From Nitrospirota bacterium (GTDB taxonomy: Bacteria; Nitrospirota; UBA9217): a stretch of 64,000 nucleotides of DNA. Position 1 is the first letter of the stretch, and each line of letters starts with the position of its first letter. The stretch spans positions 1,694,702 to 1,758,701 of the forward strand of contig CAVTRN010000001.1 in assembly GCA_963737155.1 (NCBI GenBank), in the 5' to 3' direction. The translations under genes and the position numbers were made by a program. Shown piece after piece: positions 1 to 64,000 of the stretch. Under the pieces are notes generated by a model that saw only the letters and a list, made by a program, of their open reading frames with translations, made no database searches and had not been told where the DNA came from.

Positions 1-846
1 CTCTGTTTTCCGCTCCCGCACTACGCGAAGGGTATCGACTACCATGAAGAGGATCGGAAGCGGTTCAAGTGCGCTGAAGATGCCACCCCACCAGAGCCAG
101 TAGTTCGGCGTTCCAATCCAGTAGTAATGATGCCCTGTACCCACAATGCCGGTGAACAAAACAAATCCCACCTCGATATAGAGCCATTTCTCGACGAGCT
201 GTCGATCAACGCCCGTCAGCTTCATAAGCATGAAAGCCATGATGGCGCCGGTAATGAGCTCCCAAGCTCCTTCTACCCAGAGGTGGATCACCCACCACCA
301 CCAGAAGTACTGGTCCGAAAGGTTCTTCATGAAAAATACGCCGAAGAGAAACATACCCGCAAGCATGACTAATCCGCCCAAAAGCACGCCCTGGATCACA
401 GTCCATTTCTTAGTCTTCATCATGGTCATGAAAATGTTGAAGAGGAAAATCAGCGCCACGATGACAATTCCGAACTTCAGTACCGTGGGTTGCTCCAGAA
501 ACGGCATGCCCCATGTCCAGCCGAGCAGATAGCCCACGATTGCCGTGACGCCGATTAGCGCGAACAGCACAAGCTGGAAATTCGCGAGTTTTTTGCTGTA
601 GAGCTCGGTCTGCGCCTCTTCCGGAATGATGTAGTACGTGCCGCCCATGAAACCGAAGAGAAGCCAGACCACGAGTAGGTTGATATGGATTGCCCGCGCG
701 GTGTTAAAGGGAACGATGTTGATGAGCGGGTCAAAATCCCACACGTATTTGGCGCCTGTGATCAGACCAAAGACAATTTGGAGCCCGAACAAGACCGCTG
801 CAATCATAAAATAATTTAGAGCAATCTTTTGCGATTCGTATTTCAT
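1..846 (-). CDS. norB: Nitric oxide reductase large subunit NorB (cNOR), 5' part; runs off the window start
   Basis: Not in the ORF track; translated manually from ATG 846: MKYESQKIALNYF...NTARAIHINLLVVW...WWWVIHLWVEGAWE...GTGHHYYWIG. These are haem-copper oxidase/NOR motifs. AGGAGG RBS upstream; lies directly downstream of norC. Confidence 0.95.
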   Translation of the reverse strand, partial: MKYESQKIALNYFMIAAVLFGLQIVFGLITGAKYVWDFDPLINIVPFNTARAIHINLLVVWLLFGFMGGTYYIIPEEAQTELYSKKLANFQLVLFALIGVTAIVGYLLGWTWGMPFLEQPTVLKFGIVIVALIFLFNIFMTMMKTKKWTVIQGVLLGGLVMLAGMFLFGVFFMKNLSDQYFWWWWVIHLWVEGAWELITGAIMAFMLMKLTGVDRQLVEKWLYIEVGFVLFTGIVGTGHHYYWIGTPNYWLWWGGIFSALEPLPILFMVVDTLRVVRERKTE

Positions 847-857
847 TTCATGCCTCC

Positions 858-1529
858 TTAGCGCAGTCCTGCGAGATAGCCCGCGAGATCATCAATATCT
901 TTCGGGGCAAGCTTCGAAAAATCCGGCATGATGGAATTGGGGTTATGTGATTTCGGGTCCCTGATCTGTGCCTCGATCCATGCATTGTCCCTTTTCCCAC
1001 CCTCTCTGGACAGGTCAGGCCCTACCTTACCACCCACGCCGTCCAACATGTGGCACGCGGAACATCCCTGCGCCTTGTAGACCGCTTCGCCCGGGCTGCC
1101 AGAGGTCACCGCCGTAGCGAGAAGGGGCTTTGGAGGCCAGTTGTTCGTATCGATCCCGTTCACCCACGTAAGGAAGGCAACTACATCGTCTACTTCCTGA
1201 TCCTGAAGGTGGAGGTTCGGCATCTTCCTGGCGTTTGGCCAAACTTTTTCAGGGTCTTTCAGAAATCTCTTGACCCACTCGGTATCGCGATAGCTCATTA
1301 CCTTCGTGACGTCAGGAGCGTAATAGCCTCCGATGCCGAGAATCGTATGGCAGTCGTTGCAATTGTATTTCTGCCACACCCACTTACCCGCGACGACGTG
1401 GGCATCCATCTTCTGCTCCCCCGTTCTCTTCGGCATTTGTACCAAAGAGTCGTAGGAAAGTACCAGGAATATCACGGCAGAAATCGCTGTTCCCCAAATG
1501 AAAACTGCTTTTGCCTGCGACAGAGTCAT
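858..1529 (-). CDS. norC: NorC cytochrome c subunit with an extra C-terminal c-type haem domain
   Basis: N-terminal TM helix, GKWVWQKYNCNDCHTILGIGGYYAPD and RKMP (NorC motifs); second CSACH...VGPDL...IMP domain. Confidence 0.9.
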   Translation of the reverse strand: MTLSQAKAVFIWGTAISAVIFLVLSYDSLVQMPKRTGEQKMDAHVVAGKWVWQKYNCNDCHTILGIGGYYAPDVTKVMSYRDTEWVKRFLKDPEKVWPNARKMPNLHLQDQEVDDVVAFLTWVNGIDTNNWPPKPLLATAVTSGSPGEAVYKAQGCSACHMLDGVGGKVGPDLSREGGKRDNAWIEAQIRDPKSHNPNSIMPDFSKLAPKDIDDLAGYLAGLR

Positions 1530-1726
1530 AACTCCTCCTTTCGACTAAATGAATTTTATTGTTCCTTAATGTTTGAAACTTCTATATGCTCCAGGTTATA
1601 GCTTGAAAAGATAGTCTTGCAAATTGCAAATCGCGTATTTGTCTCCGTCGACCATAGTGGACTTTATCAACGCTCAATGCGAACGTCAGGGGAATAACCT
1701 CAGGATAATGACTGAAACCGATGCAA

Positions 1727-1776
1727 TAGTATCATAGTATTTTAATCTTCACCAATGGGCTATGATGTATATCATA
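1727..1776 (-). promoter_or_regulatory. Crp/Fnr-family (DNR/HcpR-like) class II promoter for norCB
   Basis: Palindrome TATGATgtatATCATA at 1761-1776 (TTGAT-N4-ATCAA-like). Minus-strand TACTAT at 1739-1734 places the box centre at -41.5. Confidence 0.65.
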
Positions 1777-1924
1777 ATAGCAGGCGTAAGGAGGGATGTA
1801 TCGTTGCGAAAGAAGGACACCACCTTTCAATCGATTTATTTAAAGACCCTTTATTTGTAGATTTCGATATCTTGTTAACAGAATCGCCAGAGTGCGATTA
1901 CCGCTATCTTCCCTCAAAATAAAT

Positions 1925-2746
1925 TTAACGAGCTGTACGAGTACCAAGCTTATGATCAGGAGCCTTATTCAAGAGGCGTTTAATTTTAATTATATTCGCT
2001 TTCGTCGACCGATACCCTTCGGCTATAAGTTCATCAACCTTTCTCACATCCATGCGAGGGAAACGTGACAGCTGTGGTTCAATGATTACGTCAGCCTGCC
2101 GCACCTGAAACTTGGTGTTCTCATTGATAGCAATCTCGATGGCATTGAAAATGATGTCTATGATATCGTTAGGTGTTTTGTACTGCCGCTCCGCGCTAAG
2201 ATTCACGGCGACGATCACGTCAGCACCCATGGGTTTGAGGGGCGAAATGGGTACGTCTTCTGCTATCCCACCGTCCACCATCATCCGTCCATCAATGTAT
2301 ATGGGCCTGTAAAGTCCGGGCACGGCATTACTGGCCATGACGGCGGGAGCGACCTCGCCCTTTCGCAGTACCACCTTCTCACCGGTTGCTATATCAACGG
2401 CTATGATAGCGAGCGGAATCAGCGACTCTTCGATCTTGGATCTGCCAATTTTAGCTTGAATAAGCCTGCCAAGTTCTTCATTTGAAAACAACGCATATCG
2501 GGAAAGCTTGAGCTTAGATATTTTTATTGGCGTTATGCTCTTTCCAACTCTACGGATCTCATTCATCGGGATGCCGAAGGCATAGAGGGCAGCGGCGAAT
2601 GAACCAATGCTGGTACCGGAAATATAATCGGTCCGAATATTGTTGTCCTCGAGCGCCTGAAGCACCCCGATGTGTGCTAGCCCGCGCATAGCGCCACCGC
2701 TGAGGGACAAACCCAATCGTCTCTTTGTTGCTGGAGATGAAATCAT
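1925..2746 (-). CDS. Patatin-like phospholipase (RssA/NTE family)
   Basis: LSGGAMRGLAHIG, GTSIG and VDGG motifs. Confidence 0.92.
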   Translation of the reverse strand: MISSPATKRRLGLSLSGGAMRGLAHIGVLQALEDNNIRTDYISGTSIGSFAAALYAFGIPMNEIRRVGKSITPIKISKLKLSRYALFSNEELGRLIQAKIGRSKIEESLIPLAIIAVDIATGEKVVLRKGEVAPAVMASNAVPGLYRPIYIDGRMMVDGGIAEDVPISPLKPMGADVIVAVNLSAERQYKTPNDIIDIIFNAIEIAINENTKFQVRQADVIIEPQLSRFPRMDVRKVDELIAEGYRSTKANIIKIKRLLNKAPDHKLGTRTAR

Positions 2747-3397
2747 AGGGAGTATTCTCCTTCAAGGCAAAATATCTCTTTCTCTTAATGAAGATCTGCG
2801 GAATAGAGCTTTCGAAGCGAATGATAGCTAATGATCTCGTAATGAAACAAAATCCAATTAAAAGATATTGTAACCTATTGTAATTACGACGCGAAAAAAA
2901 TATGACGATTTAACTTAAACAAGATCATTATAATTGTTGCTATCTTGAATATATTATCATGGAAACTCGTTGTCAAGAATGCGCGATTGAATTTATATTT
3001 CATGCGCTGCAACAACTCGGAGAGAAGCGGAGAGAGATTGAATTGAATGATGCCGGGGGATAAAATAAAAATGTACTATATCTTTTGAGTAGGTTTGAAA
3101 TACGCATTATATTTTTGATAAGACTCTGCTTGAAATCAGCCCCCTACAACGTAACAAGCGAACTCCAGACGTCAGAGATCTTAAATGCTGGCCGCAACCA
3201 GCGTTGTTTACGGATATCTTGAAATGAGATAGCACCCATATGTCATTCCAACCACGAACGACGCCGATCTACCTACAGGCAATCTGGTTTTGGCAATAGC
3301 AACCGTTACATAATATTGCTTCACATCATGCCTTGATTCCATTTCCGCGTCCGCTATCATAAAAAAGGTGATCGTTGTTTATAAATCAAAGGTATTT

Positions 3398-3870
3398 ATG
3401 AAAAGTAACCTTTGTAAAATATTGGATACTGTTGATTCGTTTCCTCTGATAGAGTTCCCTACCATGCGGAGCGCACTTGTCGCCCTTCCTAAAGATTTTG
3501 AAGGACGTTGGAATGTCTTTTTAATTTACCGTGGACATTGATGAATACTTTGCTGCCAGCAGTTACTGGACTTCCAAAAAAACATAACCGAGTTAGAAAA
3601 AAACAAATCAGGATCATTACTACATCATCTGATCCTGAGGAGGAAGCGGTTAAGACGGCCAATAAATATGGTTTGACCTATTCTATGGGATACGGACTCA
3701 TATCATCCGAGGTATCGGCGGTGACCAGAGCTTTTGTAAATCCTGAAAAACAACGTTATTCATGCAACCGGATTTATTATTAGTCAGAAAGCAAGATCGA
3801 AAACGCCGTATACAGCAGCAGGTCCATAGATAGACTAACAGCAAAATATTTTGACTTTTTTATAAAATGA
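3398..3870 (+). pseudogene. Degraded AhpC/TSA peroxiredoxin-like gene, probably a former selenoprotein
   Basis: MKSNLCKILDTVDSFPLIEF...LPKDFEGRWNVFLIYRGH**ILCCQQLLDFQ, then frameshifted IRIITTSSDPEEEAVKTANKYGLTYSMGYG and ATGFII. Confidence 0.7.
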
Positions 3871-4651
3871 CGGAATTATATCAATACGGTTCTAGGGTAA
3901 ATTCTGGTCGTCGATGGACGAACCGGTACCGGTATTTATGATTCTCGATGGTTTGGATGAAAGCCCTGTTGACCTATGAATAGAGGTGACGAACAGGAGT
4001 ATTGGAGTATATTTATATCGATAGGCCACAAATATGATCAGCCTCTGGAGGTAATAGATGACATCGGATAGTTCTCGGTCACGGTCTTTCATTAGGAAAC
4101 CCTGATGAACTGGCTGGTCGGTAACTTGAAATCGCAACCATGCGAGGCAAGACGAACTATACTAAAAAAACTCAGCAGGTCTGCGGGCTTTCTGAACTCG
4201 TCAGATAATGATAGTGTCTCGGTGGCCGTTACCTCATTATCAATTTGTTAAAAAAATATATAAAGTGTCGTGTCGATTGCTCATCCTGAGTAATTAGCTT
4301 TCGTATATTGAAGTTTGTATTTGCCCAGTATGTTTGTCTTTTGCGTTCTGGATTGTGGTGACGCTAAACTTTGTCACTTTACGAAGAATCTTACATATTG
4401 TCTTAAGCCGTACATCACATTATGGACACTAACCATTGCCTAGTACGGAGCGATCTTATTGCAGAAGAATTTCTTCGCGAATGAACGGCAAATGTACGAC
4501 TAATGTTGTGATAGATGAGTCGTACAGTAAAACGAGATAGTATTTTGGTTCAATTGACAGCGATTAAAAATGAGATAAAATATGTTTAGGAAGTAAAGAA
4601 AAGGTACAGCGTGTCGGGTATCTGGCTGTACCGGGAAAGGAAGTGTTCTGT

Positions 4652-5323
4652 ATGGCAACCACTTTGCAGGAAACTCAAAGCATGGAAGAGCGGTACTTGA
4701 AGGGCAGATCACTAGCAGAAGGCATCGCCGGAGGCGCGGGAGTCGCGCTATCAATTATCGGACTGGCGGCCATAATGCCTCATTACATGATCCCGGTTTC
4801 AACGATTGCCCTTGGCATCGCATTCGTATTTGAGGGAGGCGCCGTAGCGAGACGGTTCTCACGTTTGCTCCGTGAGACGACGAAGGGGTGGTTCGATGTG
4901 TCAGGATTAGGTTCCGGATTGACCGCAGAGGTCATCGGCGGCATTACGGGAATTATTCTGGGCATCCTGACGCTCCTGAGCGTTGCTCCTGTGGTCCTGA
5001 TGCCCGCGGCAGCCATCGTGTTCGGCGGAACGCTGATATTCAGCAACGGAATCTCCGCACGGCTTGATGAAATGCTGATCGGCCGAATGGGTGAAGATGA
5101 TGTATTTAAGGACGTAGCCCGCGAAGCGGTAACTGCCACAGCGGGAATCCAGCTTCTCTTCGGAATTACCGCTGTCACGCTGGGGATTCTCGCTCTCGTC
5201 GGTATGGCTCCGATGGTTCTGAACCTTGTTGCTCTTTTGGGCATCGGGCTCTCAAACCTGCTGAGCGGAACCGATATCAGCGCCCGCATGCTGAGCTCTA
5301 TCCGGACACATCAACATGCATAA
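4652..5323 (+). CDS. Gly/Ala-rich multi-pass membrane protein with internally repeated halves
   Basis: About six hydrophobic segments; followed by a terminator; degraded paralogue at ~43.1-43.75 kb. Confidence 0.8.
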   Translation: MATTLQETQSMEERYLKGRSLAEGIAGGAGVALSIIGLAAIMPHYMIPVSTIALGIAFVFEGGAVARRFSRLLRETTKGWFDVSGLGSGLTAEVIGGITGIILGILTLLSVAPVVLMPAAAIVFGGTLIFSNGISARLDEMLIGRMGEDDVFKDVAREAVTATAGIQLLFGITAVTLGILALVGMAPMVLNLVALLGIGLSNLLSGTDISARMLSSIRTHQHA

Positions 5324-5355
5324 TGATGAGAAACGGAGATTCATATCTGCACCCG

Positions 5356-5395
5356 GAAGCCGGATATTATCGAAAGATGATCTCCGGCTTTTTTA
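5356..5395 (+). terminator. Rho-independent terminator
   Basis: AAGCCGGA...TCCGGCTT stem followed by a T run. Confidence 0.7.
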
Positions 5396-5569
5396 TTTCG
5401 CGCAAGGTGCAGAAAAGTGCATGAATGAAAGGAAATTCGTAAAGCCCTTAAGCAGCAAACCTCCGGAGAGCAAGAAGGGGACTGTGAGCTAATTCATTCG
5501 CGGAGATACGAGATATGCAAAGAGGCTTAACACCGCGCCCTTAACAGCGAGAGGAGAGGGTGAAATATT

Positions 5570-5944
5570 GTGGAAAAACAGTTTGCCGGGAAACTTGACA
5601 CTGAAATTAGTCGATATAAGCAAGCATTGAGCTCCCTTGCAAAAGCGTGTGATTCAGAGGATATTCAATTGAATGCCTCAACATTATTGAACTATTTGGA
5701 GTCCTTCGGATTATATCTCGTAAAAAGAAAGTTTCATCAGTTCTTGGAGATTATATTTGGGGCGCTCGTGTTATTCAGCGCATTGGGTAACAGTTTGAAC
5801 ACGTCCATGATAAATTACCGGGGTCCGCTCAGCCTTAACGCAGGATCTGCATTTCTCGTTGAGATGATCCTCCTTTTTGAACTGAAATTATACATGAATG
5901 TTAAGGCATTACATCAAAAAAAAGAAAAAAAGAGCGGTTCATAA
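5570..5944 (+). CDS. Hypothetical membrane protein, possibly truncated
   Basis: GAGG RBS, GTG start, two hydrophobic stretches. Confidence 0.4.
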   Translation: MEKQFAGKLDTEISRYKQALSSLAKACDSEDIQLNASTLLNYLESFGLYLVKRKFHQFLEIIFGALVLFSALGNSLNTSMINYRGPLSLNAGSAFLVEMILLFELKLYMNVKALHQKKEKKSGS

Positions 5945-6039
5945 GAAATGTAGAGAATGATTTTAGGACTCAAATAGGGGCGGACAGTTGTAGCATGGGG
6001 AAGTAACAACGGCAACCATCGGGTAGCAACGGATTCAAT

Positions 6040-7065
6040 ATGAAACACATTCTTCAACGGGCAGCGGCTGGTTTTTCTCCCGGATATTTTTCTTTTATCA
6101 TGGCAACAGGCATCGTGTCCATTGCGGCATTTCAGCAGCAGAGGGAATCGGTCGCCTATGTCCTCTTCAATATCAATAAACTTGCTTACGTCGCGATGAC
6201 CATACTTATGGTTATGCAAGCTTTGTTTTTTACTGGAAAGACGCTCGCTGATGCAAAGTTGCCGCCCCGGGCACCCGCTCTTTTTACGATAACCGCCGGG
6301 ACATGTATTCTCGGTAGTCAATTCATTGTATTATCAGGAGCATTTCATGCCGGTCTCTTCTTTTGGATGTTGGGTCTGCTGCTTTGGGTGGTTCTCTTCT
6401 ACGTTTATTTCGCTGCGGTAATCGTAAGGAAGGAAAAAAATGCGGACGAGGGCGAGTTAAACGGTTCGTGGCTGATCTACGTAGTCGGGACACAGTCTGC
6501 GTCTATCATTACTGTCCTGCTCACCCCCTACCTCGACCGCAAGCAGGATGTTATGCTGTTAGCAGCCTTAAGCATGCACGGATTAGGAATAGTGCTATAT
6601 TTTCTTCTTATCGGACTTATAATCCGGCGAATGATATTCGTGAGCCTTCCCGCGGAAAGTCTCAATCCTCCTTACTGGATCAATATGGGCGCGTCGGCCA
6701 TCAGCACGCTAGCAGGAGCCGAACTCATCCTTCATGCTCGCTCCTGGGAATTTCTTCAAGAGGCACTACCTGCACTCATGTTGACAACACAGGTGCTATG
6801 GGCCCTGACAACCTGGTGGATTCCGCTTATGGTTATATTGAATATCTGGCGGTACGGATATAAACGCTTTCCCATCACCTACGATGTAGAGCATTGGAGC
6901 ATGGTTTTCCCTCTTGGCATGTATGCTGCGTGCACGTTTAAATTCGGGAAAGTGGCAGGACTTGAGCCCCTTTTGCCAATCTCCCGTTGCTTCTTCTACC
7001 TTGCCTTGGCTGCATGGATTCTGGTATTTGCCGGCATGGTTGCAAGATTTATCCGGCAACTCTAG
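6040..7065 (+). CDS. TDT/SLAC1 family (tellurite resistance/C4-dicarboxylate) transporter
   Basis: PGYFSFIMATGIVS, PPYWINMGASAI and WSMVFPLGMY motifs; about 10 TM segments. Confidence 0.92.
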   Translation: MKHILQRAAAGFSPGYFSFIMATGIVSIAAFQQQRESVAYVLFNINKLAYVAMTILMVMQALFFTGKTLADAKLPPRAPALFTITAGTCILGSQFIVLSGAFHAGLFFWMLGLLLWVVLFYVYFAAVIVRKEKNADEGELNGSWLIYVVGTQSASIITVLLTPYLDRKQDVMLLAALSMHGLGIVLYFLLIGLIIRRMIFVSLPAESLNPPYWINMGASAISTLAGAELILHARSWEFLQEALPALMLTTQVLWALTTWWIPLMVILNIWRYGYKRFPITYDVEHWSMVFPLGMYAACTFKFGKVAGLEPLLPISRCFFYLALAAWILVFAGMVARFIRQL

Positions 7066-7511
7066 GAACTTCGTCCGCCAGGTGTAGTTCCTGCAACAAT
7101 CACTCATCGAGTACGAGTATAAATAAATTTAGTGTCGCTGCTGGCCTAGTTAAAAATCGTATAGCAGCCATACCGACGCAATATTTTACTACAGCACTGC
7201 TTTTCTCACCTAACAACTCATTTATTGTACTACCCAATTATCACAATGTTAGTCGTATTCTTGCTGCTGAACTGATTGAGACCAATTTTACAAGTGTACG
7301 TACTGCCCAAGACAACCTGTCCTGTCGCCACATGCGAACAAAGTTCACTGCGGCTATCTCCGAAACGTTAAGCCGTTCCTGCGTAAAAATAAACATGAAT
7401 GCTACGAATGGCATACCCAGACCAATAAAACACAATGCGAGGAATACATCCTATATACGAGTGTGTTAAAATACTGATAGAGAGGTTAAAATAACTAATG
7501 AGGGCAATTCT

Positions 7512-7988
7512 ATGGATAACATCAAACATATACTTGTTGTGAGTAGAATGGTCAGGTACGATGCTAAGGCGATCCATTATGGCGCATCGCTGGCCCTAAA
7601 ATACGGAGCTCAGCTAACGGTTGTCCACGTAATCCATGATCCTTTCGGAATAGAAGGATGGAACCTTCCTATGCCGAACCTGGAGAAAGACTACCAGAAT
7701 CTCCTCAAGAAAACTAGGAAACAACTTGATAATATTATTGAACTGGAACAGGCACGAGGGGTCGTCATAGATGTCATGGTCAAAGAGGGAGACCCCACGA
7801 AAGAAGTATTGAAGATCGTGAAAGAAAAAAAGATCGACCTTCTCGTGATGCTCGCCCACGAGGAAGGACATTTGGAGCACTTTCTGTTCGGCAGAAGCAA
7901 CAGTGAACTCATTTTAAAAATGCCGTGCTCGATCCTGCTCATCAAGAAGGAACCGCAGCCCGTCTATGGATCGTGGGATGAGGAATAA
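7512..7988 (+). CDS. Universal stress protein
   Basis: IKHILV...LTVVHV...EGDP...DLLVM...LFGRS...PCSILLIK. Confidence 0.9.
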   Translation: MDNIKHILVVSRMVRYDAKAIHYGASLALKYGAQLTVVHVIHDPFGIEGWNLPMPNLEKDYQNLLKKTRKQLDNIIELEQARGVVIDVMVKEGDPTKEVLKIVKEKKIDLLVMLAHEEGHLEHFLFGRSNSELILKMPCSILLIKKEPQPVYGSWDEE

Positions 7989-8486
7989 AATACTGCATCT
8001 TGCAGATTAAAGAAAATACTGTAGCGGCATAAGAGATTTCTGAGGAGTTATGCGACCGTTAAGAGGGTTCTTGTGCGACCGCTTTACGAGAAAGGTCTGT
8101 GCTTATTTTATTGAATGACGCACGTTTTAGGGGTTCCCCTTATCTTCGGAAGCGCAATAACGGCGCTATTGAACCATATACAGACGGCGAATCCGCGACG
8201 TATGATGCGTTCAGAGAGGTGGCGTACGAAGCGGTCAGAGTAGCGATAGGTGCTCAAATATTTCTCGGTCTCATTGCATAGATCCTCGGCTTGACAGGGG
8301 TCACTGGAGTAAGCTGGACGATCTTGACGCTCGTGGCTCTTTTTTATCATATCGGGGTGGCCGAAGTGACGAGTGGCAATGCAGTCGCTGCAAGAATGAT
8401 GGCGGTAATGCGTAAATAAAGTGCTGTTTCTATATCCATTATGTCAGACACCATGGACGATAGAGGTTGGGTATCACTGAAACCGT

Positions 8487-8519
8487 AAGGCCGTACACAT
8501 TAACGTGACGGCCTTTTTT
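8487..8519 (+). terminator. Terminator-like hairpin
   Basis: AAGGCCGT...ACGGCCTT followed by TTT. Confidence 0.5.
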
Positions 8520-8553
8520 ACAAAGTGGTCTTGATGTCCAAGTGAACCAAAAT

Positions 8554-10077
8554 GACGAGGTCAAGCTTTTAGTTGAAATTATCTGAGTGGCCCGTTCCCT
8601 TCGGCTAAAGTATTTTTATCGGTTCAACGGTGTAAATCATCGCTGTTTATAAAATCGGATTCGTAGGATCGCCATATGTGAGTTTTCTGAGGCCGAGCCA
8701 TACCTAACCATCCCCCTTTACGCAGCCTCTTTGACTGTTAGGTCATTTAATTCTTCCGCTTCGATCCGTTTCATCACGTCCGCGATGAAGGCGTGGCCCT
8801 TGATCTTTCTGAATCCTTGTTCAGCATATAAGAGGACAGAAGCGAGCCAGCGCTGCATCATCTTGCTGTCGCGGTAGCGCTTTATATTGCCTTCTGCTTT
8901 TCTCACCGTGGAAAACATGCTCTCGATAGGATTGGTAGAATGCAACGTCTTCCTCAAGAGAGCGGGGACCTTCAATCGATGAAGGGTGAGAATGTCTTCT
9001 ATCGCTTCCATGAGCGAATCAGCCGCCGACTCATTAATGCCCCGAAGCCATTTCTCCATGTCCAGAAGCATCTGACGAGCGTCCGCGTAATTATTCTGCT
9101 CCAGGGCTGTCCGGAACCTCCAGTGTGCGCCTTTCCGGTATTTCTTCGGCAAATGATGCTGTATATTCCGGTCCTTGTGGATCGTGCACCGCTGATGGAT
9201 GAGTTTCTTACCGAAGCGATCCCGGAGTGCCTTGATTACGCCCTTGCCGCCATCGGTAACCCAGATGATTCGTCGTGAAAGTATCAGACCCCGCCGCTCT
9301 ATATCAGAAAACAGCTCTTCACACAGTTCATGGTTCTCCGTCGCCCCCTGCCAGAACCCCAATGTCTGCTTCTTTCCGGCAATATCAAGCCCCAGCGCCA
9401 CGATGAATGCCTCTCCGCCGCGGTGAACAGTGTCTAAAAAGACCGCAAAGGGAACGAATGACGTGAGTGACCGTTCCTTAAACTCCTGAAGCTGTTTTGC
9501 TGTTGCCGCGACGATATGGCTCGATACCGTGCTGGCGGACACTCCAAATGCTCGTGCCGTATCTACAACTGTCTCCGCATACTTCCGGCATGATATGCCC
9601 CGAAGCACCTTTCCAAGCAATTCTTCTGCGAAGACTTCCGGTTTTTTCATCTTCTGATAGCTCTGCAGTACAATCTCACCCGCCGGACCTCGAAGCCGAG
9701 GGTGGGTCACCGGGATCTTCTGATCGCCGATATAGACGGAACCGCCCTGGCTAGCCCACTTCCGCAGATCGGGACTGTTAGGCTGGTAGTCGGGGCCGGC
9801 AATCTCCTCCCGCTCGATGTACATGATCGTCTCTGCCATCATTCTGCCCATTTCCTTCATGCATTCATCAAAACCCTGTTTCCCTTTTGCGAAGACACAA
9901 TACATCTGTTCGATGATCTCCCGCCTTCCGTATGCCTCTTCAATTCCTCGTATTGCCTTTTTTCTCTTCCTTGTGGTATCCTTCATTGAGTGGCTCCTTT
10001 CTTTTTTCTCTCTCTACCGTGGATTATGCCACGGGGGAGCCACTCTTTTCAATTTCAACTAAAAACAGTATAACCTG
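8554..10077 (-). mobile_element. Complete IS256-family element
   Basis: Imperfect IRs containing TTTTAGTTGAAATT; 8-bp direct repeat ACCAAAAT at 8546-8553 and 10078-10085. Confidence 0.85.
8718..9986 (-). CDS. IS256-family (Mutator-like) DDE transposase
   Basis: VFLD, VTDGGKG, QRCTIHK and STNPIES motifs. Confidence 0.95.
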   Translation of the reverse strand: MKDTTRKRKKAIRGIEEAYGRREIIEQMYCVFAKGKQGFDECMKEMGRMMAETIMYIEREEIAGPDYQPNSPDLRKWASQGGSVYIGDQKIPVTHPRLRGPAGEIVLQSYQKMKKPEVFAEELLGKVLRGISCRKYAETVVDTARAFGVSASTVSSHIVAATAKQLQEFKERSLTSFVPFAVFLDTVHRGGEAFIVALGLDIAGKKQTLGFWQGATENHELCEELFSDIERRGLILSRRIIWVTDGGKGVIKALRDRFGKKLIHQRCTIHKDRNIQHHLPKKYRKGAHWRFRTALEQNNYADARQMLLDMEKWLRGINESAADSLMEAIEDILTLHRLKVPALLRKTLHSTNPIESMFSTVRKAEGNIKRYRDSKMMQRWLASVLLYAEQGFRKIKGHAFIADVMKRIEAEELNDLTVKEAA

Positions 10078-10254
10078 ACCAAAATATGAGCACGACGAGA
10101 CGGAGATTGGATGAAATCATTTTGCTGCGTGCTTCCGGCGGCCGCCTTTCCGACTGCAGCTTTCTCTGACTGTCGGGATAGAGCTGCTGACCCGCTGAGA
10201 AATGAGCATGGCAGTATTCTTTTTCTTTCGGGGTGTCAGCTATCTGGGGTTTCC

Positions 10255-10854
10255 ATGGCAGAAAAGCATACAAAAACCAGTGTGATAGTCTTTACGATCG
10301 GGCATTCCACGCATTCAATCGAAGAGTTTGTAGATATCTTGAAGGCCCATGGCGTTGAACTCGTAATCGACATAAGGACCATTCCGAAATCCCGCCACAA
10401 CCCTCAATATAACAGTGACACCCTGGCTTCCGTGTTACAGGGGTACGCTATCGGCTACGAGCATTTACCAGGCCTTGGAGGGCTTCGCCACGCAAAGAAA
10501 GACTCAATCAATACAGCCTGGGAAAATGCTTCGTTTCGGGGATTCGCTGACTACATGCAGACGGAAGTTTTTGAACAAAGTTTGGATACGCTTATTGAAA
10601 TGGCAGAAAAGCAACCCTTAGCGGTCATGTGCGCGGAAGCGGTCCCTTGGCGCTGCCACCGCTCGCTCATTGCTGATGCATTGCTCGTGCGAGAAATCAC
10701 GGTAATGGACATTATGAGCAAGGCATTGGCGCAGGCGCATATGATGACGCCCTGGGCCCATGTCAGGGGAACAACGATAACCTATCCCAAGTCGGAGTCA
10801 GCTGGATCCGCTCACGCTTCTCATCCCAAGCGAAGTAAAGGGTCGCCACTGTAA
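10255..10854 (+). CDS. DUF488 family protein
   Basis: VFTIGHSTHS, IDIRTIPKS and MCAEAVPWRCHRSLIADAL. Confidence 0.9.
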   Translation: MAEKHTKTSVIVFTIGHSTHSIEEFVDILKAHGVELVIDIRTIPKSRHNPQYNSDTLASVLQGYAIGYEHLPGLGGLRHAKKDSINTAWENASFRGFADYMQTEVFEQSLDTLIEMAEKQPLAVMCAEAVPWRCHRSLIADALLVREITVMDIMSKALAQAHMMTPWAHVRGTTITYPKSESAGSAHASHPKRSKGSPL

Positions 10855-11344
10855 TTTCCGAATGAATCCGGCACAGGCAGAAACCGTTGTTTGAAGCAGG
10901 TGCAGATAATGGTTCTCAAAACTACCAGGAGTGCACCCGCCGTTCCTGTGTCCGGTCTGTCAACGCCCTATTAGTACCTTCTGTGAATTGATATCGTTTC
11001 ATAGAATGATATCATTAGGATAAGAGGAAGAATCGCAAAGGACTGACGAAAAAAGGATGTGGAGATCGATGAATGTATAAAAGAGGCCGCTTTGAGCAAG
11101 CAACTCGGAAAATGGTGGAGGGAATCATCAATGAATCTCGGACATGCAGGGTGACTTTACTGCTAGGATCAAGAAGAGAACGCTTTAACAGTGCCGTAGC
11201 AGTGAAGGGATATATCGAGACCAAGAATGAAATGCTTTGGAACAAAAAAAGCCGCCTTGGCGACGAAATGCCGTAGCAATCGTATCCGGAATCGATAACC
11301 CCCAGCTTAAGGCAGGAGCGTCTGTCATTCAGAAAAGGGGAATT

Positions 11345-12187
11345 ATGACATCCTATAACACCGTTAAAATCGACGATGTAGAATTTTTTATCGTGAAGCA
11401 GGGCCTTCTAACGCCTGCTAATTGTTTTTTTGTGTGGCATTCCTTCTTCGTCGTACATGTTCAGAAATCTGATGACAAAGCTTGAGAATACTTTCATCTC
11501 ATTGCGCTCGATTATCCCGGCTTCGGAAACAGCTCTTGCCCGCCCGTGGAGGCATTCACATATATATGATCACTTATCGGAAGATATCGAGAAATTCCTA
11601 CAGACGCCGGGTCTCGGAAAATTCTCCCTTTATTTGTAGGATTACGGCGGGCCGGTAGGTTTCAGGATTGCGGAGAAGCATCCAGAGTGGATCGAATCGC
11701 TCACCATTCAAAACACCAATGTCTACGAAGATGGGTTGACACCTCTCATTAAACGCAGGAGACCACGATGGGAGAAGAGGACAAGAGCTAACGAACGGCC
11801 TGTGCTTAAGACCTTTAGGTAGGAAAGTAGCAAGTGGATATACATCAACGGAGTGCGTGACATGAGCAGGATAAGCCCTGGTGCCTGGAATATGGACCAG
11901 TATTTTTCAGAAAGGCCCGGCAACAAACTTATCCAGCTCGAGCTGCGGTCGGACTTCGGCTCCAACGTGAAACGTTATCCTGAGTGGCATAACTATTTCA
12001 GAAAGTACCAGCCGCCAACGCTTGTCGTGTGGGGGAAAAATGAAGAAATCTTCGGACCCAGGGCGCCAAATCGTACAAGCGTGATCTCAGGAACATCGAA
12101 GTGCATATGCTCGATACGGGGCATTTCGCCCATGAAGAGGACTGCGGCGTGATTGCAAGCTACATGAGGAAATTCTTCAAGGCTTAA
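11345..12187 (+). pseudogene. Alpha/beta hydrolase pseudogene with several frameshifts and stops
   Basis: Fragments MTSYNTVKIDDVEFF, GIPSSSYMFRNL, DYPGFGNS, *DYGGPVGFRIA, YQPPTLVVWGKN and LDTGHF in different frames. Confidence 0.85.
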
Positions 12188-12230
12188 AAACCGAAAAAAC
12201 GCGGCAAAAAGCAAAAAGGTGCGTTTTACC

Positions 12231-12430
12231 ATAAACGAACGATTAGAATACGGCCGGGTGTCACCCGGCGTGTCCAGAGCGATGCAATTCCTGGACAACT
12301 ACGTGAAGAGCAGCAGCCTTGAAGCGTCATTGATTGGACTTGTATAGGTCCGGGCATCCCAGATTAACGGTTGCACCTATTGCATCGCCATGCATATGAA
12401 GAACGCCAAGGCTGCCGACCAAAGCGAGCA
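12231..12430 (+). pseudogene. AhpD/carboxymuconolactone decarboxylase family remnant
   Basis: (I)NERLEYGRVSPG...LV*VRASQINGCTYCIAMH; start codon lost; truncated. Confidence 0.75.
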
Positions 12431-12444
12431 TAAACACGTGATCA

Positions 12445-12575
12445 CCAATGCAGGAATTGACCCAACGGGTGTATCTATCCTGCAACTATGAGGGGACGAG
12501 CAAGGTCTCGAAGAGAGGGAACAAGCATCTTCGGCGCGGACTCTGTCTCATGACGGTGAGTGTGATACTCAATGC
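12445..12575 (+). pseudogene. IS110 transposase C-terminal fragment
   Basis: AGIDP / SCNYEGTSKVSKRGNKHLRR. Confidence 0.65.
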
Positions 12576-12646
12576 GGAGCCGGGATTGCACCCGGCTCCG
12601 CTTCTCATTCGGAATAAACGGATAGTAAGAATGGCTATCTGCAGCG

Positions 12647-13117
12647 TTATTTGATCTGACCGCGGATCTCGCCGTCGGGATACTTGTCGGTATGGACATT
12701 GACGTACGCATCGCCGTCTTTGATCATCGCTACGAGGTCGGCGACTGTTTTTCCGGCCAAGGGACCGATCAGGTCCTTGTCCGTGATGGTTCCTTTGGCA
12801 AGCACGCCGGAGAACTTACCTTCCTTTTTCGGACCAGCAAAAAGGCCTGCCACCGGCCCTCCGCTTTCACCCATCTTGCCTGTATGAATATGCGCTGCCG
12901 TGACATTTTCGATGCCCTTCAACTTAAGGATGTAAATGAGTTCCGTGCCGTCTTTGCTCAATTTGAATTCCGCATCACCCTTCGCTTTCGTCATCACGGC
13001 TGGCACAACCTCTTTACCCCTCAGTTTTGCCTTAAAGGTGCTCGATGCCGCCATCGCAAGCGAGACTGTCAAGACAATCGTTAAAACAGCGAACAGTATC
13101 AACTTCAGTGTCTTCAT
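12647..13117 (-). CDS. Secreted CHRD-domain protein
   Basis: Signal peptide; AAHIH...GGPV; AYVNVHT..YPDGEIRGQI. Confidence 0.93.
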   Translation of the reverse strand: MKTLKLILFAVLTIVLTVSLAMAASSTFKAKLRGKEVVPAVMTKAKGDAEFKLSKDGTELIYILKLKGIENVTAAHIHTGKMGESGGPVAGLFAGPKKEGKFSGVLAKGTITDKDLIGPLAGKTVADLVAMIKDGDAYVNVHTDKYPDGEIRGQIK

Positions 13118-13366
13118 GATGCATTTCTCCTTTGTAGTTAATTTTTTGTTTCCATGAACCTATTGCAAGTATATATTCGCCAGGGGACACAGTCAAGATG
13201 TGGCATGCCGTCAGATTAGATTAAAATAGCAAATGTTACAAACGGAATTCTTTGCTCTTGTCATAATATTGATAATTATATGAAGGCACCTCAGCGTACC
13301 AGAGCGCGTTAGTACTCGGATACGCCTTAAGGGAAGAATTACCATTTATAACCTTGGAGGTGCTAT

Positions 13367-13480
13367 ATGAAATTATACATGGACTAGACCTGCATGCAAG
13401 TAACACATATCTTGGCATTGAGGATGAGAACGGCAAATGTATATTTTTAAGAGGAAGCTACCGAACGATCGTGAGCTTCC
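13367..13480 (+). pseudogene. IS110 transposase N-terminal fragment
   Basis: GGAGG RBS; MKLY/GLDLHASNTYLGIEDENGK/RKLPND with frameshifts. Confidence 0.65.
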
Positions 13481-14072
13481 AGAAGTGCGTGTCGTATTTT
13501 TAGGGGCAGAATAACACTGAGAAGAGTGACAATATTTCTGGCGATTGTACAAACTATTAAAAGTGCACCGCCGATTGCACCAATAGCAATCCACCACTTG
13601 AATCAGTACCTTTATCTATCTGGTCGACATTTACATTTTTTAAAAACTATTTCCTCCGATCCGTAGCTGTTGATTGCCATGACATCGTGGACAATAAAAA
13701 CTTTCACAGCATCGTGGAATAAAACTTGTCTCCTGCGTCAGTATGTAATGATTAAAGTCGACTCCGACTAATGCTATTGCAATTATAATCACATTTCTGG
13801 ATTTATAGAGACCTCACTTAAAAAATCAGAGTCCTCGATGTCCTGACATTTGACACGTAGCCTTTAGAGCTCTGGCAGTTAGGATAAGAATTATATCCTC
13901 AATCTACTTTGTCGCCTTCCGTTTAATAACTTCACAAGAGGCGTTTAATTTTAATAATATTACAAAATGTACTCATGCTGTTGCGAGCAGATGTAATTTT
14001 GAATAGTTCCGGAAGGCATTGCTGAACACATAATCAGCCCCGATACCCTGATAATCTTAATAAAGATTATCT

Positions 14073-15662
14073 TTACTTGATGCCTGACAGGTACCGTCTT
14101 ATTAGATGAATGGCTTCCGCTGCTTCCGGGATTCCTGCTGCAGTAACACCGCCAATGTAGAGCAGGCCGTAGAGTCCCAGTATGACTATCCCGCGAGTGA
14201 CAACATGAAGTCCGGGTACGAACAACTTTACTCCTAAGACGATAGCAGCGGATGCGAGAGCTATGCCCCAAAGCGTCATTATCATCCGGCCCCCGAGATT
14301 AAATCGACCGATGTTTGCAACGAGAGCGTATCTGAACAGCAGAAATTCTATCCAGCCCGCGACACCTGCTGATGCGGTGAGAGCAGCAGAGCAGTATATG
14401 GCGTCTAACGCAAAAAGGGAGCGTATAGGAAACACGACCAAGAAGCCTAGGAGGGCCGTTAAAGCCACACGGAAACATGCAATGCCCAGAGGTGTCCTGG
14501 TATTGCCGAGAGCCCAAAAGGCCGATATGAAGATGCGTGATTGTGTTGTGGCTACGAGCCCTACTGAACTCCCTGCCAAGATGAACCAGACGAAACGCGA
14601 ATCCGAACCTCTGAAGTGCCCTGTTTGGAAGAGCATCGCTGTGACAACGTCGCCCAAGACGACAAACGCCACAGCTGATGGAACGACAAAAAATGCAATT
14701 CTTCTGATTCCAGCGGTTAGCCGGATTTCCAATGCCTGGACGATTTCCTCTTTTGTCCCGGTGGTTCTTGACATCTCCGTCAGTGCGGCCGATGATATCG
14801 CCATCCCGAACAGTGACACCGGCAGAGTATAAATCGTTTGCGCGTATGCCATCGCTGCGACAGATGCGGGCCCGAGATAGCTTGCTAGGACTTGATCTAT
14901 ATAGGCCGACAGCTGCACAACGCCGCGAGTTACTACAGCCGGCATGAATCTGGTTATAATTTTTTGCACAGGCGCTAGTCGGGTTTTGAATGAAAATGTA
15001 AATACCCCGTTAAGCTTTAAAGCTTGTGGGAATTGTACTCCCCATTGAAGCGCGGCTCCTATGACTGTGGACCACGCTACCCAGATAACGAGTTGCGTTT
15101 GTGCCCCATCACGATTTACTAAATAATAACCGCCGATCCCCACGAGAATTGCGATGATAGCTAAATTCCAGAGTACCGGTGCGACGTAGGAGAGAAAAAA
15201 TTTCCGGTGACTATTGAGGACGCCGAGACACCATGCTGACAGTACGAGGAGTCCCGTTCCGGGAAACATAATAGCAACCATCCTGATGGTCAGTTCTCGC
15301 ACTTCGCCGTGAAATCCGGGCGCAAGGATCTCAATAAGGGGTCGACTAAATGTTACTCCTATGACCACTAGTATCGCAGTTACCGACACAAGTAGCGTAA
15401 GCACAATGGAAGCGGCCCGGCTAGCCTCTTCCTTTTTCCCTTCCGCCAGCAGTTTTGCGTAAACGGGGATGAACGAGGCAGAGAGTACTCCTTCTCCAAA
15501 AAGATTCTGCAAAAGATTGGGAATGCGCAGGGCAGCACGAAATGCGCCCGCGGCCTCGGAGTTGCCCAGGTAATAAGCGAATACGCGCTCTCGCACGAGC
15601 CCCATGATGCGCGAGAGTAGAATGCCAATGGCGATGGCTACTGCTGCCGGACTTTTTTTCAC
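14073..15662 (-). CDS. murJ: Lipid II flippase MurJ (MviN)
   Basis: LSRIMGLVRE, AFRAALRIPNLLQNLFGEGVLSASFIPVY; about 13-14 TM segments. Confidence 0.93.
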   Translation of the reverse strand: MKKSPAAVAIAIGILLSRIMGLVRERVFAYYLGNSEAAGAFRAALRIPNLLQNLFGEGVLSASFIPVYAKLLAEGKKEEASRAASIVLTLLVSVTAILVVIGVTFSRPLIEILAPGFHGEVRELTIRMVAIMFPGTGLLVLSAWCLGVLNSHRKFFLSYVAPVLWNLAIIAILVGIGGYYLVNRDGAQTQLVIWVAWSTVIGAALQWGVQFPQALKLNGVFTFSFKTRLAPVQKIITRFMPAVVTRGVVQLSAYIDQVLASYLGPASVAAMAYAQTIYTLPVSLFGMAISSAALTEMSRTTGTKEEIVQALEIRLTAGIRRIAFFVVPSAVAFVVLGDVVTAMLFQTGHFRGSDSRFVWFILAGSSVGLVATTQSRIFISAFWALGNTRTPLGIACFRVALTALLGFLVVFPIRSLFALDAIYCSAALTASAGVAGWIEFLLFRYALVANIGRFNLGGRMIMTLWGIALASAAIVLGVKLFVPGLHVVTRGIVILGLYGLLYIGGVTAAGIPEAAEAIHLIRRYLSGIK

Positions 15663-16034
15663 GGTTTATTGTCTATATGGAACAGTTTAAAGCGGCTAGG
15701 CTTCACGGAAAGGAAATCCTTAATATTTTCGGTCTTCTCGGGATTAATCGCTTCTTGTGTGGTCAAAATATACATTCAGCCTCACGGTATAACTTTTTCC
15801 ATTCTAGCACGAATATAAGCCTGATTCTGCGCGATGTCAATAACGCTGAGTGGGTGCTGAGTGGGTTTTTGGGGGAGAGGTTAACAGTTTCCGAATGAAA
15901 GGCGCAATGATTCAGAAAGCGCAACTTTAACTTTTACAGCTTACTATGAGAAGGTAGACAAGTCAACATGGCAATTTTTTATCTCTTAAATTATTTTAGC
16001 GAAATAAATCTTTTAACGGAAAGGAGAAATTGCC

Positions 16035-16350
16035 ATGCTTAATAATGATTATAATAAGCAGTATGCAAGACGTCAAAGGATAAAGAAGACGACGTTGGTT
16101 ATGGGGATAGACATAGGTTCTGATTTTAATGCGGTTGGCTTCATGAACAAGGACGGAAGCGGCTTAATAAGGTGTATAACTCATGGGAAGGGTTCGATAA
16201 GTTCGTATGAATAGCTGAAGGATGTTCTTATCAGACTGGAGCCAACGGGACACTATTGGAGAAAGATGACTTGTTGTGCGAAGGAACAGGGTGTTCGATT
16301 CATGCAGACGACTTCATTAAAGCGAGAACGCGAGCTGAACGCGCGAAGCA
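16035..16350 (+). pseudogene. IS110 transposase remnant
   Basis: MLNNDY...TLVMGIDIGSDFNAVGF, then LEPTGHYW; stops and deletions. Confidence 0.75.
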
Positions 16351-16494
16351 GCTGCAAAACATTTGAATCCTTATAGTTTCTATGATAGGGTATATTGCCT
16401 TGGCTGAATCAATTTAAAGAAAGGTAAAATTGCCGCATGCATGGCTATTTCCCCTCATACTTTTAGGCACTGTAGTAAAATTATATAAAATATT

Positions 16495-17853
16495 CCGTCA
16501 TTCGTGTTTAAGTTGAAAGCCTTGGGTTAAGCAGTCCGCAATGCTGGTGGATCTTGAGTAAAAAGTACTTTACGTCTTTATAGCCGTATGCCATGCGCTT
16601 TAAACGCTTTATTTTGTTGTTGATGCCCTCGGAGATCGCTGTTGTTATTTTGCAGAGAAAGTAGTTCAGTACAAAATGCCTTTTCCTAAAGAACTTGAAC
16701 CCAAGTTCGATGAACGGCGGAATCTTCGAGGTAATGGCTGAAACAATCCACTGGCGGAGATTTTTTTGAGCTGTGGTGCGGTCAGGCGATGTGTAGATCG
16801 TCAGGAACTGGTCTTTGAGCAGCATAGCCTTATAAATGGGGTCATTGAGATCAGCAAGCTTATCAAGGAGATTCTCTTTCCTCTTTGATGGTTTGTTCTG
16901 CATCAGGATAAAGCGTTTGTTGCAATGGAGGAGCGAGGCGAGATCGGTATTCTTCTCCTTCCGGGCTTTGTTCAGCTCCTCCTTACGCACTGTGTCTACA
17001 GCATCGTTTAAGTATTTCTTGACGTGGAAGTGGTCAAGAACGATCAACGCGTTTTTTGCATGTTCCTGGGTGGCCGACAGAAACCCGCGAGCACCATCAC
17101 TGGCGACGGCCTCGATGGCGGCGCAGGATTCCTCACCCAGAGCATCATAGAAGGAATCGAGTACGGATTTGCCTCGGCCATCATGATTCCAGATGACCTT
17201 GCGTTTTTCGATGTCCACCACGTTGGTGACATAGTGATGCCACTTTTGCCAGGCTACCTCGTCAACGCTCATATATGTGGGCGAGGGAACCGGCGAAAGC
17301 TTTTCCCGGGCAAGTTCTTCGAGGCGCTGCCGGTCGATCCGGTAGACCACCTCGTCATCGAGGCCGAGAAACCATCCTGCTTCCTGATTGGTGGTGATGG
17401 AAGTAAGACGGTATACCTGTTCGGCAAATCGCTTGGTGAACCGGCCCCTGAGCCAGTCAAGTTCCTCGACCCGTCTGCTGTCGTCTTCGATGCAGAGGGA
17501 CTTGCGTTTCGGGATGTGCAAGAACACTCGTTTGCCGCTTATGGGGAGGTCCTCGACGATGATCACTCCTATGCTGTGTACCGGTGTGTTGTGGACGTGA
17601 CCGCAACCAGAGCAGACGGCAGGAGTGAATGCGGACTGTTCCAACAACAAATCGAGGCGGTTGTCTGAATGATTGACCATATGACTCACGTGATAGTTTG
17701 GAATTGCAAGCAGTTCTGTGATAGTATGGAGCTGCATCGGATTTTCCTTTCTGAGAAAAGTTTGGTCGGGAAACCTAACTTTACCAGAATTGGTTAATCC
17801 GATGTCTCTTTTTTACAACACTACGGCATTTTCAACTTTTATACGAAAGAACC
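16495..17853 (-). mobile_element. Complete ISL3-family element
   Basis: IRs GGTTCTTTCGTATAAAAGTTGAAA and CCGTCATTCGTGTTTAAGTTGAAA; 8-bp TSD AAAATATT at 16487-16494 and 17854-17861. Confidence 0.88.
16508..17737 (-). CDS. ISL3-family transposase
   Basis: CSGC zinc finger; SVDE, VLDHFHV and EGINNKIKRLKRMAYGY. Confidence 0.95.
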   Translation of the reverse strand: MQLHTITELLAIPNYHVSHMVNHSDNRLDLLLEQSAFTPAVCSGCGHVHNTPVHSIGVIIVEDLPISGKRVFLHIPKRKSLCIEDDSRRVEELDWLRGRFTKRFAEQVYRLTSITTNQEAGWFLGLDDEVVYRIDRQRLEELAREKLSPVPSPTYMSVDEVAWQKWHHYVTNVVDIEKRKVIWNHDGRGKSVLDSFYDALGEESCAAIEAVASDGARGFLSATQEHAKNALIVLDHFHVKKYLNDAVDTVRKEELNKARKEKNTDLASLLHCNKRFILMQNKPSKRKENLLDKLADLNDPIYKAMLLKDQFLTIYTSPDRTTAQKNLRQWIVSAITSKIPPFIELGFKFFRKRHFVLNYFLCKITTAISEGINNKIKRLKRMAYGYKDVKYFLLKIHQHCGLLNPRLST

Positions 17854-18132
17854 AAAATATTTAATGTTATAAATGAAAATTTATTGGTAAAAACAGATAC
17901 TTAACGATCTGTTTATTAAAACATAATTAACGCGTACCTATTTTTAACGCGAATTGAATAATTTGAATCAAAGAGGGGAGTAATTCTTGCATGCATTATG
18001 CAAAAAATCCCTTTTGATCTATTTCACGATTATTTTTATTAAACCTTATATCCTAATTCTCTTATATGGATGTGTTGGCTACTGTCCAAAATGCCTTGAG
18101 ACGTATTGCATAGGGCGACCACGAAAGGAAAA

Positions 18133-18906
18133 ATGAAAAAGTTAATCCTTATCACATTGTTAATTATATTGACCTTTAACGGTTCAATCCTATATGCGGA
18201 CTGTCCCACTGTAACATCTTACACGATTTATTACGGAACGGCTTCCCGAGTTTATACCAATTCGATTTCTGGTATCACGACAACATCGTATACCATAACA
18301 AGTCTGCCGACGAATACGTATTACTTCGCTGTTACTGCAACAGACAGCAATGGGCAAAGTGGTTATAGCAATGAGGGCAGTTCGTATGTTACTGGAACTA
18401 TTACTGCCTCATGGATTGCGCCTACATTATGCAGCGACGGTTCTTCAATTGATCTAGCATCAGGGGTAACCGGAACGATAAATGTGACCGGCATAGTAGC
18501 AGGAGGAAACGGCACAATCTCTTGCACGACTCCAGCTCAATATGGCAGCACTGTGGCCTGTACAACGACACCAGATATTGACTACTATACTTCAACCATT
18601 AGGGGTTGTGGAGGGTCTTGGAGTTCGGGAAATAATTACATTACGGGAGCATTGACGATTAATTGCAATGTGACGGCCCAATTTTACCTCAGTCCTCAAT
18701 ATACCGTATCAACCGCTGTCCTTGGCGGAAATGAAAGCCTCAGCAACGGTGATGGAAATGGTACCGGCAGTGGTAGCAATGGTTCAGGCAGCGGTAGCGA
18801 TCCCGCTGCCGTGCCCGTGGGCTACAGCCCGCAATGGCTCGTAGTAACTCTCCTAAGCCTCTTAGCAGCTGGCGGGTATCTGTTGCGCAAAAAGAATAAA
18901 GCATAA
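18133..18906 (+). CDS. Secreted Thr/Ser/Gly-rich surface protein with an FN3-like domain and an IPTL-CTERM-like tail
   Basis: Signal peptide; YTIYYGT...YYFAVTA...SGYSNE; GS linker; VPVGYSPQW, TM helix, then RKKNK. Confidence 0.8.
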   Translation: MKKLILITLLIILTFNGSILYADCPTVTSYTIYYGTASRVYTNSISGITTTSYTITSLPTNTYYFAVTATDSNGQSGYSNEGSSYVTGTITASWIAPTLCSDGSSIDLASGVTGTINVTGIVAGGNGTISCTTPAQYGSTVACTTTPDIDYYTSTIRGCGGSWSSGNNYITGALTINCNVTAQFYLSPQYTVSTAVLGGNESLSNGDGNGTGSGSNGSGSGSDPAAVPVGYSPQWLVVTLLSLLAAGGYLLRKKNKA

Positions 18907-19017
18907 CCCGGAAGGTGATTGAAGTTTGATGCCGACGTTGGAAACAAATCAAAAGCAAAAGGCGTATCTGTCTAGAGATCTGAAATATCTCAAGATGCCC
19001 TTTTTTCTCTGTTTTCA

Positions 19018-19286
19018 TAACTCAAAAGGTCAATCTGAGTCCCCAAATGGTTTGCAAGCGGCGACAGCGTTATATCAAGCAGGGACTGTCCGGTCTCGAT
19101 GATGAATTACGTTCTGGTCGACCGCTATCTGTTTCAGATGAAAAATTGCCATGCTTGTACGCAAAGCGCAGACGAAACTCAAGATAGGACCCATTGGACG
19201 ATTCGATCCATAGCTGAAGAGGCTAAATTATCCCGGTTCACTGTGCATAGGATTGGTCATGCTTTCGGTATTTAACCTCATCGCAA
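19018..19286 (+). pseudogene. IS630-family transposase N-terminal relic
   Basis: LSPQMVCKRRQRYIKQGLSGLDDELRSGRP...THWTIRSIAEEAKLS..TVHRI..AFGI*PHR. Confidence 0.75.
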
Positions 19287-19410
19287 TAGCCGATTCAATT
19301 TTGGAAAAGGGTCAAACGACATTGTCAACGTATTTCCGAGACAGAATACTTACAGGTTTAACCATAAGTCTATATCGGACACATTACCCCCGAAATGTTT
19401 TAAATAGGTC

Positions 19411-20337
19411 TTATTCTAGAGAGAGCGCGACGATTCTCGTGCTGATCTCGATCGCTGCCTCGGCACCCTGGCCAGCGGAAATGATCGCCTGAGAGTGGCC
19501 GTGGCGGAGAGCGCCTAGAACGAAGAGGTCAGGGATGCTCGACTCGCCTGCGCCCCTTGTCAGAATCTTGAACCCCTCGGTGTCGCGTTCTAGGGGGAGC
19601 CCCTCGAGGTACTCATCATTAAGGGAGATCCCACCCCACCCCATGATGACCTCACAGGGGATGATGCGGCCGTCAGCTAACCGTACCCCCTCGAGGGTCT
19701 TCTCTCCAAGAAGTTCTTCCGGCCGCCCCTCAACTAGGCCGATCCCCTCATCCTCAAGGATCGATGCGTATGCCGGCGCCAGGGAGAAGCCGTGGGCGAG
19801 GAAGGTCACATCGCTGGTGAACAGTTGCTTCATGCCGGCGCTGAGGCGTATCCCGTTGATGGTGCGATCCATGACGAGCAGTTTTTTGCCGGTTGTGCGA
19901 TAGCCGTCGCAGATCATGCAGGTGAAGTAGGAAATGCCAAAGAAGCGCGTCAGGTTCTTGAGGGGAGCAAGAGTCTCCCTGGCCCCTGAGGCGGCGATGA
20001 CGAAACGGGAGCGGTAAGTCTTCCCCTCAGCTTGCACCTCGAAGTGTCCCTTCCGGGGGGCTGTGACGCGCTCCACCTTGGCATGTTCGATAGCGACGCC
20101 GAAGCTCTCCGCTTGGGCGAGACCAGCATCTAGGAGGTCCGGGCCTGAAATGGTTCGAAGACCAAGGTAGTTCTCAATGTGTTTCGCGTGGTAGGTCCGT
20201 CCCCCTGGACGGTGGAAAAGCATGACGCGGAAGTTGTAGCGACCGAGGTGAATGCAGGCCTGCAGGCCTCCCGGACCCGCCCCGATGACTATACAGTCGA
20301 GAAGTGCTTCGCTGCCTATGCCGTCAGCTCGTTCCAT
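19411..20337 (-). CDS. Thioredoxin reductase-like FAD/NAD(P) oxidoreductase
   Basis: IGAGPGG, IENYLG and CMICDG motifs. Confidence 0.88.
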   Translation of the reverse strand: MERADGIGSEALLDCIVIGAGPGGLQACIHLGRYNFRVMLFHRPGGRTYHAKHIENYLGLRTISGPDLLDAGLAQAESFGVAIEHAKVERVTAPRKGHFEVQAEGKTYRSRFVIAASGARETLAPLKNLTRFFGISYFTCMICDGYRTTGKKLLVMDRTINGIRLSAGMKQLFTSDVTFLAHGFSLAPAYASILEDEGIGLVEGRPEELLGEKTLEGVRLADGRIIPCEVIMGWGGISLNDEYLEGLPLERDTEGFKILTRGAGESSIPDLFVLGALRHGHSQAIISAGQGAEAAIEISTRIVALSLE

Positions 20338-20626
20338 ATGTTCTCCCCTCCCAAGAAAATCATAAGCGTCAGGTTGTTAATGTTTATCCTTGCTTAAGAA
20401 ACCTAAAATCTGACTGCTATAAGAATAGCGCATAGCGAGTTATTTGGCAATTGTCCGGTAGAGATAGCATTTCTCTACAGCCTCAGCGATCTCCCGATCG
20501 CGCTTTTACCTGTTACGGCGTACTTGACTAGAAGATCGAGCAAATGTGTCTTTCTGAATAAGTATGGACTTATAACTCCCCTGAAACAACACCACTAATT
20601 TGAGATGAAACGTTGAATGTAACATC

Positions 20627-20870
20627 AACCCTGATCAGGGCCGCCAGTTCACCTCTGAGGCCTTCACCGGAGTGCTCAAGGCGCACTGCATAGGCATCAG
20701 CATGGATGGACATGGGCGTGTATTGGACAATATCTTCATGGAAAGGCTCTGATGGCGCGTCAAACACGAAGACGTATGTCTGAAAGGGTATGCCACCGTG
20801 CCTGAAGTGCAACTGGAGCTGACGGAATACTTTATATTACAACGGAAAGAACACCTCAATCGTTCGATAG
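20627..20870 (+). pseudogene. IS3-family transposase (rve core) relic
   Basis: DQGRQFTSEAF...ISMDGHGRVLDNIFMERL*WRVKHE. Confidence 0.8.
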
Positions 20871-21006
20871 GGCCCTGAATGTTGCATATCGAATAGCAAA
20901 CGACGGCGGAGCAAGAATTGCGGATATTGTGGCCGGTACATGGGGAAAATCTTCTTGACCAGATGATTCAAATACAGTATATTTCAATTATAATATAATT
21001 TAATAA

Positions 21007-21468
21007 ATGAATGATATTTCAATAAAAATCAAAAAGGCACAAGAGCTGGCAGGATATTTCCAGCTTTTCAGGGAAAGACTTCGCGTAGCGGAAAAGAGCA
21101 ATCCAGCCACCTGCGAGGTTTTGAACTTACAGGAGGCGTACACCCTTCTGAGCGTGGGCACGAGAGGGGCGATGACAATGAGTGAGATCGCTAAAGTGCT
21201 TAATCTATCCCTAAGCAGCGCGACCAGCATTGTCGACAAATTGGAAAGCAAGAATTTTGTCCGCCGTGACCGTTCGAGCGAGGATCGCCGGATCGTCCGC
21301 GCGGAGCTTACAAAAGAAGGGACCAGGTTTTATGAACTCGTTAAAGAAGGCCAATTACAGTTGGCGAACGACGCCCTAAGTACGCTGAATTCTCGGGAAC
21401 AGAATCTATTACTCGAACTTTTCCGTAAAATCACGACAAAGTTCAGAGCCGACATGGGATTGCAGTAA
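21007..21468 (+). CDS. MarR-family regulator
   Basis: TMSEIA...SSATSIVDKLE..NFVRR.RSSEDRR...LT..G. Confidence 0.92.
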   Translation: MNDISIKIKKAQELAGYFQLFRERLRVAEKSNPATCEVLNLQEAYTLLSVGTRGAMTMSEIAKVLNLSLSSATSIVDKLESKNFVRRDRSSEDRRIVRAELTKEGTRFYELVKEGQLQLANDALSTLNSREQNLLLELFRKITTKFRADMGLQ

Positions 21469-21474
21469 ATTTTT

Positions 21475-21548
21475 GGATCTTTCGTCTAAAAGTTGAAACA
21501 TAGCATTTAAGCAAAAAAAGACATCGGATTAACCAATTCTGATAAAGT
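21475..21548 (+). mobile_element. Orphan ISL3 left end (IR plus leader), no transposase
   Basis: GGATCTTTCGTCTAAAAGTTGAAA...AGACATCGGATTAACCAATTCTG.TAAAGT matches the reverse complement of ~17780-17853. Confidence 0.8.
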
Positions 21549-21789
21549 AGTACACTTGAAGTTCCTTTCTCAAATTTTGGATAGTCGGACATGCTGTGGA
21601 GGAAAACAGTCTCGTTTTGGTGCTGCTATCATCACATACATGGGATAATGGAGACGCTATGCTAATGATGCGAAAATTAAGGGAAAAATCGCGTAAAATT
21701 TATTACATTCTTTATTTATTCAGCACGTTGGTTTTCCTTTCACTGTTTATTTATTACGGATTCAGGGGAAAATGAGCAATTCGGCTGAG

Positions 21790-22110
21790 CATCTTGCTCT
21801 CAGAAGTCTATTTTCGTTGTAGCGTGCTTGGTCCCTTTGCTGCAGTGTCCATCCATGACCTCGAATAACAGGGATGCATTTCTGGCATCCTGCTGATCCA
21901 ACCTGTCAAAACCCAGTTCATAGATGAGGCGGATGTCGTCTGCGATATACTGCTTAAGCCGTTTATGAAGGCTATCAACAATCTGGCCGGCCTTAAGTGA
22001 GCATGCCGGCGGTAGTAGCTTGTTGTTGCATCGGGAGAGTTGCTGGCAGAAAAGCATGGCTTTGGCTGGCCCAATAGTTCGAGCTCATGTCCGAGGGCGT
22101 TATCATCATG
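21790..22110 (-). pseudogene. IS21 IstB ATPase relic
   Basis: SLHKRLKQY..DDIRLIYELGFDRLDQ...ASLLFEVMDG...TTKIDF (degenerate Walker B region). Confidence 0.65.
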
Positions 22111-22193
22111 TCATGGTTTTGACAACATGGAATTTCTGCTATAATAAAGTGACACTTGAGCAGATGAATAGTTTTATTCACAAACCATTAAAA

Positions 22194-22622
22194 ATGGCAA
22201 GCTTAGCTAAAATATTCTTTAAACTGTCGACCCTTTTATGCCTCATTGTGGCGCTTGCGGGCTGCACTATGATGGGTTTGGCCGTCCCGGCAGCAGTAAG
22301 CGGCTGTACGGTCGGTATTGACTATACATTTACGAACATCGCCTTCAAGACCATCTGTTACCCTGTTGCCAATGTCGAGGCCGGGCTCGACAAGGTGCTT
22401 AAAAAGATGGACATAAAAGAAACGAAGCACAATACAGAGGATAATAAGGTTCACATTTCGGCGGTCACAGACAAACTTGATATTTACATCGACCTTGAGA
22501 AGGTAACGCCGACCGTGACGAGCATCCAAGTTAACGCTAAAAAGGGGATCTTCTTAAAGGACAAAGCCACGGCGACAGAAATTATAGTGCAGACCGAGAA
22601 GTACCTTGAAGTGAAAAAGTGA
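22194..22622 (+). CDS. Lipoprotein, DUF3568-like
   Basis: LAGC lipobox; C-terminal KDKATATEII. Confidence 0.7.
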   Translation: MASLAKIFFKLSTLLCLIVALAGCTMMGLAVPAAVSGCTVGIDYTFTNIAFKTICYPVANVEAGLDKVLKKMDIKETKHNTEDNKVHISAVTDKLDIYIDLEKVTPTVTSIQVNAKKGIFLKDKATATEIIVQTEKYLEVKK

Positions 22623-22819
22623 GGAACCCGCATTAAGAACTCCCGCGGCCTTGTTAACCATCATAATTCCTCTTTGTTTCTATTGTCCCCATGAAGGTTT
22701 ATGTGCATTTTCCTCCCTCAATTGCGTCAGGATTCCCAAAAGCCTCAACCACTGATTGCTATGATTCATAACCGCTTGCAATATCCTGAAAACATAGCAT
22801 TTAATTACAAACCGCTATG

Positions 22820-24402
22820 GAGCTTGTTGCTCAAATGCCAGCGTAGCCGTTTATGATCGCCCATATGGGATAGTGCCAGACTGCAAATGGGGTATCTCTG
22901 CGAAGCACACGGCATGAATCAGCTGTCGTTTTCGTTCTTTATACTGCCATCTGGGCCGCAATCCCTTTGCCGCTTCGCCAAAGCTTCAAGAGATTGTGCG
23001 TCGTGCAGATGAGTTTCCATTCCTGGGAGCAGGCTTCAATCCCTCGGCGCATGTAGTGCCGGATGCCGCGATTGTCTTTAATCTGGCCAAAGATCGGTTC
23101 GACGGTCTGGCCTCGTTTCTTATAAAGCTCTCTGCCCCGCTTGGTCAGGAGCTTCCTCTCCATCCTCTGCCGGAGTGTCAGGCTTTTTGGTATCCTCCCT
23201 TGGGGCGGGGATGATGCGGCGGCCTCTTTACGTTGCTTCCAGTCTTTTTTGGTTGCGATAAGATGTTCGGGACCGTCGGGAGTGATGGCCGCAAAGTTCT
23301 TCTCACTTGCGTAGCCGGCATCGCTCAGAGATATTTCGATCTTCAGTTCTTTTTGCAGGGCGATCTCGTTTAAGCTCTCCTGGGCCTTCTGGATCATGGG
23401 ATGCAGCTGGTTGATGTCGTTTTCCTGGTTCGTGACCTCGGCGGCGATGATGATCTGCTCCTTGGTGACCACGGCCTGGCTGTTGTAGCCCTGAACATAT
23501 CCGCTTCGGGTTTTCATGATCCTGCTGTCCGGATCAGTCATATTGGCCTTCGCTTCCGACGATGGCGTCGGATCAGGCTCCTGAGGTTTGCGGCCCCGTT
23601 TCTTGTTGCCGGTTTCAGCCTCTTGGGCCTGTCGTTCTTCGATCTTTGACTGTTGCTCGGCTGCTGCCTCTGCAGCCTGTTCTTCCAACCGCTTCTTGCA
23701 CGCGGCAAGGCGGGCTCTGCGGCTGGTCCGGTCGGCAAGTTCATCAGGAAGTTCATCGCCGCGTTTGTTTTGGCCGTACTGCCGGTCTTCCTCGGTGTCC
23801 TTGGCCTCCGCTTCATCGAGCATCCTCTTCACTTCCTGCTCGATATGTTCGTACGTGCGGTTGGCTTCCAGGGCTGCGTTAACCTTTATCTTGCTCCTGT
23901 CAAGGGCCACGATGCCGACTTTGACGAGCCCGGCTTCCTTGCAGAGCTTGAGCATCTGTTTGAACAGCCCCTCCAGTGCCTGGCCGTTGTCCTTCCGAAA
24001 TCGGCTGATGGTGCAGTGGTCCGGAACTTGGTTGGCGGCAATTACCTTGAATCCGATGTCCCGTTCGCAAAGCTTCTCGATCTCACGGGATGATCGGATA
24101 CCGAGGCTGTAGGCATATAACAGCAGGAAGACCATCATTGACGGCTCAAAAGCTGCCTGGCCTTTTCCGTCCTGGCGGTATTTTCGGTAGAATGCCGTAA
24201 GATCCATTTCTGCCACGACGTCAAGGACCATCCAAACAAGGTCCTTGGATGGCAGCCACTCCTGCAAGGTGGGCGGCATGAGATATACTTGATCTCGGTT
24301 ACAGTCTTTGAAATTGTAGGCCATCCAGCGTCTCCTTATATGCGTGATGACCAATACTATACTATTCGTATATTAATGTCAAATGATTTATGCAACAGGC
24401 TC
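22820..24402 (-). mobile_element. Complete IS1182-family element
   Basis: IRs GAGCTTGTTGCTCAAAT and GAGCCTGTTGCATAAAT; TATG duplicated at 22816-22819 and 24403-24406. Confidence 0.88.
22939..24324 (-). CDS. IS1182-family transposase
   Basis: SSREIE, PDHCTISRFR, TDPDSRIM, GYNSQ, DAGY and VEPIFGQIK. Confidence 0.95.
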   Translation of the reverse strand: MAYNFKDCNRDQVYLMPPTLQEWLPSKDLVWMVLDVVAEMDLTAFYRKYRQDGKGQAAFEPSMMVFLLLYAYSLGIRSSREIEKLCERDIGFKVIAANQVPDHCTISRFRKDNGQALEGLFKQMLKLCKEAGLVKVGIVALDRSKIKVNAALEANRTYEHIEQEVKRMLDEAEAKDTEEDRQYGQNKRGDELPDELADRTSRRARLAACKKRLEEQAAEAAAEQQSKIEERQAQEAETGNKKRGRKPQEPDPTPSSEAKANMTDPDSRIMKTRSGYVQGYNSQAVVTKEQIIIAAEVTNQENDINQLHPMIQKAQESLNEIALQKELKIEISLSDAGYASEKNFAAITPDGPEHLIATKKDWKQRKEAAASSPPQGRIPKSLTLRQRMERKLLTKRGRELYKKRGQTVEPIFGQIKDNRGIRHYMRRGIEACSQEWKLICTTHNLLKLWRSGKGIAAQMAV

Positions 24403-24629
24403 TATGATGGTGCTCAAATAACGCTACTGCTGGTTAATGTAGTGGATTATCTCCCTGATTCTCCCAAATTCAGTTGTTTGGTTATCGGGATCGTTCACGG
24501 CACCTTTTCAAGTAAACTACTATTAGACATAATGGTTGACAGTTAAAGAAAAGTGACCTGCCCCTTGCAACGTGGGTTATAATTGAGAACCCGTTCTCAA
24601 ATACAGAGCCACAACCAAGGAGGCAGGTC

Positions 24630-25739
24630 ATGAAACATTTTATCACATTCGTCGGACTTGATGTACACAAAGATACCATTGATGTTGCGCTAGCCGAATC
24701 AGGTGACGACAAGGAAGTCCGCCATTACGGAAAAATCGACGGAGACCTTGCGGCATTAGATAAAGCCATCAGGAAGCTCCTGAGTAAAGGCGCGAACCTT
24801 CACTTTGTCTATGAAGCCGGTCCCTGCGGCTATGATATTTATCGTCATCTGACAAAGCAGGGATTTTCGTGCGTCGTGGTAGCCCCCTCCCTGATACCGA
24901 AAAAGAGCGGAGATCGGGTCAAGACTGATCGACGTGATGCAATGAGCCTTGCCCGTTTGTACCGTTCCGGAGAACTGACAGCAGTTTATGTTCCCCGCGA
25001 GGACGACGAGGCCGTGAGGGATTTAAGCCGTGCGCGAGAGGATGCCGTCAACGCATCACGCGTCGCCCGTCAGCGGCTCGCGGCTATGCTTCTGCGGTTG
25101 GGGTACCGGTACAGCAAAACGCTGTGGAGCACAGCCCATTTTAACTGGCTGTCCACGATCAAGATGCCGCATCCGGCGCAGCAGATCGCGTTTCAAGAAT
25201 ATATCCATGCTATCAGGGAATGCAGCGATCGGGTGAACCGCCTGACTGACCAGATACAAAAACTGATTCCGGACTGGAGGCTGGCGCCGGTGGTCAAGGC
25301 CCTGCAATCGCTTCGAGGGGTGTCACTCATGGTCGCCACAACCACGGTAGCCGAGATCGGCGACTTGAGTCGCTTTGCAAATCCGCGCCAGCTTATGGCA
25401 TATCTGGGGTTAGTGCCGTCCGAGCAATCCAGCGGGAAGAAGGAAAAGCGAGGCGGCATCACTAAAACCGGTAATGGGCACGTCAGGCGCGCCCTTGTGG
25501 AGGCAGCGCAAGCATATCATCACCAAGCGCGGGTTAGCAGGATACTGCTTGCACGGCAAGAAGACCTGCCAGATAGCATCCGCAAGATCTCTTGGAAAGC
25601 CCAGGTGAGGCTGTGCGGACGCTTCCGTAAACTGACCGGCCGAGGGAAAACCAGGAACAAGGTCGTGACCGCGATCGCCCGGGAGCTATCCGCCTTCATG
25701 TGGGCTATTGCGAAGGAAGTGCCGATCCAGTACGCATAA
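24630..25739 (+). CDS. IS110/IS1111 DEDD recombinase
   Basis: GLDVHK, YEAGPCG, KTDRRDA and GLVPSEQSSG. Confidence 0.96.
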   Translation: MKHFITFVGLDVHKDTIDVALAESGDDKEVRHYGKIDGDLAALDKAIRKLLSKGANLHFVYEAGPCGYDIYRHLTKQGFSCVVVAPSLIPKKSGDRVKTDRRDAMSLARLYRSGELTAVYVPREDDEAVRDLSRAREDAVNASRVARQRLAAMLLRLGYRYSKTLWSTAHFNWLSTIKMPHPAQQIAFQEYIHAIRECSDRVNRLTDQIQKLIPDWRLAPVVKALQSLRGVSLMVATTTVAEIGDLSRFANPRQLMAYLGLVPSEQSSGKKEKRGGITKTGNGHVRRALVEAAQAYHHQARVSRILLARQEDLPDSIRKISWKAQVRLCGRFRKLTGRGKTRNKVVTAIARELSAFMWAIAKEVPIQYA

Positions 25740-25799
25740 GCATGTTATCAAAGAGCTGAAGACCATAAAGGAGACCATAGACAGCAACTACAAAAAAAT

Positions 25800-25993
25800 A
25801 TCCAAGGCAGAAGCAGGGACGCGGTCGCGTTTAAGGGAGAACCCTCGAACCTACTATGGAATAAGGCAATGCCGAACTTCCGCTACTAGACCGAGGAAGC
25901 TCCCCGGCGAAAACAAGTCATGCGGTCAAACCCGCGCATATCAGAGTGATCAAACGTCGAACAACAGGCCCCGTCTCTGGTTGTGCCTTGGAT
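25800..25993 (+). ncRNA. Predicted bridge/seek RNA of the IS1111-type element
   Basis: Outer stem ATCCAAGGCA/TGCCTTGGAT enclosing two internal-loop hairpins; loop segments match the target and donor junctions. Confidence 0.7.
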
Positions 25994-26261
25994 CAATAAT
26001 GAATACGTGAACCTTTAAAACAAGGGACAGGGAAACTATTTTCTCCTTGACAACTGTCAACCATATCAGTAGGTGGCAGTAAGAATTGCGCTGTCGACAG
26101 GGGTCATGACCTCTTTTGCAATTCATCGATGCTTGGGGAATCCTGTAAGGACCGCAATAAATTACTTAACTGTTTTTAAATCGTGGCTTTTTGCCATGGT
26201 GCTCAGACCGTTCCGGAGAACAAAGCGGCTTCAACACGAGGGACTCTGATGGCCAGTAGTA

Positions 26262-27245
26262 TTATGTGCTATTTTCAAAAAAAACGTTGGCCAGTTCTCT
26301 TGCTTCAGCCACACTCTTGCTGGTCTGGACTTTTGATGCCAGGTGGTGCCCGAATTTATAGTTTTGGGCAAAAAAATGGGTGTATTCCTTAAGTCTGCCA
26401 AGCCGATACTCAGGCCGGAAAAGCTCACTTAAGAGATCGACATAGTTGCCATAAACCGTGGGTAAAGACACCGTCGGCTGCGTAATTTTGCAGCCTAGGA
26501 GATCTCGTGCGATTTCGGCAAACAGCCAGGGTTTAATTGCTGCGCCGCGGCCGAGCATCAGTCCCTCAGCGCCAGAGACGCGCAGACAATTTTTCGCATC
26601 CTCGACAGAGAATATTCCGCCATTAGCGATAACGGGAATTTTGAGCCATTCTTTTACTTTGGCAATACACTCCCACCGCGGCCTTCTGGCAAATGACTCA
26701 TTTTTAAGCCGGGCGTGAATTGAGAGCATATCAATGCCTTCGTCCTCAAGCATGGTGCAGAAGGTTTTTAATTTTTCTTCGTTCAGTTCGACGCCGATTC
26801 GGATTTTTGCCGTAAGGGGCAATGGTGTAAGTTTTCTTGCCTCAGCTACCAGGCAACGGACATGCTGCGGCTGTTCCATCAGTCTGATGCCTGCGCCGAT
26901 CTTGCCGACAGCGGGGGCCGGGCAGCCCATATTCAAGTCAATCACATCGGCTTTGAGTTTATGGAGAGCCTCTATGGCCGGGGCCATTTCCTGAGTTGTG
27001 GAAATCAAGAGCTGATAGGAAAGCGGTTTTTCTGAACTAGTCCTGATCAGGAACGGGGATACTCGAGCGCTTTCCGTGGGCAACCTTTTTGCCGAAAGCA
27101 TTTCCGTAGACAAAAGGCCGATTCCGCCAAAGCCGATAACAATCTGCCGAAGCGCGCTGTGGGTAAGGCCCGCCATGGGTGCCATAAGCAGGGGCGGATT
27201 GATCTGAAGATTCCGAACGTGAATTTGTTGCAGTAATGTTTGCAT
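26262..27245 (-). CDS. tRNA-dihydrouridine synthase family protein
   Basis: MAPMAG, DLNMGCP, KIRIG, IHAR, IANGGI and MLGRG. Confidence 0.92.
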   Translation of the reverse strand: MQTLLQQIHVRNLQINPPLLMAPMAGLTHSALRQIVIGFGGIGLLSTEMLSAKRLPTESARVSPFLIRTSSEKPLSYQLLISTTQEMAPAIEALHKLKADVIDLNMGCPAPAVGKIGAGIRLMEQPQHVRCLVAEARKLTPLPLTAKIRIGVELNEEKLKTFCTMLEDEGIDMLSIHARLKNESFARRPRWECIAKVKEWLKIPVIANGGIFSVEDAKNCLRVSGAEGLMLGRGAAIKPWLFAEIARDLLGCKITQPTVSLPTVYGNYVDLLSELFRPEYRLGRLKEYTHFFAQNYKFGHHLASKVQTSKSVAEARELANVFFENST

Positions 27246-28006
27246 TTAACCCTTTCCGTATAAGGTTTTTTATTCAAGGCAGTTTACTACATGGGCTCTA
27301 GATACCGGAAACTATCTCTTTTCAAAATATGATAAATATTATACACTGTACCTTCATGAACCAATATTCACAACAAAAATAATTCTCACAAGTAAAGCAG
27401 AACCATAAAGAAACCCGGTGTTTCCACGTTGTTGTCGATGAAACGAATCGCAACGCGTGCGTTGTTGACATTTTTCCATTTTTCGGGGCCTGCGTTGCCG
27501 GAGCGAATGTGATTGCAAAGAACACCAAACCTCCGCTCGCAACATAATCGAATATGGCCATACCCTCTAGACGGGTTATGTCGAAAACAACTATCTCGAT
27601 GGAAAGCTGATGGATAGGCCCTCAACAAATCCTTTATTATGAACGACGTAAAGATCGGGAAGCATTACCGCATTGCTCAGGCGGATAGATAGGATACTAC
27701 GGTACACATTGATCATTAATTTCGATACAGGCAGTATCTATTTTCTACGGCGCGGAATTTACCCCAGCATCAAAAAGTCCACCCGTTACTCTTCCATGGC
27801 CCCACGAAGATGCAAAACGGGATATCCAGAAAGCCGTCTATTACGTCTATAATTCCGGGACGCCGGGCAAAGACATGTTAGTAGGGGATTATAATGTAGA
27901 AGTATTCAATTTCAAAAAAACAAGGATTATACGGCGCGCTACTACTAAGGATGTCCTCAACTATTAAGGATGCAAAAGTGCGACGGAGGATTGGTTTTCT
28001 TTCGGC

Positions 28007-29218
28007 ATGAAGATGAAAAAATATATTTTGGCTGGCCTTCTCCTGCTGGGTCTAGCTGCCTGTGTGCGGCCGCCTCTGATCGTTACGAAGCCCGAGGAAG
28101 CACTCTTACCTGTTTCGAGCAGCCAGCTTCCCACGCTGCGGGATGACTTGGACTTCCGGAACCTGGCCGCTTCCGTGCGCTTGAGCCTGGACTATTACAC
28201 CAAGCTCCCTCCTCAGACTCCCATTGTCCTCGGAAGGGATCGCATTACGGCCCTCGACATGGTAGCAACGCTCCACGAGTTTCTCCTGATCATCGAGAAC
28301 AATTCCCTTACTACTGTCCAGAAATTTGATCAAATCAGGGACTCATTTTTATTTTATCGTGCGACCGGATCCAATGGCGGCGGCAGGATGCTGTTCACGG
28401 GATATTATGAACCGACGCTCTCCTGCCGTCCGACAGCTGACGAGACCTTTCGCTATCCGCTTTACCGCAAACCCGATGATATGATCGAAATTGATCTGAG
28501 TCAGTTCGGCGAAGGGTTTCCTTACAACAAAATATTCGGAAGGCTGGACGGGGGAAAAGTAATTCCTTACTATTCTCGTGAGGACATCGACCAGAAGAAG
28601 AAGCTTGCCGGTAAAGGCCTCGAAATTCTCTGGTGCTCAGACAATATCGATATCTATGTTCTCCAGATCCAGGGCTCAGGAAAAGCTGATCTCGGAAATG
28701 GCACCATTCTGAGCGTTCTCTATGGCGGCTCGAACGGCAGGCCCTACAAGAGCATCGGGAAATATCTCATAGACTCCGGAGCCATCATGAAGGAAAAAAT
28801 GTCCATGCAGGCAATCCGCGAGTACCTGCGCTCCCACTTGGACCAGATCGCGGGAGTGCTGGATCATAATCCGAGTTATGTATTCTTCCGGCTCGACACT
28901 GGTCCACCGCTCGGGAGCATCGGCGTGGCTCTCACGCCGTGGAGGTCCATTGCCACAGACAGTAACCTGTTTCCTAAAGGCGCCCTAGGAATCATCTCGT
29001 CTCAGAAGCCGGTGATCGAGAATGGAAGGATCAAATCCTGGGTCCCCTTTACTCGATTTGTGCTGAATCAGGACACGGGTGGAGCAATCAAGGGAGGGGG
29101 CAGGGTGGATTTGTTTTGCGGCCAGGGTCCTGAAGCTGAACTAACGGCCGGGAATCTCCAGCATGATGGCGAGCTGTATTTCCTGGTGAAAAGCAAAGCG
29201 GGCAACAAGAAGGAATAA
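28007..29218 (+). CDS. mltA: Membrane-bound lytic transglycosylase A
   Basis: Lipobox LAAC; FTGYYEP, LQIQGSG, NPSYVFF and QDTGGAIKG.GRVDLF. Confidence 0.95.
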   Translation: MKMKKYILAGLLLLGLAACVRPPLIVTKPEEALLPVSSSQLPTLRDDLDFRNLAASVRLSLDYYTKLPPQTPIVLGRDRITALDMVATLHEFLLIIENNSLTTVQKFDQIRDSFLFYRATGSNGGGRMLFTGYYEPTLSCRPTADETFRYPLYRKPDDMIEIDLSQFGEGFPYNKIFGRLDGGKVIPYYSREDIDQKKKLAGKGLEILWCSDNIDIYVLQIQGSGKADLGNGTILSVLYGGSNGRPYKSIGKYLIDSGAIMKEKMSMQAIREYLRSHLDQIAGVLDHNPSYVFFRLDTGPPLGSIGVALTPWRSIATDSNLFPKGALGIISSQKPVIENGRIKSWVPFTRFVLNQDTGGAIKGGGRVDLFCGQGPEAELTAGNLQHDGELYFLVKSKAGNKKE

Positions 29219-30126
29219 TCGGCAGCAGGCATAGCTGATTACGGATACAGCGCCAGAGGAAGAATGCCGGGGAATTTTCCTGCCCTCTCTTGGAACTCTT
29301 GGTAGTGGCTTTCGTCTGCTCTCCTGTCCCGGGAGCTTGGTAAACTTTGCATAACACTGCTCCCCCTCCGACAATGCTCCTTTGTAACCGTTTCGTTTCC
29401 TCTTCCCGATCCAGTCCAACTCGCTAACTAGACATGCTCGCAATGCTCGTAGGCATAATCACATCGGTTTTGCGGCCAGTGTCGAGACAACAGACTGTCA
29501 GTCAGCGGCAGATCTTTGTATTGGCCTGGTCGGCGAGGTACATGCGTTTGTGAACCGCCAGATGAGCCCCGTCATTCAATGCCAGAGTGGCAATAGCTCC
29601 GGATTCAATGGTGGCAGATATTAAACGACAGCGACAGGGGCGCGTTAGCCGTGGTTCACAGGCTACTGGCATCTTCGCGGAGAGAGGTAAAAAACAGATG
29701 GGGGTTTCAGTCTTCGCAGTCGTGGCTGTTCCACGGAAAAGGGTTGCCGATTCTGAGGGCGTATTCCGAAGCAAGCGTGTTTTTCTTTAGTCGGTTTTCA
29801 CATGGATGAGAATGCTCTGCTTCTTTTCCCAGACCTAAGGCTTTGCTATTAGTAGCTCTCGCCCGAGCAACTGGGGCGGTCCAGGGATGTAAAAAATTAG
29901 CGGGATTCGCATGACCCTCCTGTTTGATGCTGCTCTGCTGTTTTGAATATAATTTAATCTGGTGCGATTAAAGATGTACAGACCGGAGAAATCTGCATGA
30001 AGTACAAAAAACCCGTTTCCTTTGAGGTCGAGGAGGGAAATCGGGAAATTACGGAAGCGGGGGAAAATGCGGTGATTTAAAGTTTGTGGTGAGGAAGCAA
30101 GGGCGGGGGCGGCGAGACAGTACTCG

Positions 30127-30717
30127 CTAGGTCTGTTGGTAGCTCTTGAGGATCGCGGCATAGTCTTCCGGGGTGTCCATGTCGAGGACAACTCCTTTAT
30201 CCCGGACCGGAACGATTTTGACCCGGGCTGGGTCTTTTCGCACTATATTACGAAGCGTGATGCCGGCGAATATTTCATCGATGATGGACCGGGGAAAGAG
30301 GCTCGGGTGGCCACGCCCGTTGTCAAAGGAGGGGATGATGATCGAGTCCGGTGAAGCGCGGTGTTCACTGATGATAACTCTGATCGTCTGGGGGAGAACG
30401 AGAGGATGATCTGAAGGAAAAACGAGGACTGCTGATGAGGGACTGAGTCGCGCCAGCCCCGCACGTATAGATTCAGCCATATCGCTATTTGGATTGTCGT
30501 TAATGGCGATGGACAGGGGAAGGTTCATCAGGGCTTGCGAGATCCTGTTCTCCTCCTTGCCCACGACAACTACAATATCAGTGATTCCCGCGGCGAAGAT
30601 CGCATCAAGACAATGCCTGATGACGGGTTTATCACCGAGCTGGAGAAGTTGCTTTGTCCGGCCCATCCTGCGGGACGAGCCTGCCGCAAGCAGCACGGCC
30701 CAGACGGGCAGCTCCAT
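30127..30717 (-). CDS. mocA: Molybdenum cofactor cytidylyltransferase (MocA-like)
   Basis: LAAGSSRRMG.KQLL, GHP.LF and DMDTPEDY; adjacent to xdhC. Confidence 0.85.
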   Translation of the reverse strand: MELPVWAVLLAAGSSRRMGRTKQLLQLGDKPVIRHCLDAIFAAGITDIVVVVGKEENRISQALMNLPLSIAINDNPNSDMAESIRAGLARLSPSSAVLVFPSDHPLVLPQTIRVIISEHRASPDSIIIPSFDNGRGHPSLFPRSIIDEIFAGITLRNIVRKDPARVKIVPVRDKGVVLDMDTPEDYAAILKSYQQT

Positions 30718-31474
30718 ACTCCCTCCTCTTCTGGATGATCTGGGCCATGACGCTTATGGCGATCTCTTCGGGCGACACGGAGCCGATTGGGAGTCCCACC
30801 GGAATAATGACTCTTTCGATGTCCTCCGGAGAGAACCCGGCATCCGCGAGCGCTTTGAAGAGCAGGGCCTTTTTGCGTTTGCTTCCGATGAGCCCGATAT
30901 AGCGGGCATCGGTCCTGAGTGTCGCTTTGACCGCGTCCAAGTCGTGGTTGTGGCCACGCGTGGCGATGACAACAAAGGTATTTTCGTCACAGGGCATATT
31001 GGCGAATGCCTGCACGAACTCCGTTACAAACAGTTCACTCGCGTCGGGAATGTTTTCCCGATTCGCGAATTCCTGCCGGTCATCGATAACGCTTACCCGG
31101 AATCCTGTGAACCGCGCAAGTTTAGACAGCGCTTTCCCCACATGCCCGGCACCCAGGATGATAAGATGTGGTTCGAGGGCGATCGGCTCGATATAAACCA
31201 GCACGGTACCGCCACACACGAGTCCACCCTCCTGTTCCGTGAGCTCGAAGGGGAGGGTAGTGGGCTTGCCGTCCGCTATTGCCATGATTGCGATCTGCAC
31301 CACATCTGCTTCGAGACAGCCGCCGCCTAGGGTGCCCATGATCGATCCGTCATCGCGCACGAGCATTTTGGCGCCCTGCTTTTGGGGGGAAGACCCCCGG
31401 CATTCCACGATCGTAGCGATCGCCGAGGTCCGGCCCAATCGTTTGAGGCGGAGTGCTTCTTCGAAGATTTGCAT
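30632..31474 (-). CDS. xdhC: XdhC/CoxI family Moco chaperone
   Basis: GSSPQKQGAKM, GTLGGGCLE, GAGHVG, YIGLIGS and PEEIAIS. Confidence 0.92.
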   Translation of the reverse strand: MQIFEEALRLKRLGRTSAIATIVECRGSSPQKQGAKMLVRDDGSIMGTLGGGCLEADVVQIAIMAIADGKPTTLPFELTEQEGGLVCGGTVLVYIEPIALEPHLIILGAGHVGKALSKLARFTGFRVSVIDDRQEFANRENIPDASELFVTEFVQAFANMPCDENTFVVIATRGHNHDLDAVKATLRTDARYIGLIGSKRKKALLFKALADAGFSPEDIERVIIPVGLPIGSVSPEEIAISVMAQIIQKRREYGAARLGRAACGRLVPQDGPDKATSPAR

Positions 31475-31633
31475 GGATTACCTCACATCAGGAAAGTCGA
31501 GTTGTCACACGTGATGCATTTGCAATAATAGCACTCCTTCATATAATCCGTCGGCTATTATCAAAGCATGCCGCATGACGTCAGAAGGATTTTACCAACC
31601 ATCTGCGACGCTTTCCTCTGCGGTCGAAAAATA

Positions 31634-33799
31634 TCACCCCTGCTTCAGCGCTGCGAGAACCGTGTCCGGTTTCATTGGTAATTGCCGTAAACGCGCACCT
31701 GTTGCCTTGAACACCGCGTTTGCCACTGCTGGTGCTATCGGCGGTACGCCGGGCTCGCCGATGCCGCCAAGCCTGTCGCCGCTCTTCACGATGTGCACGT
31801 CTACTTCGGGTGACTCGATCATGCGTAGCAGTTCATAGTCGCCAAAGTTCTCCGATTTGATCCCGCCGTTTGCGATTTCGATTTTTTCCTTGAGGGCCGC
31901 ACTGAGACCCATGGTGAGACCGCCCATCATCTGCGCTGACACGATCACGGGGTTCACCACGGGGCCGCAGTCAACGGCGCAGGTTACCTTGTGCACTTTA
32001 ATGACGCCGCTTTCCCTGTCCACCGATACCTCCGCTACTTCTGCAACATAGCTCCCGAAAGATGGATGATAGGCGATTCCCCGCGCCTCGCCTTTTGTCA
32101 GCGGTTTCCCCCATCCTGCTTTTTCAGCGGCAGTTTCAAGCACCCTTGTCGCCTGCGGGTGGTTCCTCAGCAGGCCGAGTCTGAATTCGAGTGGGTCCTT
32201 TGCTGCCGCATGAGCAAGTTCATCGATAAAGCTTTCAACGGTGAAGGCGTTGTGTGAGCTTCCCACAGAACGCCAGAAGCCGACAGGGACAGGTGTGTCG
32301 ACCCGCACATACTCGATAGCAATATTCGGGAACTCGTATTCCATATTTTCGAGCCCCTCCACGGCCGCATTGTCGATTCCGTTCTTAAGCATGGAGGGGA
32401 AAACACGGGCAAAGATCGAGGGACAGACAATTTTGTGTGACCATGCGGTCGCGTGGCCCTGGTCATCAACGGCGCCTTGTATTCTCGACAGGTTCATGGG
32501 ACGGTAAAGATCGTGTTGCATATCCTCTTCCCGCTTCCACAGGAGTTTGATAGGCTTACCCGTTGACTTCGACAGAAACAGCGCTTCCTCCACGAAATCA
32601 GTCTCGAATCGCCTGCCGAATCCGCCACCCAGGAACGTGGTATGGACATGGATTTGTTCGGGCTTGAGGCCCGTTAGCTTGACCGCCAGGTTGAGCACGC
32701 CGGTCTGATTTTGCGTCGGAGCCCAGATGTCGCAGCTGTTAGGGCGCACATGGACAGTACAGTTCATGGGCTCCATAGTCGCGTGAGAGAGATAGGGCAG
32801 TTGATATACTGCTGTGAGCTTTTTCACCGCTGCATCGAGTGCACGGGCTACGTCACCGTCGTTGCGGGCAATGAGACCTGTTGCATCGAGGCGGGCCGTA
32901 AAATCCTTTTCGAGTGACTCATTGCTCAGGGTCGGATATCGCCCGTTCTCCCACTTCGGTATCAGCGCATCGCGGCCCTGCCAGGCCGCGTCAAGAGAGT
33001 CCGCGCAGACTGCCATTCCACTGTGGGTCGATACGATTGCTTTCACACCTGGTACGGCCTGTGCCGCGTCTCTGTTATATGAGGCGAGGTCTGCCTCGTA
33101 GGCCGGCGGTCGGGCAATGGCCGCATAGAGCATGCCGGGCACAAAGGAGTCAATTCCGAAGGGGGCCGTGCCATTCACTTTATCGGGAATATCGAGCCGA
33201 GGAATGTCCTTGCCGATGTAGCGCAACTGACTCTCTTTTTTAAGCACGGGATTCTGTGGAATTTCAAGTCTCGCTGCGTCTGCGGCAAGTTCGCCGTATG
33301 TCAGCATCCGGTTGCTCGCGATATGCCTAACCTTGCCTTTATCAACAGAGCAATCCTTAACTGGCACTGACCATTCACGCGCCGCGGCCAGCATGAGCAT
33401 CTCACGCGCCGCGGCGCCCGTTTTGCGAAGCGGTTCATACATGTGGCGGATGCTGGAGCTTCCGCCGGTGGACTGCATGCCCCAAGCGGGATCTTTGTAG
33501 GCGTCGTCCGCAGGCGCGACCTTCATGCGCACGTCTTTCCATTCCGCGTCAAGCTCGTCAGCCACGATCATGGGCAGCGATGTATTGACGCCCTGGCCCA
33601 TCTCCGATTTGTTCACAGTCACGATGATGCTGTTATCGGGCCGCACTTCAAGCCATACACTGGGGTGGAAAGACAGGCCTTCTTTTGTCATCTCGGTAGC
33701 GGAGAGCAGGCGGAAACCGGTCGAGGTTGTGGCAGCGGCAATGGCAAGGCCGGTGCCTGTCATTTTCAAAAATTGTCTCCGGGAGAGGTCAGTTTTCAT
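31634..33799 (-). CDS. Xanthine oxidase-family molybdopterin subunit (IorB-like), with twin-arginine N-terminus
   Basis: SRRQFLK, SEMGQG, TGGSSS, HATMEP, GGGFGRR and GIGEPGVPP. Confidence 0.93.
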
Positions 33800-34257
33800 T
33801 TATTACCTCCTGACGAAGAGGCGAGTCGAATAGCACTCTTGATTTTTAGATAGGTTCCGCAGCGGCAGAGGTTGCCATTCATATGTTTAATAATCATACT
33901 ATCCGATGGATGTGGGTCTTCTGCCAGCAGCGCGGCAGCCTGCATGATTTGGCCCGCCTGGCAATAGCCGCATTGAGGGACCTGTTCCCTGATCCAGGCC
34001 TGTTTTACTGGATGGTTATCAGGAAGTCCCTCTATGGTCGTAATCTTTTTCCCCTGTGCGCTTCCGGCCGACGTCTGGCAAGAGCGTTCCGCCTTGCCAT
34101 CTATATGGACGGTGCATGAACCGCAGGCGCCGATGCCGCAGCCGAACTTGGTACCCGTCAGTTTAAGCCGTTCCCGGATGACCCAGAGCAGTGGCACATT
34201 AGGCGCAACATCAACGTCATATGCTTTGCCGTTAATTTCAAGATGAACCATATGCAC
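33796..34257 (-). CDS. (2Fe-2S) small subunit (IorA/CoxS-like)
   Basis: [18 protein letters not shown] and NLCRCG. Confidence 0.95.
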
Positions 34258-34592
34258 CTCCTCAGAAAATTCAGAAAGTGGTCTGGATGATACGGAATGA
34301 TTGTTTTTTCAGGCAGAAAACGGCAGCGCGGCACTGAACCGCATGCTAGAAGCTTAGCATCCGTGAATGGAATGTCAAGTAGGTGATTTGAGGTATGTAG
34401 AACTTAAGTATGAATGACAGTCCTATGATTCATAGTAAGTTGAAGGTGATTTGTTTTCGTTTCGGGTTATGGCATTCATCACAAGTCCCGGATCCGAGTT
34501 TGTAACCTTTGGTAGATCCCGCGTTCCGGAAAATCTGGAATCTCTGTGTTTGTTCGAAGGATTCGTTTCTCGTTGTTGTATCCCTGAATGTG

Positions 34593-35624
34593 CTAAAAAT
34601 CATTGATTGCGTCGATCAGGTATCTGAGCCTGCCAAAGTCATGACGGTTGAAATCAATCACGAGACGAGGGAGATGTACGACGTCATCATCCTCGACCTC
34701 CTCTGGGAGGGCAGTAGAAGGCGTGATCGTGCCGTGCGGAACGAGGATATCGCGGAACCCTGCTTTCAGTTTATTAATGCTCTCAGCGCTGATCTGTGAA
34801 GTGAGACGAAACACGAGATGTCCGTTTACATACCGCATGCTATGGTATCGGCTGTAAAAGCGGTTGATCCTTGCAACTGCGGATTCTACGGAGTCGACGC
34901 GCTCAAAAAGAGACAAATCGGTCTTGCTGATATAGTTGCGGGCTAAGAGAGATTCCTCCATGAATCTGATGAACTCGGTCCAATAGGGGCAGACCGGATC
35001 GTCCACGAGCACTAGGGGCATGGGATTGCGCTTGCCAGTCTGGACCAGCGTGAGAGTTTCCATGGCCTCGTCGAGCGTGCCGAACCCGCCGGGAAATAGC
35101 GCGACAGCGTCGGCTTCCTTCAGGAAAGCGACTTTGCGGTTAAAAAAATATTTATATGTGATGAGGCGGGGATTGCCTACAAGAACAGGATTGGGTCGCT
35201 GTTCGAAAGGCAGGCGGATGTTCACGCCGAAGGAATGATCGGGCCCCGCGCCTTCATTCGCGGCTTGCATGATACCTGGGCCTCCGCCGGTGATAACCAT
35301 GTAGCCGACTTCGGCGAGTTTTTGCCCGAAAAGTCTGGCCATTTCGTACACGGGCTCTTCAGGCCGGGTGCGAGCCGAACCGAAGACGGTAACCTTGCGC
35401 TTGTCGCGGTAAGGACCAAAGACTTTGGACGTGAACCGCATCTCCTTGAGCGTCGTGTTCATCAACTTTAAATCCGCACTCTCGTCGTCTTCCTGACCCG
35501 CCTTCAGCGCGGCGAGGATCATGTCGCGCACGTATTCGGGACGCTGGATTCCCCCGGCCAGTTCCAGCAGCTTATCGATGGCCTCGTCTACGGGCCCGTT
35601 TTGCCTGTTAAAATAGAGTTTCAT
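34593..35624 (-). CDS. LOG family (Rossmann-like nucleotide monophosphate hydrolase) protein
   Basis: VFGSART, TGGGPGIM and PGGFGTLDE. Confidence 0.9.
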   Translation of the reverse strand: MKLYFNRQNGPVDEAIDKLLELAGGIQRPEYVRDMILAALKAGQEDDESADLKLMNTTLKEMRFTSKVFGPYRDKRKVTVFGSARTRPEEPVYEMARLFGQKLAEVGYMVITGGGPGIMQAANEGAGPDHSFGVNIRLPFEQRPNPVLVGNPRLITYKYFFNRKVAFLKEADAVALFPGGFGTLDEAMETLTLVQTGKRNPMPLVLVDDPVCPYWTEFIRFMEESLLARNYISKTDLSLFERVDSVESAVARINRFYSRYHSMRYVNGHLVFRLTSQISAESINKLKAGFRDILVPHGTITPSTALPEEVEDDDVVHLPRLVIDFNRHDFGRLRYLIDAINDF

Positions 35625-36078
35625 AAAAATGCTCCTTCTGAAAATGATACAGGCAGGGATAATAAAGCATTTCAGACTATTTGTCGAGGGGAGAAAATGA
35701 GAACCATTTTCTGCCGATAAAAAGAGAGCGAAAAAAAGGCAGCTTTTTCCCTCTCCCTATTTATCTCCGAGTGAAGCATTTTGCCGTTCATTGTGTATCC
35801 TCTTTGAGCTTCGATTCCGCTTTATCCTGATGGCCAGCAAGCGCCAGCACAAGAAACGCTGAAGTGGTCTCGACTGACCGGAGTGTGTGGACGACCGGTC
35901 TTTTTTAAAATCTTTTCTCCATTCGCCGTTCTGCGGGACTCTGGACATCTGAAATGGCTACTGTTTTCTGATATACTACGGAATAATAATTTATGGAGGA
36001 GTCAAGAAGGGCGAGAAAAAGACAGAACCCACGGAAGGGTACGGCCTAAGCCGGTTTTCCCTTTTTGTAACGGAGCGT

Positions 36079-36588
36079 ATGAAAGCCAACACATCCAACA
36101 TCATTTTAATCGGCATGCCCGGCTCGGGGAAAAGCACGGTCGGCGTTCTCCTGGCCAAGGTCACGTCGCGAAGCTTCATCGACACCGATGTCCTCATCCA
36201 GACGCAGGAGGGACGGTGCCTTCAGGACATTGTCGATCGTGACGGTTATCTGTCTTTACGGAGAATAGAGGAAAATATCCTTCTCAAGCTCGACTGCAAC
36301 AATCACGTTATCGCGACCGGCGGCAGCGCTGTATACAGTCAGGCTGCAATGGAGCATCTTAAGAGAGATGGGATTGCCGTTTTTCTGGATGTTGACCTTC
36401 CGATACTGCAAGCGCGGATTATTGACTTTACTATCCGCGGTCTTGCAAAACGGCCTGACCAGAGCGTTGCTGATCTTTTCGTTGAGCGGCTCGCCCTCTA
36501 CCGAAAGTACGCCGATGTGACGATTGTCTGCACGGGGCTTACCCATGAATTGGTTTGTGCCAGGATCATTAAAGAGCTTGATGCGTAA
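36079..36588 (+). CDS. aroK: Shikimate kinase
   Basis: GMPGSGKSTVG, DTD and ATGGS. Confidence 0.9.
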   Translation: MKANTSNIILIGMPGSGKSTVGVLLAKVTSRSFIDTDVLIQTQEGRCLQDIVDRDGYLSLRRIEENILLKLDCNNHVIATGGSAVYSQAAMEHLKRDGIAVFLDVDLPILQARIIDFTIRGLAKRPDQSVADLFVERLALYRKYADVTIVCTGLTHELVCARIIKELDA

Positions 36589-36729
36589 AAAAGAAACAGT
36601 CTTCTTAATGATGCCCTGATGTCCGTAAAAAAGGTGAGAGCTCGGGGATGCATTTTCCTCTTCAAATTTCGGATCAGGTGCGGTATTATTAATCGTTGCA
36701 ATTAATAATTCCCTAAACGAGGAGATTCC

Positions 36730-37050
36730 ATGTCTTTGAACTTGTTATCCATAGCAATCCTTGTTTTCTTATTTAATATTCCCTTCGGCTACTGGCGGGC
36801 GAACGTCCGGAAGTTTTCGTTTCCCTGGTTTCTCTCGGTCCATGTTCCAGTCCCCTTTGTGATTGCCCTTCGCCTGCTTTCCGGGCTCGGTTTTCATCTC
36901 GCGACGCTGCCGATCATGCTCGCCGCCTATTTTGGAGGCCAGTTCACGGGCAGCAAGATCTTCCATATGCGCAAGAAGAACAGGGACGGATCTAAGGTCA
37001 GTTCCTGCCTCGTCTGGGACCTCATGGGCCGAGCGCAAAAAGAGCGCTAA
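36730..37050 (+). CDS. Small hypothetical membrane protein
   Basis: GGAG RBS; NIPFGYWR...WFLSVHVPVP; three TM segments. Confidence 0.8.
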   Translation: MSLNLLSIAILVFLFNIPFGYWRANVRKFSFPWFLSVHVPVPFVIALRLLSGLGFHLATLPIMLAAYFGGQFTGSKIFHMRKKNRDGSKVSSCLVWDLMGRAQKER

Positions 37051-37296
37051 AGTGGTATCTCAGAGAAAACCGCAGTAAATGAGAAATGAGATTCTTAATT
37101 GATCTCTAATTCCGGCATGGGGATAACGAAGAACTAATGCATCGTGCAGAAACTGGCAAAGTGAGACCGTGAAAGTGATGAAGGGGGAGCATACAGCCGA
37201 GTCACAGCGCCTTTTCACACGAACAAAGCGGTCTGATGAGTATCAATGCACTGCAAATCCCCTTGCTATCCATTTTCCCTTCCGGCATAATGTTCC

Positions 37297-38880
37297 ATGC
37301 TGCTTATTTTCCCTCCACTTGCAAAGCCTGGAGAACCCCCGGCTGGCATTGCTAAACTTGCCGGCACTTTAACTGCTCACGGAATCTCCTGCAGGCTTCT
37401 GGATGCTAATATTGAAGGATTGCTTTATCTCCTCGGGCAGTCGTACCCTGCTTCGGATACCTGGACGCGACGGGCGGTGAAACATGCTGCTGCCAATATT
37501 TTCTCTCTCCGAAACCCGTCCACCTATCGATCTTTTGGCCGCTACAATCGTGCGGTGAAAGATCTAAACCGTATTCTCGAAATGTCCGCCAAAGATCGCG
37601 GCATCGTCATCGGATTGGCGGATTATCAGGACAACAATCTTTCTCCGGTGCAGAGCGCAGATCTCTTGAAGGCGGCTGCGTATCCGGAGCAAAATCCCTT
37701 CTATTCTTGGTTCAGCAGGCGCCTGCCGGAAATTATTGGGAAAACCCGTTTCTCGCAGAGGCAGAGAGGGTGCGCGAGGCAGACCGAAGAGCATGAAGAA
37801 GGAAAAGACTCAGAAACGCTAGTCGGTTTTTCCATGAATTACCTGAGCCAGGCACTATGTACTTTCAGCATGATCGGATTTCTTAAAAAAGAATTTCCCG
37901 GTATAAAAACCGTGCTGGGCGGGGGACTGGTGAGCTCCTGGATGAAGAGGCCGGGATGGAGGAATCCTTTTTCCGGCCTGGTCGACTATTTGATTTCCGG
38001 TCCGGGGGAACGGTCGTTGCTCGAACTGCATGGCATAACAGACATGCATGAACATTATTCGCCGGACTATCAGTCGCTGCCGCTCGCTGATTATCTTTCC
38101 CCGGGGGTGATCCTTCCTTATAGCGCATCGAGCGGCTGCTACTGGAACAAATGCACTTTTTGCCCCGAAACAGCGGAGGACAATCCGTATATCTCCATTC
38201 CAGCGAATTGGGCAGTTAATGACCTGATTGCTCTGGCTTCGAAGATAAAGCCGGTGCTGATCCATATTCTCGATAATTCCATCAGCCCTGCGCTCATGAA
38301 GGCTTTTGCGGATACCCCTCCTTCCCGACCCTGGTACGGGTTTGCGCGCATCAGCAAGGATCTGGCAGAGCCAGATTTCTGCATGGCCCTCAAGCGTTCA
38401 GGCTGCGTAATGCTCAAACTCGGCCTCGAGTCAGGCGATCAGGGTGTGCTTGACAGGATGCATAAAGGAATTGACCTTGACACGGCATCGCGGGTTTTGA
38501 ACAATCTCAGCAAAGTAGGAATCGCCTCGTATGTCTATCTTCTTTTCGGAACACCGTCCGAGACTATTGCGGAGGCAAGGAAGACCCTAGAGTTTATTGT
38601 CTCCCATCAGCAGGCGGTTACCTTTCTGAATCTGGCGATTTTTAACATGCCTCTACACGGACGCGAAGCAGGGGAATATGAGAATGCAGAGTTTTATGAA
38701 GGGGACCTTTCACTCTATACCGGCTTCAAACATCCGCGGGGATTCCATCGTAGGATAGTAAGGCAATTCCTGGCGGATGAATTCAAACGACATCCGGCGA
38801 TATCAGCGATCATGAAGAACGATCCTCCCATATTTACTTCAAACCATGCTGCGCTGTTTTCCATTGGGAAAGAGCGATGA
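37297..38880 (+). CDS. Radical SAM protein (B12-binding-domain type)
   Basis: GCYWNKCTFC, GLESG and YLLFGTP.E. Confidence 0.9.
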   Translation: MLLIFPPLAKPGEPPAGIAKLAGTLTAHGISCRLLDANIEGLLYLLGQSYPASDTWTRRAVKHAAANIFSLRNPSTYRSFGRYNRAVKDLNRILEMSAKDRGIVIGLADYQDNNLSPVQSADLLKAAAYPEQNPFYSWFSRRLPEIIGKTRFSQRQRGCARQTEEHEEGKDSETLVGFSMNYLSQALCTFSMIGFLKKEFPGIKTVLGGGLVSSWMKRPGWRNPFSGLVDYLISGPGERSLLELHGITDMHEHYSPDYQSLPLADYLSPGVILPYSASSGCYWNKCTFCPETAEDNPYISIPANWAVNDLIALASKIKPVLIHILDNSISPALMKAFADTPPSRPWYGFARISKDLAEPDFCMALKRSGCVMLKLGLESGDQGVLDRMHKGIDLDTASRVLNNLSKVGIASYVYLLFGTPSETIAEARKTLEFIVSHQQAVTFLNLAIFNMPLHGREAGEYENAEFYEGDLSLYTGFKHPRGFHRRIVRQFLADEFKRHPAISAIMKNDPPIFTSNHAALFSIGKER

Positions 38881-39083
38881 CCGTGAAAGAGCAGCAAATC
38901 ATAGATGGCCTGAAGCCAATATGCCAATGCAAGAGGCTCAGGAAGAGCGTTTTTCTGAAACACATCAAAGCAGGACTGAAGACGGTCGAGGAATTAAAAA
39001 AAGTCACAGGTGCGGGCAGGGGTTCGTGCAACGGCAAGAACTGTACGGCAAGCATTGCCGAGATGATAAAATCGGCAAGATAG
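38877..39083 (+). CDS. BFD-like (2Fe-2S) protein
   Basis: ICQC...TGAGRGSCNGKNC; ATGA overlap with the radical SAM gene. Confidence 0.85.
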   Translation: MTVKEQQIIDGLKPICQCKRLRKSVFLKHIKAGLKTVEELKKVTGAGRGSCNGKNCTASIAEMIKSAR

Positions 39084-39161
39084 TTCGATTACCATTTAGT
39101 GTTCTAAGTTCAAAGTACTGAGGGAGAACCTTCTTATTGACGATAGTTGCGATGAGGGTCA

Positions 39162-39839
39162 TTAATACTGTTTCTGGGCTACATAGACGACATGGCGCAA
39201 GCCGCCTCTGCCTGGTCGCTGACGATCGAATTTAAAACCCGTGGCTACAAGCCGTTTCTCGAATGCAGCCTCCGGCGTCTCACCCCAAACGGCGAATATC
39301 CCTTCTGGGGTTAGGGCATTCCACGTTGCCTTCAAGGCTCGATTTCCATAGAAGGGATCGTTTATTGCATCGGTGCCCGGATTCGGGCCTTCATAGAGAT
39401 CGATGATTATTGCGTTGAACTTTTCGGCGCTTGGCCGCGAAGCCTGCACAATTACAGCCGCGACATCGTTCAGTGTGATAGTGACTCGTTTGTCTTCGGC
39501 GGCGTTATTTGTAAGTGCCGCAAGAGGGCCTTTGCACCATGCAACCACAGATTGGTTGAGTTCGGCTACCATGACCCTTGCTGAAGGAGGCAGCGAGTCG
39601 AGGGTCGCCCTCAGGGTAAGACCCATTCCCAATCCGCCGACGAGCACGCGGGGCCTTCGGTGCGATACAATCTTACGACCTGCGAGCTCTCCCAATGCAA
39701 TCTCGGACCGATTCGCACTGCTGTTCATGAGCACGCGATTGTTTACAAGGATCAAAAAATCGCGCTCACCCCGTCGTCGGAGTTCGAGAACTCCGGCGGC
39801 AGTACCAACCGTGTCTATGATTTTCCATGGCTGGGCCAT
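39162..39839 (-). CDS. Spermidine synthase-like SAM-dependent protein
   Basis: LMNS, VLVGGLGMG.TL and VAEL. Confidence 0.85.
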   Translation of the reverse strand: MAQPWKIIDTVGTAAGVLELRRRGERDFLILVNNRVLMNSSANRSEIALGELAGRKIVSHRRPRVLVGGLGMGLTLRATLDSLPPSARVMVAELNQSVVAWCKGPLAALTNNAAEDKRVTITLNDVAAVIVQASRPSAEKFNAIIIDLYEGPNPGTDAINDPFYGNRALKATWNALTPEGIFAVWGETPEAAFEKRLVATGFKFDRQRPGRGGLRHVVYVAQKQY

Positions 39840-39892
39840 GAGAAGGCTCCATTAAAAATACTGCTCTACTCTAGAAAATATTGGCTGATGTT

Positions 39893-40315
39893 TCAGTCGA
39901 GATTCGACGCTGTTTTTCTCATCTCTTTTACAGACCCCCGGAGCTTCTTACTTTCAATTCGTCGTTCCTTCGCGGCTTTTGTAGGCCTGGTTTTTTTCCG
40001 CAGCTTCGGTATTTCTGTGGCTTTGCGGAGCAGATCGACCAGTCTCCCCAGTGCGTCTTCCCGGTTCCGTTCCTGGGTGCGGTATTGCCGCGCCTCGATA
40101 ATAAGGATGCCCTCCTGGGTGATGCGCTTTCCTGCAACTCGCAATAGCCGCATACGCACCTCTCCGGGAAGTGAGGGGGAATTCCCCACATCGAAGCGCA
40201 GCTGCACGGCCGATGCAACCTTGTTCACGTTTTGGCCACCGGGGCCTGATGCGCGCACGAAGTGGAGCTGGATTTCTTTTTCGTCTATGGAGAGGTTCCG
40301 GGTAATTGATATCAT
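39893..40315 (-). CDS. arfB: Ribosome rescue factor ArfB
   Basis: ASGPGGQNVNKV and a basic C-terminal tail. Confidence 0.95.
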   Translation of the reverse strand: MISITRNLSIDEKEIQLHFVRASGPGGQNVNKVASAVQLRFDVGNSPSLPGEVRMRLLRVAGKRITQEGILIIEARQYRTQERNREDALGRLVDLLRKATEIPKLRKKTRPTKAAKERRIESKKLRGSVKEMRKTASNLD

Positions 40316-40379
40316 AGCCGTATTTTAAACGATTGTCCTGAAAAGGGCAAATTAGCGTGGACTTTTGCAGAAGAGCGCC

Positions 40380-41090
40380 TCAGAACACCCGTGCTATCAG
40401 TGCCGGTACCACCGTCTCGACACTCAGTATCCGGTCGCTGATCCGAACTGGCCGGAATCCGCAGGCTGCGAGTTTCTCAATTTCATAGGGGATAAAACCA
40501 CCTTCGGGACCAATTGCGAGTGTTGTTGGCTGATTGATGTCGCGCGGACAAGAATTGGAGGCAGCCGGATGGGCGACAAGGGAGACTGTGCCGGCTGCAA
40601 TGTCGGGAAGCTCATCCTCGACAAAGGGTTTGAACAGTGGTTTCAGCAGCACTTCAGGAAGGACCGTATCCCCCGCCTGTTCGAGCCCCAGTAAGAGCTG
40701 TTCCCGCAAACGGTCATCCGAAAGGAAGGGACTCTGCCAGTAGTTTTTTTCCACGCGGAAAGAGTTGAGCAATATGATCCGTTGTACGCCCATGGAGGTT
40801 GCCGAACGGAGCACTCTTTTCAGAAACTTAGGCCTCGGCAGGGCCAGGATGACTGTGAGTGGAAGTTTCGGAGGCGGCAGGCGGTGGAGCTTCACATCCA
40901 TTTCGAGGACTGATTTGCTTAGGGCTATTACTTTTCCCGTGCCAATCCGGCCGTTCAATACCCCGACGGTAAGCTCATCACCAACGACGGCACGGTGCAC
41001 TTCAAGTACATGATTCAGGCGTCGATCCTTCAGCCGAACGCGGCTGTTGTGTTCTTGAAAGTCATCTTGAGAAAGAAGTATAAGATTCAA
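40380..41090 (-). CDS. rsmE: 16S rRNA m3U1498 methyltransferase (RsmE family)
   Basis: AIGPEGGF and ILSVET. Confidence 0.88.
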   Translation of the reverse strand: MNLILLSQDDFQEHNSRVRLKDRRLNHVLEVHRAVVGDELTVGVLNGRIGTGKVIALSKSVLEMDVKLHRLPPPKLPLTVILALPRPKFLKRVLRSATSMGVQRIILLNSFRVEKNYWQSPFLSDDRLREQLLLGLEQAGDTVLPEVLLKPLFKPFVEDELPDIAAGTVSLVAHPAASNSCPRDINQPTTLAIGPEGGFIPYEIEKLAACGFRPVRISDRILSVETVVPALIARVF

Positions 41091-41248
41091 TTACCTCACC
41101 CCGCGAACGATTTAATCGGTTACCCTCGCTTCTTTCGTCCCGGTTCGCAGAAAAAACAGGGGAGGTAAAGAACAATATTTCGTGGTCCCGCTTTAATATT
41201 ATTATTAAAAAAAGGCCTGAGAGAATGTTCTTAGCCTATAGCAAGGCC

Positions 41249-41761
41249 TCACTTTTGATTAAAGGGCTTGTACTGGACGCGCACAATGGTAAATACCGTA
41301 TCACCTTTGGGCCGTTTCACCACGACCTCTTCACCCTCTGTTTTTTTCATGATCGCCCGGGCAACGGGCGAGTCCATGCTTATGAGCCCTTGCGTATGAT
41401 CGAATTCGTCAGGGCCGACGATACGGTACTCGGTGATGGTGCCCGCCTCATCCTTGAGCCTAACCCAGGCCCCGAAGAAAACCTGAGATTCATCGGTCGG
41501 CGGCGCGCCGACAACGACGATATTTTCCAGCCGGTTTTTGAGATGATGTATCCGCGCATCGATCTCGCGAAGCTGTTTTTTGCGGTAAATATATTCCGCA
41601 TTCTCCGAACGGTCACCCTCCGCAGCTGCTGCCGCGAGCGCGGCTGTCACCTCGGGACGTTTGGTGTGCCAGAGGTACTCGAATTCGTCGCCCATGCGCT
41701 TCTTGCCTTCAGGGGTTATGTATTTAGAGCCGGGTTTTTGCGGCGGCCGGTATCTGCTCAT
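41249..41761 (-). CDS. greB: Transcription elongation factor GreB
   Basis: YITPEG, GDRSENAEYIYRKKQLREID and ISMDSP. Confidence 0.93.
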   Translation of the reverse strand: MSRYRPPQKPGSKYITPEGKKRMGDEFEYLWHTKRPEVTAALAAAAAEGDRSENAEYIYRKKQLREIDARIHHLKNRLENIVVVGAPPTDESQVFFGAWVRLKDEAGTITEYRIVGPDEFDHTQGLISMDSPVARAIMKKTEGEEVVVKRPKGDTVFTIVRVQYKPFNQK

Positions 41762-41822
41762 TGAGGGGAATATACGGCATGGACGGGGTAAAATGCAAGT
41801 AGCATCTGTTGAAGGGGCATAA

Positions 41823-42941
41823 TCAATATGGCCGATGTTCGATGGCAACGCCAGTTTCTTTTCCCACCTTATACCGCGTGCTAGCATCGATCAAGGAATC
41901 GAACCGGCCCACATCGCCGCGCCGTAACCTCCGGAAAGGTTCATTCGCCTGGGTTTCGTCCTTGTCGAGACGGGTAGTAAGGCGTCGACCCGCACGGCCA
42001 CACAGAAAAAATTCTATCTTGCCTTTCGAGATCAGAGGTTCACTTACAACTCGGAAGCACTTTTCATCATAGACATCGGACAACGAACTGCAGTCCTTTC
42101 GCACGGTGATGTAGGAAAACTTGAGTGCATCCTTGCGCAGGCCAGTCAATTTATCCACTTCTTCAATTTCAGCTGGGGGATTCCAGGGCAAGTCTTCGTG
42201 GCACCAATCTCGGGGATTCGCTAGGGCCGGGCAGCTACTGCTGCACAGGCAGGGCGCATAGATCGAGTATTTCTGCTTAAGAATTCCGTCCCTGACCTGC
42301 AGGAGGTCCCGCGATGTGTCGCGCAAAGCCGGATCAATGATGATACAGCTGCCTTCCTCTGCAAGGGCGTGCATCAAGATTTCCTCCAGCATGACCAACC
42401 GTTTTTCGATGCGCCTACCTTCATGAGCGAAAAGCTCGTTCAAAACGTTTGAAAAGATGATAAGATCGAAGGGGCCGGATAGGTGCTGACCCGCACGCTC
42501 AATGCCTGCACGAACCGTTTTGAGCGATGCCGAAAGGCCGAGAGAAATCCGCTCTGAATGGAATAACTCGTCTGCAACGGACAGGTTTTCCGCCACCTGA
42601 TCCACGGCAACGCACTGGAGTCTCGGTTTCTTTTCCTGTGCTGCGAAATATTCCAAGACTCCGAGCAGTGCCGAACCCGGACCCGACCCGAGATCAAGCA
42701 CTCTTATGGTGTCCTTTGCAAAAATTTGTTTCCGATGAAGAGCAAGCTCTACAAGCGGCACCCGTATTTTCGCTAGGTTCGGAGGGAGGAAGTAGGTCCG
42801 GTAAGCTTCCCGGAGCCCCGGATCCTTCAGGTATGCCGCGGGAAGACGCTCGCGTTCCCGGGTAAAAAGCTGCGAAAGCCTAACAACGTCGGTAGCGAGG
42901 ATTTTCTTCCGATTCTTCGATTGTTCCCGTGGTGTGGTCAT
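41823..42941 (-). CDS. Rsm22-family SAM-dependent methyltransferase
   Basis: VLDLGSGPG, SNVLNE and APC....CP......WCH. Confidence 0.85.
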   Translation of the reverse strand: MTTPREQSKNRKKILATDVVRLSQLFTRERERLPAAYLKDPGLREAYRTYFLPPNLAKIRVPLVELALHRKQIFAKDTIRVLDLGSGPGSALLGVLEYFAAQEKKPRLQCVAVDQVAENLSVADELFHSERISLGLSASLKTVRAGIERAGQHLSGPFDLIIFSNVLNELFAHEGRRIEKRLVMLEEILMHALAEEGSCIIIDPALRDTSRDLLQVRDGILKQKYSIYAPCLCSSSCPALANPRDWCHEDLPWNPPAEIEEVDKLTGLRKDALKFSYITVRKDCSSLSDVYDEKCFRVVSEPLISKGKIEFFLCGRAGRRLTTRLDKDETQANEPFRRLRRGDVGRFDSLIDASTRYKVGKETGVAIEHRPY

Positions 42942-43059
42942 AGCAGTTCCCGATTGTTATAACATATTTCCCTGTACTTTGTAATATCCCCGTGAAAAAA
43001 ATCGTCCAAAAAAATCGGTGGCAACCTTCTGGCAATCTCCAGTTTGAAATATCGCATAA

Positions 43060-43752
43060 GCGTTCATATACGGCGCTTATGCATTCTCACGGGCCGCAGG
43101 ACGCTATGCCTTCTTGTGCTCATCGTCGTTCCCTGCAGAAGATTCGGGATGCCGCCTCCTGGCAATGCCTCGAGGTTTAGGATTATAGGCGTGATCCCGA
43201 CGAAGGCCAGGATGCCCAGAGTGACGGCTGTTGCGCCGAAGATGAGCTAAACGCTGACCGCAGCCGATCTCGCTTCACGGGCAATGTCCCTGAAAACCAA
43301 GTCTTCGCACCCATTCTGCTGATCGGCAGTTCATTGAGCCGTGCAGAATACTGCTGCTGAAATCCAGTTTTCCTCCAAACACGGAGGCCGCCGAAGGCAA
43401 AAAGACCAGCAGAGACATATTGAGAAACGTAAGGATGCCAAGAATGAACCCCATTATTCCGCCCATGGCTTCGGCGCTCACGCCTGAATTGAGGCCTGAC
43501 TCATCGAACCGTATCCTCGTTGTTTCGGTGGGGAGCCTCGTAAAGCTGCCGGCGACTCTTCCTCCCTCTAAAACGAAGGCGATTCCGAGAACTATCGTGG
43601 ACACTGGTTTCATGTAAACGGACATGAACCCTCGGCCCGATGATCGCGAGTGAGACTTCCGCGCCGCAGGCTATGCCTACACCAAGCGATCCGCCTTGCA
43701 TGAAAAGCTATCTAGATTTGTCATCATAGTTTCTTGCGCAGTGGTTGCCACC
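43060..43752 (-). pseudogene. Frameshifted paralogue of the membrane protein at 4652-5323
   Basis: VATTAQET / GSLGVGIACGA..LAIIG / MKPVSTIVLGIAFVLEGG...SAEAMGGIMG / FGATAVTLGILA. Confidence 0.85.
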
Positions 43753-44060
43753 TGTCACACCTCTCTACCCTATACTGCACATCCTCTAAATCGAGTTGCC
43801 GCTCTCCACTTCTTATATATAATATATTAGCTCTTTACGAATGGGTGTCAGTCAAACCACGAAATCAGGATTTGATAGGCTGACACCAAAACGCAACGTT
43901 ATGCGGGATGAGACAATGACAGGTCCGGTCCCAGAAAACCGGTGAGTGTTCTGGGAAATGCCTGTAATAGCGCAAGCTGGGGCATGATTTTAGTTGCATT
44001 TCCGCACTGCCCAGAGTACATTGTGCGGACTAAAACGGTACGGTTTCAGCAAGGCATATA

Positions 44061-45944
44061 ATGGCATTGGTAAGTCTACAAGGTATAAATGTTGGTTTCG
44101 GCGGGCCGCTTCTGCTCAAAGGGGCCGACTTCTCGATCGATCGCGGTGAGCGCGTCTGTCTCGTGGGCAGGAATGGCACAGGCAAGTCCACGATTATGCG
44201 GCTCATCACAGGCGAAGTGATACCCGACGGTGGCAAGATCGTGTATCAGCAGGGTGTGAACATCACGCTCCTGACGCAGGAAGTTCCGCAAGCGCTGTTC
44301 GGGAGCGTGTTCGATGTCGTATCGAGCGCCTTCGGAGAGCAAGGGAAGCTGCTCGCGGAGTATCACCAGGTGGGCGCAAGACTTGCCCATGAGCACAACG
44401 AAAAATTGATGTCACGATTGGAAGCTATTCAGCATGAATTCGAGGCATCCGGCGGCTGGCGAACGCAGCAGCGCGTCGAGACCATTCTCTCGCGGCTGAA
44501 GCTCCCTGGAGAAGCCGAATTTTCCGAACTCTCAGGTGGTCTCAAGCGCCGGGTATTGCTAGCGAAGACGCTGGCTGTCGAACCGGATCTTCTCCTCCTG
44601 GACGAGCCTACGAATCATCTTGATATCGACGCCATTGCCTGGCTGGAACAGTTCCTGATTGAATTCGGCGGAACGCTCTTATTCGTGACCCATGACCGGG
44701 CTCTGCTCCAGAAGCTCGCTACGCGGATCATCGACCTTGATCGTGGCCGTCTTACGAGCTGGCCCGGCAACTACCAGACCTATCTCGAACGTAAGCAGGC
44801 GGCGCTCGATGCGGAAATCGTGGAGAGTGCGAAGTTTGATAAAAAGCTCGCAGCCGAGGAAGTCTGGATCAGACAGGGGGTCAAGGCCCGGAGGACGAGG
44901 AACGAAGGCCGAGTACGCGCGCTCGAGGAACTGCGGAGGCTCCGGAGCGAACGGCGTGAGACAACGGGGACCGCGCGCATGCAGATGCAGGAAGCGGAGC
45001 GCACCGGCAAACTAGTGATAGAGGCGGACAAGGTGAGTCTCAGCTACAACGACCGCATGGTGATACGCGATTTTTCCACGACGATCATTCGCGGCGACAA
45101 GGTCGGCATTATCGGACCGAACGGCTCGGGCAAAACCACGCTGCTCAAAGTTCTTCTGGGCGAACTGAAGCCACGGGCGGGAACGGTGAAACTCGGCACA
45201 AATCTCGAGGTTGCCTATCTCGATCAGCACCGAGCCCAACTGGATGATGAAAAAACGGTTCAGGACAACGTGGCAAACGGCAGCGATTACGTGACTGTGG
45301 GAGGGCAGCGACGGCATGTGATCGGCTATCTTGGGGATTTTCTGTTTGAGCCCACACGAGCGCGCAGCCCCGTAAAGGTCCTGTCGGGAGGAGAACGGAA
45401 CCGGCTGCTGCTCGCAAAGCTCTTCACCAGGCCATCAAACGTACTAGTCCTCGACGAGCCCACGAACGACCTAGATCTCGAGACTCTCGAACTGCTTGAG
45501 GAATTATTGATGGACTATTCCGGCACGGTCTTGCTCGTAAGCCACGACCGTGAATTCCTGAACAACGTGGTCACGAGCACGTTAGTGCTCGAAGGCGGGG
45601 GCGGTGTGAACGAGTATGTCGGAGGCTACGACGACTGGCTGAGGCAGCGCGGATCGGAGGTTCCCGTATCGTCGCAAAAACAGGAGGAACGGAAAACGCA
45701 GCCGCAGAAAGAGAAGCCACGCAAGCTGAACTTCAAGGAGCAGAAAGAACTGGAAGTTCTCCCGCGGCGAATCGAGGAACTCGAAAAAGAACAACAGCAG
45801 ATCCACATGTCAATGGCTGATCCAACCTTTTACCGGGAAAGCGGTGCGAAGGTCTCGGAATTCAAGTCAAGACTTGAAGTGCTGGAGAAGGAGCTTGCCG
45901 TAGCGTACAAGCGGTGGGAAGAGCTGGATGCGATGAAGGTCTGA
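44061..45944 (+). CDS. uup: ABC-F ATPase Uup
   Basis: Two ABC domains; EEVWIRQGVKARRTRNEGRVRAL; C-terminal coiled coil. Confidence 0.93.
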   Translation: MALVSLQGINVGFGGPLLLKGADFSIDRGERVCLVGRNGTGKSTIMRLITGEVIPDGGKIVYQQGVNITLLTQEVPQALFGSVFDVVSSAFGEQGKLLAEYHQVGARLAHEHNEKLMSRLEAIQHEFEASGGWRTQQRVETILSRLKLPGEAEFSELSGGLKRRVLLAKTLAVEPDLLLLDEPTNHLDIDAIAWLEQFLIEFGGTLLFVTHDRALLQKLATRIIDLDRGRLTSWPGNYQTYLERKQAALDAEIVESAKFDKKLAAEEVWIRQGVKARRTRNEGRVRALEELRRLRSERRETTGTARMQMQEAERTGKLVIEADKVSLSYNDRMVIRDFSTTIIRGDKVGIIGPNGSGKTTLLKVLLGELKPRAGTVKLGTNLEVAYLDQHRAQLDDEKTVQDNVANGSDYVTVGGQRRHVIGYLGDFLFEPTRARSPVKVLSGGERNRLLLAKLFTRPSNVLVLDEPTNDLDLETLELLEELLMDYSGTVLLVSHDREFLNNVVTSTLVLEGGGGVNEYVGGYDDWLRQRGSEVPVSSQKQEERKTQPQKEKPRKLNFKEQKELEVLPRRIEELEKEQQQIHMSMADPTFYRESGAKVSEFKSRLEVLEKELAVAYKRWEELDAMKV

Positions 45945-46445
45945 CTCTTCTGAAGATGGCTGACCGTGTAATACACCTTTACTTCCTCAGTGTTTATCCC
46001 CTTATGCTGATGCCAAACGAGGAGCCAATGTCCTCTTGGTTGCCCCTTCCTGGCTACCCGATACGGAGCAATTTTAGTTGATATGATCAACTGCCCCGTA
46101 GAGACAAATCTTTGGTGGCGTAGAAATGTAGAAAAAAGACCTCTTATGCGGTATCCCGATTATGGGATATTCCGGGAAAACGTTCTCGTCTATGCTAGTC
46201 CTTACTACTTTAATTGCAGTTCGCACTCTGCGACTATGTCCGGCGATTTTCCAACCAGATTGCGAAATGAACAACGAGCTCTGCGGGGACGTCCACTGGT
46301 GCATGGGCTTTTTAATTGCTTGTGGCGGAGCAGAGGTTGGTCATTCCGATTAGAAAAGTAAGGTCTGGGTTTTCTTTGTCCTTACTTATTTTTTATGCCA
46401 AGAACAAAGTGCCGTTGCATGCACGTAGCACGAGAAACATTCTAT

Positions 46446-46473
46446 TGACAATTTGTAATCCCGTGCTATCATT
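46446..46473 (+). promoter_or_regulatory. Sigma70 promoter upstream of aor
   Basis: TTGACA-N16-TATCAT with an extended TG. Confidence 0.55.
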
Positions 46474-46564
46474 GTTTCTATGCTTTAAAATCATCGAATC
46501 TATTCGTAATACTCATAGCCATATTCATCAAAAATTCCCAAATTGCTATTTGAGGGAGGAGCTT

Positions 46565-48301
46565 ATGGACAAAATATTGAGAATAGATGTGGGAGCAAAA
46601 GGTGGTCCTCAGGTTAAGGAAACGCCGCTCGGCGATTATGCGGGTTTCGGTGGAAGAGGTCTGACTTCGGCAATAGTTTCCAGTGAAGTGCCACCACTCA
46701 GTCATCCATTGGGGGCGGAAAACAAGCTTGTGATCGCACCGGGGCTGCTGAGCGGGACAGGCGCGGCCATGTCCAGCAGAATTTCGGTGGGCTGTAAGAG
46801 CCCGCTCACGGGTGGCATCAAGGAGGCGAACTCGGGAGGGCAACCATCGCAGGTGCTTGCAAGGCTCGGATATGCGGCCATCGTGCTCGAAGGTAAGCCT
46901 CTGGACGACACGCTTTATAAGGTTCTTATCAATAAGGATGGTGTAACGATTAAACCCGACAACAGCCTCAGAATGCTTGCAAACTATGAGCTCATCGACA
47001 AAATGCAAAAAGAATACGGCGATAAAATATCCTGCATCTCCATTGGCCCTGCCGGTGAGATGAAGATGAGCATCGCTACCGTGGCCTTTACGGACATGGA
47101 ACTCAGACCCACGCGCCATGCGGGCAGGGGTGGCACGGGGGCTGTGATGGGGGCCAAGCATATCAAGGTCATCGTGCTCGACGACACGGGTATGAAGCCG
47201 CGTACTCCCAAGGATCCCGAAAAATTTCGCGAAGCGAACAAAAAGTTCGTGGAGGGTTTGCGCAAGCACCCGGTGACAGGTCAGGGTCTCCCTGCCTACG
47301 GCACGAACATCCTGACGAATATCCTGAACGAGGTGGGGGGGTATCCCACTTATAATTTCAAGCAGGGCCGTTTTGACGGTGCTTCCAAGATAAGCGGCGA
47401 GACCGTGGCCGCGCTCGAGACCAAACGCGGTGGCTTGGCAACCCATGCCTGCCACCGGGGCTGCGTGATACAGTGCTCCGGCGTGTACCACGACAAGGAC
47501 GGTCACTACCTCACCAAGCAGCCCGAGTACGAGACGGTGTGGGCTCACGGCGGCAACTGCGGCATCGATGACATAGACTCTATCGCCAGGCTCGATTTCA
47601 TGGATGACAACTTTGGCATCGATACGATCGAAATGGGAGCCACCATAGGAGTTGCTATGGAAGCGGGGCTGGCAAAATTCGGCGATGCTCAGGCGGCGAT
47701 CAGACTGGTGAACGAAGTAGGCAAGGGCACAGACCTGGGCCGCATCCTGGGAAGCGGCGCTGCGGTTACGGGCAAGGTATTCGGCGTAGAGCGCATTCCG
47801 GTCGTGAAGGGGCAAGCCATGCCAGCGTATGACCCGCGAGCAGTACAGGGTGTGGGGGTTACTTACGCCACAAGCCCCATGGGTGCCGACCATACAGCAG
47901 GTTACGCCGTAGCGCAGAACGTGCTGAAAGTGGGCGGCGACGTGAACGCTCTCAAGCCTGAGGGCCAAGTCGAGCTTTCCCGGAATCTCCAGATCGCTAC
48001 AGCTGCGATTGATTCGCTCGGCATGTGCCTTTTTATCGCGTTTGCGATTCTCGATCAGCCTGAGACCTTTCAGGCGCTCCTTGATCTCATGAATGGGACC
48101 TACGGTCTGAATCTCACCGGGGATAGCGTGGTCGAACTGGGGAAGAAGGTCTTGACCATGGAGCGCGATTTCAACAAGGGCGCGGGCTTTACGGCCCAGC
48201 AGGATCGGCTGCCGCGCTACATGTCCATCGAGCCCATTGAGCCACACAACGTTACGTTCCAGGTGAAGGACGAGGACCTGGATAAGGTGTTCAACTGGTA
48301 G
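46565..48301 (+). CDS. aor: Aldehyde:ferredoxin oxidoreductase (W/Mo)
   Basis: KSPLTGGIKEAN.GG, GRGGTGAVMG.K, CHRGCVIQC and PEYET. Confidence 0.93.
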   Translation: MDKILRIDVGAKGGPQVKETPLGDYAGFGGRGLTSAIVSSEVPPLSHPLGAENKLVIAPGLLSGTGAAMSSRISVGCKSPLTGGIKEANSGGQPSQVLARLGYAAIVLEGKPLDDTLYKVLINKDGVTIKPDNSLRMLANYELIDKMQKEYGDKISCISIGPAGEMKMSIATVAFTDMELRPTRHAGRGGTGAVMGAKHIKVIVLDDTGMKPRTPKDPEKFREANKKFVEGLRKHPVTGQGLPAYGTNILTNILNEVGGYPTYNFKQGRFDGASKISGETVAALETKRGGLATHACHRGCVIQCSGVYHDKDGHYLTKQPEYETVWAHGGNCGIDDIDSIARLDFMDDNFGIDTIEMGATIGVAMEAGLAKFGDAQAAIRLVNEVGKGTDLGRILGSGAAVTGKVFGVERIPVVKGQAMPAYDPRAVQGVGVTYATSPMGADHTAGYAVAQNVLKVGGDVNALKPEGQVELSRNLQIATAAIDSLGMCLFIAFAILDQPETFQALLDLMNGTYGLNLTGDSVVELGKKVLTMERDFNKGAGFTAQQDRLPRYMSIEPIEPHNVTFQVKDEDLDKVFNW

Positions 48302-48386
48302 CAACATGGTGGCTGAGTTGCCCACTCAAAGGAGAGACGCGGACCGTCTCTCCTTTGTTATTAACGCCACAGCGAAAGGAGCGCTT

Positions 48387-48632
48387 GTGAATCTTGAAGT
48401 TAGACTTTTCGCGGGGCTCACGTGCAACAACAAAGCTTTGCCTTGTTTCGGGCAGCACGAGTTCAACGTTGACGTGCCCGGGGGCGGCATCACGGTCAAG
48501 GGATTGCATGAGTTTTTACAGCTGGGGGAGATGCCGCTCGTCACTGTGGTGAACGGCGTTGTTGAAAAAAAAGATTTCATGATCTCCGATCAGGACCGCA
48601 TAGGGATATTTCCTCCCATTGCCGGCGGATAG
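48387..48632 (+). CDS. MoaD/ThiS sulfur carrier
   Basis: GTG start after AGGAG; C-terminal IFPPIAGG. Confidence 0.88.
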   Translation: MNLEVRLFAGLTCNNKALPCFGQHEFNVDVPGGGITVKGLHEFLQLGEMPLVTVVNGVVEKKDFMISDQDRIGIFPPIAGG

Positions 48633-48874
48633 AATTGATGCCTGCCGGTCTTTCCCCGTTTCTATCCCTTCCGTTCAAAACTCAAAAACCCGATAATGAC
48701 CAAAGTGAAGCTGTCAGGTATCTGAAGGTTTCCCTATTGCGGGTTTCCGGTGGAGTGAAACGCCAATTCGACTTCGGCCAAATACTGACATTTATGATGC
48801 CAAAACTGGATTATGGGTCGTAGTAATCAGAGACGCATCGTTTTCGCCTCTATCTGGAACCAATTAATTCAGAA

Positions 48875-48911
48875 AACCAAAATATGGTGTATTCACCACA
48901 ATATATGGTCA
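48875..48911. promoter_or_regulatory. Tandem NrdR-box-like sites
   Basis: AACCAAAATATGGTGT and CCACAATATATGGTCA, starts 21 bp apart. Confidence 0.5.
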
Positions 48912-49081
48912 AAAGGCAATAAAAAATCTGCTTTGTCCGGATTATTACTAATCCTCTTTTAAAATAGCATCTGCCGAACTCATTGAAAAATCATCAAAGA
49001 AAGCATTTGTTCGTCAGCACGACAGGGGATTTATTGAGGGGGCACCGAAATTGCTTGATGTATGGTAAAAGGAGGAATGAT

Positions 49082-49471
49082 ATGGCCACAGTGATGCTAG
49101 TCGATGACAATTCTCTCGTTCTAACGGTGCATGAATTGATGTTGCAAGACTTCGGGCATAAGGTCATTTCGAAAGGCGATGCCCAATCCGCCCTCTCTCT
49201 TATCAGGGCAGGTGAAGACATTGATCTCGTCATTACGGATTACCGCATGCCGCTCATGAATGGAATTGAATTCATTAAGTCGCTCAGACAAATATTACCG
49301 AGAGTTCCCGTTATTATGCTTACTGGGTATTACAATGCTGCTGAGATCGAGCCTGAACTGGATGTATTTAAATGCTTAAGCAAACCGATCAAGGAAAAAG
49401 AATTTGACCTCACTATAAAAGCAGCGCTGGATCAGACGGACACAAGCAGTGTCTTGGCATGTCATCATTAA
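49082..49471 (+). CDS. Single-domain response regulator
   Basis: LVDD, ITDYRMP.MNG, LTG and KP. Confidence 0.92.
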   Translation: MATVMLVDDNSLVLTVHELMLQDFGHKVISKGDAQSALSLIRAGEDIDLVITDYRMPLMNGIEFIKSLRQILPRVPVIMLTGYYNAAEIEPELDVFKCLSKPIKEKEFDLTIKAALDQTDTSSVLACHH

Positions 49472-49698
49472 GGAAAGACAGTCAAATGCAATTTTCTCGA
49501 AGGATGATGTATGACAGCGTCTGCATTTTAATGACTGCTGCGGAGAATGAAGCATAGTAGCATAATCAGAGCGACCAGGACTGTGACGAAAAGGAGGGTT
49601 CGAAGTCTGGCTTCCATGGGAAGTCGCTGTCAAAAATTCTGTAGGGTTCTTCTTTTTTCCCCAGGCGCATAGATCCTTCTTGCTGGAAAAACCCGAGG

Positions 49699-50085
49699 CT
49701 ACGTCTTTTTGTTTTTTAACAACGCCTCAAGAGCCGCGAAGGGTTTATGAGTTGCATGCTCTTCCCTGTTATCTCTTGATGCTGATGCGTCGCGGTCGTT
49801 TTCTTCAATATATTTCTGATGCTCATTATCGTGGCAGTAAAGGCACAGTAGTTCCCAGTTGCTGCCGTCGGGGGGGTTATTGTCGTGATTGTGGTCCTTA
49901 TGATGGACCGTGAGTTCACGTAGTTTCCTGCTTGCGAATTCGCGGCCGCACCGCGCGCAGATATGGGGGTACAGCTTGAGAGCCTGTTCGCGATAGGCTT
50001 GTTCTCGAAGTTCCCTCGTTCGTCGCGCTGCAGCGATGATCTGTTCAGGCCTGCTGCTTTCTGCTTGCGTCTTCTTCGTGGTCAT
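49699..50085 (-). CDS. yajD: YajD-family HNH nuclease
   Basis: YREQALK.YP.IC.RC...TVHH.DHNHDNNP.DGSNWELLCLYCHD.EH. Confidence 0.9.
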   Translation of the reverse strand: MTTKKTQAESSRPEQIIAAARRTRELREQAYREQALKLYPHICARCGREFASRKLRELTVHHKDHNHDNNPPDGSNWELLCLYCHDNEHQKYIEENDRDASASRDNREEHATHKPFAALEALLKNKKT

Positions 50086-50414
50086 GCGTTCCCCTCCGAA
50101 GCCAGAAAAGAACGGGTATAGTAAGTACTATATGAAATCGTTCAGTAACTGAGCTGTTAGAACATGGTTCACAATTAAGCACTTAATGGTGTTAAAGGCT
50201 TTGGAAATGACTCTTAAAAGCCTGATAAATACAGCGAAAGAAATCCGCATTGTAATCCTTCCAGCAGTTAAATAAGATGCTAAAGAACGGCTTTTTCAGC
50301 ATTTGTCTTGTGAACGATGTCCCGAACGTTTTCAAATATAACGCATAACTGACATTATGCTGGAAAGGTTAGCCGGTTTTGCTTGACACATCTGTTTGTT
50401 CCGGCTTATCCGGG

Positions 50415-51404
50415 TCAGGATGAAAGAGATGCCGGCGCGCAGAACAGAGATGTAAAGTAATCGCTGATTGCCTGCTTCACCTCTTCCGTATCAGTCAGTT
50501 GATTGATCCTCGTCCTGAACTCTGCCCCGCCGTGAAGACTTTTTGTGTACCAGCAGAGGTGTTTCCGCATCTCGCACACTCCCCTGTTTTTACCGATGAG
50601 CCTTACCATCTCAGCCAAGTGCCGGAGCATGACCGCCTCCCGTTCTCCGAAGGAAGGGGGAGGAGGAACAATGCCTGTTTCGAGGAACTGTTTTGCCTCG
50701 CGAAAAATCCACGGGTTGCCTTGGCTTGCCCGGCCAATCATGACGCCGTCACAGCCTGTTTCGTCTAGCATTCTCTTCGCGTCAAGCGCTGAACGGACAT
50801 CACCGTTCCCAATAACCGGGATTCCAACCGATTCCTTCACCGTTTTGATCATACTCCAGTCCGCATGACCTGAAAACGCTTGCGCTTTAGTGCGGCCATG
50901 GACGCTCACTGCAGCGATGCCAGCGGATTCCGCAGCCAACGCTAGGTCGACCGCCACGATGCTTTTCGCATCCCATCCGAGGCGAATCTTTACCGTGACC
51001 GGAACCTTCGACGCATGTACGACGGCAGACATGATCTCCTTTGCTAGACCGATGTTGCGAAGGAGGGCCGAACCGGCGCCGGACTTTAATATTTTTGGAA
51101 CAGGACATCCCATATTAATGTCGATGAAGTCAACTTCGCCCTGCGAAACAATGTGCGCCGCCTCGGCCATGGCTGCGGGTTTGGATCCGAATATCTGGAA
51201 CACGACCGGTCGTTCAGCGGGGTTCGTGCGCAGCATATTATGGGTGCGTTTGTGCTCGCGGATCAGAGCTTCCACGCTGACCATCTCGGAAAATACCATG
51301 CCCGCGCCCAGCCTTCGGCAAATTGTGCGAAAAGGAAAATCGGTGATCCCGGCCATGGGCGCGAGTACGAGTGGATTTCGCTTTAGAATATCCCGGACCG
51401 ACAT
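50415..51404 (-). CDS. dusB: tRNA-dihydrouridine synthase DusB
   Basis: LAPMAGITD, DINMGCP, KIRLGW, HGRT, GNGD and MRKH..WY. Confidence 0.93.
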   Translation of the reverse strand: MSVRDILKRNPLVLAPMAGITDFPFRTICRRLGAGMVFSEMVSVEALIREHKRTHNMLRTNPAERPVVFQIFGSKPAAMAEAAHIVSQGEVDFIDINMGCPVPKILKSGAGSALLRNIGLAKEIMSAVVHASKVPVTVKIRLGWDAKSIVAVDLALAAESAGIAAVSVHGRTKAQAFSGHADWSMIKTVKESVGIPVIGNGDVRSALDAKRMLDETGCDGVMIGRASQGNPWIFREAKQFLETGIVPPPPSFGEREAVMLRHLAEMVRLIGKNRGVCEMRKHLCWYTKSLHGGAEFRTRINQLTDTEEVKQAISDYFTSLFCAPASLSS

Positions 51405-51616
51405 GGTGTTATTATAGCCGAAAGAAATTGAAATGCGAGGGTTTTTTAAAGGGCAGGAAACCAAAATTCTTGCAAATCCCATCCATTTGTTGTAGGCTTT
51501 TGAAAGAAGTCTGAGTTTTTTTCTTGGCTATTTTAGTTTTTGGAGCAAGAAGGCTCAGTAGGAGAAGAGGGCATGTTTTTTAATTTGGTTCGGTGAACAG
51601 GAGCGGGAGGACGTAT

Positions 51617-52159
51617 ATGGGAAATCTGATCCAGGGAGATCTAGTGCGTAACGAGAAGCATGGGATCGGCCGGGTTGAGGAAGTTACCGGCATCGGAGGT
51701 GTCCAGCAGTGCACGGTCTATTTCCCCCGAACAGGCAAGAGGGCTGCGGCAACGTCGGAAGAGCTTCAACCTTTGACCGACACCGAGACAACAGTGTATG
51801 AAATGGTGAAGCTCGCTGTTTTCGAGGTCAGCCGGGAAGATCTGCCGCTAATCGAATTGGGCAGCCGGTGGAAAGACGGAGAAATGATTCTCAAGCCGGG
51901 GGATTCCAAACTCGCGTCGAAGAGCATGCCCATTGAAACCTTTTTCCATAAGATTGTGATGGTCCGCGACCGCTTGCGGGTCCTGGAACAGCAGATCAAT
52001 GCGCATAAGGTCCTTGCGGACGGAGAAAAGGTAGAAATGCAGCAGTACATCACGAGAATTTACGGTACCCTCACGACGCTCAACGTGCTGTTCAGGGATA
52101 AGAAGGACCACTTTATCGGTCAAAAGCGAGAAGCCTTATCCGGACAAGCCGGAAGCTGA
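51617..52159 (+). CDS. Hypothetical protein
   Basis: GGAGG RBS; PIETFFHKIVMVRDRLRVLEQ.IN...QQYITRIYG.LTT.N. Confidence 0.85.
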   Translation: MGNLIQGDLVRNEKHGIGRVEEVTGIGGVQQCTVYFPRTGKRAAATSEELQPLTDTETTVYEMVKLAVFEVSREDLPLIELGSRWKDGEMILKPGDSKLASKSMPIETFFHKIVMVRDRLRVLEQQINAHKVLADGEKVEMQQYITRIYGTLTTLNVLFRDKKDHFIGQKREALSGQAGS

Positions 52160-52439
52160 AATATTTATGGATCAGAGGCCGCAGGGATAGCAGAGATTAA
52201 CGAAGTAAAGAGGAAGTCAGTTTTCCAAAAAGCCTCTTTGTCATCGCTCTGCGAACTCCGTAGCAAATGTTTCTCCCCTGCGGGGGGAATTCGACACTCA
52301 AACGATTGAGGATTGCAAACAGGTCAATGACAGAAGATAAATCAATTGACCTGATCTTGGACTATGTTCCATGCACGGCGATGATAGCTTGGCGATAGGA
52401 GATTTTCAGGATGAGTTGGATATATATTGAGGATTAACT

Positions 52440-52907
52440 ATGTATAAGGATGGATATAGACGATGCGTCGCGTCATATTTGATTGCGGTCATAGTGGGCG
52501 CGGCATTCTTCACGGGATGCAACAATGAGCCACCAAGATTGCGCATTGAAAATGCACGCATGGAGTTCTCCGAGGCGATGCGCGATGAGGCAGCGTTATT
52601 TCTTACTATACAAAATGACGGCGGGACGGACACGCTCATTGGAGCCAGAACCAGCATACCCGGCGTTATAGCAGACATCCATGAGATGAGAGGTGCCGTG
52701 ATGGTCCTGTCCAAGAAATTGACGGTGCCAGCGAAGGAGAATCTTGATTTGGCGAGTGGAACCTCCCATATCATGCTGGTGGGCATCCCTGCTGATGTGA
52801 ACCAGGGATACCATTTTACCCTCACCCTCGTCTTCAAGAAGTCTGGTGAAATTCAGGTGCCCCTTGTGGTCACGAAAGCCAGGATGTCGCCACAGCGCCG
52901 TTTCTGA
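52440..52907 (+). CDS. Periplasmic copper chaperone PCu(A)C family lipoprotein
   Basis: Lipobox-like FTGC; IHEM...M and HIML. Confidence 0.8.
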   Translation: MYKDGYRRCVASYLIAVIVGAAFFTGCNNEPPRLRIENARMEFSEAMRDEAALFLTIQNDGGTDTLIGARTSIPGVIADIHEMRGAVMVLSKKLTVPAKENLDLASGTSHIMLVGIPADVNQGYHFTLTLVFKKSGEIQVPLVVTKARMSPQRRF

Positions 52908-53429
52908 TGATGCCGCGGGCACTTGTTTATCACAGGTTGGAAAATCGCAGACGGTACGGAAACATGACAGATCTAGTTCTGGTGCTCCGAGGATGGACCT
53001 CATGAATTACTCTTAATTCCGGAATGAAAATTGTTACTGCTCATCAGCAGAATCTGTGGATGACAAATAAGCATTTAAGGAAGAGTCACGCATTCCGGGG
53101 CTGCCCGACCTTTATGAATATCGAAGCAGAAACGCCCTTTGGCTGGACGGATGCGGAACATCTGAATGGGAAGTTCAAGAAGTGTCCATTATCAGAAAGC
53201 AGGCGGGGTTATCGTTATTGGCGAGCGAACATGCGGTGCTTAGCACGATTTAATCGGTTAGTACCTTCCGCGCCGAAGAAGCTGTTTTTACGCGTAGGGG
53301 CTGGACTTCGTGGAAATGGCGTGATCGAGAACGTTGCAGACGTGGTACTTTATCGTTATTACCGTGAACAAGGATATTGCCCGGTCACCCAGCAATCACT
53401 CCCGATCACAAATATTGGGAATTATATAG

Positions 53430-53543
53430 TTAACTCCCTTTGGGCTTCTTAGTCTTTTTGGTTGTTTTTTTCTTAATCGGCTTTGGCCGATACGCCAAAA
53501 CCTTATCAACTATTCTATCTAGTTCTGGCGGTACTTTTTTCAT
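53430..53543 (-). CDS. 37-aa basic peptide coupled to the IS1595 transposase
   Basis: MKKVPPELDRIVDKVLAYRPKPIKKKTTKKTKKPKGS; ATGA overlap; stop codon lies in the IR. Confidence 0.5.
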   Translation of the reverse strand: MKKVPPELDRIVDKVLAYRPKPIKKKTTKKTKKPKGS

Positions 53544-54460
53544 TTTGTCAACTCCGCATAAGTAAGTCGTTTGCGGACAGTCATTGCCACGAAACTATTA
53601 AGGCGTGACAGTGTATGACGCTCTACATTTCCATCATTCAAGCGAAACGTAAACTCATTGACATACCGTGCAAGATGTTTCTTGCTCACTTGATGATACA
53701 CACCATAAACTCCGCGCTTGAGGACAGCCCAAACACTCTCAACGCTGTTCGTTGTAACACCGTTTCTTGAATATTCACCCGCCAAGTGGTTGACTGACTC
53801 ACGGCGATATAGCAAGCCGTCAAGTCCATTATATGCCTTTGCTTCGTCGGTGTGAAGCGTAGAGCCAATATCAACGTGACTATAAATGGCGTTCTGTAAA
53901 TCATCAGCGGCGACACCCGATAAGGGCATAGCCACGGTGCGACCATTCTGCTGTCTCATGCCGATCACAGCAGTTTTGCCTACCCCACCACGGCCAGCGT
54001 GAAGTTTCTTCTTTTCGTGTTTGTTTGCTTCTTTGCCGCCGATGTATGTTTCATCAACTTCAACGATACCGTTGAGGACAGTCATATCATCACCGCAAGC
54101 CTCACGGAGACGGTGCAGAACGAACCAAGCAGACTTTTGGGTAATGCCGATCTCTTTGGAGAGTTGAAGCGAGGAAATGCCCTTTCTCGCAGTAACGAGT
54201 AGATACATGGCATAGAGCCATTTGTGCAAGGGAATATGCGAACGCTCAAAGATTGTTCCCGTGCGAACGGTAAAATCCTCATGGCACTGATTACAGCGAT
54301 AATAGCCGTTTTTGCGTACCGTGATATATTCAGTCATTCCGCAATGCGGACAACGAACGCCCTTCGGCCAAAGGCGACCTTCAAGGTATTTCCGTGCATT
54401 CTCTTGGTTCGGAAACATCTCAAAAAGTTGAAATGTGCTTATTGTGATATTATCGTTCAT
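53540..54460 (-). CDS. IS1595-family transposase
   Basis: CPHC/CNQC zinc ribbon; VEVDETYIGG, HTDE, TNSVES and YVNEF.FR. Confidence 0.95.
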   Translation of the reverse strand: MNDNITISTFQLFEMFPNQENARKYLEGRLWPKGVRCPHCGMTEYITVRKNGYYRCNQCHEDFTVRTGTIFERSHIPLHKWLYAMYLLVTARKGISSLQLSKEIGITQKSAWFVLHRLREACGDDMTVLNGIVEVDETYIGGKEANKHEKKKLHAGRGGVGKTAVIGMRQQNGRTVAMPLSGVAADDLQNAIYSHVDIGSTLHTDEAKAYNGLDGLLYRRESVNHLAGEYSRNGVTTNSVESVWAVLKRGVYGVYHQVSKKHLARYVNEFTFRLNDGNVERHTLSRLNSFVAMTVRKRLTYAELTK

Positions 54461-54620
54461 TTTCTTTCCCCTTTGCCTTGCGTTTAGCTTCCCGTGCGGC
54501 TACCATTGCCCTTGCTTGTTCTGGAGTAAGGATGCGGCGAGACTTGCTACCACCCTTTGATGCCAGATGTTTGGCTATTGCCTTGTCGCTGATTTTGCTA
54601 CCGCACTTAGGACACTTCAT
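54450..54620 (-). CDS. 56-aa basic protein upstream of the transposase
   Basis: MKCPKCGSKISDKAIAKHLASKGGSKSRRILTPEQARAMVAAREAKRK...; overlaps the transposase start. Confidence 0.6.
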   Translation of the reverse strand: MKCPKCGSKISDKAIAKHLASKGGSKSRRILTPEQARAMVAAREAKRKAKGKENER

Positions 54621-54822
54621 CTCGCTTCCCTTTCTTATGAAATAAGCATATCATAAGCGGTTACGTTTGTCAAGGGGTAATAAATTATTTTTCTGGGAAG
54701 ATTGACCACCCTTATAACATATGCTACTGTTCAATGTATTGGATACGATAATATGCAAAGAGATAAAATAAGCCAGACCACAACAAAAATAATTCCCATG
54801 ATATAGGGCCAAGGAGAAACAT

Positions 54823-55461
54823 ATGTCCTTTTTATCTTTTTTTGACATTTCTCTTCCGACTGCAAACAAGCTTTATGCATGGGGCTGGAAAGCCTCCCTT
54901 TTTGGTGCCTCTATAACGCTTATAGGCGTTATCCTTTTGATGTGGAGCACGAGGGTTCGTGACCATGATTTTGAATCACAAATAGGACAATTAAATGTTT
55001 CCGCATCAAAAGCAAATGAGCGCACAGCGATTTTAGAAAAAAGTAATCTTGAATTACAAACCATACTGGAGCGAGAACGCATTGCGAGGTTAAAACTTGA
55101 AGCACAAATCGCACCAAGAAGCTTAGCATCATCCCAACACGATGCTTTAGTTAAGGCTTTAACCGCAGTATCACAGCCGTTTATCATAAGTATAACATTA
55201 ATCGGAGACCGAGAAGCCGAAATGTACGGAAAACAGGTTGTCTCTTCACTACAAGAGGCTAACGCACAAGTACAGATAAACCACATAGGCATAATTTCTC
55301 CACCACGGTACGGCATTCAAATAACACTACAAGCAAATAGCACTAAGTCTTTGTCGTTTAAAAATGCATTTGAACAAGCAAATATTCCCATAATTTATTC
55401 ATTTGGGGATACGGGTAAATTCGATGCAATAATTTTCATCGGACTTAAACCAATTAAATAA
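54823..55461 (+). CDS. IS1595 passenger: membrane-anchored coiled-coil protein
   Basis: AGGAG RBS; one TM helix, coiled coil, APRSL and an alpha/beta C-terminal domain. Confidence 0.75.
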   Translation: MSFLSFFDISLPTANKLYAWGWKASLFGASITLIGVILLMWSTRVRDHDFESQIGQLNVSASKANERTAILEKSNLELQTILERERIARLKLEAQIAPRSLASSQHDALVKALTAVSQPFIISITLIGDREAEMYGKQVVSSLQEANAQVQINHIGIISPPRYGIQITLQANSTKSLSFKNAFEQANIPIIYSFGDTGKFDAIIFIGLKPIK

Positions 55462-55541
55462 TATCCCCTATAATTCCTCTAACTTATTATTATGCGTTAT
55501 TTCCATTGCTGAAGTTTATTTTTGCATCGGTCTCCGAACAT

Positions 55542-56402
55542 ATGAAACCAATGAATATTATCCTTGCTTACGTCTATATCAACAGTAGGGGCAAATTGGG
55601 TCAAGCTACCAGTCCTCTTGTCGATTTCAAAAATCGTTCCCATGCTTTCAATTCTTATGTATTTTATTTCTTTATAATCTCCATGCTCTTGTTTACTTCG
55701 ACTGCTTATTGCACTACAATCGTTATTGTTAGGGAAACAAACCAAATTATAGTTGCGGCAGATAGTGGTAAAACAACTTTCTCCACTGTTGGGGATAACA
55801 AGAGAGTGGTTCCGGCATGCAAAATTGAACAAAACGGTTCGTTTTTCTTCGTTACGGCTGGCCTTGTATATGGACCGGACTTTAACGCTCTTAATATTAT
55901 CCATCAAATTAAAGCACGAACTATTTCTGATGCTATCAAGCAATTTGAAAGCATTATCTATACACCTCTCTCTATTGACCTGTCGAAATTGGCGCAACTT
56001 AACATTGAAAACTTGCCCGATTTCCATGTTTGTTTTTTTGGGTTTGAAAACGGGCAAGCTCATGTTCACTGTAGAAGTTGGTTCTTGAAAAAAGATAGCG
56101 ATAGTAAGTTCGTTCTTACCGAAGACCCACCGTGGGATTGTCCAGGAAATAATTGTCAGGCATACAATCCCAACAAATGGCAAATACAATTTCTGGGATT
56201 TCCGGAAGAAAGCAGTGAATACTTCGCCACTCACAAGGAAGAACTTAGGAAAGCCCAACCTGCTATTATTGCGCGTAAGTTGGTTCAAATGGAAATTGAA
56301 GCACATCCTAAAGAAACGAGTGAGCCTATTGTAATTCTTAAACTTGATCCCTTCGAAGCCGAATGGATTGACAATGATAATATTTGCCCACCACTGAAAT
56401 AA
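55542..56402 (+). CDS. IS1595 passenger: exported proteasome-beta/HslV-like Ntn-hydrolase candidate (start codon uncertain)
   Basis: Hydrophobic leader, then AYC|TTIVIVR...IIVAADS...CKI...FVTAG. Confidence 0.65.
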   Translation: MKPMNIILAYVYINSRGKLGQATSPLVDFKNRSHAFNSYVFYFFIISMLLFTSTAYCTTIVIVRETNQIIVAADSGKTTFSTVGDNKRVVPACKIEQNGSFFFVTAGLVYGPDFNALNIIHQIKARTISDAIKQFESIIYTPLSIDLSKLAQLNIENLPDFHVCFFGFENGQAHVHCRSWFLKKDSDSKFVLTEDPPWDCPGNNCQAYNPNKWQIQFLGFPEESSEYFATHKEELRKAQPAIIARKLVQMEIEAHPKETSEPIVILKLDPFEAEWIDNDNICPPLK

Positions 56403-56530
56403 ACTCAGGAGAGAGATGATGGCGAGGGAGTTAACTATATAATTCCCCAAATATTTGTCCCCGATGATATTGCAATGCATTTTAACTTGTAACCTCTGTT
56501 CTTACCACGATCATTATAAAGGAGTTCTCC

Positions 56531-57019
56531 ATGGATCTGTGTCCTTGCGGTTCAAAGCTACCCTATGCTGAATGCTGTGCTCCCCGGATTTCCGGCGTAC
56601 AACCGGCCACAACGGCTGAGCAGTTGATGCGTTCCCGGTACAGCGCCTACGTTAAAAAGGAATTGGATTACCTCCTTTCCTCCCTCCATCCGGATTATCG
56701 GGCTGATTATGATGAGAAAAGCAGCCGCGCTTGGTCGGAGCGCTCTCAATGGCACGGAATCGAGATCCTTAAAACAACAGATGGCAGACCTGAGGATCAG
56801 AAAGGTAAAGTGGAATTTTCCGTGTATTTTACGGAGAACGGGGTCAGACAGGAACACCACGAATTATCTACCTTTCAGAAAGAAGATGGCCGGTGGTATT
56901 TTACTACGGGGAAAGTGCTACCTCCTCGGCAGGTTGTTCGGTCAACGCCCAAAGCCGGCAGGAACGATCCCTGTCCCTGCGGCAGCGGGAAAAAGGTCAA
57001 AAGGTGCTGCGGGCAGTGA
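56531..57019 (+). CDS. ychJ: YchJ family protein with SEC-C motifs
   Basis: CPCGS...[20 protein letters not shown] and [16 protein letters not shown]. Confidence 0.92.
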
Positions 57020-57374
57020 GCGCGCTCCCCACCACCACACAGCATCCCATGCTGCTGAGCGTCGAAGATGCGCGTGATGGCCAATTCATCTTTATTTTTT
57101 CTTTGAGTTACCATAATGGCGTCTCCTTTTTTTGTCACGGTATTTCCCCCTGTTCTTTAATTAAATTATATCATTCCATGGAACTCGCACTTGAATGTGA
57201 TGAAAGATCCATGAAGCAGCGATGAAAGGAGCGCCGGAATATAGTATCAGCATTTTGAGACCCACTCCATTTGTCCCCTCCCAGTTAGAGTTCATATTAT
57301 GATACTTTCCCCTCCTTGACACAATGAGATTCCCTTGATATACAATAAAAATGGGAAGTAAAAGGAGGTGTATT

Positions 57375-57809
57375 ATGACCGAAGAAGGGAAAAATGTTCA
57401 AATCGTGAGGGACATGTTTGCAGCTTTTGACAGGGGTGATTTGAAGTCCTTGTTAAACTTCGTTGCGGATAAGGTCGAATGGAGGGCACCCGTAACGAAC
57501 GACATCTCCGGCCCGATCGTGTGGGCGAAGCCGAGGCGAACGAAGCCGGAAGTTGAATCTTTTTTCAAGGAATATCTGGAGAATATAAAACCCATTGAGA
57601 TGAAACCTCTGCGAGTCACGGCTAAGGACGACCGCGTTATCGTTGAGGGTACGGAGCGCAGTAGGGTGATTTCCACGGGCAGCGAATACCATGTTAGCTG
57701 GGTGATGCTGTTTACTCTTAAGAACGGTCTAGTTACTCTGTTCGACAACTACTTGGATACGTCCGATGTTCTGAAGGCGCTAGGGATGACATTACGCAAG
57801 GCGGCATGA
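57375..57809 (+). CDS. NTF2/SnoaL-like protein
   Basis: NVQIVRDMFAAF.RGD...DDRVIVEG...YLDT. Confidence 0.88.
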   Translation: MTEEGKNVQIVRDMFAAFDRGDLKSLLNFVADKVEWRAPVTNDISGPIVWAKPRRTKPEVESFFKEYLENIKPIEMKPLRVTAKDDRVIVEGTERSRVISTGSEYHVSWVMLFTLKNGLVTLFDNYLDTSDVLKALGMTLRKAA

Positions 57810-57844
57810 GACTATTGACACATTAAGAACTATGCCCCCAGAAG

Positions 57845-57882
57845 AGGGGATATCGGGCTGACATCGATATCCCCTGTTTTTT
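57845..57882 (+). terminator. Rho-independent terminator
   Basis: AGGGGATATCG...CGATATCCCCT followed by a T run. Confidence 0.8.
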
Positions 57883-57920
57883 GGGTATGCCAGACATGGT
57901 GAAAGTAAACCTGACACTTA

Positions 57921-58164
57921 CCGTTCCTAAAAACATAGTATTTTATTTCTCATAACTATGACGGCAGCCGAACAGTGCTGCTGCCGGTTAACGTCAGGGA
58001 TTCCCGCCCTGATTCGCCCAAGTCCCGTTGTTTGCTGATCGGGATTGTTTCTGGCGCCTTTTCAGCAAGACTGCTGCTGGCAGGTGGCCCGGAGAATTGC
58101 GCTGTCGACGGGATGATGGCTTCTTCTGCAATTCAGCGCAGCCTGGGGAGTCCTGTAAGGACCG
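57921..58164 (-). ncRNA. Predicted TnpB omega-RNA scaffold overlapping the tnpB 3' end
   Basis: Position at the right end; stems GAATTGC/GCAATTC and CGGCAGC/GCTGCCG; boundaries taken from the second copy. Confidence 0.65.
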
Positions 58165-59682
58165 TCGTTGGTAGAGACTGTGATGATTTCCACAACCTCC
58201 CCGAGTCTTCATCTTGCTCCAAAACTTCCAGATGTGCTCCTCTCGATTCCTTGCAGGTAGAGGGGAGGCGGTTCTGCCTGGTATGGGAGACTCGGAATAT
58301 CCTTGAACTCTTCTCGCGATCGCAAGCGCCGCTGCTTCATGCGGCGAGATGCCATGAATAGACATATAATTGTTTCTGCCGATAACGGATGTGTAAGCAG
58401 GATTCACGGAGAGCACACCGGCGCCTGCCTTAAATGCTCTGCGGTCAAGCATGTTTAAAAAGGTCGAATAGGCGAACCCGGACAGCATCCGCGCATACGT
58501 TACTCCCTGTTCCTTAAGAGATGCTTTCTTCTTTTCGAAGTCAAGAGTTTCATGAGCGACGGGTTTCCCTGTTTTAATTGACCGGTCGATAATGCCGACG
58601 CAGATATCACCGTAAGTTGCCTCGGTCTGTTCCGTGGATCTGTCTTTTATACATGCAGCATACGTTGTGTGCCAGACAAGATTGCCGAACCGGTCAGTCT
58701 CGGAAACAGCAATCTCTTTTTCGTTTGCATCTACGCCAATACATCCGATTTCTTGCGGTTTCCCGGTAATTATTTCTCTTTGGGGGATATCAACTGAAGA
58801 ATACAGATACCAACCCTTCTCGCCACGGACAAACCGGTGGGTGATTGCCTGGCCGCGCGGGAGTGCCTGCTCAATATATTCCTGCCCGTAAGGATATGTT
58901 ACGGTAGGCACCATGATGTGTTTACCGTATTTTTTGGCAAGATAGTTTGGGACCCGTATCCTGAGCGACCCGTCGATGCCAAGCGTGCAGGTCTGGTTGC
59001 CGGCCGTTTCATCCTTCGATCCCAGGCAAAACGATGAAGAGCTTCGGGCAGCCTTCCAGGCAGACAGCCAGTTATTGTGGGATTTATAATCGTTTTCAGA
59101 AAGGCTGAACTGCTTGTGGAAAAGTTTCTTTGTCCCAAAGCAAATCCTGATTCGGCCTTTGTCCAAATCGTATTTCAGCTTTTCCAGTTTCTGCACCGAT
59201 GAATGGAGCGTCCGTTTTTTGTTGTGGACCGCAAAACGGAGAGAATCCACGCTGGTCGTTTTCTCATATTCGGACAATTCCGTGTCTTTGCGTATGTCAA
59301 TGATACTGTTCTCTCTGGTTTTAATCCATTTTCTCGCAGATTTTATTTTGTGCTCGAGCTTTTCAATCCGTAGTTTTAATACCTCAACCGCGGAGCTGAT
59401 ATTGCCGTCAAGATCGTAGCGGATAGCGTTAAACTGCCGGGCGGTGATACCATACCTGACAAGATACTCATTTTTGAATGAAATGGGTTTGTTGCCGGAA
59501 CGAACGCTGTCTTTAAAGAGAGAGCGTTTGATGTGCCCGTATGAGTCGCCGATATCGTCAAGAACATGATAAAGAGACTTCTTTGTGTCCAGGTAAGACA
59601 TGTCAATCAGCAAAGTTTGAGCGGTAAAAGAAAGTGCTTCACTTTTGCCGCTCTTGCCCATTTTATCCTTATTACTTGCCAT
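57994..59682 (-). CDS. tnpB: TnpB-like RuvC protein, zinc-finger-less variant
   Basis: IGVDAN (RuvC-I), AHETLDF (RuvC-II), VNPAYTSVIG...GISPHEAAALAIARR. Confidence 0.9.
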   Translation of the reverse strand: MASNKDKMGKSGKSEALSFTAQTLLIDMSYLDTKKSLYHVLDDIGDSYGHIKRSLFKDSVRSGNKPISFKNEYLVRYGITARQFNAIRYDLDGNISSAVEVLKLRIEKLEHKIKSARKWIKTRENSIIDIRKDTELSEYEKTTSVDSLRFAVHNKKRTLHSSVQKLEKLKYDLDKGRIRICFGTKKLFHKQFSLSENDYKSHNNWLSAWKAARSSSSFCLGSKDETAGNQTCTLGIDGSLRIRVPNYLAKKYGKHIMVPTVTYPYGQEYIEQALPRGQAITHRFVRGEKGWYLYSSVDIPQREIITGKPQEIGCIGVDANEKEIAVSETDRFGNLVWHTTYAACIKDRSTEQTEATYGDICVGIIDRSIKTGKPVAHETLDFEKKKASLKEQGVTYARMLSGFAYSTFLNMLDRRAFKAGAGVLSVNPAYTSVIGRNNYMSIHGISPHEAAALAIARRVQGYSESPIPGRTASPLPARNREEHIWKFWSKMKTRGGCGNHHSLYQRRSLQDSPGCAELQKKPSSRRQRNSPGHLPAAVLLKRRQKQSRSANNGTWANQGGNP

Positions 59683-60238
59683 TTTCCATGGCCTCCAGAG
59701 CTTTTTTTGCTTTATTGGCCGCTGACCGGCGTCCGTAGAGCCTTGCGCAAAACGATGTCAATACTTCAATCATGTCCAGCACCAGATCGTCCTTTAGCTC
59801 GGTCTGGTCTACAATAATAAGTTGACGACCATGAGCTCGAAGTGCCGATTCTACATACTCAGATCCAAACCGCATAAGCCGGTCACGATGCAAGGCGACA
59901 ATAATACTGACGTTGGAGTCGGCAAGCAGCTTCATGAGTTTTGGCCTGTGCCCATTAAGACCAGATCCAACCTCAGACACCGCTTTTGAAACTGACAACC
60001 CTTTGGAAGCGGCATATACGGAAAGCCGCCCGAGCTGCCCGTCCAGGTCTTTCTTTTGGTCATGACTGGATACCCGGGCATAAATAGCAACAGAACCTTG
60101 GGCAGTTTTCTGCTCTTTTATAATGATGGTTCCGGTAGGCATCTGCTCAGCCTCAACCGGCAGCTTGCCAGCCTTCCACCATTTCCATGCCGCTTGATAG
60201 GTTATACCTTGTTGCTTTGCCCATACGCTTAGCTTCAT
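59672..60238 (-). CDS. tnpA: IS607 serine recombinase TnpA
   Basis: N-terminal HTH; YARVSS, EVGSGLN, DRLMRFG and SFCARLYG.RS. Confidence 0.96.
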   Translation of the reverse strand: MKLSVWAKQQGITYQAAWKWWKAGKLPVEAEQMPTGTIIIKEQKTAQGSVAIYARVSSHDQKKDLDGQLGRLSVYAASKGLSVSKAVSEVGSGLNGHRPKLMKLLADSNVSIIVALHRDRLMRFGSEYVESALRAHGRQLIIVDQTELKDDLVLDMIEVLTSFCARLYGRRSAANKAKKALEAMENGK

Positions 60239-60348
60239 AAATACGTAATATCATATAAAATTATATTATACAATATAAATATTAACAGTATTCCACCTTA
60301 CGAAGTTCATCGAATTTGCAGCACCGACTTGATTCCGCTATTCAAGGC

Positions 60349-60660
60349 TTAAGCAGCTTTGGCCTTTAGTTCCGTCATATGGACCACTACATCGCCTTCT
60401 GTGATCTCAACGGGTCCGACGATTAAGCCAGCTAGATTTTTCTTGACCCAATCGGCAGCCGTTCTATTGGATTCTTCCGCACCGGCCCTGGTATCGAAAA
60501 CGCTGAGAGATGCCCAATAATCAGCCCCCGCATCTATACCGTAATAGTCTATAAACCCACGGAGCCCGCTGATTAAAGGTACAAACTCGTTTTTAACCAG
60601 CCTGTTCAGCCTTTCCTTTTCGCCAGTTTTTATTTTATAACGACGAATACTTGCGAACAT
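60349..60660 (-). CDS. ABM-like dimeric alpha/beta-barrel protein
   Basis: MFASIRRY...GFIDYY...SVF...AEESN..AADWV. Confidence 0.75.
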   Translation of the reverse strand: MFASIRRYKIKTGEKERLNRLVKNEFVPLISGLRGFIDYYGIDAGADYWASLSVFDTRAGAEESNRTAADWVKKNLAGLIVGPVEITEGDVVVHMTELKAKAA

Positions 60661-61059
60661 AATCATTTCTCCTTTCTTTGCATGTTGTAACGATGAAGGC
60701 TCTCAATAAAAAAGTGAAACCCCAAATCAATCACTTCACGGCAAGCTAACCCGTTGTTATCGCATTCCTGCCGGAAGGCCCAGCTTTTTCAAGAATCTAT
60801 TATAAATAAATTATACTATCATAAAGAAATCGATTTATTTCTAAGGCAATAGAGTGATCATACTAAATTATTCTTTATGATTTGTCATATCAACGTGGTC
60901 ACACTTCATTGCGAAATTTATTGTATCTCATTTATGTTCAAAGAAGCAAAATTTCATATGTGCGAACGGACACATGCTGCATGTCGTATTCCGCCGGAAG
61001 GATTTCAGGGGAACAGCCGTATGCAGGAAATAAAGTTCCCTTTGCTCGTATCATGAGCA

Positions 61060-62751
61060 TCATATCTGTTTAATCGGGAAGAGCACATCGAATGTCGTAC
61101 CGATTCCTACCTTGCTGTCTACCCGGATGAAGCCGTCGTGGTCATCCACGACCTTCTTGGTAATCGAAAGGCCCAACCCCGTGCCCTTCAGAAGCAGTTT
61201 TGTCGTAAAAAAGGGCTCAAAAATCTTTTTGATGTTCTCGGATTCTATGCCAGAGCCAGTGTCCCTTATTGTTGCGCGCACGAAGGAATTCTCTCCCTTT
61301 TTCTCAATGTCCGTGGTGACTGCAAGCGAGCCTCCCTGTGCCATTGCATCGACAGCATTGGACAGCAGATTTTCCATCACCTGGAGCAGTTGTTCCCTGT
61401 TCCCTGTAATCAGGGGAACGTTTCTGTAATCCCTGATGATCGTGATTGACTTCTCCCTGCAGATGTCATCATACATAGTCAGTGCTCTCTCGATTATTTC
61501 CTTAATATTGCAATCCTCCCGCTTGTTGGCATCATGCCGCGAGAACAGGAGAACATTCTGCAATACGTTCTCCAGACGTACTGCTTCGGTATAAATTAAA
61601 CCCGCGTATTTTTTTTCTTGTGTCCCTTCAGGAAGCTTGACCATCAACCTGTTTGCGAACCCGCCGATCGCAGTCAAGGGATTTTTGATCGTGTGCGAAA
61701 CGTTGGCAGTGATCCTCCCCAAGGCCGCGAGTTTTTCCGTTTCCGCGAGCTGTTCCCGGAGGCTGTTTTTTTCCATCTCAGTATGATGTCGTTCAATGAG
61801 GCTTGCAAGCGAATTCGCGATTGCAGCGAGAAACTCCTCCTCCTCGGGAATGCGCTGGTGTCCCTCCTTCACAGCCACATTGATCAACCCGAGAGGCCTC
61901 TTTCCGAAGACGATAGGAGCGCAATACTGTGCTGTGCTCCCCGCCGTAGCAAACTGAATTTCGTCTAGCTCATAAAGACAATTGGGGGATATGATCTGGC
62001 AGGTCGCCGCCTGCGTCCTGTCCATACCCTCACCAAGCGGAAGGTAGTGGCAAACCGCAGTCTGTGACACAGAAAATCCATGCATGGCCTTCAGGACGAG
62101 GGTGTTATCCTCATGCTCGACGAGGTAAATGCTTCCTCGCGCATGGGATCCAAAACTCGGAAGTGTGATGATCAGGTCGAGTACCCTGCTTAACTGCTCT
62201 TCAAGCGGAACAGCTTCCAGAGAAATTTTCAAAACCGAACTGATGGCTTTTTGTATCTGGTAATTCAAGTCGAGCTCGCGTTCGGTTTTCATTCGCTCCG
62301 TTATGTCCCGTATGGTTGCCATGGCAGCCAGTTCGTTACCGGCCATGAAAAAACCCAAGCTGATATCGACGGGGAATTCCGTACCGTCTTTACGCAGACC
62401 GAACAGTTCCAACCCTGTTCCCATAGGGCGGATACGGGGTCGGGCGAGAAATTCTGAAACATTCTTCCGATGGCGGGCGCGAAACCTTGCCGGCATCAGG
62501 ATTTCAAGATTTCTGCCCTGAAGTTCGTCATTCTCGTAGCCGAAGAGCTTTTCCAACTGGGCGTTAACCTTCACGATCCTGCCAGTACGGTTGATGATGA
62601 TCATTGCATCAGGAAGAGACATGAGGAGCTTTTCATAGTGACTGAATAGTTGGCGTATCTCTTCGCCGCCTTCAGCGCTCCCTACATGATCCCTCTCCCC
62701 TGTTTCAGCCTTTTTTATCAGGCATTCACTTGTGGTACAGATCTCCGACAT
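61060..62751 (-). CDS. PAS/GAF sensor histidine kinase
   Basis: PAS (RKDGTEFPVDISL), GAF, H-box VSHTIKNPL, NLLSNA, DTGSGI and GTGLGL. Confidence 0.93.
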   Translation of the reverse strand: MSEICTTSECLIKKAETGERDHVGSAEGGEEIRQLFSHYEKLLMSLPDAMIIINRTGRIVKVNAQLEKLFGYENDELQGRNLEILMPARFRARHRKNVSEFLARPRIRPMGTGLELFGLRKDGTEFPVDISLGFFMAGNELAAMATIRDITERMKTERELDLNYQIQKAISSVLKISLEAVPLEEQLSRVLDLIITLPSFGSHARGSIYLVEHEDNTLVLKAMHGFSVSQTAVCHYLPLGEGMDRTQAATCQIISPNCLYELDEIQFATAGSTAQYCAPIVFGKRPLGLINVAVKEGHQRIPEEEEFLAAIANSLASLIERHHTEMEKNSLREQLAETEKLAALGRITANVSHTIKNPLTAIGGFANRLMVKLPEGTQEKKYAGLIYTEAVRLENVLQNVLLFSRHDANKREDCNIKEIIERALTMYDDICREKSITIIRDYRNVPLITGNREQLLQVMENLLSNAVDAMAQGGSLAVTTDIEKKGENSFVRATIRDTGSGIESENIKKIFEPFFTTKLLLKGTGLGLSITKKVVDDHDGFIRVDSKVGIGTTFDVLFPIKQI

Positions 62752-62891
62752 GATCCGAAGCCTCTTCAGGGTAAAAATAATCCTCCTTTATAATATACCA
62801 CCTTTATTGTCCTGTATCATCATGGTTGTCAAAAACCGGGATCAATAAAAGCAGACGAAGCTTTATTTCGGACAAAATTAAACTTGCTATT

Positions 62892-62999
62892 CCACGCAGC
62901 TTGCTGCGTGGTCACCTTATAGAGGGAAGAGTAAGAGAAACCGCAGGTTTCTCAGTTGAAAATCTTTCCTTTATACCCCGTCAGCTTGCTGCGGGGTAT
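62892..62999. repeat. Short element bounded by two related CAGC-TT-GCTG hairpins (PATE/REP-like)
   Basis: CCACGCAGCTTGCTGCGTGG ... GAGAAACCGCAGGTTTCTC ... ATACCCCGTCAGCTTGCTGCGGGGTAT. Confidence 0.6.
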
Positions 63000-63244
63000 T
63001 GATTAAGATCGGGGAAAAATTATTCTCAAAAGACGGCTTTACCGGGACGAAAGCGGTGATAAGCACATTCAAGCTTATTTTCAGCGCGGGATGCTATGCA
63101 CAAAACATTAGATTTAGGTCATCCCGGCCATTCAGGCGTGAACCTCTCTTCTCTTGACTATTGCTCTTTAATTGCTTAAACTGCCAACATACGTGTTGAT
63201 TCATCATAAAGTTTGAATTCGAAAGCAATAGAGTAAAATAAGTT

Positions 63245-63703
63245 ATGTCCGATACTTCCGCTATTATCCGTTGCTCTAATTGTCTGATCTTGAACCGTGT
63301 TCCTCAGGCGAAACTCCGGGATAGTCCCGTCTGTGGTAATTGCAAGGAAAATCTCCACATACCGTCCGAGCCGCTTTTCGCGAAACAGGAGAGTCTTGAC
63401 CGCTCGATCGCACACTGGGCTGAAACACTCCTCCTTGAATTCACCGCCCCCATGTGCCTCTACTGCAAAATATTTGAACCCGTGGTGAACAATTTGGCGC
63501 GGGAGCGTGCAGGAAAGCTGAAGGTCATGAAAGTTGACATCGATTCGGACGTTTATCTGGCCGAGCGGTTCAAGATAGAAAAAACACCCACCTTTATTGT
63601 CTATCGAAACGGTGTGGAACTCATCCGGGTTGATGGCGCGCCAAAGGAAAAAACTGATCTGGTTAAATGGGTGGACAACCTCATCAATTTCTCGGCTCTC
63701 TGA
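63245..63703 (+). CDS. Thioredoxin 2-like protein with a zinc ribbon and an atypical active site
   Basis: CSNC...NRVP...CGNC; APMCLYC; TPTF. Confidence 0.85.
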   Translation: MSDTSAIIRCSNCLILNRVPQAKLRDSPVCGNCKENLHIPSEPLFAKQESLDRSIAHWAETLLLEFTAPMCLYCKIFEPVVNNLARERAGKLKVMKVDIDSDVYLAERFKIEKTPTFIVYRNGVELIRVDGAPKEKTDLVKWVDNLINFSAL

Positions 63704-64000
63704 TATGCGGGAGCATGGATGCACTATCGACGGCATAAACGCGGCATTGGGGACCTGACGAAACAATGTTCAGACGCCACGGACTATGAAAACGGTCAAA
63801 CAGGCTGTTCAAACAGAACAGGCTGTCGCCAGCACATGGTGAAGCAAGGTGAAGGAGTGTTGTGGCAGTATATATATGCATGTTTTATCTTTTCGCAAGA
63901 TTAAACGGGTTATTGCTCCGATTTCCTGTTAATGAATTTCAGATTGAATTTGGACCGGCCTATCTTCTTTTTTTCTCCCCCGAGTTTTGCATAATGCATA

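Follow-up and report, generated by a model that had tools for sequence, protein, structure and literature searches.

Standalone omegaRNAs that lack an effector gene have already been described for OMEGA systems (Altae-Tran et al., 2021, in the summary given in PMC10691335), and the parts of PMC10055086 used here present PATE-like derivatives as depending on both TnpA and TnpB in trans. CboIStron (bioRxiv 10.1101/2023.11.20.567912) and ISXfa1 (bioRxiv 10.1101/2023.08.09.552727), in the excerpts of these preprints drawn on here, pair a serine TnpA with TnpB, and have a guide RNA at the 3' end of tnpB and the right end, with the guide taken from the flank; CboTnpB is reported to work with an omegaRNA supplied in trans (bioRxiv 10.1101/2023.11.20.567912). 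An IS607 element resident in a Nitrospirota genome, analysed here in a window of 64,000 nt (all coordinates without a contig name are positions in this stretch), shares the first two of these arrangements. Unlike CboIStron and ISXfa1 as described in those excerpts, its TnpB lacks a zinc finger and carries histidine at RuvC-III, both features of the RIIIr-4 clade as summarised in PMC10691335, and its scaffold is ~245 nt long, against ~150 nt for ISXfa1 (bioRxiv 10.1101/2023.08.09.552727). The window also holds a gene-less fragment of the omegaRNA region, which a sequence-only reading had taken for a stand-alone mini-IS607 that could have programmed TnpB in trans. We hold, with a little better than even confidence, that an internal deletion left a gene-less unit of left-end tip, omegaRNA and right end, which has since decayed and been split by two insertion sequences.

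The resident IS607 element and its guide RNA

The intact element used as reference comprises the following features.

57920-60297, minus strand: intact IS607 element, 2378 bp (boundaries from full copies at 97-99%; NF033518, 194 bits, cut-off 110; covariance model R1, 255.4 bits)
60297, minus strand: left end
59672-60238, minus strand: tnpA
57994-59682, minus strand: TnpB-like gene
57920-58172, minus strand: omegaRNA scaffold

As is characteristic of the IS607 family, this element has a serine-recombinase TnpA, GG at both termini and no target duplication; full copies start and end with GG in all eight examined, and their flanks are unrelated. In this genome, roughly a dozen copies are full or interrupted by an IS, six have tnpB only and some 18 are partial. 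The TnpB-like protein is predicted to have a Cas12f/TnpB RuvC fold: with E<=0.001 as the limit, its model (pLDDT 86.8) gave 58 structural matches in the PDB, among which Cas12f and Cas12k rank first and ISDra2 TnpB and Fanzor2 also occur, while sequence and profile searches of the PDB detected no relative. NF040570 was matched by 30 of 30 homologues, all under its cut-off where shown, and D318, E378 and H448 are invariant in all 30. H448 stands at RuvC-III, and the stretch NPAYTSVIGRNNYMSIHGISPHEAAA has no cysteine, so a C4 zinc finger is absent; by these two features, the protein would match the RIIIr-4 clade as summarised in PMC10691335.

The stretch 57921-58164 covers the 3' end of the TnpB-like gene and the IS607 right end, and the RNA of the reference is genuinely structured. 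Compensatory double changes occur in 26 of its 52 pairs, compared with 14.8 in shuffles (0 of 500 shuffles had as many), and 91.2% of cells are paired, compared with 82.3% in shuffles and 34-41% in slid controls. Codon periodicity is lost in the tail of the tnpB ORF that overlaps the RNA, where identity by codon position is 0.65/0.68/0.58, as opposed to 0.68/0.76/0.40 in the body. No Rfam family was matched by the reference RNA. The stem GAATTGC/GCAATTC, which the sequence-only reading had regarded as kept, is not conserved: the B subfamily and MAG relatives read GAACCAC/GCAATCC, unable to pair, and the conserved helix in this region is GCGCTG/CAGCGC.

A decayed guide-RNA fragment in three pieces

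From the host side inwards, the fragment and the elements that interrupt it are arranged as follows.

26155-26180, minus strand: 26 nt separating the RNA homology from host DNA; probable IS607 left-end tip (ACAGTTAAG..TTTATTG)
26070-26154, minus strand: omegaRNA piece 1, with the 5' hairpin and helices 3-5 (blastn 82% over 84 nt; R1 from model position 8)
24527-26069, plus strand: IS110-family element, transposase ORF 24630-25739 (NF033542, 265 bits, cut-off 140; boundaries +-2 nt; insertion at a TAGT core)
24407-24526, minus strand: omegaRNA piece 2, the middle of the scaffold (83/120 ungapped; blastn E 2e-15; R1 20.2 bits)
22820-24402, minus strand: IS1182-family element, transposase ORF 22939-24354 (NF033551, 302 bits, cut-off 270; TATG target duplication 22816-22819 and 24403-24406)
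22780-22819, minus strand: omegaRNA piece 3 with a degenerate right end that lacks the terminal AACGG (27/40; R1 11.1 bits; family alignment)
22758-22779, minus strand: would-be guide-supplying flank, start not fixable (right-end terminus not alignable; relatives non-syntenic beyond 22625)

Once the IS1182 element (22820-24402) and the IS110-family element (~24527-26069) are excised, 245 nt are colinear with 57921-58164. We reproduced two hand counts of the sequence-only reading, 27/40 for 22780-22819 against 57921-57960 and 83/120 for 24407-24526 against 57961-58080, where shifts of 1-3 nt lower the ungapped match to 22-39/120; for 26070-26154 against 58081-58164 we count 69/85 with one gap, where it had 68/84. 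The three pieces are also colinear in blastn (82% over 84 nt, E 1e-18; 77% over 88 nt, E 2e-15; 87% over 23 nt, E 0.006), and R1, which was built without the fragment's sequence, matches all three on the minus strand (26005-26155, 30.0 bits, E 7.6e-9; 24361-24645, 20.2 bits, E 1.6e-5; 22783-22830, 11.1 bits, E 0.019). Homology to the reference stops at CGGTCCTTACAGG (26154), and tblastn found no similarity to tnpA or tnpB at the fragment locus, in keeping with the abrupt stop and the lack of tnpA and of the RuvC-coding part of tnpB that had been noticed by eye. A dus-like gene ends 107 nt from the fragment, which has no protein genes between its ends. These comparisons support homology of the fragment to the omegaRNA region of the resident IS607/TnpB element, and they support an extent from the structural 5' edge of the scaffold to the right end, without a nuclease or transposase gene.

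Both interruptions were read correctly from the sequence. The IS1182 element, which has inverted ends GAGCTTGTTGC/GCAACAGGCTC and six other copies at 98.7-99.1% identity, is removed with one TATG of its target duplication. The second element, then called IS1111, has ends TAGACATAATGG...ATATCAGT identical to those of six relatives, and therefore one AG of the TAGT core is common to both of its sides, as its removal with one AG had assumed.

The suspicion that this copy is dead was also borne out. The fragment keeps 33 of the 52 consensus pairs, compared with 46-51 in copies attached to TnpB genes, and its energy in the consensus fold is +12.4 kcal/mol, compared with -38 to -57 kcal/mol in those copies; the conserved helices of the lineage's omegaRNA are not kept. 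Its identity to A is 72%, and at positions where A and B agree it has 38 changes, of which 24 are GC to AT, a change that the sequence-only reading had noted as frequent. The guide is not definable, since the right end lacks its AACGG terminus. The fragment is a non-functional relic.

Origin of the fragment

Host homology with the relative G003 ends at 26181, that is, 26 nt short of the RNA. The sequence-only reading had compared most of these 26 nt with the IS607 left end, and our two measures of that likeness diverge. A two-block pattern derived from seven left-end lineages, whose block limits were set after the stub had been seen, matches at 24 of 9.67 M genome positions, of which 19 are true left ends, one is the stub and 4 are others. 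The unbiased nhmmer left-end profile, by contrast, scores the stub at 2.7 bits, with a local E of 0.039 and a composition bias of 7.1 bits, and the stub is absent from the 133 genome-wide matches listed at E<=1000. Judged at both ends, the unit has a putative left-end tip, supported by the pattern and weak in nhmmer, and a right end without AACGG. With moderate confidence, we suggest that the 26 nt plausibly derive from an IS607 left end. The terminal GG of the left end is missing from the stub. We discarded the idea that TnpA had made the deletion at the junction, since no GG stands on its left-end side. In IS1535, the TnpA-binding motifs are placed at left-end bp 20-59 in the part of PMC6188088 drawn on here; by analogy, a 27-nt left-end tip would lack them.

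Under the internal-deletion reading that we favour, the dus-like gene would once have been followed by an IS607-family element whose TnpB was of the histidine-type (RIIIr-4-like) clade. A deletion from about base 27 of the left end through to the first base pairs of the guide-RNA scaffold would have produced a ~270-nt gene-less unit in which a left-end tip, the complete omegaRNA scaffold and a right end remained. Before that unit decayed, transcripts running through it may have consisted of the scaffold followed by a 3' guide derived from the flank and, by analogy, TnpB made by the full copies at other loci might have loaded such an RNA in trans. Decay by point mutation, with loss of the AACGG terminus, would have been followed by insertion of the IS110-family element at the TAGT core and of IS1182 with its TATG duplication, leaving a solitary relic that bears no sign of past transposition as a mini-element.

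The fragment might instead be a plain 5'-truncated remnant of a full or tnpB-only element that lost its whole left part and some host DNA, in which case the 26 AT-rich nt would be host or filler sequence with a chance likeness, and the break at the RNA's 5' edge a coincidence; we regard this as possible, although distinctly less probable. The low nhmmer score, exceeded at more than 130 genome sites, and the missing GG fit such a remnant, as do the other partial copies. Right-end-anchored partial copies (18, including the fragment) have 5' limits spread over profile positions 150 to 551, and those of relatives are likewise scattered; a single copy ending at the RNA edge is therefore unremarkable (3 of the 18 have a limit within 25 nt of it). 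What speaks for a left end is that the two-block pattern, with only 4 non-left-end matches in 9.67 M positions, falls exactly in the 26-nt gap, correctly oriented and in register with the point where host homology ends.

The proposal of the sequence-only reading, a once-mobile guide-only mini-IS607 moved by TnpA in trans, would make a second gene-less copy, C1 256114-256376, its sister insertion. This we consider unlikely, though several observations point towards it. The two copies share a 5' border, TTTATTGC(---)CCTT, with a likeness that shuffles equal 46 times in 5000 and random genomic 32-mers 162 times in 5000; both have ATATTG(A)CA(G/A)GC past the right end (an anchored test gave 16 of 3000); they are sisters in the ML tree (UFBoot 57); and the C1 copy is missing from the syntenic G003 site, where intergenic DNA is too diverged to set limits. 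Mobilised, trans-acting standalone omegaRNAs are, moreover, on record in the summary in PMC10691335. However, the likeness between the copies is weak at both borders, their overall identity (71%) is not above that of the fragment to A (72%), and we rejected a common sub-lineage on these identities and the weak tree support. The C1 copy also lacks block 1 of the left end at the expected position, the TnpA-binding region given for IS1535 in that part of PMC6188088 (bp 20-59) is longer than the stub, and other deletion derivatives break elsewhere. The stronger claim, that the two copies are insertions of a guide-only mini-IS607 with a ~27-nt left-end tip kept for extra TnpB guides, is a shade more doubtful still; if true, it would mark a natural transition from transposons with one guide towards systems with several.

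The search for a mobile family bears on the same proposal. Solo copies sharing the fragment's 5' boundary had been held out as its confirmation, but across 64 genomes of the order we found the junction at 1 site, and 0 of 30 word matches to it in a metagenome scan carry the RNA; nowhere in these genomes or that scan did we find multiple copies with an identical internal junction at different loci. Four ~204-nt matches in G009, examined as a solo family, each sit behind a full TnpB gene, and three 77-nt matches in G010 lie at contig ends. In G001, copy L108 lacks tnpB but has an intact RNA (259/260 identity with a full copy); its breakpoint lies elsewhere, and a left end is absent. No empty site was found for the fragment: its right-end flank is non-syntenic beyond 22625 in all 14 genus relatives, and only the dus side aligns (in G003), so that in-situ deletion and arrival of a mini-element are indistinguishable at this locus. 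With the junction unique among the 64 genomes and in the metagenome scan, and with 5' limits scattered, we see no evidence of a mobile non-autonomous mini-IS607 or a selected trans guide. Of the stand-alone omegaRNA unit originally proposed, the gene-less stretch from scaffold 5' edge to right end is supported; a mobile family found no support in these genomes and that scan.

Comparison with known gene-less derivatives

In itself the relic is of little consequence, since guide-RNA remnants of TnpB transposons without genes have already been described and this one is dead. Of more use are the by-products of its study: a covariation-supported ~250-nt guide-RNA model, without an Rfam family, for a histidine-type, zinc-finger-less IS607 TnpB lineage, and a genome with full, tnpB-only and partial copies that would suit the study of how such elements decay. 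Like the standalone omegaRNAs summarised in PMC10691335, the fragment combines a guide scaffold with transposon-end sequence and lacks genes, while full copies carrying the effector are present in the same genome; for both, action in trans is presumed. Unlike them, as far as that summary describes them, the fragment is single, heavily mutated, twice interrupted and known from sequence alone. It also resembles the PATE-type protein-less derivatives of IS200/IS605 elements (Meers et al., PMC10055086), which are likewise gene-less and, in the parts of that paper used here, keep their ends and the guide-RNA region. PATE-like elements, however, are described there as members of the Y1-transposase IS605 family with hairpin ends and several copies, whereas the fragment belongs to the serine-recombinase IS607 family and is solitary.

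The remnant and the elements that split it

The gene-less IS607 guide-RNA (omegaRNA) fragment, minus strand, 22780-26154, is a real but solitary copy, and a dead one. The features discussed with it are as follows, G000 being the source genome, in which the window occupies C1:1694702-1758701:

22820-24402, IS1182-family insertion sequence (NF033551, 302 bits, cut-off 270; inverted ends; TATG duplication)
Second element interrupting the fragment, IS110-family insertion sequence (NF033542, 265 bits, cut-off 140)
57920-60297, minus strand, resident IS607 element A, 2378 bp, with a serine-recombinase TnpA and a 562-aa ORF
G000 C2:1168991-1170875 (L013, L020), one of six 1885-bp copies of the tnpB-only family B

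We reproduced the counts of the sequence-only reading for 22780-22819 against 57921-57960 (27/40) and, ungapped, for 24407-24526 against 57961-58080 (83/120); offsetting the latter by 1-3 nt gave merely 22-39/120. The third count, for 26070-26154 against 58081-58164 with one gap, held up at 69/85, and blastn recovered the same three colinear pieces (E values of 0.006, 2e-15 and 1e-18). The IS1182-family element has six further copies in the genome, 98.7-99.1% identical. The ends of the IS110-family element, TAGACATAATGG...ATATCAGT, are the same as in six relatives, indicating insertion in a TAGT core with one AG shared, as had been proposed for what was then called an IS1111 element. One of these relatives lies inside a full IS607 copy and another some 90 nt beyond a different one's left end (G000 C2:232330-234081 and C2:2320479-2322230 loci); a third IS110-family piece adjoins a right-end remnant at C1 252791-252956.

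The fragment and A share 72% identity. Where A and B have the same base, 24 of the fragment's 38 changes are GC to AT; it keeps 33 of 52 consensus pairs (TnpB-attached RNAs keep 46-51, other orphans 38-48), and in the consensus fold it has an energy of +12.4 kcal/mol, compared with -38 to -57. These values agree with the earlier view of a probably dead copy with many GC-to-AT changes. The right end lacks the AACGG terminus, so the guide start suggested in that reading cannot be fixed.

The resident TnpB and its guide RNA

Element A (TnpA: NF033518, 194 bits, cut-off 110) has about a dozen genome copies at 96-99% identity, which define its ends (left GGTGGAATACTGTTAAT..., right ...TTTTTAGGAACGG); flanks are unrelated in 8/8 copies examined. 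Five family B copies are ~98-99% identical to one another and one ~96%. Their protein is 58% identical to A's, and their 70-nt left end (GGGTTCTCAACTGGTCAAG..) is their own. Because B is tnpB-only with A's right end, it is presumably mobilised in trans by an A-family TnpA. The flank 5' of the left-end terminal GG ends in AG or GG in 7/8 full copies examined and in AA in the window copy (60298-60302); judging from these flanks, AG/GG may be the transposon-adjacent motif of the resident TnpB.

The 562-aa protein had no match in a Pfam search and scored a sub-threshold 40 bits against NF040570, which 30/30 of its homologues, from five phyla, match. D318, E378 and H448 are invariant among these homologues, and there are no cysteine pairs between NPAYTS and HEAAA. 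Its AlphaFold model (pLDDT 86.8) has 58 structural matches at E<=0.001, with Cas12f, Cas12k, Cas12m, ISDra2 TnpB and Fanzor2 among the model's matches. On the basis of the homologues, the invariant residues, the missing cysteine pair and these matches, the protein belongs in the TnpB superfamily.

The 13 RNA sequences that we aligned come from A and B, from four orphans and from six loci in MAGs that carry the label Nitrospirota or Nitrospiraceae. They yield a consensus of 52 pairs, and compensatory double changes occur in 26 (14.8 in shuffles, 5-8 in controls with partners slid by 1-3 columns); 91.2% of cells are paired, compared with 82.3% for shuffles (0/500) and 34-41% in the slid controls. 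The hairpin GGTCC-TTACA-GGACT is the first helix to show compensatory change; a closing stem lying two bases upstream of it, with partner CGTT, has one-sided change only. The GAATTGC/GCAATTC stem described earlier as retained is not conserved, the conserved helix at that place being GCGCTG/CAGCGC. The ORF overlaps the RNA over aa 506-562, where A-versus-B identity by codon position (0.65/0.68/0.58) loses the pattern of the ORF body (0.68/0.76/0.40). In distant relatives, protein similarity stops near aa 491-494, the right end lying ~210-225 nt further on. An Rfam search with the RNA matched no family. The last ~90 nt (hairpin GGCAGCAGCACTGTTCGGCTGCC and ..AGGAACGG) are recognisable in nucleotides across phyla (loci L048-L099, in Verrucomicrobia, Betaproteobacteria and Chlamydiae MAGs), with proteins merely 36-42% identical.

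Left border and other partial copies

Homology to the RNA begins at CGGTCC (26154), position 8-9 and structural 5' edge of R1, a covariance model built without the fragment. On the other side, DNA downstream of a dus-like gene ending at 26262 aligns with the relative G003 up to 26181, leaving a 26-nt stub, TTTAAAAACAGTTAAGTAATTTATTG. Two blocks, ACWGTTMA and TWWMTTG, 4-5 bases apart, are common to seven left-end lineages of G000; built solely from the letters of those lineages, with block limits set once the stub had been seen, the pattern matches 24 of 9.67 million positions, namely 19 genuine left ends, four further sites and the stub, where it is correctly oriented and immediately followed by CGGTCC. 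Against the left-end likeness noted earlier, a neutral nhmmer profile made from those seven ends gives the stub 2.7 bits (7.1 bits bias; local E 0.039), the stub is not among its 133 listed genome-wide matches, and the terminal GG is missing. We consider it fairly likely, on balance, that the stub is a left-end tip.

A second gene-less omegaRNA copy, intergenic and uninterrupted, lies at C1 256114-256376 (L014, L145; R1 163 bits; 38/52 pairs) and is absent at the syntenic site of G003. Its borders seem weakly similar to those of the fragment: the two share the 5' border TTTATTGC(---)CCTT (46/5000 shuffles; 162/5000 random 32-mers) and, past the right end, ATATTG(A)CA(G/A)GC (16/3000). They cluster at 57% bootstrap, yet their identity of 71% does not exceed that between the fragment and A.

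The fragment is most likely an internal-deletion derivative. Counting the fragment, G000 has 18 partial copies anchored at the right end, whose 5' limits, in profile coordinates, are 150, 154, 328, 334, 354 (the fragment), 374, 438, 440, 461, 503, 505, 505, 508, 517, 521, 542, 547 and 551; the scaffold starts at 357. Since partial copies are so numerous, it is no surprise that one of them should break at the edge of the scaffold. Further deletion derivatives each have their own breakpoint: a left end plus 40 tnpA codons fused to ~55 nt upstream of the RNA, tnpB codon 62 fused to ~20 nt upstream of it, and two left ends fused to the last 72 and last 48 nt. Four short right-end remnants (C2 327258, C2 1574145, C2 2582173, C1 1616854) have limits at 503-508, the start of a CAGGG..CCCTG hairpin, which could mark another recurrent breakpoint or simply the detection limit.

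Uninterrupted solo copies with the fragment's 5' boundary had been proposed as the target of a covariance-model search. Covariation in the RNA was found. R1 detected the RNA in 6/15 genomes of the genus; limits are scattered too among the solo or partial matches inspected (13 with loci and 8 from the relative G001), none of which has a left end abutting the scaffold edge. Across 64 genomes of the order, a degenerate 20-mer for the stub|CGGTCC junction, allowing <=1 mismatch, has a single occurrence, and 0/30 metagenome matches to the junction's exact 17-mer have an R1 match. By analogy with IS1535, whose TnpA is described as requiring left-end motifs at bp 20-59 (PMC6188088), mobilisation of a 27-nt tip would be unlikely. 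A recent tnpB-less derivative in G001 (C9:1211052-1211311, L108) lacks the left end and has tnpA codons 7-134 fused to ~70 nt upstream of an RNA 259/260 identical to a full copy's.

Relation to known systems

The resident TnpB resembles clade RIIIr-4, for which a RuvC-III histidine and an absent zinc finger are described (PMC10691335), in both features. The same source describes standalone omegaRNAs, mobilised and working in trans; gene-less PATE-like derivatives with omegaRNAs are also published (PMC10055086), and an IS607 TnpB is reported to function with omegaRNA supplied in trans (bioRxiv 10.1101/2023.11.20.567912). As a gene-less omegaRNA copy, the fragment is like the standalone omegaRNAs and PATE-like derivatives as these sources present them, and its kind is therefore already known.
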